From: Dimorphilus gyrociliatus
Lineage: Eukaryota; Animalia; Annelida
Direction of reading: 5' to 3'
DNA length: 64,000 nt
Assembly (NCBI GenBank): GCA_904063045.1
Contig: CAJFCJ010000008.1
Location: 1,116,001 to 1,180,000, forward strand
Of this stretch, positions 1 through 64,000 are shown in pieces. A program made the translations under genes and the position numbers. The stretch's first letter is position 1. Each line of letters begins with the position of its first letter. The notes below the pieces were generated by a model. That model was given only the letters and a program-made list of their open reading frames with translations. It had not been told where the DNA came from and ran no database searches.

Positions 1-49
1 AATCTTTGCAGTTCGCGTGCCTGTCAGCCAGAGGATTTTCATTCGCCCG

Positions 50-1921
50 ATGCGCTGCCCTGTGAAAATCGAACATTTTTCTTTTTTTTCTATAGCCACA
101 TCTATAGCCCTTTCCATATGGACTATGTGCGAAAAAAGTTGGCTTTTGGGATATAGTACTTCGGATAAAACAGGCTCGGATTTAGTATTTGCTAAATTGT
201 CTCCATGGTACTTGTGCGTAAAAGATTTAACGGAGACCATTTCTTGTTTTCGAATGTATGATTGGTACGATTCAAAACTTGGTAAGAAATCGAAACATAT
301 CTTGACTGTAAATCGTTACGTATAGTTTAAAGAATTAATAAATAATATAGGCTTATCTTGATTACAGCTGGCCTTACTGCAAATCAGCATTTGGAATATT
401 GGATAATCGGAGTTCTATTCATTACACTCATTCCTTCTGCCTTAGCGTCGTGCAAGTGCTCGTTTGTTAAACGATTTGACGAAGAGAGCAGAAGATTTTT
501 ATTCATTCTTTTAGCATTTTCATGTAAGTCTCTTTTGTACAACTATATTTGCCATTTTTCCACCGTTGTAAGTCGATTTATCAAATTCATGGTTGGTTGA
601 TGAAGCGTATTTGATAAAAGAAAGATTCTCCTCCATACGACTCATGCCTTGATATACCATTCAGTTTTCCTACTACTTTTTATACTCTTAAAAAACCATT
701 GTCTTTTCCTTTTAATTCAATATAGACCCTTCCAATCTCCTTCTCCCCTTTCCGTTATTGGAATCTTTCATTAAATCTCTGGACTTAGCTTTCTTTTGGT
801 TAATAGAAGACCTGCTAGCCAAGTTTAATTAGTGTTCGGAATCATTGTCCATCTTTAACGTTATAGGGAGGGAAAAAAACAACGTTTATATAGGCTTAAA
901 TAGGAAATTTTTGGACTGATTAAAAAGGCATCATTAAATATTGCAGTCGATTTATACGTTCAATTTTTTTCTCCGTCAAATCGATCTTCGATTTGACGTT
1001 TTTTTTCAAACGATTAGAGATGGAAATTGCGTTTTTTCCGATGGACGAAAGAAAAAAGTGAATTCCGTGCGCATCGGTACAATAACGCCCGAAAGCCATA
1101 AAGGGAGTAGACGCCGCGGTGGATTAGAGCGGTTTGCTAGTGATAATTTGTGACGCCCGTAGCGCAGGAATGTTGCTGGCGGGAAATTAGACGATGGTCT
1201 GGGGCTTTTTCTAGAATCAACATATGGCATATAACGATAGTTTAAAATGTATAATGAGGCTTTCCCTCCCTTTGAAGTCCTGTGGGAAGCGTGATTACAA
1301 TATAAACTAATTCTTGACTGAAATGACGTCACAATTACAAGAGCCTTTTTCATTTCGTTGTAAACTTTTGAAGTTAGTTGTAAACGCTTTCCTAAGTATC
1401 GACGAATTCCATGATCAATATATTTATTCAATTAAGATACGTCCCTGATGATAAGACATACAAGATCCTCTATCCGTATTTCAATTATCCAGGGATATTT
1501 TAAATAGTAAGAACTCAGTTAGATCTGTAGGAGATCCTATCAAACAAAAGTCTTTTATCCCTATTGCCAAATAACTGATTACTTGTCCTATTTTTTCCAC
1601 ATAAATAAACAAATTATTTTCACTATCTCTTCAGCTCTCCTTACTTTGGCATCCATTATCGTATTCATCGTGACCTGTCAAAGAGGGGTTCAGGACCTAA
1701 CAACCGGAAAGAAGTTATCCAAAACCTTTAATTGGCCATTCTACATCCGTATTCTCGCGGGTCTCTTTTCCCTGGCCGCGCTCGTTTCTTGTCTAATCAA
1801 CGATATCCGATTGAGAAGACGTTCTGCCGATGAGAACGAATGCGACCCGGAAACGGTTACCTTTTTACAGGTAGAAGATGGAATTGACAAAGCGGAGTGT
1901 AACGAAACTGTACAATTATAA
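50..1921 (+). CDS. Claudin/PMP22/EMP-like tetraspan membrane protein; exons 50-281, 368-523, 1635-1921
   Basis: Exons join in frame through GT-AG phase-1 introns (G|GTAAG 281 to TACAG|368; T|GTAAG 523 to TTCAG|1635). The product has TM1 (FSFFSIATSIALSIW), a W...PWYLC...C first loop resembling the claudin W-GLW-C-C signature, TM2 (WIIGVLFITLIPSAL), TM3 (FLFILLAFSSLLTLASIIVFIV) and TM4 preceded by NWPFY (GWSFY-like). ATG 50 is a guess; the frame is open further upstream. Confidence 0.7.
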
Positions 1922-3010
1922 TTTATGTATACAACAATTAGCTGATCACACAGTTTGTGTATAGTTACTTATTAAAGAAGGAACACGATGAAAAATAAGA
2001 AAAGTTAAACTTTAATTAAATTTAGTAGAAGCACTATATACGTAAATATGTAATTCCATAACTACAATTGAAAAGTGCAAAGCTGAACAAACAAAAGAAA
2101 TAAAACAAAAAGTATAATTAAGTGTTTTGTAGTATAGTTCAATTACTCCCAACTATGGTACAGGAAATAGAAAGAAAGATCGGGTAGCTGGTTAACTGAA
2201 TAGTCTTTCTTTTGTTTTCTTTTTCCAATTCTTTTTAGACGATGACTTTATCATCAAAGTGTCATCGATATTTAATTATAGACGCCTACTTTTCTCAATC
2301 TGGTTCTAATTCAGAAAGATATTATGGAAGTTTCTCCCCTTGTTCATTTATATCCTTAAATCAGAGTAACTACTTCTACACAAGTGGGATAGTCTCTTTG
2401 AATAGTTCAAAGAAAAGAGGAGGCCATAACGAAAAGGAGTGGGGTTCTAATAAAATTTTTTCGCTTTTTGTCAAAACGCAACCTAGTGGACATAAAGGTA
2501 GCTACTTTTGACAACACAACGTCCGCGTATAATAATTTTATGGTTTCTCGTTACACGTGTTTCTAGTAAAAGATTCATCATTTTGTAACAACGCTGAAAA
2601 GAGTAGCTGTTTTTTTATAAGTTCAACGAACATTTGATCAATAAATAGCATTCAAACCGTAGTTGGATAGAGAATACAACAACATATCAATACATTTCAT
2701 ATAAATATATATGTATTTATTTCTTTTTTCTGGTTAAAACTACGAAAATCGATTTTCCCAGCATAATCTTTATTAGAAGAAAAAAAAAGGAGATCACTTC
2801 GGATTTTAGTGCTGGCTTTGACTGTTGCAATGTACTTTGAAAATTGTTTTTCATATACGTTGAAACTCTGGAGTGAAGGAATTCCAGCAAATGTTTTGTG
2901 AGTGCCTTTCTTTATTATTGATTTTTCTCTTTATATAATTTATATAACACTGTATTTCACTCCAAACATTAGAGAGAAGGCCAAAATCCTGTTTGTTTAA
3001 AAAAAATACA

Positions 3011-3013
<3 letters not shown>

Positions 3014-3048
<35 letters not shown>
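3014..3048. repeat. (TA)n microsatellite
   Basis: Direct reading of the sequence. Confidence 0.95.
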
Positions 3049-3053
<5 letters not shown>

Positions 3054-3146
3054 ATATATATATACAGTATACTTTTATTTATATCAGTTTTTTTATTCTA
3101 TATAGTAGCAGAAGACACGATAAAAGGATAGAATAAATATGCAGCT

Positions 3147-6001
3147 ATGACCTCTTTTCTGAAAAAGAGTCTTCCTTTCATTACCTCGTTTACTGGAGGA
3201 TTGATATTCTACAAAATATATAGTTTTATTAAAAATAAACGATTTGTTTCATTTATTGGTAAAGCAGTTTTCATTACGGGATGCGATACAGGGTTTGGTT
3301 ACTTATTAACCAAACAACTTGCAAAGATGGGCATCTTTGTCTTTGCTTCTTGCTATACGGATGCTGGTAAAAGAAAATTGGAAGAGGAATCTTTACCAGC
3401 TGTTATCCCAATTAAGGTGGATGTTAGAAATACTGCAACTATACAAGAGGCCTTTGAGATCGTATTGGCAACTGTCGAAGAAAAAGATTTAAGTAAGTAG
3501 TAGGACAGGATATTGTATAAATTATTGTTTAGTTAGGCCTATTCGAACCCTCTTTAAGTCTATTATAGCAATATTTGTAACTTGGTTACTAGGATTTAAC
3601 GGTAAACAAGTGTCAATCTTTGCCGAGAAATGACAAAGAATGGTGAAGTGTGCTCTTTCTGTGGTCAAGATGATAGAGAGGTAATTAGGATACTCGAATG
3701 TGGCCATCGTACTTGTCAGGATTGCTCGAAAACTCTAATAAGTATCGATAAGAGTGATGTTGTTATTTGCAAACTTTGCGTTGAGTCAGAGCAAGCTGAG
3801 GATGTAAATATAAATGTCGAATACATTAATCCCTTAAGAGCAAAAAGAGATAGGGAGGAAAAAGAGAAAGAAAAAGAAAATGAAAAAGAAAATGAAAAAG
3901 AGAAAGAAAAGAAAAGAGAAGACGAAGAACAAGAAAAAGAAAAGGAAAAAGAAAAAGAAAAGAAGGATAGAAAAGAAACAGAAAAACTGACCGAAAAACA
4001 AGAGGAAAAGAAAGAAAGCTTTAAAGAAATCGTCACTAAAGAGCAAGATAAAATTGAGAATAGTCAGGAAAGTCAGAAAGAAAACACTATTGAAATCGAT
4101 AAAGAAAATCCTAAGAGAAATGAAAGAAAAAAGAGTAGTTCTTCTGAATCAAGTTCAAGTAGTTCATCTTCTGACGATGAAGAGGAAGACAATGATCAAA
4201 GAAATTTATGCTCAGAATTAGTAGAAGAAATTGAGTTATCGAAGAATCAAATAATGGGTCTAACCTCTCTTCCGGATGAAGAAGGATTAATCTTAGTAAC
4301 AGATTCTGATATCGTATTATTGGATCTGACAGGAAAGGAAATTCATAAATTTCATTACCTAATTAATCACTCATACACTGGTGGTTTATGCCTATCTGAA
4401 GACGGAAATAGAATTCTTGTGGGTTTATCGAGTCCAAAATATACAGGTGTTGCATTTTACGAAAGAACAGGGAAATTTCGATATTCAGCTTTCATTAAAC
4501 ATCCGGGAGTCATAACAGCCGTTCAAACTTTTGATGACGGCCTAATAATATTAGATAGAGAGAAGAAAAGTATTTATCACCTAAATTCAGAGAAGAGAAT
4601 CATGGAAGAATTTCCCGGAGATAGGCGCCATCTAGCTGATTTGGTTCACTTAGCAATTGATTACCAATATCGTTTCTTAATCTTAGATCGACGTAATTGC
4701 ACAATCGAATGTATGAATGAGAAGGGTAAAGTTTTATTTAGCTTCGGTAGCCCTGAAAATCTCAATAATCCAATAAAAATATTAGCGGCTGAAGAAGATT
4801 TAATCTTAGTATTGGGGACGAATAAAATAACAGCTTTCAATTACGAAGGTCGATTTATCACCAATATATATCAGACTAAAACTCATGAATTTGTAGATTT
4901 TTGTAAATTGGCACCAAAGTTAATTGCCATACTAAGAAAAGATGGAAAAATAATTAAGATACGATATAATATCATGTACCAAAATTTTCGGAATACTGCA
5001 ATAAAAAGGAAGACAAATGGCAAAAAAGGACAAATAAATTCAACGAATAATCAATTAACTTTTACTCAAAAGAGTACATGCTGTTGTATATCTTAAAAAT
5101 GAAATAGAAATTTGTATACTAGGCCTAATTTAGTAATAATAAAAAAAATACTTATAGTTATTTGTTCTTTGTATGTGTTTTTTATACAGTTTTCTGGGCT
5201 ATTGTAAATAACGCTGGCGTTTCCACCGTTAATTCGCCGTTTGAATTCTATACGAGAGATGATTACGAAAATGTTTTCAATATAAACGTTTTCGGTATAG
5301 CCGAAGTCTCTAGAATATTCTTGCCTCTTTTGAAAATTTCACAAGGAAGAATAATAAATACAACAAGTGCTTCTGGTTTTCTTCCGCTACCTTCGGCAGC
5401 CGTTTACTCAACTAGCAAATACGCTGCCGAAGCTCTATCGGATATTATGAGGTTGAGATTAACAATAATATCGTTATCATCTATAGCAGCTAATTTAAAT
5501 AATTTGTCTAAATATAGAATAGAGGCAAGAAGATGGGGAATAAAGGTGTCCAAAATTCAACCTGGTCTTTTTAAAACGGATTGCCATAATTATGAACGTA
5601 TGAAAACACTTCGAAATAGACAATGGTCCCGTTTACCAGAAGCTATTCGATTAGAATACGGAAATAAGTTTTCGTATAGTTGTAAGTACTTTCTAAGATA
5701 GATTCCAAACGTATTTGCGGTTTTCTAATACTACATACTTATTTTTAAATTAGCTCTCAATATAGCTGAAAAGCAAATCGATACGAGAGCTTCGACTAAT
5801 TTACAATTAGTTATTGATGCCTACTTGAACGCTCTCTTCTCTATTCAACCCCATACCTCTTACATTATTGGATCGGATGCAAAATGGGTATTCTATCCTC
5901 TCTCATTTGTTCCACATTGCTTAAGGGATGTTATATTGAGTTTCATTAGTGCTCCTTTATTAAATAGGAGAAAATGGAATTTTAAAAAGAGAAAGAACTA
6001 A
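3147..6001 (+). CDS. Short-chain dehydrogenase/reductase, RDH/HSD17B6/BDH1-like (SDR9C-type); exons 3147-3492, 5190-5451, 5518-5681, 5754-6001
   Basis: Cofactor motif VFITGCDTGFG, NNAG, catalytic YSTSK, WGIKVSKIQPGLFKT, and C-terminal VIDAYLNAL...P..SYIIGSDAK. All four exons join in frame at GT-AG sites. Confidence 0.92.
3630..5096 (+). CDS. Intronless RING (C3HC4) + charged/Ser-rich linker + NHL-like beta-propeller protein (TRIM-NHL-like E3 ligase candidate), nested in SDR intron 1
   Basis: 488-aa ATG-to-stop ORF in about 70% AT DNA. Contains CSFC-x12-CGH-x2-C-x2-C-x14-CKLC, an E/K-rich coil, a poly-Ser/acidic patch and about six NHL-like repeats (e.g. HLAIDYQYRFLILDRRNCTIECMNEKGKVLFSFG, LNNPIKI). 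Ends in STCCCIS. Confidence 0.85.
   Translation: MTKNGEVCSFCGQDDREVIRILECGHRTCQDCSKTLISIDKSDVVICKLCVESEQAEDVNINVEYINPLRAKRDREEKEKEKENEKENEKEKEKKREDEEQEKEKEKEKEKKDRKETEKLTEKQEEKKESFKEIVTKEQDKIENSQESQKENTIEIDKENPKRNERKKSSSSESSSSSSSSDDEEEDNDQRNLCSELVEEIELSKNQIMGLTSLPDEEGLILVTDSDIVLLDLTGKEIHKFHYLINHSYTGGLCLSEDGNRILVGLSSPKYTGVAFYERTGKFRYSAFIKHPGVITAVQTFDDGLIILDREKKSIYHLNSEKRIMEEFPGDRRHLADLVHLAIDYQYRFLILDRRNCTIECMNEKGKVLFSFGSPENLNNPIKILAAEEDLILVLGTNKITAFNYEGRFITNIYQTKTHEFVDFCKLAPKLIAILRKDGKIIKIRYNIMYQNFRNTAIKRKTNGKKGQINSTNNQLTFTQKSTCCCIS
5138..5143 (+). terminator. Candidate polyadenylation signal (AATAAA) of the nested RING-NHL gene
   Basis: AATAAA 42 nt after the stop at 5096 and about 46 nt before the SDR exon-2 acceptor. 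AATAAA is frequent in AT-rich DNA, so this is weak evidence. Confidence 0.35.
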
Positions 6002-6380
6002 AAACAAAAATCATAAATTTCTTAAAGATATCAAATTTTAGTATAAATTCTATAATAAATAAATATATACATTCAAATAAATGCTGTGAATAAACAGCAA
6101 AAAAAAGAAAAGAATACAAAATTTGCAATTCTATACAGAAAAATCTAATTAATAGAAAATTAACCAATAAAAGTAGAATTCGATCATATTAATCACTTTT
6201 TATTTCATTTAAAAGTGAATGATTTATGAAAGATCAAAATTAGAAGGCAAAATGTTGAAAAATATTGAACAACAATACGATTAATGAACGAAATCTCTTA
6301 TGAAAAAAAAAGAAAAAAAAGGAATAAAAACAAAATTTATAATAAATCCTTTAATATATCTTTTTATTCTTTCGTTTCTT

Positions 6381-6417
<37 letters not shown>

Positions 6418-6740
6418 CGGTACTCTAAATCTTTGTATACTATATATATACCATATATATAAAATACTTCTTGTAAATATAAATAGCAATGAAAGAGCTG
6501 TTTCAAGTACTCGTGTCTTTCCTTCTCTATTCCTCTTTCTATGTATTTATAGATAATACTAGGAATAGATAAGAAATAGGAAATAAATAAAATATAGTAA
6601 GAAAGGAAAACAAAAAACAAAAAAAGTTGAATGGTTTTGTTTTTTTTACATATGTTTTGGGCAAAAATGAAAAAAATATGAAAAAGGACGGAATGAATAT
6701 ATTTATCTAAAAAATTGTTTTGAATAAGCTAGAATATTAA

Positions 6741-9099
6741 TTATCTTTTAATATCCAAGTTACTTGATTCGTTTATATTTTGATTGGATTTTATTGTTTC
6801 GCTGTCATTAGATTTGATATCATTGTATAGAGTTGTGTTAATAATGGAAGCTTGCGAAACTCCGGCGGTCGTTGTACACGGACTTACAGATGAGCTGGAG
6901 CTTCTATCAAATATATTTTTCTTGAATAGGCAACACCAATTTGACTTTTGTACGTTTTCCATTACATAATTCTCACTTAGTTCTGTTATTACTGATCTCC
7001 TCTTATGAAATTTCAATTGGAAATTATCCATAACACCCGCGTCTTTTCTCCTTTGTTGACGCTCTAATAATATATTACGTATTCTCATATAATTATGAAA
7101 GTGATTAAAATTCGAAGCAATTATAGGAATGGGTAATCCTGTTGCTAGGATACCACATATAGCACAAAGCGCACCAATTAAGTAACCTTGACTAGTGTTT
7201 GGCACAATATCACCATAGCCAACCGTTGTCATGGTTATTATGCACCACCAGAATCCAATTGGTATTGAAGTCACTTCGGATTTATCGTCTTCAAATTCGA
7301 AAAAGTATAAAAGAGTAGAAAAGACAAGCATACCCATGAAAATGAGCAAAAATAGTAAAACAAGTTCTTCTGCCGACTTTTTAAGAGCTAATTGCAATAA
7401 TTTAAGTCCTTTATGATGTCTGGCCATCTTTAGTAATCTGAATACTCGAAGTACACTGGCCACAAATAAGTAAGCTAATAAGGCAACGTAGGTGTTTGTT
7501 TTTAGTGAGAAGAATCTCCTCCATACGAACAAGCCCATCATCGGGAATACAGAGAGAATGTCTATAATATTCATAACTGATACGAAGAAACGTTTCTTAT
7601 TGGGGCAAACAGAAAATCTTATAACTAATTCGAAAAAGAAGAGAATAATACAACTTCCATCTGTATACAACAGAGCTGGATGACTATCCGTTGCAATTAA
7701 CATTCTCTTTTTTGGGTTTGTTTCATTAGCAACATCTGGAATTGATCCACTTCGTAGGGTTCTAAATTTTGGTACCGTTTCCATACATACAATAGCGATA
7801 GAAACTAATATCATTATGAAGTAAAATACAGCCCATAACTGAAAGAAAGAACGTAACATTTAAAATAGAATACTCAAAGTATAAGTTCACCTACATACCA
7901 TATATATAAATATGGAAGTATATGCTAATCTATATACAGTATATTATATATTGTTCTATAGCTAGTTTATTGGTATCTTATACGTAAAATACCGTTGAAC
8001 ACTCCTTACATATTAAATAAAATAATCTTTGCCACATAAGCAATAAACTTGTTTGAACGAGGGAAGAAAAGGACAGTATATACCGCTGATGAGTAAGAAG
8101 AAAGTTCATAAAAAATGTTCTTATATTATTGGAAAGTGGAACACTTAATTTGAATTAATACAATATATGGAATATTGTATTTATACTATTTAAAAATAAT
8201 ATACGGTTGTTCATATTACAAGTTCAGTATTATTTGAAAAGCCGATAAAATTGGAACAAATAGGTTGGTGGAAATATAATCAAATTGCAGTTTATTCATT
8301 CATATTTTTCGTATTTATATGATATATTAGGCTTAAAATTAAATTAAGAATATAATTAATTAAGAATCTATGACGTGTATTTTTTAATAATATAGAAGAA
8401 CTTCTTATGCAAATATTTGAATTGGTGTAAGTTGTACGGGGGTCCTTTAAGGGGCTTGATAATCAAAGAATAGTTAATATTTTAATATCTTGAAAGCTCA
8501 ATTACCAAATAGGCAAAGATTATTTACATATCTGAATCAGATTTCTTGAATGAATGAAAGTTGTGGATTTTTTTTCAAAGTGAAACGAAGGGCAGGGTAA
8601 ACTCAAGTAATGAATAAGATTAAAAAGAACTTATTGAGTTACTTACGCGAGCAGCTGCTGATGAATTGGGCTTTTCTAAGAATCTCCATAATCTATGCCT
8701 GAAGGAAAACTTTTCTTGTGGTGTATAACTTCCCTTTTCTGAATGAGATAGTGTTTTGTCTAGGATTTTTAAAGTTTCTTGTTCTTTGTCCCAATCTTTA
8801 TAGGCATTATAGCAGCAACTGGCAATGCAATGTTCTTCAATTTTCCAAAATAATAGTTCGGCTTTTATAGAGGATCCACATAAACAATGACTAAAATGCA
8901 ATTCACCAGATCTATAATAATCTAGTATAGATGAAAATAAATCTGGATTCCTATCAAAAAAGAATTCGTTTGTATCCTCGTTATAATTTGAATTGTCTTT
9001 CTGCAACGAAGACAATAATGAATTAGGAACAGATCTTAAAGTGCTCGCAAAAGTTTGAAATTTTCTCCCACCAACATTCAATTTTACTATTTCCTCCAT
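6741..9099 (-). CDS. Voltage-gated potassium channel alpha subunit, Shaw/Kv3-like (non-Shaker); exons 9099-8647 and 7838-6741, about 516 aa
   Basis: T1/BTB domain (KLNVGGRKF, EFFFDRNP, YYRSGELH) with the HX5CX20CC Zn motif of Shab/Shaw/Shal channels; S1-S6; pore TMTTVGYGD; S6 GLPIPIIASNF. Phase-0 intron CGC|GTAAGT ... TTTCAG|TTA. Confidence 0.93.
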
Positions 9100-9992
9100 T
9101 GCACTTAAACTAAGATTGAGATTTTAATAATTATGTTCAATATTCCCGAGTGAATCGCGCAATTTATAGCTGTATTAATCCGATTATTTCCTTTCTAAAT
9201 CTTGAGCATAAGAGTATCATAATACTCACACAAGTCCGCGGCAATTTTTCATTTTCTTTTTCTACTAATTTCTTTTGTCAATCAAGTTTTTTCAAGATTT
9301 TTGTTATCTATCTTTACTTTTCATTTATATAAATAAATTGAGATATATAGAAATATATAATAAATGTCTATGAAATAGTATATAACGCTATAATCTATGT
9401 CATATATATTTTTAACAACCAAACTAGTAGCAAGGTGAAATCCGTACTTCTTTATGATTCTGTAGTACACAACACTTTACTATTGAATAAAATGGGTAAT
9501 GGTCGACAACGGAAATTTAAATAACAACTCGTTGGGTTATATGGCAGAATTGTTAGTCCTATAAAACGGCCAATCAATTGAATAATCAATAATTGTAGTA
9601 ATAGATGAATAGAATGAGACGTTAGGTAAAATATTTTTTTCAGTTTTTAAGCGGTTAATAACCTTTTTGAAAGCTAAAAAAACACTGAAAATAGTATTTC
9701 AATCTTTATTTCTTTCTTTTTTTTGTTTTTTATAAAAAAAAATTGCATAAACTTTTAAACAAACTTTGAGAAGTTCGATTTGATATTGAATTAATTTTTC
9801 TTATTTTAATATAAATATTCAAAACTACTGAATAAATATTTTATTTAAATATTTGTCCTTTCTAAATTTTTGTCTATGGTTACTTGGCTTTGTATCTAAT
9901 GCTTGCCTAATTTTGAATAGTATGAACAGTATGTATTCCAATATATATATTTAAAAAGTCGTGTCGCAAATAGGGAATAAAATGTTGCTTAT

Positions 9993-11305
9993 TCACGATA
10001 GACAAAGTGAAATAAGTGAAAAGATAAGAATTAAGCTAGCGAGTAATTTATTATTGATTGTTGACGTAATTGCAGACGACTTCATAGTGGACGTTTCCTG
10101 AGGCGTTTCCGCTAAATAAAGAAAAAAAGTAAGAGTGAATGGTAATCAATAGTAGAGTTGAACGAAAAGTAAAGAACAACTGTTCTTCAACAGTCGGTAA
10201 CAGTCATTATTCGAATGAATCATTATGAGACATACCGCAAGTGAATTGTATACTCACTAGCTCTTGCTGTTGTTTCTTGAACTGTTAGAAATATATACAG
10301 TGCACGATATTCTTCAAATTTTCTTTTTAATACTCACTATATGAATCGCATGTCGAGGGAATGTCGTCAACGTTATCATTACATAAATCCTCCTTACAGT
10401 AGCAAAATTCATCCCTACCTCCTGTTAACGGTTGAGTGGCACATGATACCTTGTGAGCTTGCCAATCTTCAGTAAATGGTGAACATCCTCTATTAATTTC
10501 CTGAATGTCGTCTATTTCATAGTTTAATTTGCAACCTCGTTAATTATTCAACCTAATAAATCTATTATATTTATTACCCCCTTTCATAATCCGTCTAATA
10601 AAACATGAATCACAATTTTCAATAGCATCTTCAGCCGGAATCGTAAAATTATCACCATAACCACACTTTGGATTGAATGGACCTGAGGTTTGACCTTTTT
10701 TCCAAAAGCATTGATAGCATTTTACGGTTGTTGCCTCCTTATTCCGGTTCACTTCCTCAATTTGTAGGTTATTTGTCGTTGTTGTTGTATCGCAGACATT
10801 CGCTATATTACTATTATCCTTATTACAATAGTCGTTCTCACAATAGCAAAATTCTCTATGACCACCAACAAGTGGCTCGTGAGAACAATAATTTGCTTCT
10901 TTTTCCCATTCCTCATTTCCAAGATCAGTGATGCATCTTCGAACGATTTCATTTACTCTATCTAAAAATAGTATGTCAAATATCTTATACGGTTTAATTT
11001 AAAAAGTCTTTTATTTGTTTTTTAAGAGAAGGACTTACCGTCTTTTCTTAGTATACCCAAAGCACATTTTTCGCAGTTTGTCCCTACCGAAACATCACTC
11101 TGATTTTGTGGAATTGTAAATTCATTATCCCATCCACATCTCGCATCTCCAGTTGTATAATCGGCGTACCAATCGCAAGCAAAACAATTTATGCATTTAA
11201 CAATTTCAGCTGAAAAGAATCCAAATATTTTATTTATTAATATTAAAAATTGTAATGCAGACTCTTCAAAACAAATATAAGTAGAAATGTTAAAAATCTA
11301 AACAT
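9993..11305 (-). CDS. GPI-anchored two-domain Ly6/uPAR (three-finger, quiver-like) protein; 6 coding exons
   Basis: Signal peptide MFRFLTFLLIFVLK (11305-11263); two Cys-rich domains (CFACDW...RCGW...NCEKC...RRC...C...FCYC...YCN; CYQCFWKKG...KCGY...NCDSC...RGC...C...FCYC...LCN); a 24-nt mini-exon; hydrophobic C-terminus KLLASLILIFSLISLCLS-stop. Confidence 0.82.
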
Positions 11306-12889
11306 TGCTGGAAAATGGTTGTTGTTCAACAGAGTTCTCATGATTTTGAAGGAGTTGATAAAGTAATCATAAAGATGTCTAGTCTTCAGAGACAATACTA
11401 TCTAAAAGTGATGGTGCTTAAATTTATTTACCATTACAAAAAGTATAAAATAGATAACATATAAAATTAGGAGTATTATTGCATATAATAAAATAATTCT
11501 ATTATAAGAATATTAAAAATCATTGTTATAAACGAATTCTAATCAATAAAAGACAATTTTCGAATTTCATTTATTTGAACTTGACGTGACGGATGGCACT
11601 TGGTACATAAAACAAGAACACTTAATCCTCTAATCATTCACTTATAATATTTTCCTTTTACATTTTTATTTTTAAATTTAGGAATAGAAAAGTTGCCAAC
11701 ATAAAACAGAAAACAGTAATTAGTAAGCTATTGGTAAGTAGCTCCATCTTGCATATATCCTTCATTTATATAATATTTACAGTCTTAATGCTAGTATTAT
11801 CGCCTCTAAATTATTATTGTATTTAAAAGGATTATCTAGAGTTATAGAAACAAATAAAACAGAAGAGATACCAAAATGATACAAATGGCCGTCTATGAAA
11901 ACGTTACATGTTGTAATTGATAAATTTAACGAATTCAGCATTTTAAACTTAAGTACACTCTTAGAAATATGCTTAAAACTGCTGTTGTTATTTTAACAAT
12001 ATCAATTATCAATCACAATGATCTTATTTATTAGTAATCTTTTAATTGTTCATTAGCAATATAATACAAAATAAAACACATTCTATTCGTTGTTTTTTTG
12101 ATGGAACCTTAAAAAATGATTCTATTTTTTTATGGTATTTTATATAGAATAATAACAAAGCAAGTAGTAAAAACATGATAAATTTGCCTTTTATTTGCAT
12201 ATAGACCAACTCTATTTCGATGTAGAGAGCAAATTAGAGAATAGGATTTTTTATGTGTGTATTTGATTATTTTATTCTAATAGCTTTTTTTCAGCCTCCC
12301 CTCTCCTGCCCTCCTCCCCTTCCTACCTCTCTCCGTTAACGTCATCTTTCTATTTTATTATAATTAAGGAAATCAACTACAGTCTTTCAATATGATTTCT
12401 CTGTTTCTAGGTTGCTAGACAACATCAACAATCGCAATTGTTATCAAAAGAAATTGTCTATATTAATTGAATAAATTCATAAATTTATATATACTGTATA
12501 TATATATATATATATAAAGTATATAGTATATGTATTTATAGATACATGTATGTACAACTATAGGTGATTATTGAATTCTTTATATGAAAACTTTATCTAT
12601 AGAATAAAAGAATATTCATAGAGGCGGTTATTCAACTTGTTAAATTGTTAAATAAAGCTTAATAAATGGATTAAAATGGTCATAACATCCTTTAAAGTAA
12701 AAAAAAGGAAAATAAGTATAATGAAAAATTAATATCCTAATTGTTTTTATGATTGTTTAAATATTTTTATGTAAAAAGTTTATAGAGGAAAAATATTGAG
12801 AAGTCGTATAAAATCAAAGAAAGAAAAATCACGAATTAATGGACAAGTTTATTATATTAAATAAGGTTAAAAGTCCATATTTCTTTTCA

Positions 12890-15800
12890 TCATACTAAAT
12901 AAGCCAAAACCATAGAAATGGAAAGGAAAAGAAATGATGCTGATGTAGTAGCTCCGCCCCCTGTATATTTTTAAAGAAAAATTAACATTAAGTCATTTTA
13001 TAAGAGAGCAAGACGTTAGAAATGTAAATAGGATAAAAAGAATTTGATTTTAACCTGTTGTTGGTACGGTTACTGTTGTTTGTTTTGTTGTTGCTTTTGT
13101 TGTTTGTGTTGTTTGTTTTGTTGTTGCTTTTGTTGTTTGTGTTGTTTGTTTTGTTATTGCTTTTGTCGTTTGTGTTGTGTGTTTTGTTGTTGCTTTTGTC
13201 ATTAAAGACAAATTAACATTAAATCATTTAATAAGAGAGCAAGACGTTAAAAATGTAAATAAGATAAAATGAATATGATTTCAACCTGTTGTTATTGGTA
13301 TGGTTACTGTTGTTTGTTTTGTTGCTGCTTCTGTCGTTTGTGTTGTTTGTTTTGTTGTTGCTTTTGTTGTTTGTGTTGTTTGTTTTGTTATTGCTTTTGT
13401 CGTTTGTGTTGTGTGTTTTGTTGTTGCTTTTGTCATTAAAGACAAATTAACATTAAATCATTTAATAAGAGAGCAAGACGCTAAAAATGTAAATAAGATA
13501 AAAAGAATTTGATTTTAACCTGTTGTTGTAGGTACGGTTACTGTTGTTTGTTTTGTTGTTGCTTTTGTTGTTTGTGTCGTTCGTTTTGTTGTTGTTGGTG
13601 CTTGTGTTGCAGGAACTTCAGGAATGGAACATGCATTGGGTACATTAGTTATATCTCTGTTACATAGATTGTCTTTGCAATGACAAAATTTCTCATTGCC
13701 TTGAGAATAAGTCATGTCAGAACAGGCTGGAACATGGGCTTGCCAAGCACGATTTCCTCTAGGATCCGTTACGCAAGTTCTGTAGATTTGTTCAGGTTCT
13801 CCTACAGATTTAAAAAAATTCCATTTTTAAATGAGTAAGGATGAATTTGATACCTACCATTTTTGAAGATAACATTCAAGTGACAAGTATCACAGTTAGA
13901 GACTGCATCGCTATCTGGTACTGTAAAGCCAGAACCCCAGCCACATCTTGTGTCGAATGGAGGATTGGATTCTCCTCTTTTCCAGAAGCATTCGAAACAG
14001 TTAACGCTCGCTTTTTCTTGTACTATTGATAAAGAATGAAACAAAAGTAGTAACATAGTATTAACTGTTTATGTACTCGAGCATACCAAACGGACTCTGT
14101 TGTGGTGTATGAACTGCATCGCAAACGTTTGGAATATCTTCTTCTTTCTCGTTACAAAAGTCGTCTTTGCAATAACAATACTCATGTCTACCTCCTAGCA
14201 AAGGATCATACACACATTTAGTATCATACATTTCCCAATCGTCCAATCCTTGTACACAGAAGCGATCAACACTCACCGGCTTATCTTTATTCATAAAAAA
14301 GAAGCAATAAAGTATTAGCATTTTAATTCACGGGCGTAATATTGCTCTAGTTTTCTAACTACTCACCATAATGATAGGTAACAAAGTGTGTGCATTGCAA
14401 ACAATTTTCTACTACAGATCGGTCGTTAACATCCTTAGGTACCGAAAAAGCGCTACCATATCCGCAACGAGAGTCAGTTGTTGTTATACCATCTTCACTC
14501 CAAGAACAGTGAAAGCAAGTTTTACCCGATACCACTGGTGGACTAGTTGGCTTAGGTAAGCTACAAACATGCGGTATTCCATCTGTTTTTTCGTTACAAA
14601 GGTTACTCTCGCAGAAGCAACTTTTCGAATTTTTTCCTGAAATTACTGGTTGTTCTGAGCAATGTTCAATAGGCTCTCTCCATTCATTAGAGCCCGTAAT
14701 ATCATTCACACAAGTTCTTGAAACAGTTTCAACAGCATCTATTAATATTGGGAAGGTAGATTATTAAAATATTTAATTGATAAATTATTCGAGCAAAACA
14801 AACTTCCGACGTAAGTTATAGCAATTTGACATAAACCACAGTTATATTTTATGTTTTCAGGATCTGATTGAAAATCTACGCCATATCCGCATTTAGGATC
14901 GTACGGTGGAGATGAAACTCCCCTCTTCCAAAAGCATTGATGACAACTGACACCAGCTTTTGGACTTTCATTCGCTGTATGAATATTCAAATTTTATGAA
15001 TTTATAATATCACTATTAAAAGAAAAACTAACTAAAATCAATTGATTGGGGAAATTCTCTGGGTGAATCGCAATACTGACGAATATTAGTATTGTTAATG
15101 TTACAAAAACTTGAATCACAAAAGCAGTATTCATTTCTTCCACCACTCAAAAGGTCATATGAACATTGAGTATCTAAGTTGCTCCAATCCTCTGATGAAT
15201 CGGTCAAACATGCTCTATTAATTGAATCAGGTTCATCTGAGATGTGAAAACAATTTATTTATTACAATTATTTATTATATAGCTATTGACTGTCTTATAA
15301 ACCTCCTTTAAAAGTAATTAGCAGTCCGCATTTTATACAATTTTTCTCTACTGCCGGATGACTATCCAAAGCTGGTATCTTGAAATTTTCACCCCAACCG
15401 CAGTCCGGATTGTGGAGGCCATTTCCATCACTAGACCAAGAGCATTGGAAGCAAGAGTATGTAACTGGAGGAGGTTGTGTAGGTGGCTGAACGTCACAGG
15501 CGTCGGGTATGCCATCCTTTTTTTCATTACAATGGTCTTGCGTACAATGACAGTTTTCATAGGCTCCTCCATTGGTTGGTTGAACAGAGCAGGATGCAAC
15601 ATTTTCTCTCCATTCATTCAATCCAACGATATCTCTGATACAAGTCCTTCTTATCTCTTCGATTGTGCCTATGAAAAATTGTGAAAATATAACAATTTTC
15701 TTTTCTCTTTAAAATAGATTGTTTACCATCACTTCGCTTTGTCATTTCCAAGCGACAAACTCCGCAATTATCCTTTGCGGACGATATATCCATATTAAAA

Positions 15801-18800
15801 TCGGATCCATACCCGCAATTTGGATCATAAGGAGCATTAGTTTGGCCTCTTTTCCAGAAACATTCATAACATTTGATATTTACTTCGCTTTCAACTTAAA
15901 AATTGAATTCAAAGTATAGAATGGCATTTTTTTTATTAACTAGGACAAAAAATAACCTACCTAGTAGAGGTACAGGATCGTAGCTAGTCTGACTATCACA
16001 AACACTTGAAATATTTTGGTCATTTCTGTTGCAGTAACTTCCTTCGCAGAAACAGAATTCATGCTTTCCACCTTTAAGAGGATCGTGGGAACAGGTATTT
16101 TCGTAAACTAGCCAGTCTTCAGCAAACTCAGTAATGCAATATCTTGTTATGTCCACTGCATCCTCTGTTAAAAGGAAATAATGTTTATGATACGTTTAAG
16201 TGAGAAAATCATGAAATTTTTATTCTTACGTCCTCTATACGTAATCTGAAATCCACATTTTAAGCAATCCTTCTCAACTGATGCATCATTAATGCTTTCT
16301 GGCACTGAAAAATCTCCTCCCCAACCACATCTTGAGTCATGTAGCCCATCAGGTGAGTTACTCCAAGAACAAGCGAAGCAGTTATAAGTCATTTTCGGAG
16401 GTATAGTTGGAATTGTAACATTACATGCATCAGGTAGATTAGTAGGCAAGACATTGCAAAAATCTGTATCACAGTAGCAAAATTTATTGACGGCTCCTCT
16501 TAACGGTTGCTCCGAGCAAGATGGAATATGTTCTTGCCATTTGTTTTTTTCAGATAGATCGGATAGACAAGTTCTTTGAATTACTTCGGGAAAATCTGAA
16601 ATATTCATTGCGTTAGATTATGTTAAATCATTAGTGTAATAAATAACGACACTGTTCCTGAGAACAACAGCAACATGGCACATTCCACAATTGTCTTTGG
16701 CTTCTGATTCGGTCATATTGAATTCAGGCCCATAACCGCATCTCGGTTCAAAAGGGGCATTAACTTCTCCTCTTTTCCAGAAACATTCATAGCATTTTAC
16801 AGCAGCTTTAGTAGTAGATCTTAAAACTATTTAGAAGCACGCACTGATTTATGGTTGAATGACTCAAGATATTATTACCTAGTGGAGCTTCGGGTGGACT
16901 AAAAGGTGTATCACATACATTTGGAATATAGGCATCATGATGATTGCAGAAATCTCCCTCACAGAAGCAATACTGATGTTTACCTCCTTTTAGAGGATCA
17001 AAACCGCAATTATTTTCGTGTCTTTCCCAATCACTTTCCAGTTCTTGAACGCATCCTCTTACTATATCGACAGCTTGGGCTAAAACAGGAAAAATCGATT
17101 AAAAGTGAACAAGACCTTTTGATATTTATGATTGCTTACATCCTCTGAATGTAACCATTAGAACGCATTGAAAGCAATTATTAAGAACGGCACCATCAGC
17201 AGTGTTATTAGTAATGGTAAAACCTGAGCCGTAGCCACATCTTGGATCAATTAAACTATCTGGATTATCGTTCCACACACATTGAAAACAACTGTAAGTT
17301 GGGGGAGGTGGAACAGTAGGCACTTCAACATCGCACATGTCTGGAATATTACCCTTCTCTTTATTACATAAGTTAGAATCACAATAACAAAATTCGTGTC
17401 TTCCTCCGTCTATGAGTTGAATAGAGCATCCTGGTAAGTGTTCGCGCCATTCGCTTTCACCATCGATATCCCTTATACATGTTCTGTGAATTTCTTCAAT
17501 GGTACCTAAAATTTGTTTTAATTTCGAAAATATGTATTAAATTTAACATATTTATTTATCGTTCTTGATAAACTCACTTCCTCTATAAGTTGTAGATAAG
17601 TGGCATACTCCACATTCAGTTTTAGCTTCACCATCGGGTACTGTGAAGTCGTTTCCACATCTACCGTCGTAAGGACTTTGATTATTTCCTCTTTTCCAAA
17701 AACATTCGAAGCAACTGATAAGATTCTCTTGCGATTTAGATGCTATAAAAATAATACAAAATTAATAATAATCTCCTCAAAACTATTCATTATGTTGAAA
17801 ACGTTTGTTTTACTTGATATAAGCGGAAAATCGGGTGCAACGAAAGGTGTAGCACAGACACTTGGGATGTTTATGTTGTTTTCATTACAATAGTTTCCTT
17901 CACAGAAACAATATTCATCCTTTCCTCCTTTTAAAACATCATATGAACATTTGTTGTGTGGATATTCCCAATTATCTCCTAGATCAGTGGCGCAAAATCT
18001 AGTTATATCATAAGCCTCACCTATAAATTCATAGTGAAATATTAAAAACTATATAAATGAGAGATTTTATGCCAAACCTCCTTTAAAAGTAACTGAGAGA
18101 CCACATTTAAGGCAATCTTTAAATACTGATGGATCGTTTGGGGACTGAGGAACATTAAAACCTGGTCCCCATCCACATCTATCGTCATTCAATCCACCTG
18201 GTACTGAACTCCATGAGCAGGAAAAGCAATTATAAGTAACTGGTGGTTCTGGATATAAATTTAAAAAACAGCATTAATATAATTACGATGAAAATTACTG
18301 AAACTAACGTATTGGTATGGGATCACAAGCTGATTGAATATCAGTGTTATTTTTATTACATATGTCTGTATTACAATAACAATGCTCTTCTTCTCCACCA
18401 AAGAGAGGTTGTTTAGCGCAGGCTGTTGCGTGATTTTGCCATTTATTATAACTTCCTGCCAATCCTAAACAGGCTCTTTGAACTTCCACAACTTGATCTA
18501 ATTTTCAATAATCAGAATATTATTTAATCAAATGGTCATATTTCTGAGATAGTTTACCTCCTTTTTTGACAATTCCTAAGTAACACGTTCCACAATCAGT
18601 TGTTGCTTCGTTATCAGGAACAGCAAAATCATTTCCTAATTTACATCTTACATCCCCGATATCTCCAATTTTCCAATTGCACGAAAAACATTTTGCAAGA
18701 GCCTTTGGTTCATTTTTGATTGCTAGAGGAGGAGCTAGAAAAAATAAAAAGTTATTAAAAAGATATCAAAGTAAAAGAATGTTATACTGACATTGAGTCG

Positions 18801-20336
18801 GATGATCATCACAAACATTTGGCAAAGTTTCTTTTTTCTCATTACAAAAGTTTCCTTCACACACACAAAATTCCCGTTTTCCACCTTGTAGAGGTTCGGC
18901 TGAGCACGTATTATTGGGATAAGCCCATTTTTCGTCCCCCAATTCTGCTTTTCCTAAGCATATTCTTACAACTTCAAAAACTTCTTCTGCAAAAAGAAAT
19001 AATATATCAATGGAGGGAAATCGAAATTAGTAAGTACACGCTTACCGTCTCTATAAGTTAAGGATAGACCGCACTTAAGGCAGCCTCCGGCCACACCACT
19101 ATCTCCTGTTTTATTAGGAACTGTAAAGTCGTCTCCATAGCGACATCTTTCGTCGCTTGGAATTTCCATGTGCCAGTCGCATCTATAACAATCATAAGTT
19201 GGAAGAGGTGGATCAGTAGCTAAAAAATAATTTAAAAATTCTATAAACGAAAATTGAAAATTTAATTTGCGAAGCTCACGTGGAATAGTGGGATTTGTAC
19301 AAGCATTTGGAAGACTATCACTTTGTTCATCATTACAATTTTCGGTGTTGCAATAACAAAATTTATTATCTCCACCGGCTATTTTTTGTTCTGTACAAGA
19401 TGGAACATGATTTTGCCAGTAGTTTTTACCGATTAGTGGGCCGTAGCATATCCTGGAGACTGCAACAACTCTGGCTAAAAAGATTCACTTGTTACTTTAA
19501 AAGCAAGAGTTGATCCTAGAAAAAACTTACAATCATTGAAAACTCTGTGAATTCCGCAAGATCCACAGCCAGGTGACACATGACTAGCGTTTAATTTGAA
19601 ATCGGAACCCCATCCGCAATTTGGATCGTAATTAGGTCCAGTCTCACCCTCCTTCCAGTTACAGTTATAACAAGAGATCTCATTGGCTTTGCTAGCATCT
19701 TCCTCTGGCCCTTATATCATTATTAAAAGGTAAATATCTAGTTGATGAGGAGACAGTTTATACTACCTGTAAGAGCTAAATTTGGGGGACATTCAAGATC
19801 TATATTGTCATCATTTTTATTGCAGTATCCTCCTTCACAAAAACAAAATAGACGTTCTCCACCATAGAGAGGTTCCCTGACACAGTTGTTTTGTGGGTGC
19901 TCCCAACTTTCTAATTCATTTATGCACATTCGAATGACTTCTTGAACTTCGCCTATAAGAATTATAATTTTAGGAAAACGGGAAAAGATACAAATAACAA
20001 AGAAAGAGGAAAAAATTAAAAGTTTTACCATCTTTTTTAGTGAAGGCAATGCCACATTTCTGGCAATTTTCCTGTACAGAATTATCACTTGGTTCTTCTG
20101 GCACGTTAAAATCTGAACCCCAGCCACATCTTGGATCATCGTTTGGAATATCTTTTTGCCATTCACAATGAAAGCATGTGTTCTGACAATTCAAGTCTAA
20201 CAAAAAGAAAATATAAAGTAGAACAAACTTTATAAATCTTGAAAAACAATTAAAAAATTAAGAATAATTAAAAAAAAACAAAAAACAAACTTTTCAGTAA
20301 AACTACGAAAACTACTAGATTAAGTAGTAACTTCAT
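12890..20336 (-). CDS. Giant GPI-anchored protein with 14 tandem Ly6/uPAR (quiver-like) domains and a Thr-rich stalk; about 26 coding exons, roughly 1800 aa (my estimate)
   Basis: Signal exon MKLLLNLVVFVVLLK (20336-20291). Fourteen repeats of CxxCxW...RCG.G..F...CxxC / R.C...W...C...P..GG...CxC....CN...C traced exon by exon from 20196 to about 13620. Thr-rich TTK/TTQ segment ends at 13520. Last exon 12960-12890 reads GGATTSASFLFLSISMVLAYLV-stop, a GPI-type signal. Confidence 0.85.
12970..13580. repeat. Tandem duplication of about 231-234 bp (intron piece + Thr-rich exon end), roughly 2.6 copies, with an internal 33-bp unit (TTKATTKQTTQ on the minus strand)
   Basis: TTAAAGA(C/A)AAATTAACATTAA...TAAGAGAGCAAGACG recurs at about 12971, 13202 and 13436, each copy followed by (TGT/TTT)-rich 33-mers. 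Confidence 0.9.
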
Positions 20337-20868
20337 CGCCGCAAAGTCAACCGAAAGTGGCAGTAGTTTTCAGTGAACATCCTTTTTTATTAACTTAACA
20401 ATTTTTGATAAAAATAATAAATATAAAATGTTATCTCCATTCAAGAATAAAATTTCATTTAAAAAATTAATAAATTTATTATCCTGGTACCGCTTGGCTT
20501 TTTTTTTTATCGATATCTATATTCAAAAGAATAATTCCTCTGTTAAGTATTGGTACCACCCATCTATAGTAGTAAAGTGTAATAAATCCAAATATATCTT
20601 TACTAAATACTATAGATAGATCAATTATTTCCTTTTTTATCCTATATATTACTCAATAATACTATTGAACTCTTTCTGTTCTCTTTTTTTTTATAATGAA
20701 TAAATGATTAAAATCATAACGGTTAGGCCTATTGGGGTAATGAATTACCTTAAGAATAAATATTTTATTATATGGCGTGTTTTTTTATTGAAGAAGTAGG
20801 CAACTTCATTTGTCGTTGTATTGGTAATTATTAAAATCTTCTTTTCTTTAATAAAAAAGAAACTGTAA

Positions 20869-21321
20869 CTTCTAATAAGATTTAGGCGAATTCATTGTTC
20901 AGAATATGATTGTGTAGAATTTGATCAAAATGGTAATAGACACTCAAAGAACATAAAACTAACAATTAAGATCAATAGAATTGTTATTGACTATGAAAAG
21001 AGACAATGTACAGAAGAGAGTCATAGGAAGAGAGAGACAGAGAGTGAGACGATAGTAACAGTTGTATTTATTACAGTCAACTCTCTGTTGAAACACATAA
21101 TTTTTCTCGAAACTATGATATTATCTATAGCTAAACCAGTTGATAATTGGGAAAAAGTCTTGAAATACTGCTTGAAACATAATGAAAATTATCTTCCTGA
21201 AAATTCACTGAAATCGTTAATTTTGTGTGCTGAAGGTGTTCAAGTTTTAAAGAGTGTTAATTCAAAACCAATAAGAAGAATATATAATAAACGTTCTGAA
21301 CTTGAAGGTAAAGTGACCTAA
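20869..21321 (+). CDS. Probable terminal coding exon of an unidentified gene
   Basis: About 150 stop-free codons in AT-rich DNA (RIHCSEYDCVEFDQN...NWEKVLKYCLKHNENY...ELEGKVT-stop) with a TTTAG acceptor at about 20885. No family motif recognised. Confidence 0.4.
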   Translation, partial: LLIRFRRIHCSEYDCVEFDQNGNRHSKNIKLTIKINRIVIDYEKRQCTEESHRKRETESETIVTVVFITVNSLLKHIIFLETMILSIAKPVDNWEKVLKYCLKHNENYLPENSLKSLILCAEGVQVLKSVNSKPIRRIYNKRSELEGKVT

Positions 21322-22466
21322 ATAAGTCTTTTTTTTTCATATTTTTTCTAATATATTAATAAAATAGTCACTTCATTTGTATATTTTAAATTGTTCGTGA
21401 TAAATTTAATTCTTTTTTTATAGACTACTTCCGGTACTTAGGTATTAGTTTTAATAGTAACAAAAAATGAAATTGTTGTATGAACACGATTAAAACTTGA
21501 ACACGTGATGAGAAAATATTTCTTTTTTTTTTTTTACAGCTTTAAACAATAATGGATGTCATATGCTTCGTATTTACTGGAAATATCTGTACAAATATGA
21601 TTTTAATTCATTTTTATTGACACAATTTAAAAAAAAAGAAAAAATATTAATATTTCTCTTTTCATTATTATTATAATTATTAAATTGACTTATAATAGAG
21701 ATGGCAAAGAGAGATATATATATATATACCATAGAGAGAGAGAAAAAAGAGGGAATATCATCGATAAATCAATTCCTTTTCTACATAAAATATTAACTAG
21801 TACTGAAGATTATACAATTTTTTTCCTAGCTTATTATTCATAAAGAGCATTTCTCTGTCTATTTATATTTGGCCGTTCCTTAAAAATTTTTTTTTCTCTT
21901 TTTTTACCTTTCTATTCATCATGAAGTGACTATTTTGTTTAGATTTCGTATAAATATTAATGTATTATAAGAAAATATACCAATGCTAATTAGTTTATTG
22001 AATTTGATCATATCTTTACTTTCAAAATACTTTTTTTCTTATAATATACTGTATATAATACTTTAATAAGTTTAACTTGTGGGATTATTATACTTTCTAT
22101 AGTGCTCACACAAACACATACGCACACGCATTCTTTATTATATAGATATCTATGATTAATATTTAAAAAGAAATGTCTCTGTCTACCTAGTATTATCAAA
22201 GGATTAAGCTACCTCCTACGCTAATTCTCTTAATTATAATATTGTATTTAAATAATAATTATTTTCGTAAAACTGTTTAGTTTGTTACGAAAGAAAGAAA
22301 ACTTTTGTATAAAGATATTGTAGACTAACAGATTTTAATTTCTTAATTATGAAGAAAGGTATGAAAATGAGCTGAAATATAAGTTTCTATATTTCTTTTC
22401 AATTGTATCCTTCTTTAATCTAAGATTGTTGATTTTGATAAGAATTGCTTTTCTTAATATATAAGA

Positions 22467-22895
22467 ATGGTCAATTTATTACTGATAAAAAAAATACCTC
22501 CCACAGAGAGGGAAACCAGCGATTTCGAACGAAAAGATGGGCAATATTACCAAGAATATTACGACAAAGAAGATGAAAATGAAAAAGTATTGATATCAGT
22601 AGACATTACTTTTAAAAATGATAAGAATAAAAGAGATAAAGCTACATCAAATCTAAATGGTAAGAGATGTGAAATTTTTTTTATTAATGCTGTATTATAA
22701 ATATTAGATCTATTGCAATTTTCGGTTTCAAGTCAAATCCGTCGAAACAAGACAAATAGGAAATCTTGTCTTTCTTATTTTCGCTTATCTTTAGTAATTA
22801 AATTGAAAAATTAACAGGCTCAGATTTCCCGGATTCGACAGCCGATCCGTCGTCAGAGTTGCCAGATCCACTAATACTGCTTCCGGACATGGCTT
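22467..22895 (+). CDS. Possible small unidentified gene or exons (D/E/K-rich)
   Basis: An ORF from ATG 22467 with an AATG|GTAAG donor at about 22659 joins in phase to AACAG|GC TCA GAT..., giving GSDFPDSTADPSSELPDPLILLPDMA-stop. The opposite strand is also partly open, so the strand is uncertain. Confidence 0.3.
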
Positions 22896-23694
22896 GAGCA
22901 TACTTTAAAAAATTTTTATATAGATTAAGTGGCCTGTTATATCTAAATATAAAAAAATTTATTCAAAATTGCTTAGAAACAAACTTGATTAGCCAAAATA
23001 GATCCCATAACAATAAGATAAAGAGAAACCATTATTCTGAAATAAGTATTCATATTGCTGAAAATATTTTACCAGTGTCGCTTTCTACCTCGATTCACAA
23101 AGCAGATGCAGGTGAAAGTAAAAAAGGGTTTCCATCGCTTTATATACATTTTCTTTTTCCAAAAATTAAAGCAGCTGTTGCTCTCAAATAGTTTAAATAT
23201 ACGTTTCGGTTTTATAAGTTTGTATTTATAATTGATTCTACATTATTAATAAGTCAATTAAAACTTTTCAATTGAAAGTGTTTGTTTAAATTGTAAATAT
23301 GAGATTAAAGAAGAAAAAAATCGGTTGTTAAAATTTTCATGCATCCCCCAATCATCCTATTATTATATTATTATATCAAATATGTAAATTTATATACATA
23401 TATATATATATATATATATAGAAACTCGTATTTGTTTAAATTCTTTAATAGTAAGAGAAGAATTTTAAATCTATGAATGATATATGCTTGGTATTTATAG
23501 CTACAAGGTCTCAAAAAGTTGAACATCGCATATCACAGTATTAGTGACTTTTTTTTCTATTTTTGATCATTCGATAAGGAAGAATTGAACATATTTAATT
23601 CATTGATATAGAACTTTTTTTGTATTTTTTCTCTATATATTTCATTTATCTGTTGAAATATGTATAAAATAATTATATATATTTCACAACTATA

Positions 23695-25826
23695 GGAAGA
23701 ACGTCAAGGACAAGCAAAAAATCTCTAAATACACATTCTAAGAAAAGGATAATAAGGAACAGGAATAATATAGATTCTTTGACCAAAGGCAATCGATGCA
23801 AATTCAAGGGAGAGGACAAAAAAGATAATAAAGGAAAGAGAAAATCGAAAAGAGAAATTGGTTGCGGAGATAATAAAAGTAAAATTGACTCGGAATTAAC
23901 TGAAAGTGAGGCATTTTGTTTCTTCTCTAACTTCTTCATTTTCATCATTTCATTCTATAGCTCTTCTTCTGTAAGTGATCTGAATTATCTTTTAATATAA
24001 TTATATTATATAAAGAAATTAAAACATATTTATATACATTTATCATTTTTCTCTCTAATTGAATTTTATATAGGAGTAATAAAAAGGCAATCGAAAACAA
24101 CTAATGGAGTTTCGACTGTAAGTATTAAAGAAATTAATATATTTATATATAAAAATAGAAAAGAATAGACAAAGCTATTTAAACTATTAATAAATTGCCA
24201 TCTTGTGATTATAAGCGAAAATATTATCGGTCAAATATAGAATACACGAATGCAATAAATTTTACTACTAAATAAGATCTTGATACAATAAACAAATGAC
24301 GATACTTCACTAAAACTTTTATAACGGAATTTAGATTGAGGCTAGTTAGTTTTTTAGGCAGCATAAACTCAATAATCATTCATACAGTTGTCTAGGCAAC
24401 TACGCCATCTATTTAAGCCAAGGCCAGCTCAGTAATTGAGATAAGACTCTGTAGGGAAAAAACTTATTGAATTAAGAATATAAAGAAAAATGCGTTAATC
24501 TATTAAATCTCTTTCTTCAAACGTGGACGTTCGAGAAGATATTTTTATTATAATAGACAAGTACCATAAAATAATAGAGAGATGAAATAAAAGAGGAATG
24601 GATAGAAGGAAAATGTGAAAAAAAGAGGGAAATGAATGTCCAGTATAAAGAATATTAAGTAACTAAATAAGAGTTAGAAAAAGTAAGGGCAAATATATGG
24701 AACATAGCAATTTTAAAAAAAATTTGTATTGCCATTGATCATACTACAAACTACTTACAAATTATAATAGACTCCTTGTCCTATATTCGACCTTTAATCT
24801 ATTGATTATACCTATATTTATGCAGATAAAATTGACTGAAAACGATGATCGTTTGTCAACGGCTATAAAGTTTGTTTTAATATGTTTCATTGTTTATTAA
24901 CTGCTTCAATTAATTAATTCGGCTTTTAGCTGTAGTGAACTAAATGACCATGGAGATGACAAACAGCCATATAAAGCTTGTCAAACTGTCACCGGACGGT
25001 AATATATCGATTGCACTTATGCAAACATCGTACTTATCACATAAAAATACTGATCGCTCTGTTCTGTTTACAGTTTGTCATCACTGCCACGTTTATCCAG
25101 GCGACGAGACAAACACGACACTACGGATAATGTAACGAAGGTATTATTGTTATTTATTGTATGAATTAAAGTTAAAAGTTTTTACCTGTAGTTAAAAGTG
25201 CCTTATCAAATACCGAAGAGTGAAGCGATTATGTTTGAAAAGACAAACATCCCTCAGTATTCAAGTTTCAAACATAATTACCAATTATCGCCTAGTGCGG
25301 ACTGTTGCCGTTTCGAAATTCCAATGGATATTGTTTGTTTATCGACGATGGACCCTCTTAAATATATTAGCGAATATTGCAAAGTTTGCCCAAGAAGGCA
25401 AAATCTCTATTGTACACTTTTCAACCGTCATCGCTCATTAAAAACTAACACAATAAATAAGGATCATATCTTATCGGCAGTTTGTCAATTAAGAGGCGTC
25501 TCAAAGGCATTTACTGAAAATATTTTAAAATTGTTGGACGTTTGTCGAGACATTCGTATGGATGAATACGTCGCTATTTGTGCATTTATCGAGAGAGTAG
25601 TTTGCGTTAACGAAGCGTACGTAATAAATTACTAATAATTTACGTTTTGTAGGTTTAATTTCTTTTTATGACTTGTAGCCACTCGATAGGACAACAGCTT
25701 GAAAGGACTGCCCTAGAAGTAGTAGACTTCCAAAATGTAAAATCTCGACTACAAAATGTCGATTTATCAGAAAATATGAGGAAAATTTTATCGATAATAC
25801 AAGGCAAAATTAATTTGATAAACTAG
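23695..25826 (+). CDS. Uncharacterised multi-exon protein with a K/R-rich N-terminal region and a helical, possibly degenerate EF-hand-like C-terminal region; 5' end unresolved
   Basis: Exons 25074-25140, 25192-about 25617 and about 25679-25826 join in phase (...DNVTK|LKVPYQ...MDPLKYISEYC...RRQNLY...ICAFIERV...EA|HSIGQQLERTALEVVDFQNVKSRL...). Further upstream exon candidates at about 23695-23906, 23961-23970 and 24074-24117 were not linked rigorously. Confidence 0.55.
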
Positions 25827-26899
25827 CGCCATCTAACGATTCGTTTTTTATATTCGAAGAATCATAAATGTATTATTTTACAATAAACAGAATATAAATG
25901 AACAAATGAAAATTCTTTTATAGAAATTTTCCCAGGCTATTCTTGTATTGTATGGAGTTGAATTTCGGGTGAAAAATCAGTTTTCACAATGATCTCAGAC
26001 ACATTTAAGTTCTCGAGAGCACAATGAAAACCCACTTAGAAACCCGAAAAAAATTATGCCAGAATATTGTCAACAACCAAAATTACTCCCGACGGGGTTG
26101 TTTACATGCAACCTGTAAGGAAAAAATAACACAAAAGCTGTTAACACAAATATATACGATATACGAACAAATAATTAGTTTAGTGATTAATGCACTTGTG
26201 ACGAGCATCCCCGAAAAACAACGCGATATCAACGCCATCTATTCCTATGTGGAGACTTCCAGTTAAGCTATTTAATAAAAAAAAGAGAAACGGAGGTGGG
26301 AACGGTGGCGTTCCTAGTGGACAGACCCTGTGGTCAAAATTATTTGGCGCACCCTGGGGACTATTTATTTACAACCCACAAAGTACAAACTATACAACTT
26401 CCTGTTTTATTATTTGGTTACAAAAGGGCATTTAAAAAAAATCAGTTTTCAATCGTTAAACAGATACGGCAAGTCAATCAAGAAGATTCAACAAACCAAA
26501 CAAAAACTAATACTAAAATACACAAGGCGAATAAATGTAATCTCTATGACAAACATTCTTCAAAATCTACATTGAGCTATTTTATCAAAAATTGAAAACA
26601 AAAAAAAGACCACTGACAGATCCTATTCAACACGTGAAATTCTTAATGGCGGAGAGAGAGAGAGCGAAGCAGATTGATAGAAAAGAGCGAAGGAGGGAGA
26701 CAGCGAAAACGCAAAGGCTAGAGGCAAACGAAGAGGCGAAAATACGGACATAATATGATGCGAAAGCGATTCTATTCTCATGCATATATATCTATGTCGA
26801 TGCCGGATTGACGTCATTGGATCGTATTTCTGTCACGTTTCCGCCCAGTTTTAAAAAGGTGAAAACGAGGGAAATGTTCGGAAATTCAAACTCTACTCT

Positions 26900-28200
26900 A
26901 TTGTCCAACAGACCAGACTATGTTTAGAACGCAAACAAGAGAGTTTTGGGCCGGGGCCCTCTGTATATACTACACACTTTGGTCAAGTTTCTATTCATTC
27001 TTTGTCCCATTAATCTTGCCCGTTCTACCGTTCAAATTCGCGTCGGCTTAATTAGATGCTCTTTTTTTGTCCGATTATTCGGGCATCCCTTTCTGATCAA
27101 TTTTTCCACTTCAATTTCGCCAAAATCTGGATAAAGGTTTATAATTTCTGTCTAATTATATACTCAGCTAGTGAATATCCATTTTGAATGTCCAAAGCCA
27201 TATCAGAATCTGTGTCATGTTACTTATTCGAGTTTTTTTTTCATTCGTAAAACTATCCCTGTAATTTTTTATTTAGCCAACATAATTACAAGGTTTCCAA
27301 TAAAGTCGAAAAAAAACGTTAATTCTTTTTGGGAACTAATATTGTAGATAGAATTGAATAGTGAAATAATCAATAGAATTGATGTAGGGGTTGATCAATT
27401 ACAGAGTCAACTCGGGACTTTCTTAAGGCTTTAGTGCATTCTAAAGGAATTCCTAAAATTCCTTTCGATTCTTCGGCTATTATAGATCCGCCCTCAGCCG
27501 AAATTTCGCTTATTTTTACTTGCGTAATTCATTGGTCGCTTCGAATTTCTATATCCTTTAAATCGCAGCAGGATTTTGTCTCCTCAATCAATTTTTTGAC
27601 TTTAATTTCGCCAAAGCCGGATATAGTTTATAATTTCAGCCTAACGGCGCCTAGAACGAATTCTTTTACTCTCCTAATATTATATTACATTTGCATGTTA
27701 AGAGTTGTCGTTCCTAACCGCTAGGCCTCTAATCTAAACCAGTAATTATTCTGGTTAATGAATAGTTTCGTCCTCGTACTATTTAAATACCACAAATTTT
27801 TCGATGCTTTCGTTCAATCCGCTCCATTTAATGGAAGGCAAGCGAGAGAATTGATAAATAGTTAGTCAATTCAAGCCAATAGGTCGACTTCATTCACCAC
27901 TAGAACTCTTTTCAAACAGTATTTCTAAAAGTTTTATTATTTCTTGTATCTTTTTCTTTATTTACTTACCACCCAGTGAGCTAATTTATCTTTAGAAAAT
28001 ATTTTAATGTTACATCCCTCGTTTTCTTATATAAACATAGTAAGCTATTTTATCAATTTAGCCATTAATTTCTCAGGTCAAACAATAGCAGCATATGTCA
28101 AACTTGTCTACATTTTCCAAACAATGTTACGACTTGACATACTATTCCATACGTTTTTTTTCATTAGTTATTAGTAGTATCAAATTTTAAACTTACTTAA
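26900..28200 (-). mobile_element. Possible heavily decayed retroelement-like sequence
   Basis: Broken minus-strand reading frames and an internal diverged ~60-bp direct repeat (27096-27155 vs 27587-27644). No intact diagnostic motif. Confidence 0.2.
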
Positions 28201-29014
28201 AAAAATAGTATGCAATTGTTTCTTGTTTCAAGATCCATTTTTATGGTATTAACAAGCTAAAAATAGCAGTCGGTAGGGTTTTCTTTTTCTACAGCATCTA
28301 AATTAAGTTTACACGGGTCTTACTTAAATTATAGTCATTAAGCGGAACATAATATTTACTACAGCGTTTAAGCTCAATTTCAACACATAAAATGAGATTT
28401 CTAGTGTCATAGCAAATACTATCGAAGTTATTTCCCTAAGGACATTGTAAAATCACAAACATGAATAGAACCTTAACATTCACTCTCTTCTTTTGTAAGA
28501 TAAGGGTTCACTCAGTTAGATAGTTTCTAAGACAGTTCGTGTCGCCATAAACTAACGAAAGAAATAAAAGATACGATTACGCTACGATATTAAATTCTCA
28601 ACCTAAACGAATTACAATAATAATTTTTAGCTATTGAAAGCTTTCGCTATAGTTATCAAGTCAGATAAATCACTGAAGGGATGTTATATAAACCCTTCGA
28701 GCGCTGATATGTTTTTAACCTGTCTTAGCATGCTCTTAATCAAGAATGGTTCTCATTCAACCGTACGAAAATGGACTCTTTATGTATGAAAAAAGAACTT
28801 CTTAACATCGCCAATTATTCAAAGCAAGAAAGCAAGAGCAGCCAATTCCAATAGACTTGGTACTATGTACTATCTCGCTAAAGAAAAAGAAAATCCTTCA
28901 TCCCAAAAAGCAAAAATTTTCCTAGTTTTATAATACTATATTGGACATATGTTGTGGTGAAGACTGCATTAAATTTAAATATATCAGTAAAAAGAAAAAA
29001 ATTAATAAAATCTG

Positions 29015-29019
<5 letters not shown>

Positions 29020-29051
<32 letters not shown>
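29020..29051. repeat. (AG)n microsatellite
   Basis: Direct reading of the sequence. Confidence 0.95.
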
Positions 29052-29055
<4 letters not shown>

Positions 29056-32000
29056 AAAAACATCTATAAATACAAGTTGATATCTATTTTTAACAGTTTG
29101 TATAACTTTTAAGCCTAATCGTTTTATGCAAGTATTGGAAAAATTCATTTTAATAATTATAGTAAAAATTGATAAAGATGTCATTTCAAACTAAAAATAG
29201 TAACATATTAAAACATATTAACTAAAGAACAAGAATGATGCAAAAACTTTAAGCAAACAATATTGTAAATTAGAAAACAATGGAGAATTGTCTAGAATGA
29301 GAACGAAATATCGCTAATTCGTGAATAACCATTCGAAAATTAGAAATATAATAAGAAAGGTCGTACGCTAACAAGTATCTTTTTGTCAAAGTTTTGTTAA
29401 TTATATATGAGCAATGAAGTTGACGGCTTAATGGATCCTATCATTCTCCAACAAGAAATCTTGTTAGACAGTTAATGTTCACGTATACAGTAATTTATAA
29501 TCCTACTACCTCGCCCCCAAGATCAAATCTTTAAGACTTTTCACTTCAAACGACATAAAATACGCTACTTGAAAAAAAAATAAAGTTGTGTAGGCCCTAA
29601 AATCCTAAATATGGGTGTCATTAAAAAGCCGTTTAAAAAGAAGTCATAAAAGGAAATAAAATATTCTTCAGGTCTTTTCGTGTAGAGGAGAAAAGAATAA
29701 AAATTCTGGACCCTTAACATATTAACTAAAAATTTTTCCGTATACCTAAATACATCAGCAAATCTTAATTCTAGCTCTCCCGAAAGAAAAGTGTCAAGAG
29801 CAGAATATAGTCGGATAATTGCCTACTGTACTCTATCCGACCTCGGACTAAACAGCTATTTCAAACTGCAATTAACTTTATATAGCTGAAAGCGGCGTTG
29901 CATACAAAAAAAAGGCCACTACCATCTAAAATTCTCTGTCGGATTTGGTCAGCTCCAACTAGCAATAAATTTATATGCCGACCGGACTCGGGTCGGTTTT
30001 GGCTCGTTGCCTATTTGTCACACGATTGTAGCGCCCTTTTATATATTTTAGACTAATATATAACTGTCAGAAAACGTCCGGTGTTCGAAATTGAAATATT
30101 TGTCAAACAATTTTCTGGCGGATGTGTCAAAAAAAGAGAAATTTTTATTAGTTACATCTAAAATTTGGATATTTTCGTAAACCTCAGCCACTTTACTTCT
30201 TGGCCTATCAATACAACTATTCGATGTAATTAGTTTCCCAGACGAGGAATGAATCATTATTGGCCTTTATACAAATAACAACTTTATGACACTAATCTGT
30301 CAAAAACTGACAAAAAAACTGCTAAAAAAGTTTAATCTACCATCCTATATCTCTCTTTAGCACACTTTTCTCTTTATAATTTAATTCCTAGCATTTAAAT
30401 ACAAGCACAATTGGTTGAAAACATCATATCACAAAAATTCAATACATTTCTGTACTCTGATGATAATGGTCAAGCAACCTAAGTTAATATTCACTTAGGA
30501 GCCTGAATTCTTTTCGTAACATTGAATAGCCAAGTTAGAGATTTGATATAAGGAAATAAAAATCCTATGACTAGATATACAGTATGTCTAGTAAGAGTTT
30601 CTGCAGTATATACAGTATATATATATATATATAGTAACAAAAAAGAATTAACTTGTATTTATTGAAGGTTGGCGGCTATCATTTGAATAAAAAAGTTGTA
30701 AAAGGACTCTTGTGTTGTAGGCCTTATCAACTTTCCTTCTATTGATTCCTTGAGGACACATATAAAAATAGTACTCATGCTAAATACTGTAATAAACTAA
30801 TTTATAAGAAAAACCGTGTAAAAAGTAAAAGCTAAAAATATACTTTCTAAATAATTAGATAATTAATAGGCGCAAAAAAATCCTGCGTCTGTTATTTTCC
30901 GTTAAATCGTGATATAAATATATTTGTGAACTATTCTAAAACGATTGCACAATTGTGGAATATCAAATAGTTTTCAGTTGAAATAATTTGAATTAATATT
31001 CAAAAAATCTAATTTTCATTCGATCTATTAGAATATAAAAATTGTTCGTAGAAACCTTTGTCTTTGCCATAAAATACGAATGAATCAGGGATAAAAGTCT
31101 AAATTCCCAAAACATTATGTTTAATAAACATACCATACGCTTTAATATAGTAATAGAGCTAAAAAAATGCTGTAACATAAAAAATCTATTGGTCATTCAA
31201 ATTAATGCATGACTAATCTATGTCTAAAAATTTTATACATGTTAAAATCGCTGAGTTTTCCTTCCCAATGCGCATCTGTTTCTAAACATCTGTCATCTAT
31301 TTCTGCTAATAAGGAAGTTTCAATCTGATCGAGAAAAGAACCTAATCTACATACAAAAAAATTTCGCCAACTATCAGTCTCTATCTGATACGTAAGTATT
31401 ATATTACGTGTTTGCCGCTTTGATAAACTATTCGATTCTGGTTTGCCGTTCGATACAGTAAACTTATCATTTCTCATGTAAATTTCTTTTTTAACTAATA
31501 AATTAAAGCTAAACAATTTTAACCGAATATCGCAACTGTACTAAAACTAAATTGATTTTGAAAAAATGTGAACCAAATTCCGGCAATCTGTTACTGAAAA
31601 TATACAAAAAAACCGTAAAATTTAATACCTTGTTCATAATAATGGTTTTAAGTTATGTTAGATGGATAACAATTTGATGGTGACCAAACACGTGATAGCA
31701 CCTGTCTGAACGCCAGGCACGTGCCAATTCAAAAGAGAGTATAAAAGGGCTACAGAGTATGAAAAGGATGTCTTACGTAGTTAATTTAAGAGTAAGAACA
31801 TTAACCCTTTGTTGGCCTTCTAAATTACAAACGATTATAAATGACGCAAAGAAACCTAAACCGATATCTAATATTTTAATAATGCAAAACTATTCTGTTT
31901 GTGCAGAAACAAGGGAAAATATATCACAAATGATTAATGGAGATAGTATTATGGAATTTTTCCAATAGAAGGTATAGACCATGTGCTACAATTGTCTGAG

Positions 32001-35000
32001 GCGGCGAATCAATCAGTAGATTGAAGTACTTGAAATACAATGTCCAAGTGTAATAGCCACGATGTACAAGGTTACGAGAAATTTTAGAAAACTTGTCACC
32101 TGCTTAAAATAATATGTTTTTTTCATAATTTTCGCACAATATTTTATTATATTATGAATAACAAATACATTCCTATTCTTTTAGGAATAACCTAAACAGA
32201 AGGTTATAACATTTTGTTTATGTAAATTAAAATACAACTATGTGAGGACTCATTGCTTAATTATGAGATGAGATTTCTATCAGAAAATTAGGAATAATAT
32301 GCTAGATCAGATTCCCTATTACTATTCTTGCCATAATGCTCATATATTTTTTATTTACAGTATATTCTACAGGAATATTTTAAGATTCATTACGTAATAG
32401 ATCTATTTTAAACATTATTTAAGCAGAGAATCAGAAAAATTTCATATCCTAATTAATTCTATATTTATTGCAATGGAAGTCATAATATCCTTTATTACGG
32501 GCTATCGGTTATCTATAATGAAAGAGATTAATTAGGATACTGAAAAAATATATCATCACATTATGGATGCTTGTTTACTCAATATCATCATCGTGATTGT
32601 TGCTTTTCTCTTCTCTCACTCTCATCTCTCTTTTTTTACTAATTTTTTTTGGTTACTGTCAATATTGATATTATACCATTATTAGATAAGTAAATTTGTT
32701 AAATGAATAATATACCATTCATTGGATAAAAATGAAAAGAATGTAAAGCGTAACTGATGGGGGGGTTGAAAGGTTGAAAGGATTACATACGATATCTGTA
32801 ATAATAAGATTTATATTTATATTACAACAACTACGGATTAAGAGTCATCCTTTCCTTAAAGAAAAAGAGACGCTGACTGCAACCTTAATAAGGAAAAGAG
32901 TCGGATATTAACTATGGAATATTTTCTATAATATATCACCGTAACGCGTGCCGCACATGTTTGCTCTGGGAATCAATCAGCACACGAAAAGTTTTTTGGG
33001 AGTGGGTGGGGGTAAGAGGGGCGGCAGCAGTTTCATGTGAAAACAAAGCAAACTTTGTTTGCACTTAAAAAGTGGGTAGATAATAATTTATTATTAAAGG
33101 AAGAATTTTATTTAAAGGCATCAAAAACACAAATACGATCGATTCATACTAAACGACCTTAAAATATTTTTGATTAATGTATTCGGGGACGGGCGTAGAC
33201 AGTTATTTTTTGGGAAAAATTGCTAGGGGCAATATGGCGGCGAAAACCGGATGCGACCATCATCCGGAAACTGAAAATTAGACAGTCAAAACTACCGTGA
33301 CAAACAATTTCCGACGCGGAATGAAAAAAGTTGTATACAGAGGCCGCTAGAAATAAAATTAGCATTCGATATAAAATCAATATAGCTGAACGGAGTTATA
33401 CTGTAACCATTTATTATTTATAAGTTAAGTTTGACATTAACTCAAATCAAGATTGGCCTAACCATTTCCTCTACTGAGCTTTTTTCTCTTCCAAATGGAA
33501 CGTTAAATGGTACATTTCGTGGATAACATTAAATTTTTAAGAATATAATACAAGTAGGTGAGAATACGGTGAAAGCTCCCACGCTAAAGTCACTTTCGCC
33601 TGTCTAGAGAAGGGCGTATCTATGTAAATTTACCGGTTTTAAATAAAAATTCAAGGACGAGTAGATAACGATAGCAAGAGCTAATTTTAATCGATTAGTC
33701 CTTCGATTGACGTTATAGTAATATAAAAAGAACATTATAGTGAGACAACTCAGAGTAAAGTACTTGAAATATATCAGAAAAAAACCCATTTGGTACGCAT
33801 TTCCTCGCGACAACATTCCATTCATATATTAAATCGGCTGGCCGGAATATTTTATTTATACAAAAAAAAGAGAACCTTCGTTATTGTTGCAGTTTTAACA
33901 TTAAGAAAAAGTATTCGACTAGTTTGTTCAAGCAACAAGAATAATAGAAATATTAAAAGGTTGAATTTAATATAAGTTTCGGCAAGTAATATTTTAGTTA
34001 TATATAGATATACATGGATAAATGAATATGTACATCTATATATCTACATTCAACGTACTAAATACAATATATATATATTTAATATAAGTAAAAGTAATTT
34101 AGTTTTACTTATTAGTAACTTAATTAATAATTAATTAAAACTTATCTGAACTGGCTTCAAAATTATTTCTCAAACTTTTTCCAACCAACATCCTTCTTGC
34201 TTTGCAACTCGTCCCCTATAGAATCATATGTGGTGAGCGAAGGTGAAGGTTAAAACGATTTTAACGCCACCTATTCCATTCATACATAACTTGTGAATGG
34301 ACGAGAGTTTAAATAGTACTCATTAATCTCTACAAGCCGTGAAAAAGCGCTCTATCATTAAAAGGCGCGTTCAGAACTGGTATGAATGAAAAGAAACGAA
34401 GAATAGCATAGAATTCGAGCAGAAAGAAGAAAGTAAAAAAAAACAGCCAAAATATGCAACCGACAAAAGTTGTAGCCGTAGAAAAAACCGCAATTATGCG
34501 GACCACGATTGCAGTCGGCATAATAACGAACCGATTCAGGCCGTATAAATAGACTATTTAAAAATAATTCTCTCAATCAACTGGTCATATGAAGAAGATT
34601 AGTTAAAGATCAATATCGATTTAGATTAAGCCATAAGGAAACTCCAGTCTTGAAGGGAATTTTTTCTATCATAAAATTCTTTCATGGAAGTGTCTGTTGG
34701 ACACCTGTTTTATACTGGCTCCATGCTTAAATCTACCGCAAAATAACAACGATCATGTCACGAAAAGATTTGCAATGGGTGCTCGACAGGAATGAAAATA
34801 AGTTTTAATTGTATACACTTCTATACACTAGTTTATTATGTTCAATGTCTGTTTTGAACAAAGTACCATTTTACTAATATTTTCTATATCAATATATTAC
34901 GTAAATTATGGGCAATAGATGTCAGCACTCTTAAACATCACGAAGTTTGTCATGTACTAGCACGTCTTCTCGATGAAAGAGAGGAAATGCAGTAATAAGT

Positions 35001-36498
35001 ACTATTGGTAAATTATAACAAACAGGAATAATTTTTGATAACTAGATGTGAAAAACTATAATTAACCCTGTTATAGTGTAAATTCACAATCAATTATCTA
35101 TATTTATAGTTGATTGTTTTATACCGGTTTAGATAAGGGCATACAGGAAATACTAAGGTTCACGATGACTATTTATATTATATGTAAGAATGCCATGAAT
35201 TTTAAAAATAGTGGTTGTTTATTTGTTCAACTTTTCCTTCTAATTGTCATACGAATATTCCATAGAATTAACAATAGAATAAAAAAAGCAGAGAGAGAGA
35301 GAGATTAAGCGTATTTTTGGTATTGAAAAAAAATGTTAGTTTGCTTTTGAAAGCCAAAGATATTATCCAACATTTATCACGTGACACTTCTTAATCCTAT
35401 TGACTTCGCGTTACTAAGGCCAACAATATGCCGACTAATAAAGTGTTTGAAATTGATACGGAATGCAAATAATTTTGTTAAACAAATGATAAAACAGAAT
35501 GTGACTTATTGAATATAATTCATCATTGATCAAATTGAATTTATGCATACATACAGTATATAAATGTATATATATATATATATATATGCAGTATGTATCT
35601 GCACATATATAAACAGAAGGTAACAACATTAATTTATTTTAAGACCAATTTTTCGATCTTTAATATGTTCTCTTAAATAAGGAGGTATGATTCAACATAC
35701 AAAATTCCAATATAAATATACAAAAACGAATAGTATAAATACTTTCAGACATTGGCGTTTATATAAGTGACTATATGAACTATAGTTGAAAAGGGTGGCT
35801 AACTTAATAAAACAGCCAATTTTTCTTTAAAGATACAACAATAAAGATTTAATCTTATTGATTTTGTCTAAACGAAATAATCACAGATGTACTTGATCAG
35901 ACAAAAAATTATATTTTGCAATATACTACACCTTTTTTCGGTTAAATCGTTAACGCATATATGCTTAAGAAAATATAAACAAATTGGAACGCTCTTTTAA
36001 AAAGAAAGACTGATGAAAAATATGTTCATGTATAATTCAGTCTACATTATGTTTAATAAGGAAAGAAAATCAATAGTTTTCAAAAAGCTGACATATGCAT
36101 TTTATTTAAATCAATATACCTACTCAACACAACTGTTGAATGTACATTTCTATTGATTTATTTTACATAGTGAAAATTACTTCTTTTTTAACTTTATAGA
36201 CAAAAATCTACTCAGTCGTTCCGTTCTCCTATTAGATAAATGTAGTAATGTTGCGTAACAAGAGCTTAGTCGACCAACTGACAAGCATTTGTACACAGAA
36301 TGACCATAAAATTCAAACAAACCAATGTCCTAAGGCTTTTATGCTGCATGCCAAGCATAGTTACATGAGACTCTAATCAATATATGTGAGTAGGCCTTTT
36401 ACCGTAGGCAAGCTCTTGATATGTCATATTTTAAGATAAGCTTCAGAAATAATAGAAGTGTTTGTTTGGTGAATATATATAAATTTATATATATACTA

Positions 36499-36507
<9 letters not shown>

Positions 36508-36550
<43 letters not shown>
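36508..36550. repeat. (TA)n microsatellite
   Basis: Direct reading of the sequence. Confidence 0.95.
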
Positions 36551-36554
<4 letters not shown>

Positions 36555-37607
36555 TTCTTAAAATTTTCCCTAAACAATTTCTGCATACTCAAATAGATAA
36601 GCCTTGGTTTTTCTAAATTTTAATAAATGCACAGAGCTCATACAAATACATTATAAAAGAAACTAAACATAACCTCTATTAAATGAATAACTATTGTTAT
36701 GGAGAATTAAAAAATATACTATTACAAATTAATTATAGATTGTTTAGTCTTTTGACTTTGGCACAACTTGTCACTTTTACTGGACATATAGAATATTACT
36801 TATAGCCTTAAACGAACTTACAACAATTCGGAAAATTATCAATATTTGAACTTACCATCACATTTTCAATAAGCGATCGGAGAAGGTGAATTGAAAAAAT
36901 CTTTCATTCATATAGTTTTACGAGTTGGAATAATGGTAGGCATTCCATAAAGACTCCGCCCTGAGTATCACGTGACAATAAATAGGCCGTTTATTGGCCA
37001 ATGAATTTTTCTCATACTTTATATATAATATTTTTGAATGGGGAAATTTTTGTTAAGTCTAGTTTAGTTTTGTGGTCCACTGCGCTTTTGTTAAACTATA
37101 CGTATATTTTATTTACTCTAACATAAATCTATCCTTTGCAAATTACCTTTTTTATATATCAATCTCACCAGAATTCTATTTAGAATCTATTTATTTCACC
37201 CTTTTTAGTTGTAAATTCTATAATTTTATAAAAAATCAAAAATACTTTCGTCTATCTAAAAGACGACAAAAGGAAACTAAAGAATGTTGAGTGGTAGATG
37301 ACATTTGTGGTCGAAAGATGTCGCTGTACTTTTTTAATAAGAAACATAAGTAAAAAGCCTTGGAAAAGCTTGTGAAGTCGATAGTATGGATTTCAAGTGA
37401 AATATTACATTTAAATCAGACAATAAAAATTGTATTTAATTATTCGACATCCCAAAAACTATAGCTCTGATACAGATTAAACAATTATCTAGTACAATGA
37501 TTAGCTATTTGTTGTAAATTGCAGGAAATTATCTGTCTATTTGAGCCATAGTTATTTCGGTCAGGTTTAGATCTATTTAAAAATTATTACCTGTTTGTCT
37601 AATACAA

Positions 37608-37610
<3 letters not shown>

Positions 37611-37649
<39 letters not shown>
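37611..37649. repeat. (TA)n microsatellite
   Basis: Direct reading of the sequence. Confidence 0.95.
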
Positions 37650-37653
<4 letters not shown>

Positions 37654-39712
37654 AATATTATATTGCAATAATATAAGAAATAGCAATATAATAATTAGCG
37701 GCAGATGATAAAATTATATTATTGCAAGAGATTTTATGCTTTTTTAATAAGTAGTATGCTGAAGAATTCACTACTATATACTCGAATTTCTGTATTATTC
37801 AAAGTATTTTTTTAATTTATGACTTGATGGGCTTTTAAACATTATCAATTACCAATTAGTACGATTAGCTTTGAAGACAGTTAACACTACTAATAAAGTT
37901 ATTTTTAGGGAGGCAAGGTCATTCTTAAAATAAAGTCACTTGTGCACTCTGAATATCTAATTGATATTTTTTTAAATGTCCATAAGTGCTTCCAAATATT
38001 CATATTTTGGCACAACTGCTGGTTTGTATGTAAATTTTGTTCATAGGGGCGAAATATTTAACTCATTTATTGATACTATATATTTCAAAATTGACAATAG
38101 TAATATAGTCTATTAAACTAAAACCAGATACTTGGAGCCAAAAAAAAATCCTTTTAGGGTCAGCACAATGAATTAACTGGAGTCAGCAATGAAAACTATC
38201 TATCTAAGAAATCCTGTCATCAGTAAACAAAGAAGAAACTCATGAGAACGAAACAAATCGTAATCTCAGTAATTACGTTCTATAGGCATAAGCGAATATA
38301 ATAGATTGCCTATATTTTTGTCTGTTTCGGTAATATTCTTTCTACATTGCTGAATAATTACGCCTATCGCAGCTAGTCTAAAGGAAAAAATTAGAAATAT
38401 AATAAATCTTTCACGCATGACCATTTATCATTCTCTTATCGTTTTCTCTAACGTATATAGTAATAATCAATAAATTAGGCAGAATATCCTCTATACCCTC
38501 TTTCATTGAAACGTATCCGATTACATTTGCTTTTATTGAATTAACGTAGGAAAAGAAAAAGCAAATTAAGTGGAAGTAGAAAGACAATTCTCGTTGATAA
38601 ATTCATTAGATATACAATCTTTTACAGTCTTAAAGTTTTAAGATAATTGGAATTTTGCCGATCTTTATCTGTTAATAGGTTGGAAATTTATAGTAGAGAA
38701 AGGGCAGGCTGACGAGAATTGAGAAAAAGGGAGACGAAACCTTCTTATTATTCTTATATTAGTGAGCTGAATAATGAAATAATTTACATAATAAAATCTA
38801 GGCAAGTATATATCTATATATTTAGCTTTCTATTGAAATTGGGAAGTTTGTTTACTCAAGAATGACTTTCTTTTTTCCGGAAGAGATTGATAGAAAGTTA
38901 AAAGTAGGTGATTCATTGCTAAAAGGCGAAATTTCGAAAATAGAATGGACTTAAAAGTTTTCAATTTCAACTTGAATTAAATAGAACAGAATCCTCTGAA
39001 AACTAAGATGTTTTAAAAAGTAAAGCTTGTAAAAGGATGCATTACTTTTATTAAGGTTAAAAAATTTGTTGCCCCTATCAATAACTTAGTGGAGGCTGAA
39101 GGATATGCTGGATAATGAAAAATGTATTAGGATTATAAATGAATATGTGAATCGCCTATAAGGATATCTAAAAGACTCTTTATAATTAACTTTTCCTCCT
39201 AATTCCGCTCGTTTTACTCCTTTTCTATCTTTCCTACACATCTATCTATCTCTTTTTCTATCTCACTTTCTTTTATTTCATTCTCTCTATCTGATTCTCA
39301 ACTTACATTCTTTTTTTTGTTTGGTTCTTGCTTTAATAAGTTAGGTAAGTTGTCGAATGGAAAGAGAAAGTAAGAGAATATCATCCATCTGATTCGCAGA
39401 TTTGAGGTAGTGTAGATTTACCAGATGGCTGTGAATGCAGACAAGAAGCAGTTTCCTTTTCTAAAAAATCTCGTCTTATTACTCTAATAAGAATAGTCAG
39501 GCAGATTTGACGTATGAATAAAGTTTATTAATTCAAAGCTTCTTTCCTTTCAAGGAGACTATAATTAGTTGTTGAGATATGTAATTAATTGACTCTCATT
39601 TAGTAAATATTTGCATGCAATTTACTAAAAGTATTTTAACTATGATCAATTAGAGTAAATCATTAAAGTCTTTTCATCAAGCTTTTTAGTAAATCTGTAA
39701 GTAATAGAGAAA

Positions 39713-42251
39713 TTAGTCTTGATGCGAAGAGAATACCCGTCTAAACAGCCTATCAGTCATGGGAGAAGATTCTTTCAACGCCTTACGCTCGTTTAGTAAT
39801 TGTCTAAACAAAAGAGGAGAAAAAAGTGCTTTATATTATGTTATATAATTTATATTTAAGTATTTGTTTTAGTGTTAAATCATTATACAGAATCTAAACC
39901 AAATACAATAGCTCCATACCTTGCCATTAACCTGTGATGAACGTTTTCAGACTTGAGCGCGCTATTAATCAGTAACAGATTAAAGACGTCCCTCTATAAT
40001 AGATTACATAAAATTGATCAATTATTTATCTTAGAGAATGTATTGGAATTACTTGAGCATTACTTCCGCCTATTTTAATGATATCATATCTGATCGGAAG
40101 TAAGAAGTTAACTGCATCTTCAAAATTTCCGTTGTCGAACGAATCAATTGCTTTACAAACATTTAGTCCGACTTTTCGAATGCATTTGCCTTGGTAGTCT
40201 TCTGGATTCTCGCTAAAATTCATCAGTAGAATAAAAATAGACAAGAAAAGAAATAAGATGAGTAATTAATAGGAAATTGGAATAATAATGTGACTATTAC
40301 AACGAACGTTAAGAAGTTCTGCAATGATGTTAAGAAATCCTTTGCAACGTCTTTTTCTTTATTCGCAGAATAGCACATGAATAAATGGGAGTCATTAAAT
40401 GCTAAAGTATGGTCGCCATAGTGCTTATAACACGTTTCAAATAATTCCTCCCATCGTTTTCCCACTTTTTGTCCTTCTAACTCTAATCTGTATAATAGTG
40501 AACAAGCGTCGACAATATCTAGCATTGTCCCAGATTTAATTGATGCTGTACCAACAGCTGAATCATAAATATCCAATGCTGCTTGATATTCTCCCTAAAT
40601 TACGTAAATAATTAACAAATCAAATTTTACTTTATAGTATCCTATAGATGGCGTAGTTATTACAAAAATTTCGTTATTATATCAATTAAAAATACAAGAT
40701 TAAGAGAAAGGGGAAAACAAATTGTCACTTTTTAAAGCAAATTTATAAATAATTTACCACATATTCCTCGTTGTATGTCAAGAAAAATTTACCTTTTCTA
40801 TGTGATAAACAGCCCAATGCCAAAAATTGTGACAAGATAACATACCGCAAAACTATAAATAAAGAAGATATTAAATAGATTAGAATTTATTTTTAATTAT
40901 ATTTAAAATTTTTATCATTTGAATTCTTTTAAACTAACCGACCAATCAGTTACTGTTGAACTCATAAAACTTATGCCTTCAATCTGTCGCCCAGTCATCT
41001 CTAGAACGTGAGCAAGAGCATGAGTAGCCCAAGCATCTTTAGAATTTATTGACAAAGCGGTCTTGGCGGATTTTTCAGCGTCCGCATATAAATTAGTTTC
41101 ACACAGTCCGAACGCCAACATCCCGTGTAAATACCTTGAGAAGAGAAACATTGTAACAATGGTTTATCATTTAAAGTGTCTTGTTTTTTTTGTTACCCAT
41201 AGAGAGGAATACTTTTATTCCAAGAAGGAAATACTCTGGCTACTGAATCTCTCATTTTCCTCTGATAACCAAGATAAAAGTATGAATCATGCGCAAATTT
41301 CAAAGCGAGAATATCATTGGGATAATCTATTAAAATATCATCCCAAATATCGCAGGCCGTTTTCATAGATCCAGATGCGCATTGATTAATCGCTTTAATA
41401 TGACGCTCTTCCCAATTGTTAAGCGTCTTCCCACCAACAGTCTCGTTCATCAACAGTAATGACTTCCTTAAATTTTCATTATACTTAGGATGACTTCCAG
41501 TAGACATTATCTCAAGGCCATTTAGGAGAACATGGGACATAGCTGTCGAGTGAAATAATAATAATTTAAGGGATAGAAAGGTTTCTAGTGTAGAATGGAA
41601 GAGTACAGCAAAATATACAAGTACAGTGTATATCGTAGTTGATACGCAAGGATCACTTACGAAATACTTCATCTGCAGACAGCAATTTGTCTAAACAATT
41701 ATCCAAACCTCCAACAGAAGGATCATTGTACCAGCCGACATACTGTGGTGAATAGGATTACATAATACCATTATGTAATATTATATGTGTTATGTAATAG
41801 GTCATACCTGAGTGACAACGGCGTCGAATAGTTTAGCAGCTTCATTGCTGGTCGTTGATATTGGAAAATGTTCTTTCAATTCCTAAAAATAGCATATTTT
41901 TTCTAAACTATTTTTTATATTTTATCTATTTTTGAATAGAAGAATGCCTAATGAAAATATATCTTTCTCTTTTATAGCTTATTGAGCTACAATAACAATA
42001 TTTTTAAAAATTGTTTATCCTCTTAGCTATTAAATAGGATTTGGCGCCAGAAATTTGCAAATTTTAGGACCTCTGTGATTTTCTATTTATCAGATCACGT
42101 ATTTTTAAACTTTGACCTTGAATTACAATTGATTGTCTTTTGTTGGCTTCTACAATTCTAAATTCTCTAATCAAGATTTTTTTGTTGAATTAAAATCAGT
42201 TTAATGCTAAAATCTTACCTTACAATCCCTCCAATTTGTGTGTAAGCTCAT
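39713..42251 (-). CDS. TTC38: Tetratricopeptide repeat protein 38
   Basis: Spliced translation matches the TTC38 sequence pattern: [141 protein letters not shown]. Confidence 0.93.
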
Positions 42252-44691
42252 GTTTATCGTATTACTAAAAGAAATTGGTGACCTATTTTAATGTTAAATA
42301 TTTGTGAAAATATAATGTTCTCTATGTATATAACGCCATCTATCTCTTATTGAGAACATCAATTCAATGTTAAATTATGTAAAATGCTTGATTTGAATTC
42401 ATAAAAAATATATGGTATGTGTAGAATTAAATAAGCATTTGAATATATATTTATATAAAGATTAAGAAGAGTAATTAGATCAAATGAGCTAGAATTAGCA
42501 AATTTGGCTTTGCAACATGCTGTTCTAACAGCAAGTAATGAACTCTCTGCGAAAAAATTAACATATTTGATTTCACCACTGTTAAAGGCGATAAACGTGT
42601 TGAAGAGTTTCAATTAGACTACTCAGCAGTAGTAGAAAACAAAAAATTTTGTCGAAACAACATTTTGACTGTGAGTTAAACTCTGTGATCTAATCAAAAA
42701 ATCTAAATCCTGATCATGTCTTTTAAAGCCAGATTTCTTTAAGATATATTCAATTACGTCGTTAATTACATTGATGGTATCTTGAGCATAATAAATAAAA
42801 AGCGTATTTCCATCATTGGATTTATTGTTTGTCTTTCTCCGCCGTAATCTGTAATAAAAGAATATTAATCTTCATCTTTGTTTGTAGATGATGAAGGGAA
42901 AGCAAGGAATGATGCTAAAAGTGGTTCTATTTTTGAGGAAAAATAATAAATGTAATAATGTGGCTTTAATTAAATATATCAAGTTATATTTCATATAAGT
43001 CGCTTTAGCCTCACTTTTGAAACAATGAAATACCATAATCCAAAGAGACTATTCTGTGTTAATAAGTTTGGAATTTGTTGTTTTATAATCAATTGAGGGA
43101 AAAGTTAATAACTTATATCCGCTATTATCCACTTCATATAACAATATTAGATCCTTTAGAGCTGTCTAATATTATGACTGATGTTAGTTCTTTTGATAAA
43201 TTCAAATATCCTCTACTTACATATACTTTTATATATTTACATTAAAGAAATGCAGTTACCACCAATCTGTCCTTGTCATATCTCTCTTCCAAGACCAACT
43301 TTTTTCCTAAATCAATGCTCAACTAATTTTGTAGATTAATAATTTACAGAAAAATTGTTATATTATATTTATAATATGAATATACTTTGATAAAGTACTT
43401 GGCTTCTAAAATGAAATATCGAAGCTAGCTCCTTTAACATCTTTAACGTATAACGTGCATCTATACCTTTTTTAACAATATCACCTTTAATAATTAACTT
43501 GATAATCGTTTTGCTTTAATTGATCGCAGTGACTTTGGATGTCATCATTTCGTATTTAAAAAATATAATCCAAAGTAAATTGTTGTTCAATTCTACGTAT
43601 AATACATCAGAAGTATTACTAGTCGAACAGCATTAGGAAAGTTTGGTTTAATAAGATAGTTTGTGTTTGAAGGAGAGGATAATGGCTTTAAACTATACCA
43701 GCTTTTCCCTAATAGAGTTTTTCTTTGACTTTTTCAAATTTAATTGACGTAAAATTCAATTTTCGTAAAGGTTCGGACAATGCTAATTACATTAATAGTA
43801 GTAAATACTTATTCTGCCTCTAAGAAGAATAATTAATTAAAATAATATGAATATTCAATAAGCTGCTAATCGTATGCTCTGTCGTTCTTGACGGTTTGTA
43901 ATATTTCTAGACAGATTAATTGCTCGAAATTTCTTGGGGAGATATTGGTGTGAAACACAAAATTAATATTCTACTGATATTAAGACAAATTAAAGTAAAT
44001 AAAATATATATTTCATGGTATTAAATATTTTCATTAGATGAAGATGATCTCCTATCAAATTTTCCTTAAAACATATTTAGTAACTTCTTTCAACAATTTG
44101 AAAATACCGTATTTCACTAGTATTAGGAATGATATAAAGAATCGTTTTTGTTTTTTTTTGCTTTTGGCTAGTTTCTACTCCGAATTTAGTCGTTGAAACT
44201 AATATAATTGCTATTATTTATATAAAAAACGAATTAATTGATTAATAATTTAAAGGAGAAAGATACAAATGCATCTCCATAAATATGTAGTCAATTTGAA
44301 ATCTTTTCCACAATCTTAGATGATTTTCCCCCTAAATATTTTATTATTAGAAGTGTATAATTTAAAATGTAATACTTTCCTTTCGTTTTCTGAATGTTTA
44401 AGTGTACATTTATCAGGTGTTTATTGGATAGACAAGTAAATAAGATGATGATAGATTTAAATGTACATTTTACACACTTTTCCTATTTTTTTATCTCCCT
44501 TTTTTCTTCTTTTTTTCTCCTTCTAAGTTTATAGATGACAACTCAGTGAAATATACAAAAAACAAGAAAAATTTTTGAAATAATTTACAAATATGAAAGA
44601 AGAGAGAAATGCAGTAGATTTTAAGATAGAGTGAAGAAAAAAGGATTTGTAAGTGAAGGAAATTCATTTCACACAGTGAAAAAAGCTTAAG

Positions 44692-46660
44692 CTACTGCTT
44701 CTCTTCTTCATTCTTTTCTTCTGGTTCATCAGTGCTTCTATTTATTTCTACTCTAACTTGTTCATCTTCTTTCACTTGTTCATATTGAAAAACCTGAACA
44801 ACATTCTCTTTCTTATGCTTTCTCTTTTTTCTATATGATAATCTTGCGAAATCTCTTCTAACATCGACTCCAGCTGTACAGAAATCCACGTAACTTATAA
44901 TAATAACGGTAATCTCTTTTGCCATCATCAAAAATCCAATAGCCGACTTCCCATTGTACATATCAATCAATACGGCCCTTATTATTAAATAAGGAAAATT
45001 ATAGAAAGCAGCAAGGTATAATTTTCCATAGATAACTCCAATCTTATCAGCGTTAACGTCACTTTCGGCTGTATGAAATTCGTAGAGATAGTCAAGGCCT
45101 AGTAAGCATTGAAGAATGGTTGATCCAATTAAAGATAGACTTATGACAACGAGTATACAATTGGTTAAATGATTATGATCGACAAAGTAAAATGGCTTAT
45201 CCAAGAATTCATTAAAGAATTGAAAAACATCAACAAATGAGAGAAGAGCGTGCATAGCTAATTCTAAGGACGTCTTTAAATTATCGGCAGTTAATTCCTC
45301 AATATCGTCCAACATTAAAGCGGGCCAAACAAGAGTTAGTGGTATTATAGCTATTTGTAATAGGGTTAGCATCTGTAGAGAAAGTCATAAATATTTAAAT
45401 AATTTATTTAACTTTTTTGAATAAATTTTCATATTAATTTAATTTCTCTTTTGAGAATAATGAAAACCAATGGTGCAGGATTGAAAGATACTTACAACTC
45501 TTGTACTTCCTTTATCCTTTAATACCTTTTTATTAAGTCCATTCCGTTTAGGAACGAAGCTTACATGATCGGTAAAATTAACGCCGGCTTTCAGTAAATT
45601 CCTTCTAACTTCATCATGATGTTTACGTAGGACAATGAAAGAGTAAATAAATTGATCGTGTAGCGGAACTAAGCAATCGCAAAAGTGCTCATTCTCTTTC
45701 TCAACTGTCTTTAGATGCGGTAGAAGAAAAGATCCTTCCGGAAGGGCTTGAGAAAGCTTAGTGCATTCGCAAGTAGCATTAAGAGCCGAAGGATAACTAC
45801 CAACCATCAGGCGAATATCGATCCAACAATAAATTGATAGTTGGGTCGCGTAGAGAATGTTACTCAAGTAACTATAGAAAAAAATTGAAAATTTGATCTC
45901 AATATAGATAAATAATCCGCAAAAACAGAAAGTTCATGTCTTTTTTTAGATATTACTCACAAGAGAATTCTTATTCTTCTCTTTTTCGGACTTCGGTCTC
46001 TTCGAAATGTGGCGGGAAGTAGGATAAGAACTGTTGCTATGGTCGGTAAACCTTGAGCGGTCACCAACCATAAATTATAGACACCAGAGTATAACTCGTG
46101 CAAGACTTTCCACTAAAAATAATTAAATATCATTAGACTATTATTTTCATTTTTCAACAAAGTTATGTAATAAAAAGAAAGCAGGTGAATGAACAAGAGA
46201 AAAATAGTATTTAACGAACTCTATATAATATAGTGTATGTAATGAAAATAGGTTGAAAGATACAAATATATATGTATCTATTTATAAAGAAAGATGTACT
46301 GTACATCTGGGATAAATAGACTTCATATTTATGGAGTCTCTAGGGGATGATAAGGAGATATTCTGTGTTTTTTTTTGTTCTTAAATGAAAGTTTTATAGA
46401 AAGTTAATATAGTCTCTAATTGAAAATGTTATAACTTACTTGGGAATACATTAGCAAAGCCTCATGACAAATTATTAAATATAAGATGAATAACAAATAA
46501 CAAGAACAGCAAGTGGGATGACCATCTTCGTTACCCTGTGTTGTTCTCTTCTTTTCTGGAGGAATGATTGGTTTGAGAGCAACTTTTAACGGTTGAAAAT
46601 TTGTATCATCAGTTTTTTCATCAGCTTTAGAGAAGGTTTGCTTCGTCGGAGTTTGATTTT
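44692..46660 (-). CDS. Multi-pass membrane protein, TMEM26/TMEM121-like; exons about 46660-46440, 46112-45953, 45872-45499 and 45372-44692; start codon unresolved
   Basis: Four exons join in phase. Several hydrophobic helices, with family-like motifs LLSFVDVFQFF, YNFPYLIIRAVLI and FLMMAKEITVII, and a charged cytosolic tail. Confidence 0.55.
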
Positions 46661-48779
46661 CTAGGAAATAGAGAAAAAAAATTGTATTATAAAGATTCTA
46701 ATACTTTAGCCATTTCTTCTTATTAAGTTTTCCAAAATATATATTACTTTAATTAATTAAATGAACAAGGTAACCTTCGTATACAATTCTTCTAAATATA
46801 TAGAATATTTAAAGAAAAACAAATAAAAACATATTAAATTTAAGATAGGACAACCCTTGGAGACGGAGTATCGATCATTGTCAATAAAAATGATGATGTT
46901 TATATAAAAAAAATAACATACCAGTTACTAATAATAATTATATAAAGTTCCTGAAATGTTTATAAGGTAAAAAATTCATAGGAAAACGAACCGGTTATTG
47001 GGGATATCATATTATAATCATTTTTTAGAGGTAGTTGGAGTTTTCTTTTCACGTAGCAAGATTCCATGCTAAACACGATAAAGCAGAGCAGAATCCGAAC
47101 TGCCGCGATATCAATAGGAAAGTAAGCTCGTATCATGGGAATCTACTGCATATATTTATCCCATCTCAAAAAAATACCACTTTTTCTAATCGAAAAATAT
47201 TCTAAATCTACGTCAGTTTTAATTTTAATAATTAACGAATTAACTCTAGATTGTTATAATAATATATTTTTGTATTATATTTAACTAATTATCAATGGTG
47301 GGTAATTAATCTAATTTAAAAAGAAGAATAAAGAAATGTGTATGGGATAATTGTAAAAAGTTCGTTCCATTGAGAATCCCTGCTTAGGTTGCCAGACATG
47401 AATACCATTACGGAAAATTGCATTAATGGATAACTCGGAAGAGAGATGGCGCTAGAATAAAAAAAATACACAATATTTTTTTATTTTCATATTTTTGTCA
47501 TTTATAGTAAAAAAGATGACTTTTTCTTAACTTATTATTAAACTCTTATGTTTACTTTCATTTTTCATGCTAATTGCACATTTTTACTCTTCGAAATTAT
47601 ACAACAAGAATTTTAAACAATTTACTTTGTTACTTTGTTTTGGCATCTGTTGAAAGCTACAAATCACCAATTTAATGCATTTTTACAATCCCTTAAGAAA
47701 AGTTTTTGTTCTTGAAAATTATTTGTAAATATTGCACTGCAAAGTGTATTCAAAATGAAATATTGGCAATATAAAAGGAATACTTAGCAACAACAGAAAT
47801 CATATTCTGTTAATGTCAGGGAATTTCATAGTCAAATAACTTTATTCTATACGAATCGATTTTATTAAGTCATCGATAAAAGTTGAGATAGAAAAGCTCA
47901 AAAGGGAATCGTTATGTGGGGAAAAAGAGGGAAAGATAAGAATGTTTTAGTAAGGAGTATCGTCTAATGGCTACTCAGAAGTAATTATTTTTCAATAAAT
48001 AACTTTTAAAGTTAATCTAACGTGAAGTTAGGGGAGAGAACTTACAAGGCTCTTTATGTTTTGGATAGACAGGAAAGACGCTCAAAGCGATTGAAAACTG
48101 AAAAATGATCCTTAACAAAATAAAGACTAGATTAAATTGACAATGAAAAAGCTATCATTTATCGAGACAAACCTTCATATTTTGCAAAGTTTGCCGCACT
48201 GCCATAATTAGCCGTGGAATCTCTTTGTAGATATAGTCGAACGTTGCAGTCACAATTGTCTTGCATATTCTAAAGCCAACAAGGCAAATGGATGAAGCCG
48301 TCTAGATTGCTTTCAGACTTTGCAAACTGTGAAATTAGCCGTTGCAAAGCGACAGAGCGGGCAACTCTTTAATTCGTCTTTCGGTCAACGCATAAATTAT
48401 CTAGGCCTAAAAATATGAAAAAGAACAATTATTTACATAATTACATGTCATTCATTACTTGTAAATGTTTACAATGTTAAAGAATTAGAGAAGACGATAG
48501 TTATAGCCATCGTGTAAAATCTACGTAATTATAATTCGATTAGGAGGCTAGTTGTAGTAAGACGTGGCTTAGAAAATAACCGATAGCTAACTGATCATTA
48601 AAGATTTATCTATAAATTTCTATCAATTTATACTTAAGAGTAATAATTATATTCTTACTCACTTTTGACGTTGTCTCTTTTACAGTATCTGCTTACCAGT
48701 CACTCTCTTGCTTGTTTATGTCTCAGATTACGTCGGTGTCCTAGTGTCTCTACGCTTCCAGGCTGTCCTTGCCCCAACC

Positions 48780-48930
48780 TTTACCTCTCACTCTATCTTT
48801 CTCTATACCTCCTCCCTTTCTTATTCATTCACTTTTGTCCTACTGTCTTTCCCTCTTTCAGTCTCTCCCCTCGTTCTCTTTGGCTTTTTGTTTTCTCTGT
48901 CTCTGTCTCTCTGCCTCTCTCTGTCTCTGT

Positions 48931-48970
<40 letters not shown>
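48780..48970. repeat. CT-rich low-complexity tract ending in (CT)n
   Basis: Polypyrimidine tract with CT/CTGT units; it produces three spurious overlapping ORFs. Confidence 0.9.
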
Positions 48971-48971
<1 letters not shown>

Positions 48972-51900
48972 TCGGAGCGTTATGTTTCTATCAATGCTCT
49001 CTCTCCAGCCCACTATTCCTCTGGCTTTAACTTTTGCTCTTATTTTGCGGGGGTATAAAAAAAAACATTTCTAGTGATGGATTACATTTTATTTGCACAT
49101 ATTTCGCGTTGGCCATCATCCCAATAACCCAAATGTATTTGCAAACGTGACTCATATTTTTAGCTCTTCATGTTGATAAAAGCTTTAGTTGAAACATTAT
49201 TGCATGTATTCAATATATGCAGTTGTATATAGTTGTATATATGTTTATATATTAATGTATTGTTTAAAACCTATTTAATGCCATCAATACAATAGATAGA
49301 ACTGCTATAAAGTATTATCATAACTTGATAAGTATTTTATACTTAATTTTCTTATATGAGAATATAAATCATTTAAAGTATTTTAGAACTTTATTATCAA
49401 CATTAAATAAGAGAAAGTTGAATTTATTCTTTTGAATGAGAGGGAAACAGCTAAAAGAACTTTTTAATTGAATAACCTATAAGAATTTTCCATTAATAAA
49501 ACCTTTATTATTGTATTTAAATAAACAAGGGAAATTAAAAAAACAATATCTATTTTATATATATATATATACTGCCTAAGTCTTGTTTATTAGCATATTC
49601 CATTTACAAACTATACATGAACTGTACATGCAGTATTGGAATCTCTCTGTATTTAAATTTAATAAAAAGTAATGGAAATTGCTAATTCTATAATATTTAT
49701 CAAAGTGTCTTATTACATTTTAAGCTAGCTTAGTATTAAATATCAATTGAAAATTATTACTAGTTACAATTTTTAACATAAGTTTTATTGGAAAACTTTT
49801 ATATTAAAATCAATTAATCAATGACTTTATCAGTTAATTATTTCATTAAGGAAATTCTAGTCAAATGAGATAATTAATTAAGAAAATTTATTTGGATGTG
49901 TTTCTTTATTTTTCTTGTATTGAAACAAATAGAATCTAACAAAAAAGAGAAAGACTTTAAAGATTTTATTCAATTTAATTATGTTGCACAGAACTTCTAT
50001 AAATAGCTATCTTTACCCTAGAAAAAGAATTGGAGGAAGGAAGAAAGGATGGACAGAAGAGAAATTTGGAAATGAAAATTTGATAAATTGTAAATTAATA
50101 AGTTGAAGAATAAAGATTGTTTTTATGATATTTAATATCTTTATATATATAAATATATATTCATATATCTATAAAGACCTTGAGAAATATAAATGTTTAA
50201 TAAATCTGGTTATTTATCATCTAGTATGAACAGGATTAAAAGAAATACTATTTATAAAGTACATAAGTTTAAAAGAACTGCCTTTTACTTCGGTTTAAAA
50301 TGAGGTATGTTTTGGAGTCTCAATGTCGGTGCATTAGATTTCTGTTATAAAGTATAGAAATACAACGTATTGGTTTTGTAAATAAGAGTTGCATTTATAT
50401 TAGACTTTTCGGACCTCTTTTGATGGGAAAAGTCATCCAAAGCAAACAATACTAAAGTCCTTCCGACGTGAAATAATTCTCTCTTTATTCGCGACGCAGA
50501 TTTTTTCATATATATATATATATATTCTGTATATTGTTTATATCGTACATACTGTAAACTACAGAAAGAATATGGAAATCTGTATGTGATATTTTTTCAT
50601 TTATTAATATTTACTCTCAAAAAGTCAAGGTTCTATACAGCCTATCGAAATTAATTACTATCAAATGTAAACAATTTTCTATCTAGCTTAGAAAAGCTTT
50701 TGAATCCGTCGAATTCAATTTACCAGCTTTGAAACATTGTTTTCTGCCTCTGCCTGTCTGCTGTCTATCTATCTATCTATCTATCTATCTCTATCTATAT
50801 CTCATTCCTGTTGTAAATTATAATTTTTTCATTATTCTTTCAATACTGAAATTAAGGTGAACACGATTTTCTTTTTAGGCCTTTTAACTTAAAAATTTCG
50901 ATCAATAAAAAATCATCAATCCATCATGGCAGTAACTCCATACAGATGGCAGCACAAGGGGAAAAAATTATTATTCGTTCATATTTATTTTAAAGGATAC
51001 TCGTGGTAATACAATAATAATAGTAAAAATATTAAAAAAGCTATTTTTATACTACTGTAACAGACTATAACTGAACAACGCTATATATTATGATTCAATC
51101 TTAGGAATTGATAATAGGGACGAGTCAGTGAACTGTCAAAGGACTTTTAAAATTACCCCACACTCTCTTGTTTAACAAGATGAACGATTTAATGATATCA
51201 AATAGTACTGTAGTTGTAAATATACAAGTAAATGATATTTTATATAAAGATAATATATGCAATACACGCTAGATTTGTAAATAAATAGAAATCGACAATT
51301 GTTAAGTTTAATAACTATTGTACGTTTATTGAAAAAGTAAATTCTTTCTCTTTCTGTATAAATGAATCTAAATGCATATCATATATAAATATAAGAAAAA
51401 AAACCAAAATAAATCATTGAAAACTGTTTCAAAATCATGGTCAAAGCATTATAAATGTTTATATATTTAACTATTGAAGTAATTTTAACAAACTTCTTTC
51501 CACGATTTTAACTATTAAAAAAAATTGCAACAAATGAAATTATTAGTACTTTATATCAGTTACTTTGACCTCTGTACAAAAATATATTATCACAAATATA
51601 GCTTTTAATGAGCCCAATCTTTGGTTAATTGAAAGATATTTACATATCTCTCAAAAAGACAACAAAACATTTTACATACGTTACATATGTACGCAGTATA
51701 TTGTATAAATTGTATATAAATATACATATTCATATATATATATACAATATTTTTATGTCTTTTTTCATCATTTATATTTATATATGGCACGGATATAGTA
51801 TTTCTATTTTTTGTCTAGTAGATTCATATATAATCAATGATAAGAATAAAAAAGAAATCGCGTTCCGGGTAATTTACTTTGGTCTATCTCAAAACTGCAA

Positions 51901-51993
51901 AATAACGAATGAATGGATTAAAAGGTGATGTCTGTAATTTAATCATAAATCTTAGCAAATTGATGATATTTATAGTTACTTTAGTAGCTTACT

Positions 51994-54900
51994 TTATGGA
52001 TCAATGCAACTATTTGCTCCAAAATACATAGTTCCTGTCAAATCTTGACAGGATTTACAACATTGGCTTCTATAGAAGGTTCCAGCCGTACAGGAATCGC
52101 AATTATCGGATACTATTTTATTACAATCGAGTCCAGCAATGGTAGGTGCATCAGCACAAACTAATGAAAGCATAGTGTTATTTATTTGTTTTCTTTATTA
52201 TGTACAGTATATACATATACTGTATATTTTATTACCTGGTCCAATTTGGGAATCGAGGGAGCATAAGCTGCAAGTTAAACGGCACTGAAGTCTTCTTACT
52301 TTATCTTCACACAGGTAACTTCTTTGCTCTCTTTTACATAATACAGAGTCATCTCTACATCCATTTTCAAACATCGCTGAAAGGTGAATAAACAAATAGT
52401 TATTTATCTGTTATTCAAAATTCTTTCTTTTTTAGTGAAAATGCTCTTAAGCGTAATATTAAAGAAATAGTTGTAATAACAATACACTGCATATAATGTT
52501 TAATTTAAAAATATTTTTATAATCGTTCGAAAAGAATGAATGAATTAAATTTAGCGAAAAGTACTCTTACAAATTTGACAATCGTATCCGTCATATCCTC
52601 GAGGGCAATCGCAAAAGTATCCACCTCCAACAGATTCCAAACATTCAGCGTTGTTTTGGCATGGGTTGGGATTGCATGGGCCAGGTCGATGGGTATCTTT
52701 AAGTAAAAGAGTATAAGATAAATTATAATTCCGATATACTAATATTAATATATAATTAAATTTTACATTTCGGTCCGACAGTAGTGGGAACGGGAGTAGA
52801 AAAAGGGTTAGCTGTAGGGCTAATAGTAGAGGTAGCTAAAATATAATGATGTTAGAAATTACAGAAAGAATCTTATTGCTTTTAAACTTACGACAAGCGT
52901 TACAGGTAACAGGACAAAGATCCTTTATCAAATCGCAGGTATACTTCTTAACAAGATTTGGGCAATTTGTATCTGTATCTTTACATTCTAGTAATTTAAA
53001 TAAAAAAGATATTAGGTTAACTTCAAGAAAATAAAAATTAGATAATCTTACTTGTTGTTTCTTGCGTAAGCTTTACATCTATAGTAGATATTGAAAAAAT
53101 CTAGTTTTTACATTCTATCAAATGAGAGTTAATATTGATATCATTTACCGTAAAAATCCCCTAACAGATTATATCTTCTACAACTATTACAACAAAGTGG
53201 CTTAAAAATTGAAGTCTGACAGCGATAGGGGGTTTTTATAACAGATCCTGAACAATCATTGCCGACATCGCTAGTAGTGCATTCTATAAATATGTGATGA
53301 AAAATAATGATTAATGTATATTTGAGAAAAAACAATTAATAGCTTCTATGTTACCTTCTCCTAGAGGTAATTGCAACGATTTACAAACTCCTATTTCCTC
53401 AGCTGTTGAAACAAAGTTGAAATTCTTTTACATTTTTTACCTTCCATATTTTTTGTGACTTACCGGAAGGTGTTTCACTTTTATCTATGCAAACTCCTTT
53501 GTAGCACCATCTGTTACCGAGAGTACCGCATGGTGTCCTATCAGCAGCTCCAAGTTTATGCACAACACATTTGCTTACTTTAGGGTCATCAGTCGGTACT
53601 GAACAGTAAAGGTGACTACAGATGTCTACTGCCCATGGTCTCTGACTTTCAGGCTGAAAAGAAATTTCATATAATTAGAAAAGTGGAGAGTATATAACCT
53701 GATCTAAATTTCATTTAACTGATCTAGATAGTTATATGAAAGCATAACGTCATTTTAACAGAGATCTTTTATTCACTTTTTCTTTATTATATCTTTAAAA
53801 AGTTGGAGATAATGCGAGATCTCTCGGCAAAAAGAACTAATTAAAAAACTTGATAATTAAAGAGAGATGAGAGGAACAAAGATATTACATGTAGGTAGGT
53901 ATATCAAGAAGTAAGCAGCATAGTGCATATGTGAACTAACTCCTCTCAAATGCTTTATTTGAGCATAAAGCTTATATTCCCATGTATAAAAGTACAATGA
54001 GTATATATAAAGTATATATATATATATCAATAAGTACATGCACACAGAGTATAATCTACACATTTTATACTTGTTCAATGACATAATACATAATATCCAC
54101 TATCCTAGAATTCTATTTAAATACACAATTTTGCTTATCCTACAGTAGAGTATGTTACTGTATATGTCTTTTACTAATAATACATATGTGTAATATAGAC
54201 CAAGAATCAACTTGTTGAAGAGCTTAAATGAGAAAAATACGTCTACTTACGCAGGCTCCATGAGATAAGGTAAATCTTGCTTTGCATTGCTCTGTTATGG
54301 AGAGATCATATTCTTTAGTTCTGAAATTGTCTCCAAGGCTTGGATCCAGTGTTCCGACTTCTTGTTTATTAAACGAAACACAGTTTTTATTTGCTAAACA
54401 AGTTCTTTTATATTTATCTGCTTCTCCAGTTACTAATCTCTTAATATCTCTAATTGAACAATCCGAAAATTTATAGGCTTTTTCATATTGACTTGGTGTT
54501 CTGGTTCTCAGAACGGGAGCCATGATGTTCATTTGATCATTTGCGCATGACACAGCAGAATCCGATCCATCATGAACAGCTCCTATGACATGAGCAACTT
54601 CATGTGCAAGTGGCCACCAGGAGGCGCTTCCTATATCTTCAATGACAGCTAAACCTCCCTCTTTTCCAAATTTGCAAACACCATTCCATCTGGCCGTTCC
54701 TGTGATGTGTATATTAGTAGTTTTGTACTTAAAAAACTATTATAATTCAAGCTTTACCTATTATGACGTCTGAGTATCCTGCAGCAGATTGATCTTTTCT
54801 AGCCAAATTTCGTCTAATATTTTGTAATAAAAGCACAAATGTTAAATATTCTAAATCTTGTATAAAATATAATAAAAAAAATCAAAACTTTATACTTTGT

Positions 54901-57549
54901 AAATAATACAATAACGTCCATCTTATACCAGCCATAGCTTTGACGTACTTTCCATTCTCCAAGATTATCAAGAATTGTATCTGAATCTACAACATCAGTT
55001 TCGTAACTAGTTCCTCTAGCAAGGTAAGAACCTCTGTAGAGAGCGGCATCTTGAGAATTTTCCTAATAAATTAAAAAGAAATTCCGTCATAGGTATACAC
55101 AAAACTTCCATTAAAAGATTTTTGACTAGTTATTTACCACTAAAAACTTTAAATTGGATAGCCACAAAGTGACACAAATTCCCCATCGTCTGGCGTCAAT
55201 ACTCTTGTAAACAACATCTGCATCGTTAAAAATTTCTGCGTAATGAAGTTGAAGAAGTCTTTTAATAATTTCAAAATCGTGAGGTCTGCCCGCTTCTCTT
55301 TCTCGAGTGTAGAAACTAAAATATTTTTTTAATAGTGATTATTAACATTAAATAATTAGATAAGATTATGAGGAATGAAAGATTCATACAATTGGTACAC
55401 ATCTTTAGGAACAACAGCCATAACCTCTATGTGGATATCTTTGCAAGTTGTTTGTGTTTGGGTAGGAGAAGCAAAGGTTGAATCATCTGAAGCTGCTGGA
55501 GGAGAATGTTCTTCAGAATCAATAGCCAATCCACCTTCGCCTGCACCAAATACAATACTACCACCACCTGGGATAGGTTCATTATCATTTGTAGGTTTTT
55601 CTTCATCCTCTCCAATAGGTTGGATGACGTGTGGAACTCCATCTTTTACTGGATCATTATTTTCAGGAAAGCCATTTAGTTCGTTGCTAAAGTCTTTCTT
55701 TTCAATTTTTGTGAGTTTATACTTCTTTTCTTTCATGACAAACTTTCCTTCCTAAAACGCAAAAAAGCCATAGTAGCAATACAAAAAAGGATTCTTTCGT
55801 CTTACTGATTAAGAGAAAAAAGTATAGCATGAATAGATATTAAATCTCTTTTTATATTATAATGAAAGGAGCAGGTAAGTACATGACACATTAACTATAA
55901 AATACACCTAAAAACAAAGGTGAAACACCTAGATCAGCACATTCCTTTGTATAACAAAATCATTTTTAAAGTTCAGTTTCCTTGAAGAAAAACTTCCTGT
56001 ATTATTCATAGAGATTAAATTTGATTATCAATTGTCATATTAATTGGAATTACTATTGATATTTATTATAAGAAAATATATTTAAGAGCTATACGCTTTG
56101 ACAAGAACGTAAAATGTTGGATTTTATCTTTTCTCGAGAAGTCTCGAATGCCCACGCTCTTTTTTTTCTTTTAAGTTCTTTTTACAAAAACTAGTGTATC
56201 TATAATTTTAAGGAAAATGTGAAATACTTTTGCATTATCTCTCTATGCTCACATAAAAAATAGAAATTTTATTACTTAAAGCATTTTTCCTTTCTTAAAC
56301 CTTTCAACATTTTATTGATAGTTCAAAAAGTAGAGGCTCTTTTAAAAGAATGCTATTTCTCGAAGGCCTAAATGGTGCCAACCTGAGTCAATTTAGAAAT
56401 TCCTTACGAAAAAAATTGACAAGATATATTCATTCAGCATAAAAGAGATAATCGGTAACCTAGTCCTTTTTTATTCTATTTCCGGCGGAATTATAGGGAA
56501 AAATGCTAACAATTCTGTTCGTTTGAATTGTTCATTTAACAATTTATGCAAATTAGTTTCTGATGAGTTGATGTTATAGTTTCGCTAATTTTAGAATAAT
56601 AGAAGGTCTTAGGTTTGTGAATATTTTTTCCTATTTATGACCGTAAAATAAATGAAATAACATGAACTGACCATAGATCTAAGAGTGACAGAGCCTCTTT
56701 TTGCTCCTGAAACAATCATAGCTGCATGGTTATCCTTATCTTGATAGACTCCAAGATTAAAAACAGGCTTTCCATCTCCCTTTATAGAAGATGGAAACAA
56801 ATTGTTTAAAATTTTTTTTGCTTCGTCTTCATCGAGTATTGTTGGGAAAGCTTTTATATTTTCAACTCTTTTCAAGTTCAACTTAATGCTCTCATCTTTA
56901 GAAACAGCAAATGATGATTTAATCTGCTTGGGCAGAATGTCGTCATCTCTTTCATTTTCCTTGATGAGAATAATTTGCTTCTTTTCCTTTGGTTCGAACC
57001 AGCCTGGAAGTATCGACGAGCCGCCAGTACCAATTGAGCCGTTATTTCTAATGGGAGAATCAGTTGTTGTTTGACCTGAGATCGTAACTAAATTTGTTGA
57101 TGAACTTGCGGTATCATCACCGGTAGAAGGAAGAGGGGTAGATTGTTGTTCTTCTTTTTCTGGCGTTTCAATTAAAGTAGTTTGTTCAGAGTGTTCATTT
57201 TCGCCAGATTTGATTTCACCATCTGTAGTTTCTTCATCTGTTTCTGAGGAATGACTATCAGAAGCATTTTCTGAAATATCAGTTGGAGACACGGTGTCTT
57301 CTTTTTCTACATTGTCATCCACGTCGTTAGTATTTGTGGTATTATATTCCTTGTCAGCATTATTAGACACTGGATCTGGGACTTCAGTAGCTTGTGGAGC
57401 AGATGAGACTAGAGGGGTTGTTGGGTCCTCTTTAATCACTCCACCTTTTTTCACAATGGAAAATTAGAAAAGATTTCAAAGTTATTTAAAGAAAATTTCA
57501 TTTTACCTGAAGCAATTAAAAAGATAGAACAGACTAAAAGAGCTTTCAT
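51994..57549 (-). CDS. Secreted M12B (ADAMTS/MIG-17-like) zinc metalloprotease with a Cys-rich domain and a PLAC-like/ShKT/EGF/ShKT/PLAC-like tail
   Basis: Signal MKALLVCSIFLIAS (57549-). Zn site HEVAHVIGAVHD (54604-54569) and Met-turn NIMAP. ADAMTS-type Cys-rich domain (EQCK...DICSHLYC...AADRTPCG...WCYKGVC). Then CC..SC-type modules, ShKT-like modules (CPVTCNAC, CRLTCSLC) and an EGF repeat (CNPNPCQNNAEC...YFCDCPRGYDGYDC). Confidence 0.87.
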
Positions 57550-58494
57550 CCACATCTTTGCCTGTCCAAGACGCCTGTATAGAACAATATATAAAGTAAA
57601 GAAAATTTAAGACAACTATTAAGAATAATACTCGATTAGGTCAAATTTGCGTACGTAAGAATTTCCTGTTAAAAGAAAATTGAGGGAATGCAAAGAGTTT
57701 GCTTATTGAGGCCTCTTCTATTCAATTTCTGTTTACCTTTTCTGTCGATTCATTTATATTACACCAACTTTTTTTAATCGAAAATAGCTATGTAGGCCTA
57801 ATTTTGAATATGATTGATATACAGTCCTCTACAAAAAAATAGTCTTTAATACGAGGATAATGCGGAGAAATACCATAGACACGAATCATCAAAAATTGAG
57901 CAATAGTAAGAAAATATTTGTTGAAAGAAAATATACTTTAGTTTTCTATTCAAAGTACTTAATTTCAGCTAAGACCAAATAGGTTGCAAAGTTTGTTTTA
58001 TAATTAAAAGAGAGTTTAATATCTTCCTATATAAAATAGAATATAAAAAGAAAATAGCAGAAAAAAATTACTGATGTAAAAAATAGAGGGAAAGAAAGTT
58101 TTGAATTCATATGATTTAATTATACGTAATAATGAATAAACTAAGTGTAACTTACTGACCAAAGCATGTATCAATGTCAATTCAAACCTTGAATCTAAAA
58201 TTTAACGATAGGATTTTTTTTTCACGTGTGGGTGTTTAGGTACAGATAGATGGCGCTTTGCTATTTTTTCTTGGAGCTCTTGATACAAGAAAATATTCTA
58301 TGAATTCAATAACAATCGTACAAGTTCAACAAAGGATTTATTAAATTGTCATTTACAATGTTTAAAACAGGAATGTTAATGGGGGGAACGACTTGTAGTA
58401 CAATAGAATAATTTAGCCTATAGATAACAGTTGGCCCTTTTAAGACAAGACGCAAAGATTATTTATGAGAGATGATAGAAATAAACAGAATAAT

Positions 58495-58526
<32 letters not shown>

Positions 58527-60066
58527 GGGGAGGGAAGAGAAAAAAAGAGTGGAGGAGGAGAATAAAAGAATGAAGGTGATAGAGAGAAGAGTTATAAAGA
58601 ATAAGAAAGGGTGAAAATAGGAGTAGTTAAACACGGAAGTGTGTAGGTTGAATGATAAAGCGAGGCTTAACAAACACTACTTTAACGTGTGAGTAATATA
58701 AATGTTACTTATTGGGAATTTAAGCATGAATTCAACTTGTTCAGGAAACTTTGAATTAAAAAAACCTTAGGGAAGAAAATATTTGAGTTGATAAAATCAT
58801 AGGAAGATTATAGTAGAAAAGAAGAGCGCAACATATCTTATTACTTAAAACCTTTTAGCGAAAAGGAATTAATGGAATTCTCTAGATAAACTCTTAATCA
58901 GTTGAATAATAATTAAGCAAAATAATAGCACCTGTTTAGTAAAAAATCATGGTATTATTACATAATTATAGTTAATGGAGCTCTAAACTAATAAATCATA
59001 AGGAGGGAAGTAAAAATAAAAAGAAAATGAGATTTTAGTGAAGAAAAATGAGTAAATTGTGTTCTGGATAATATTGATATAGTCTGGATAGAGCTGATGT
59101 AAGTTTAATTATATAGGGCTCAAATTCACATTATTTAGAGGTATGCTTTATTCTATTCTTTCTCAGAGTGTATTCTTATTCTTCTATGAATAGTAAACAA
59201 TATTTCCTCTGCTCATCTCATAATGATCGTATAACAATGCTAAGTGTGTTTAGAAGAGAAGGTGGAAAGAGACGAATTAAATGCAACTGGTCCTGAATAT
59301 CAAGTGCTAGCTTGGCGCCATCTATGAAATAACTTTTTAATATAGAAATTGCAAATGGTTAGATCTTTGGTCAAGAAGAGTAGTTAACTCTACTGTTCTT
59401 GAATTTCTCTTTATTTTTATTTTAATAAAGAGTAAGTTAAACAAGAATAATTAATTGGCTAATAAAATGTCACTTTAAATGACATATATAAAGAAAAATT
59501 GTATTAAACTAAAATCAGGAAAAGAAGATTGTCCATCTTTCAATTGTTATCAATTAACATTTGGTATTGTGAAATTCCATGTACTGGCTATCAAACAAAT
59601 GGACAATATTACGGTAGACAACTTGAAAGGCTGCATGTCATCAGCAACAAGCAAACTTATTAGCAATCCAGCTTCAGTGCAGAGTGGACAAAAATCAAAT
59701 TTGGCAAGGCACAGCCTTTAGTCTTAATTTAGCTTTGTCACATTTTTTTCCAGATGGCTATTACGGTTTATACAGTATTTTTTTTTCTGGTTTTCATCCT
59801 AACAACAGTTTTACAGTTTTCATATAGACTTTTTTTTAATTGTTTTGCCATTTAAGATTTTCCTTTCTTTTTAATTCAGTAAATGTTTTTATTTTATTGA
59901 ACAAACTGCACTACAACATTTATCAACATACACAACATCTAAAAAATTGTTTTTTTCATCCTTTTTCATAATGTCTGTATATGTTTTGTATATTTTAATT
60001 CGTTTTTATTTAGCTAATCTCTCGCTTGATTATTAATTATCAATGAAATTGTTTATAATTGATCAA

Positions 60067-60477
60067 CTAATTTCCACCTGTTCTATTCTTTAGCAATCTT
60101 TGCTGCTGACTGCAATTCTTAGAATAACTATCTAGGCTAGTAGTAGCCATGCTATGGCCTTGATTAATTGCCGTGTGAGAATTGCGTAACCATACCACAG
60201 TTCCTCGGCTTCCCTCTAATCCCCTATCGTATTGTACGCATGGTAGCCATCTAAATATAAATTTAAAACCAGCTCGAAATCTTGCGTTCATATAACAGTA
60301 GACTAAGGGATTGTACATTGAATTACTCATAGCTAACCAAAATATGATTAGATAAATTTCTTGAATATGGGGATGGCTATTAATGTTATTATTTATGTTG
60401 ATGAGTATAAAATAAAGATGTTGCGGTAGCCAGCATATACCAAATATAATTACAATGATTATCATCATCTTAACAAT
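60067..60477 (-). CDS. Tachykinin-receptor-like class A GPCR, terminal exon (TM6-TM7-tail); upstream exons not found in the window
   Basis: TTTGTAG acceptor, then IVKMMIIIVIIFGICWLPQHLYF and FWLAMSNSMYNPLVYCYMNARFRAGF, characteristic of TACR/TkR-family receptors. Confidence 0.85.
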   Translation of the reverse strand: MVKMMIIIVIIFGICWLPQHLYFILININNNINSHPHIQEIYLIIFWLAMSNSMYNPLVYCYMNARFRAGFKFIFRWLPCVQYDRGLEGSRGTVVWLRNSHTAINQGHSMATTSLDSYSKNCSQQQRLLKNRTGGN

Positions 60478-62389
60478 CTACAAAAAAAAGAAGATATATT
60501 ATTAATTATCAACAATAAAATCTTCTCTGTCTTACTCTTCTTTTCGATTTTATTGCCTGAACAGAAGTAGTTTCGCCAATGACGTCACCTCCCCATAATT
60601 TTAAACCTACTCGACTGTAAGTGGCTGCGATTATGGTTAGTGGTAGGAAATATTCCAAAACCATCAGGAATACGTCATAACTGTTGAAAATAAATATCTT
60701 TGATAAGTTTCGCTGTTGTAAATTAATAAACGTAAAATATAGCTATAAGTAAGAGTCTGAACTTGACCTGAACTTGACCTGACATATCATTACCGACAAT
60801 CACTACTAACAAAATTTTGGGCTTATGATAAGTTGATTAATGATTAAATTATGCTTTAAAATGGTTATTTTAGGCTGTTTTCAGTCTGATCGCGTTTAGT
60901 TCCAATGTAAATTACACTTTTTCTTAGTAAATAGGCAAATACGGTTGGGAAATATCCAATGAGCAAGAGAATTAGAGAAATCTACTTGAATTCCTAAATT
61001 GTTACTAATAAACAAGCAAAGAACTATAACTGCCAATCTTAATTAGCAACCAAGAAAAGGGACTTGTTCATTAAATATTGTTTTCCCTATCCTACATCAA
61101 GAGACTTTAGCGCCATCTGTAAACTGGTTAAGTTTATGCCATAAATTTGCTTATATCTTTTCTTTTATGAATAATTCCATAGACATAATGAAATATATAT
61201 ATACATAAAAGGATGACCTTTAAATTAACAGTTATCTAATAGTATAAAAAGGAAAAGGTCAGCTCGGTTATTCGGCGAATAGTTAGAGTGTTGATTTTGG
61301 ATAGATGTCGCGCAACTGAAGCCAGTTGACTACCAATGAATTGATAAAGATTATTTTAAAAAGGAAATATAAAGTCTGTTCAAAGTCAAAATTCATTCAT
61401 TCGATTAGATTTCTATACATTAAAGATAGTTTTTTTCATTTTTCTGCCTAAAGAACCTTTTATTGGAGTTTATCTTATCTATTTCATCAAACCAATTCTC
61501 ACATTATATTATACATTCAGCCATGTGACAAAGAAAGACTTGTTAGATTTTAGGCGCAAAATAGAACTGATTATTACCCTTTGATTGAAAAGATTACAAA
61601 CGGAAACAACAAGAAGAGTCGTCTAGTCTATTACTTTATGTCCAAAGTTTATATACTATATATAAAATAGTATAAATTTAGATAGACGATATACCGTATA
61701 TTTTGTTTTGTGTCTTATTCTGTACAAACAGAATTTTAAAAGAAATTTAATTAGAAAATATTTAAATGTTTGAAGATTTTCATTTATGTGATAGACAACA
61801 GTAGCTTTGGAACTATATTCATATTAACTATGGTAATTACTATCTCTATATGAGAAAAGCATAACAAAAGCTTATAATAAGAAATGCCTTTTTAAAAATT
61901 ACTCATTTTAGGTCATATTAAAAAATTAGCATGCCTACTCAAGATAGAATTTGCTAATGCATACTAGTTTATTATAATTCCGATATTAATTTAGGAAATA
62001 TATATATATGTAATTTTTTTGAATGAAGCAAAAAACTCTATTCCACTCAGCAATAGTGTACAGATCTGGTTATTATCATTACTTTATATGGCAAACATAC
62101 TCTAGCAAACCGTACTATCTCTAGGCAAACAACTTGCATCGCATAAATTGAAATTAATGTCCTCGGAGGCTTGTTATTACTTTAAAGCTACACCACTATA
62201 CAATTTAACAGTTATATCAATAAATATATGATAAAAAATTATGTTCAAATTATTATCAATAGTAAAATAACATTAAATCTCATATTACAATCTTTTGTAA
62301 AGGAAACGTCCGAAAGAAGTAAATTTGTCCTAAGATTTTCTTATTCAGCTGTTTAACATTACTACTTCTGATATAGGGTAGTTTATGTA

Positions 62390-62392
<3 letters not shown>

Positions 62393-62428
<36 letters not shown>

Positions 62429-62441
62429 CTCTCTCTCTCTT
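62393..62441. repeat. Compound (CA)n(CT)n microsatellite
   Basis: Direct reading of the sequence. Confidence 0.95.
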
Positions 62442-64000
62442 CTTCGTCTTCGTCTTCTTTTTCTATCTCTCTTTTCTTTAGCTGTCTTTTTTTCTTTCTT
62501 TCCCTAACCTACATATCTGTCTAAGTGACTACCTATTTCTTTATCAATTGGCTGTACGTTTATATAATAAAATGATATTTTAAACATGGTCAATATTATT
62601 ATAAGTATTGAAAAAACATTAGAATTGGTCTATTTTTTATTAGAAAATCGGAATTAATGTGTAAATTATGAATGAAATCTAATATCATTCAATACTCTCT
62701 AGGCTTAATAAAAATCAAAGAACGATTTATATTTTGGACAGTTAGTTATTTAATTAAATACTAATTAATAATAGTTTTACAAAATTTTAGGGAAAAGGGA
62801 AAGGGGAAAAAGGTTCATCAATCATTTTCACAAAAAACAAAAATCTTTCATAAATTTCTTATTTGTGATCGTTTAGTTTAGTCAATGTTTTTTTGGAGAA
62901 AGCAAGCTTGTAGAGCTATTTTAAAGAAATCTAATCAGATCTTGCTATTCACTGTAAGACTACTTATTCATTCGAAAGTTCTCTTGCAGGAATGGTAAGG
63001 GAGAGTAGCTCAATCGATTAAGTCACAATTTTTTGCCACCATCTCGATTCATCATTTTTAATAAAGATCTGACTGGAAGATGCTGTGTTGTAACGTCACA
63101 ACAAACCAGTTATAGTGTTACGGTGGGAGAGAAAGGTTATAAAAAAGAAGAAGAGGAGGATGAGGGGGAGGAAGAGGAGGAAGTAGAGCAGGGTAGTTTA
63201 AAATAATTAAACAATTTCATTTTTTCCTTTGTAAAACTTAAAAAAATATTAGTAATTTTATTTAGCCAAAGTATGACTAGCATTTTAATATTACTTAACT
63301 ATTCAATGGCTTTCTATTTGTAATAGAGTAACAAAATATATAGTATTTTCTATATATAGCTTTAAAACCCCTTTCCACGCCCATTTTCTTTCAATATATA
63401 TGCAAAAATTTCACAGAAGATTACAAAATCTACCTTTTCAGTTCTGTATAATGTTTTTTTTGCAGTAACAATAATACCTTACACGCAAGAATACTACTCA
63501 TTAAATTTCACCGTTTGTTTCTATCAAGTGTATGTTAAAGTAGGCTGATATCTTTGAGACTTTTTTTTAAATGTTTAAATGGATATTATAAAAGCATTTG
63601 CTATTACTTGAATCAATGAGACATTGATTTATGCAACCAAACATATATCCCTCGAAAACTGAGGATTTTGATTATTATAAGAAAAGCATTACATTTAAGC
63701 ATTTTTTCAGTTTTAATACGGCATTGAAAAATGTTATAAAGTGGAAAAAGTGTGGGAAGTGAGTATGAGTAAAATCTCCCAACCGCAATAAAAGCCGCTT
63801 CAGGCGTTTTGACTAAAACGCTTCGTGTCGCTGACATTCTTGTATACACCAGATTAAAAAAAACCTATATAAATAAATAAGACAAAGCGGTTGAGAGGGA
63901 AGGGCGAGAAAGAGAAAGACGTTAAGATTAATGGAGTAGAGGTGAGTTGTATAACATAGATTATAGGAAAAAGCGTGGGAAAGGGTTAAGGCAAAGAGTA

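Follow-up and report, generated by a model that had tools for sequence, protein, structure and literature searches.

The window, a stretch of 64,000 nt from contig CAJFCJ010000008.1 of the tiny marine annelid Dimorphilus gyrociliatus, contains a single 28-exon gene in its minus-strand reading, with the start ATG at 20336 and the stop codon ending at 12890. The coding region (12890..20336), delimited by sequence reading and public annotation, comprises 5640 nt and encodes about 1879 residues in our hand-fixed model, which was set from the phase-1 rule and the homology of the repeats. All 27 introns are of the GT-AG type and of phase 1, with lengths of 52–94 nt, and none of the 28 exons is interrupted by a stop codon. 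The sequence-only reading had joined about 26 short exons into one gene, of which the single gene stands and the exon count is corrected to 28. The public annotation, which gave transcript assemblies tenfold weight (PMC7854359), likewise contains one product of 1877 residues with its 3' end at window position 12890, carrying the precomputed domain mark 'QVR (weak)'. The annotated DNA shows no mismatch with the window over 15,096 bases. In addition, 31% of the sampled words of the stretch are present in an RNA run, and a small 2017 run contains 63% of the sampled words, compared with 64.7% expected for spliced exons alone; these word counts are hints that the gene is expressed. The sequence is already public but unnamed, and what is new is the reading of its 14-domain architecture.

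The spliced model bears out the overall layout proposed in the sequence-only reading, namely a signal peptide, 14 cysteine-rich domains, a Thr-rich stalk and a GPI-type tail, all encoded on the minus strand. Exon 1 (20291..20336) carries the start codon and the signal peptide, recognized by hydropathy as the hydrophobic residues 1–18. Each domain is split by a phase-1 intron, and none can be read from the DNA in one uninterrupted piece. The odd domain 1 (exons 2–3, 19767..20196), which has an extra cysteine three residues before C1, is followed by the even domain 2 (exons 4–5, 19280..19710), the odd domain 3 (exons 6–7, 18792..19219), the even domain 4 (exons 8–9, 18309..18734) and the odd domain 5 (exons 10–11, 17814..18248). 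Further along the array, fused exons join an even domain with the following odd one. Exon 12 and the start of fused exon 13 encode domain 6 (even, 17312..17742), whereas the remainder of exon 13 and exon 14 encode domain 7 (odd, 16879..17311). Domain 8 (even, exon 15 and the start of fused exon 16, 16402..16826) and domain 9 (odd, remainder of exon 16 and exon 17, 15961..16401) are arranged in the same manner, as are domain 10 (even, exon 18 and the start of fused exon 19, 15475..15894) and domain 11 (odd, remainder of exon 19 and exon 20, 15033..15474). Domain 12 (even, 14542..14974) spans exon 21 and the start of fused exon 22, and domain 13 (odd, 14087..14541) the remainder of exon 22 and exon 23, the donor site of which has two candidates, 14087 or 14066. 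Domain 14 (even, 13611..14022) is encoded by exon 24 and the start of exon 25.

The 14 domains measure 102–107 residues from C1 to C11, and all share one arrangement of exactly 11 cysteines (C-x2-C, C, C-x2-C, C, C, C-x-C-x4-C-N, C). The ten canonical cysteines of the Ly6/uPAR superfamily, Pfam clan uPAR_Ly6_toxin, ending in a cysteine cluster and the C-N motif, are kept in all 14 domains, and the 11th cysteine follows the C-N motif in every one. The protein has 155 cysteines in total, corresponding to 14 × 11 plus one at residue 19. The domain tree separates odd from even domains into two clades supported at 100/100, and identity amounts to 31–60% within a type and 26–42% between types. The array is composed of seven odd/even pairs, which are joined by Pro-rich linkers.

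Hydropathy detects only two hydrophobic stretches in the protein, residues 1–18 and 1862–1879. One lies at each end, which is what a single signal peptide and a single GPI-type tail would give, and nothing in between looks like a further start. Both the signal peptide and the C-terminal signal of the GPI-attachment type are features of the Quiver family. The last exon (12890..12960), identified by hydropathy and composition, encodes small residues (G, A, T and S) and then 15 hydrophobic residues up to the stop. Between domain 14 and this tail, the end of exon 25 together with exons 26 and 27 (13055..13610) forms a mucin-like stalk with 51% Thr over 121 residues. In the stalk region, exon and intron together constitute a 234-bp tandem unit, present in 2.7 copies that are 93% alike. 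From its composition, the stalk is presumably O-glycosylated, and hydropathy and composition indicate that the protein is probably secreted and GPI-anchored. Hydropathy shows no internal membrane helix in the whole 1879-residue model, which contains no kinase either. The role as a channel raised in the sequence-only reading finds no support, because the two terminal signals are the only segments that could span the membrane.

Two paralogues are located on the same contig. A two-domain paralogue (window about 9996-11341) lies 1.5 kb downstream of the 14-domain gene on the same minus strand, and DgyrCDS7088 (CAD5118377.1) is found about 200 kb away. Both resemble the 14-domain gene in having an odd/even pair, a phase-1 intron splitting each domain, the 11th cysteine and a GPI-type tail; the two-domain paralogue contains one pair, in contrast to the seven pairs of the 14-domain gene. 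The two-domain paralogue is directly followed by a Kv channel gene, the best solved relatives of which are Kv1.3 and Kv1.2 (E 3e-58) and Shaker (E 1e-49), with a modest margin for the Kv1 assignment (about 200 bits versus 168 bits for Kv3/Kv2). Both paralogues appear to be partly misannotated in the public models: a 751-residue model fuses the two-domain QVR gene with the Kv channel, and the DgyrCDS7088 model has truncated domains. The fusion indicates that merging errors do occur at the locus, and the public gene models around the 14-domain gene need curation.

The sequence-only reading assigned the domains to the quiver/Ly6 three-finger family and called for a search with the QVR profile and a structure prediction of a single repeat. 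All seven C-terminal half-domain pieces submitted match positions 47-86 of Pfam QVR (PF17064), with E-values of 3e-5 to 0.035 and 15.5–25.3 bits, which for these exon-sized pieces is below the gathering score of 27.3 bits. Among them are the C-terminal halves of domain 5 (E 9.5e-4) and domain 7 (E 3.3e-5, 25.3 bits). Pfam returned nothing for the one N-terminal half searched by itself, nor for the N-terminal portions of the four fused exons. The paralogue DgyrCDS7088 reaches 36.1 bits, above the cut-off, and covers the full profile from 1 to 86. Because the domains of the 14-domain gene are split in the DNA, the fold was predicted on the paralogue. The AlphaFold model of the DgyrCDS7088 domain, which is thus the paralogue's and not one from the 14-domain gene, has seven strands, a pLDDT of 83.8 and a pTM of 0.76, and was based on an alignment (A6) in which 50 of the 64 rows are half-domains of the 14-domain gene and its orthologue. 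An alignment of C-terminal halves only (A3) gave a poor model (pLDDT 54), and two MAFFT alignments (A2 and A5) were discarded, as N-terminal halves were stacked on C-terminal halves or tails were shifted.

The best 50 Foldseek matches of the model in the PDB are all three-finger proteins, most top rows having a probability of 0.9–1.0, with weak E-values (0.014 or worse). The VIA rows are also all three-finger proteins, with Z values of 5.4–7.0 (under 8) over 64–100 aligned residues. The structural matches include GPIHBP1, uPAR, C4.4A, TEX101, CD177, Lynx1/2 and the ectodomains of TGF-beta/activin/BMP receptors, and the closest shapes in the ESM Atlas are arthropod QVR clusters (TM 0.53–0.59). 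A single domain searched by sequence against the PDB found no match, and the best PDB profile match was BMPR2 (E 0.13). The homologous-protein search with the paralogue's domain likewise returned no match, and that with exon 13 retrieved the orthologue's exon only. One long protein, P0010, proved to be an unrelated false positive, and the alignment headed by it gave only rotifer Sushi-domain proteins. The cysteine order, the QVR matches and the model of the paralogue domain support the earlier family assignment, and the domains are predicted to be quiver-type Ly6/uPAR three-finger modules.

The orthologue from a related species (linked to the sequence runs SRR23372216, 228, 229, 231 and SRR31984834) contains the complete set of 14 domains, arranged as in D. 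gyrociliatus. The 154 aligned cysteines are conserved without exception, as are the exon boundaries, so the 14-domain pattern does not arise by chance. The two proteins are 63% identical over 1625 codons, and the C-terminal half of domain 2 is the best-conserved piece (82.5%). Synonymous sites are saturated (pS 0.756), whereas pN is 0.23. Taken together with the retained order and cysteines, these values imply that the array is old and constrained, and that it is neither an assembly artefact nor an arms-race receptor. Moreover, the tree places 13 of the 14 domains beside the orthologous domain of the same position, which shows at the sequence level that the 14 positions are individually distinct and have stayed so in the related species. 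This comparison confirms that the 14-domain array is a real, conserved gene, with splice junctions predicted from the DNA.

By profile, the domains appear to belong to the family of Quiver/Sleepless and the insect QVR proteins, with which they share the cysteine order ending in C-x-C-x4-C-N. The signal peptide and GPI-type tail are Quiver/Sleepless-like as well. Quiver/Sleepless, however, is a single-LU-domain protein, which acts as a stimulator of Shaker and an antagonist of a nicotinic receptor (PMC6600238). The protein described here differs in its 14 domains of two alternating types, its long Thr stalk and its 11th cysteine.

The architecture, with its predicted GPI anchor, shares with uPAR, CD177, C4.4A, Haldisin and TEX101 the trait of a GPI-anchored LU chain in which each added domain has its own exons. 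uPAR has three LU domains and CD177 four, whereas TEX101, C4.4A and Haldisin have two each; to our knowledge, and according to the titles of structure entries, mammalian multi-LU GPI proteins have four domains at most. Domains of uPAR, C4.4A, TEX101 and CD177 rank high among the structural matches (Z 5.8–6.8). In all mammalian multi-LU proteins, the 7-8 disulfide is missing from the first domain (PMC6600238), whereas domain 1 here keeps the seventh and eighth cysteines, so this uPAR/C4.4A-type trait is absent. A relationship to the mammalian multi-LU proteins was not detected at the sequence level in the PDB search with one domain. The ectodomains of the type II TGF-beta/activin/BMP receptors also resemble the domains here in their three-finger fold and in a cysteine cluster followed by C-N, and they fill the leading rows of the Foldseek list, but in these receptors a single such domain precedes a transmembrane helix and a Ser/Thr kinase, neither of which is present in the 14-domain protein. 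By description, the protein is also similar to Boudin, Coiled, Crooked and Crimpled, the GPI-linked Ly6 proteins of Drosophila septate junctions, which have 10–12 cysteines and organise surface complexes instead of working as toxins (PMC3058042; PMC6600238); these are single-domain proteins, in contrast to the 14 domains here.

Reviews name uPAR, C4.4A and Haldisin as multi-domain LU cases, and a single, unconfirmed review sentence mentions Drosophila proteins with 'from 2 to 44 LU domains'. Aside from that sentence, the earlier view that a 14-domain array is unusual fits the reviews. Our literature search turned up neither a confirmed Ly6/uPAR array of similar length nor any work on Ly6 in Dimorphilus, and long arrays are not a topic in the main text of a 2026 invertebrate survey.

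The best explanation, which we consider fairly probable, is that one gene encodes 14 quiver-type LU domains on a GPI-type tether, working as a long multi-site binding scaffold. We infer this function from the architecture and its conservation. The Thr stalk would lift the chain off the membrane, and every module, singly or together with its odd/even partner, may bind a conserved endogenous partner, which could be a membrane receptor or channel, or a component of the surface or matrix. The chain would thereby organise or cluster its partners along an extended rod, instead of acting as a single-site modulator like the one-domain Ly6 proteins.

Several other explanations were weighed against this scaffold. 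The protein could be a component of a surface coat or matrix, perhaps shed from its anchor, that binds glycans, chitin-like polymers or mucus and cross-links the epidermal or ciliary coat. The mucin-like stalk and the rigid Pro-rich linkers would suit such a role, and the Drosophila Ly6 protein Retroactive organises chitin. We regard it as rather unlikely, however, given the clear C-terminal GPI-type signal, a lack of any identified carbohydrate-binding motif in the 14-domain protein, and positions that are individually conserved where a protein serving purely as spacer or cross-linker would more usually be homogenised. Alternatively, a tethered 'prototoxin' array may bind ion channels such as Shaker-type Kv channels or nicotinic receptors in cis, like Quiver/Sleepless or mammalian Lynx1, ganging or tuning several channels. 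This agrees with the QVR-type profile matches of the domains, with the action of Quiver/Sleepless on Shaker and a nicotinic receptor (PMC6600238), and with the two-domain paralogue, 1.5 kb downstream on the same strand, that adjoins the Kv1/Shaker-like gene. But the adjacency may be due to chance in a compact 74-Mb genome, the Kv1 call exceeds Kv3/Kv2 only modestly, and 14 domains on a stalk of ~120 residues would reach far above the outer face of a channel, unlike one-domain modulators; we therefore consider this explanation unlikely. A more elaborate version, a worm-specific 'quiver-Kv module', appears decidedly improbable. Here the odd/even pair would be the functional unit, the two-domain paralogue would pair with the Shaker-type channel next to it, and the 14-domain protein would act as a concatemer of seven such units that clusters several channels or receptors on one tether and in which the 11th cysteines of neighbouring domains might form inter-domain disulfides that stiffen the rod.

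The pathogen-binding rod suggested in the sequence-only reading, in which multivalent, variable modules recognise microbes as part of immunity, is in line with a multivalent cysteine-rich extracellular architecture and with the strong divergence of the domains (26–60% identity). It is disfavoured because of the one-to-one domain orthology and purifying selection: the number and order of domains are fixed across two species with saturated synonymous sites, and the low pN, with no cysteine lost, is the opposite of an arms-race pattern, making an immune role very improbable. Least credible of all is a gene-model artefact, in which the pieces of a decaying array, or a number of separate small Ly6 genes, were wrongly joined. 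The merged 751-residue neighbour provides a precedent, but the single signal peptide and tail with no internal hydrophobic starts, the uniform phase of the 27 introns with stop-free exons, and the exon boundaries and cysteines conserved in the orthologue all argue for one gene, and we give the artefact hardly any credence.

Ly6/uPAR three-finger domains are highly versatile small binding modules, found in toxins, channel modulators, fertilisation factors and receptors, and knowledge of LU domains comes almost wholly from proteins with one to four of them. A 14-domain chain with positions individually conserved between species indicates that LU modules can also serve in long, ordered arrays. 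Moreover, D. gyrociliatus offers a natural series of pair numbers, from one pair up to seven, for asking what tandem LU pairs do.

Six-frame translation reveals Cys-rich open pieces arranged in a regular series on the minus strand. Chained via GT-AG introns, these pieces form a gene of 28 exons, running on the minus strand from an ATG at 20336 to a stop ending at 12890, the same coordinates as the gene extent claimed by the sequence-only reading. The 27 introns are all phase 1 and 52-94 nt long, which fits the compact D. gyrociliatus genome, and every internal exon has a length divisible by three, so that any exon or exon pair could be skipped without loss of frame. The coding sequence of 5640 nt encodes 1879 aa, with an ambiguous donor at exon 23 (14087 or 14066). 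The public annotation contains a single gene with its 3' end at window 12890, whose product of 1877 residues carries a precomputed 'QVR (weak)' mark. The annotated record, contig CAJFCJ010000008.1 of assembly GCA_904063045.1, in which window position 1 falls at 1116001, is identical to the window DNA (15,096/15,096 bases), and its product agrees with our independently built model to within two residues. This annotation was built with EvidenceModeler, with transcript assemblies weighted ten times ab initio models (PMC7854359). When 31-letter words were sampled from the gene stretch, a coral metatranscriptome RNA run contained 31% of them and a small 2017 run whose kind is not stated contained 63%, compared with 64.7% expected for a run containing spliced exons only; these shares are in keeping with a spliced transcript, short of proof. 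That the 14-domain gene is an artefact of modelling is unlikely.

The protein has a hydrophobic signal peptide at its N-terminus; at the other end, small residues lead into a 15-residue hydrophobic tail, after which comes the stop. A whole-protein scan found no hydrophobic stretches besides these two. The part between signal and tail comprises 14 domains and a ~120-residue stalk with 51% Thr. Each domain spans 102-107 aa from the first to the eleventh Cys, with the same Cys order in 14/14, and is interrupted by an intron between the fifth and sixth Cys. Two domain types alternate, with identities of 31-60% (odd-odd), 30-54% (even-even) and 26-42% (odd-even), and they form two clades with support of 100/100 in a maximum-likelihood tree. 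Pro-rich linkers of 12-16 residues follow the even domains and those of 19-23 residues follow the odd domains. Four fused exons (13, 16, 19 and 22) each encode an even domain's C-terminal half together with the N-terminal half of the odd domain that follows. The stalk-end exons and introns form a 234-bp tandem unit, present in 2.7 copies that are 93% alike (window 13055-13610). The stalk exons are near-identical copies, unlike the individually distinct domains. This repeat arose much later than the domain duplications, and for that reason the stalk may vary in copy number among individuals, or the assembly may have collapsed some copies.

All seven submitted C-terminal half-domain references match positions 47-86 of the Pfam profile QVR (quiver family u-PAR/Ly-6-like) with E values of 3e-5 to 0.035; their scores fall short of the cut-off because each reference covers only half a domain. 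Only 11 matches came out of an exhaustive profile search covering 1.84 billion proteins. One is the 514-aa paralogue DgyrCDS7088 on the same contig. Nine others, exon-sized ORFs, come from raw assemblies, and several of these match exons of the orthologue of the 14-domain gene; the remaining match, a rotifer Sushi protein, is unrelated. DgyrCDS7088 reaches 36.1 bits against QVR (cut-off 27.3), with one domain covering the whole profile. Since no complete domain of the 14-domain gene is contiguous in DNA, this paralogue domain was folded instead of a native one, using an alignment of 64 rows, 50 of which are half-domains of the 14-domain gene and its orthologue. The AlphaFold model (pLDDT 83.8, pTM 0.76) has seven strands, and its best 50 Foldseek matches in the PDB are all three-finger proteins. 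VIA-align gives Z scores of 5.4-7.0 over 64-100 residues to GPIHBP1, uPAR, C4.4A, TEX101, CD177, Lypd6 and the TGF-beta/activin/BMP receptor ectodomains, and the nearest ESM Atlas shapes are arthropod QVR clusters. The fold scores of this predicted domain are modest one by one, yet unanimous and consistent with the sequence profile. The profile matches and the model together support the earlier quiver/Ly6 assignment, and the other kind of fold, named beforehand as counting against it, did not appear in the modelled domain. The array first read from the sequence is confirmed: the protein is a chain of 14 extracellular three-finger modules that carries a single secretion signal and a single GPI-type tail.

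The same gene is present in a related species, on contigs assembled from five sequencing runs: L002 covers domains 1-11 and the first half of domain 12, and L005 the rest of domain 12 with domains 13 and 14. The best match lies at the collinear position for 27/28 half-domains, and in the tree 13/14 domains group with the orthologue from the same position. Each domain shares 55-72% identity with its positional orthologue, more than with any paralogous domain of the window (42-60%). The comparison covers 1625 codons and gives 63% identity, pS 0.756 (saturated) and pN 0.23, with 154/154 aligned Cys kept. The collinear orthologue, saturated pS, low pN and retained Cys indicate an old array that has evolved under purifying selection without homogenisation, in which each position has its own sequence identity. 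The four fused exons are common to both species. At the domain 5/6 junction, the window has a 71-nt intron (17743-17813), whereas the related species reads through uninterrupted with a sensible linker (L002 3496-3906), indicating that an intron was gained or lost as the species diverged.

The eleventh Cys lies about ten residues after the C-N motif in every domain (e.g. aa 126, 252 and 375) and is kept in the orthologue and paralogues. Domain 1 carries one additional Cys just before the first (aa 19), which was not seen in domain 1 of the related-species orthologue. Because the Cys total is odd (155), at least one Cys is free or linked to another molecule. The N- and C-terminal half-domains have a common landmark order (Cys, Trp, Cys, Gly-Gly or Gly-Trp-Gly, Phe), owing to which MAFFT repeatedly superposed the two halves in half-domain alignments A2 and A5; this order may reflect chance or a remnant of internal duplication.

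Most LU (Ly6/uPAR domain) proteins have one domain, and the few with more include uPAR, C4.4A, Haldisin and zebrafish two-domain proteins (PMC6600238). The first domain of mammalian multi-LU proteins lacks the 7-8 disulfide (PMC6600238), whereas domain 1 here keeps the seventh and eighth Cys, so the protein is not of the uPAR/C4.4A type. One review sentence states that Drosophila proteins range 'from 2 to 44 LU domains' (PMC6600238), which we suspect to be a slip. In a 2026 survey spanning 387 invertebrate genomes, five annelids among them, proteins of this sort are classed just as 'LU', with no mention of long LU arrays (PMC13719153). The 14-domain protein is already in public databases, without a name.

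A two-domain paralogue (one odd-type and one even-type domain) lies 1.5 kb downstream on the minus strand (window 9996-11341). This gene encodes a signal peptide of its own and a short Ser/Thr stretch, and it finishes in a GPI-type tail and a stop; each domain is split by the same phase-1 intron, and its domain 1 likewise carries an extra Cys just before the first. Directly after it comes a Kv channel gene (window 6741-9099, minus strand) with a T1/BTB_2 exon (8620-9099) and a six-helix pore exon (6741-7859), whose best solved relatives are Kv1.3 and Kv1.2 (E 3e-58) and Shaker (E 1e-49). The public annotation fuses both genes into one 751-aa product (window 6741-11341; L010 13112-17712 in the public-record locus), presumably skipping the GPI-tail exon. 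In a product with that exon skipped, the normally cytoplasmic T1 domain would come after a secreted portion without any intervening membrane helix, so the merge is probably read-through or a prediction artefact. The public model of DgyrCDS7088 (CAD5118377.1; L001 6001-8542 in its locus) lacks a signal peptide and has the ends of two domains cut off; in the locus DNA the C-terminal halves are complete, and another piece of a domain is found upstream (L001 4973-5113). The window also contains the end of a rhodopsin-family receptor gene (60067-60468, minus strand; 7tm_1, E 5e-10) and an intronless RING-finger gene of 488 aa (3630-5096, plus strand), identical to the public annotation.

How the array works can be read in several ways. 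One rival reading is a ganged channel modulator in the Quiver/Sleepless manner: in flies, Quiver/Sleepless is known to act on Shaker (PMC6600238), and a quiver-like gene adjoins a Kv gene here, an adjacency that may be chance. A shed coat or matrix cross-linker is another rival. An immune receptor is disfavoured. The individual conservation of positions and the alternation of two types argue for an ordered scaffold rather than a spacer or a variable recognition molecule. In such a scaffold, the Thr stalk would be O-glycosylated and extended, and the Pro-rich linkers would hold the modules apart. The protein would rise from the outer leaflet of the membrane as a long rod, offering ordered multi-site binding with the odd/even pair as its likely unit.
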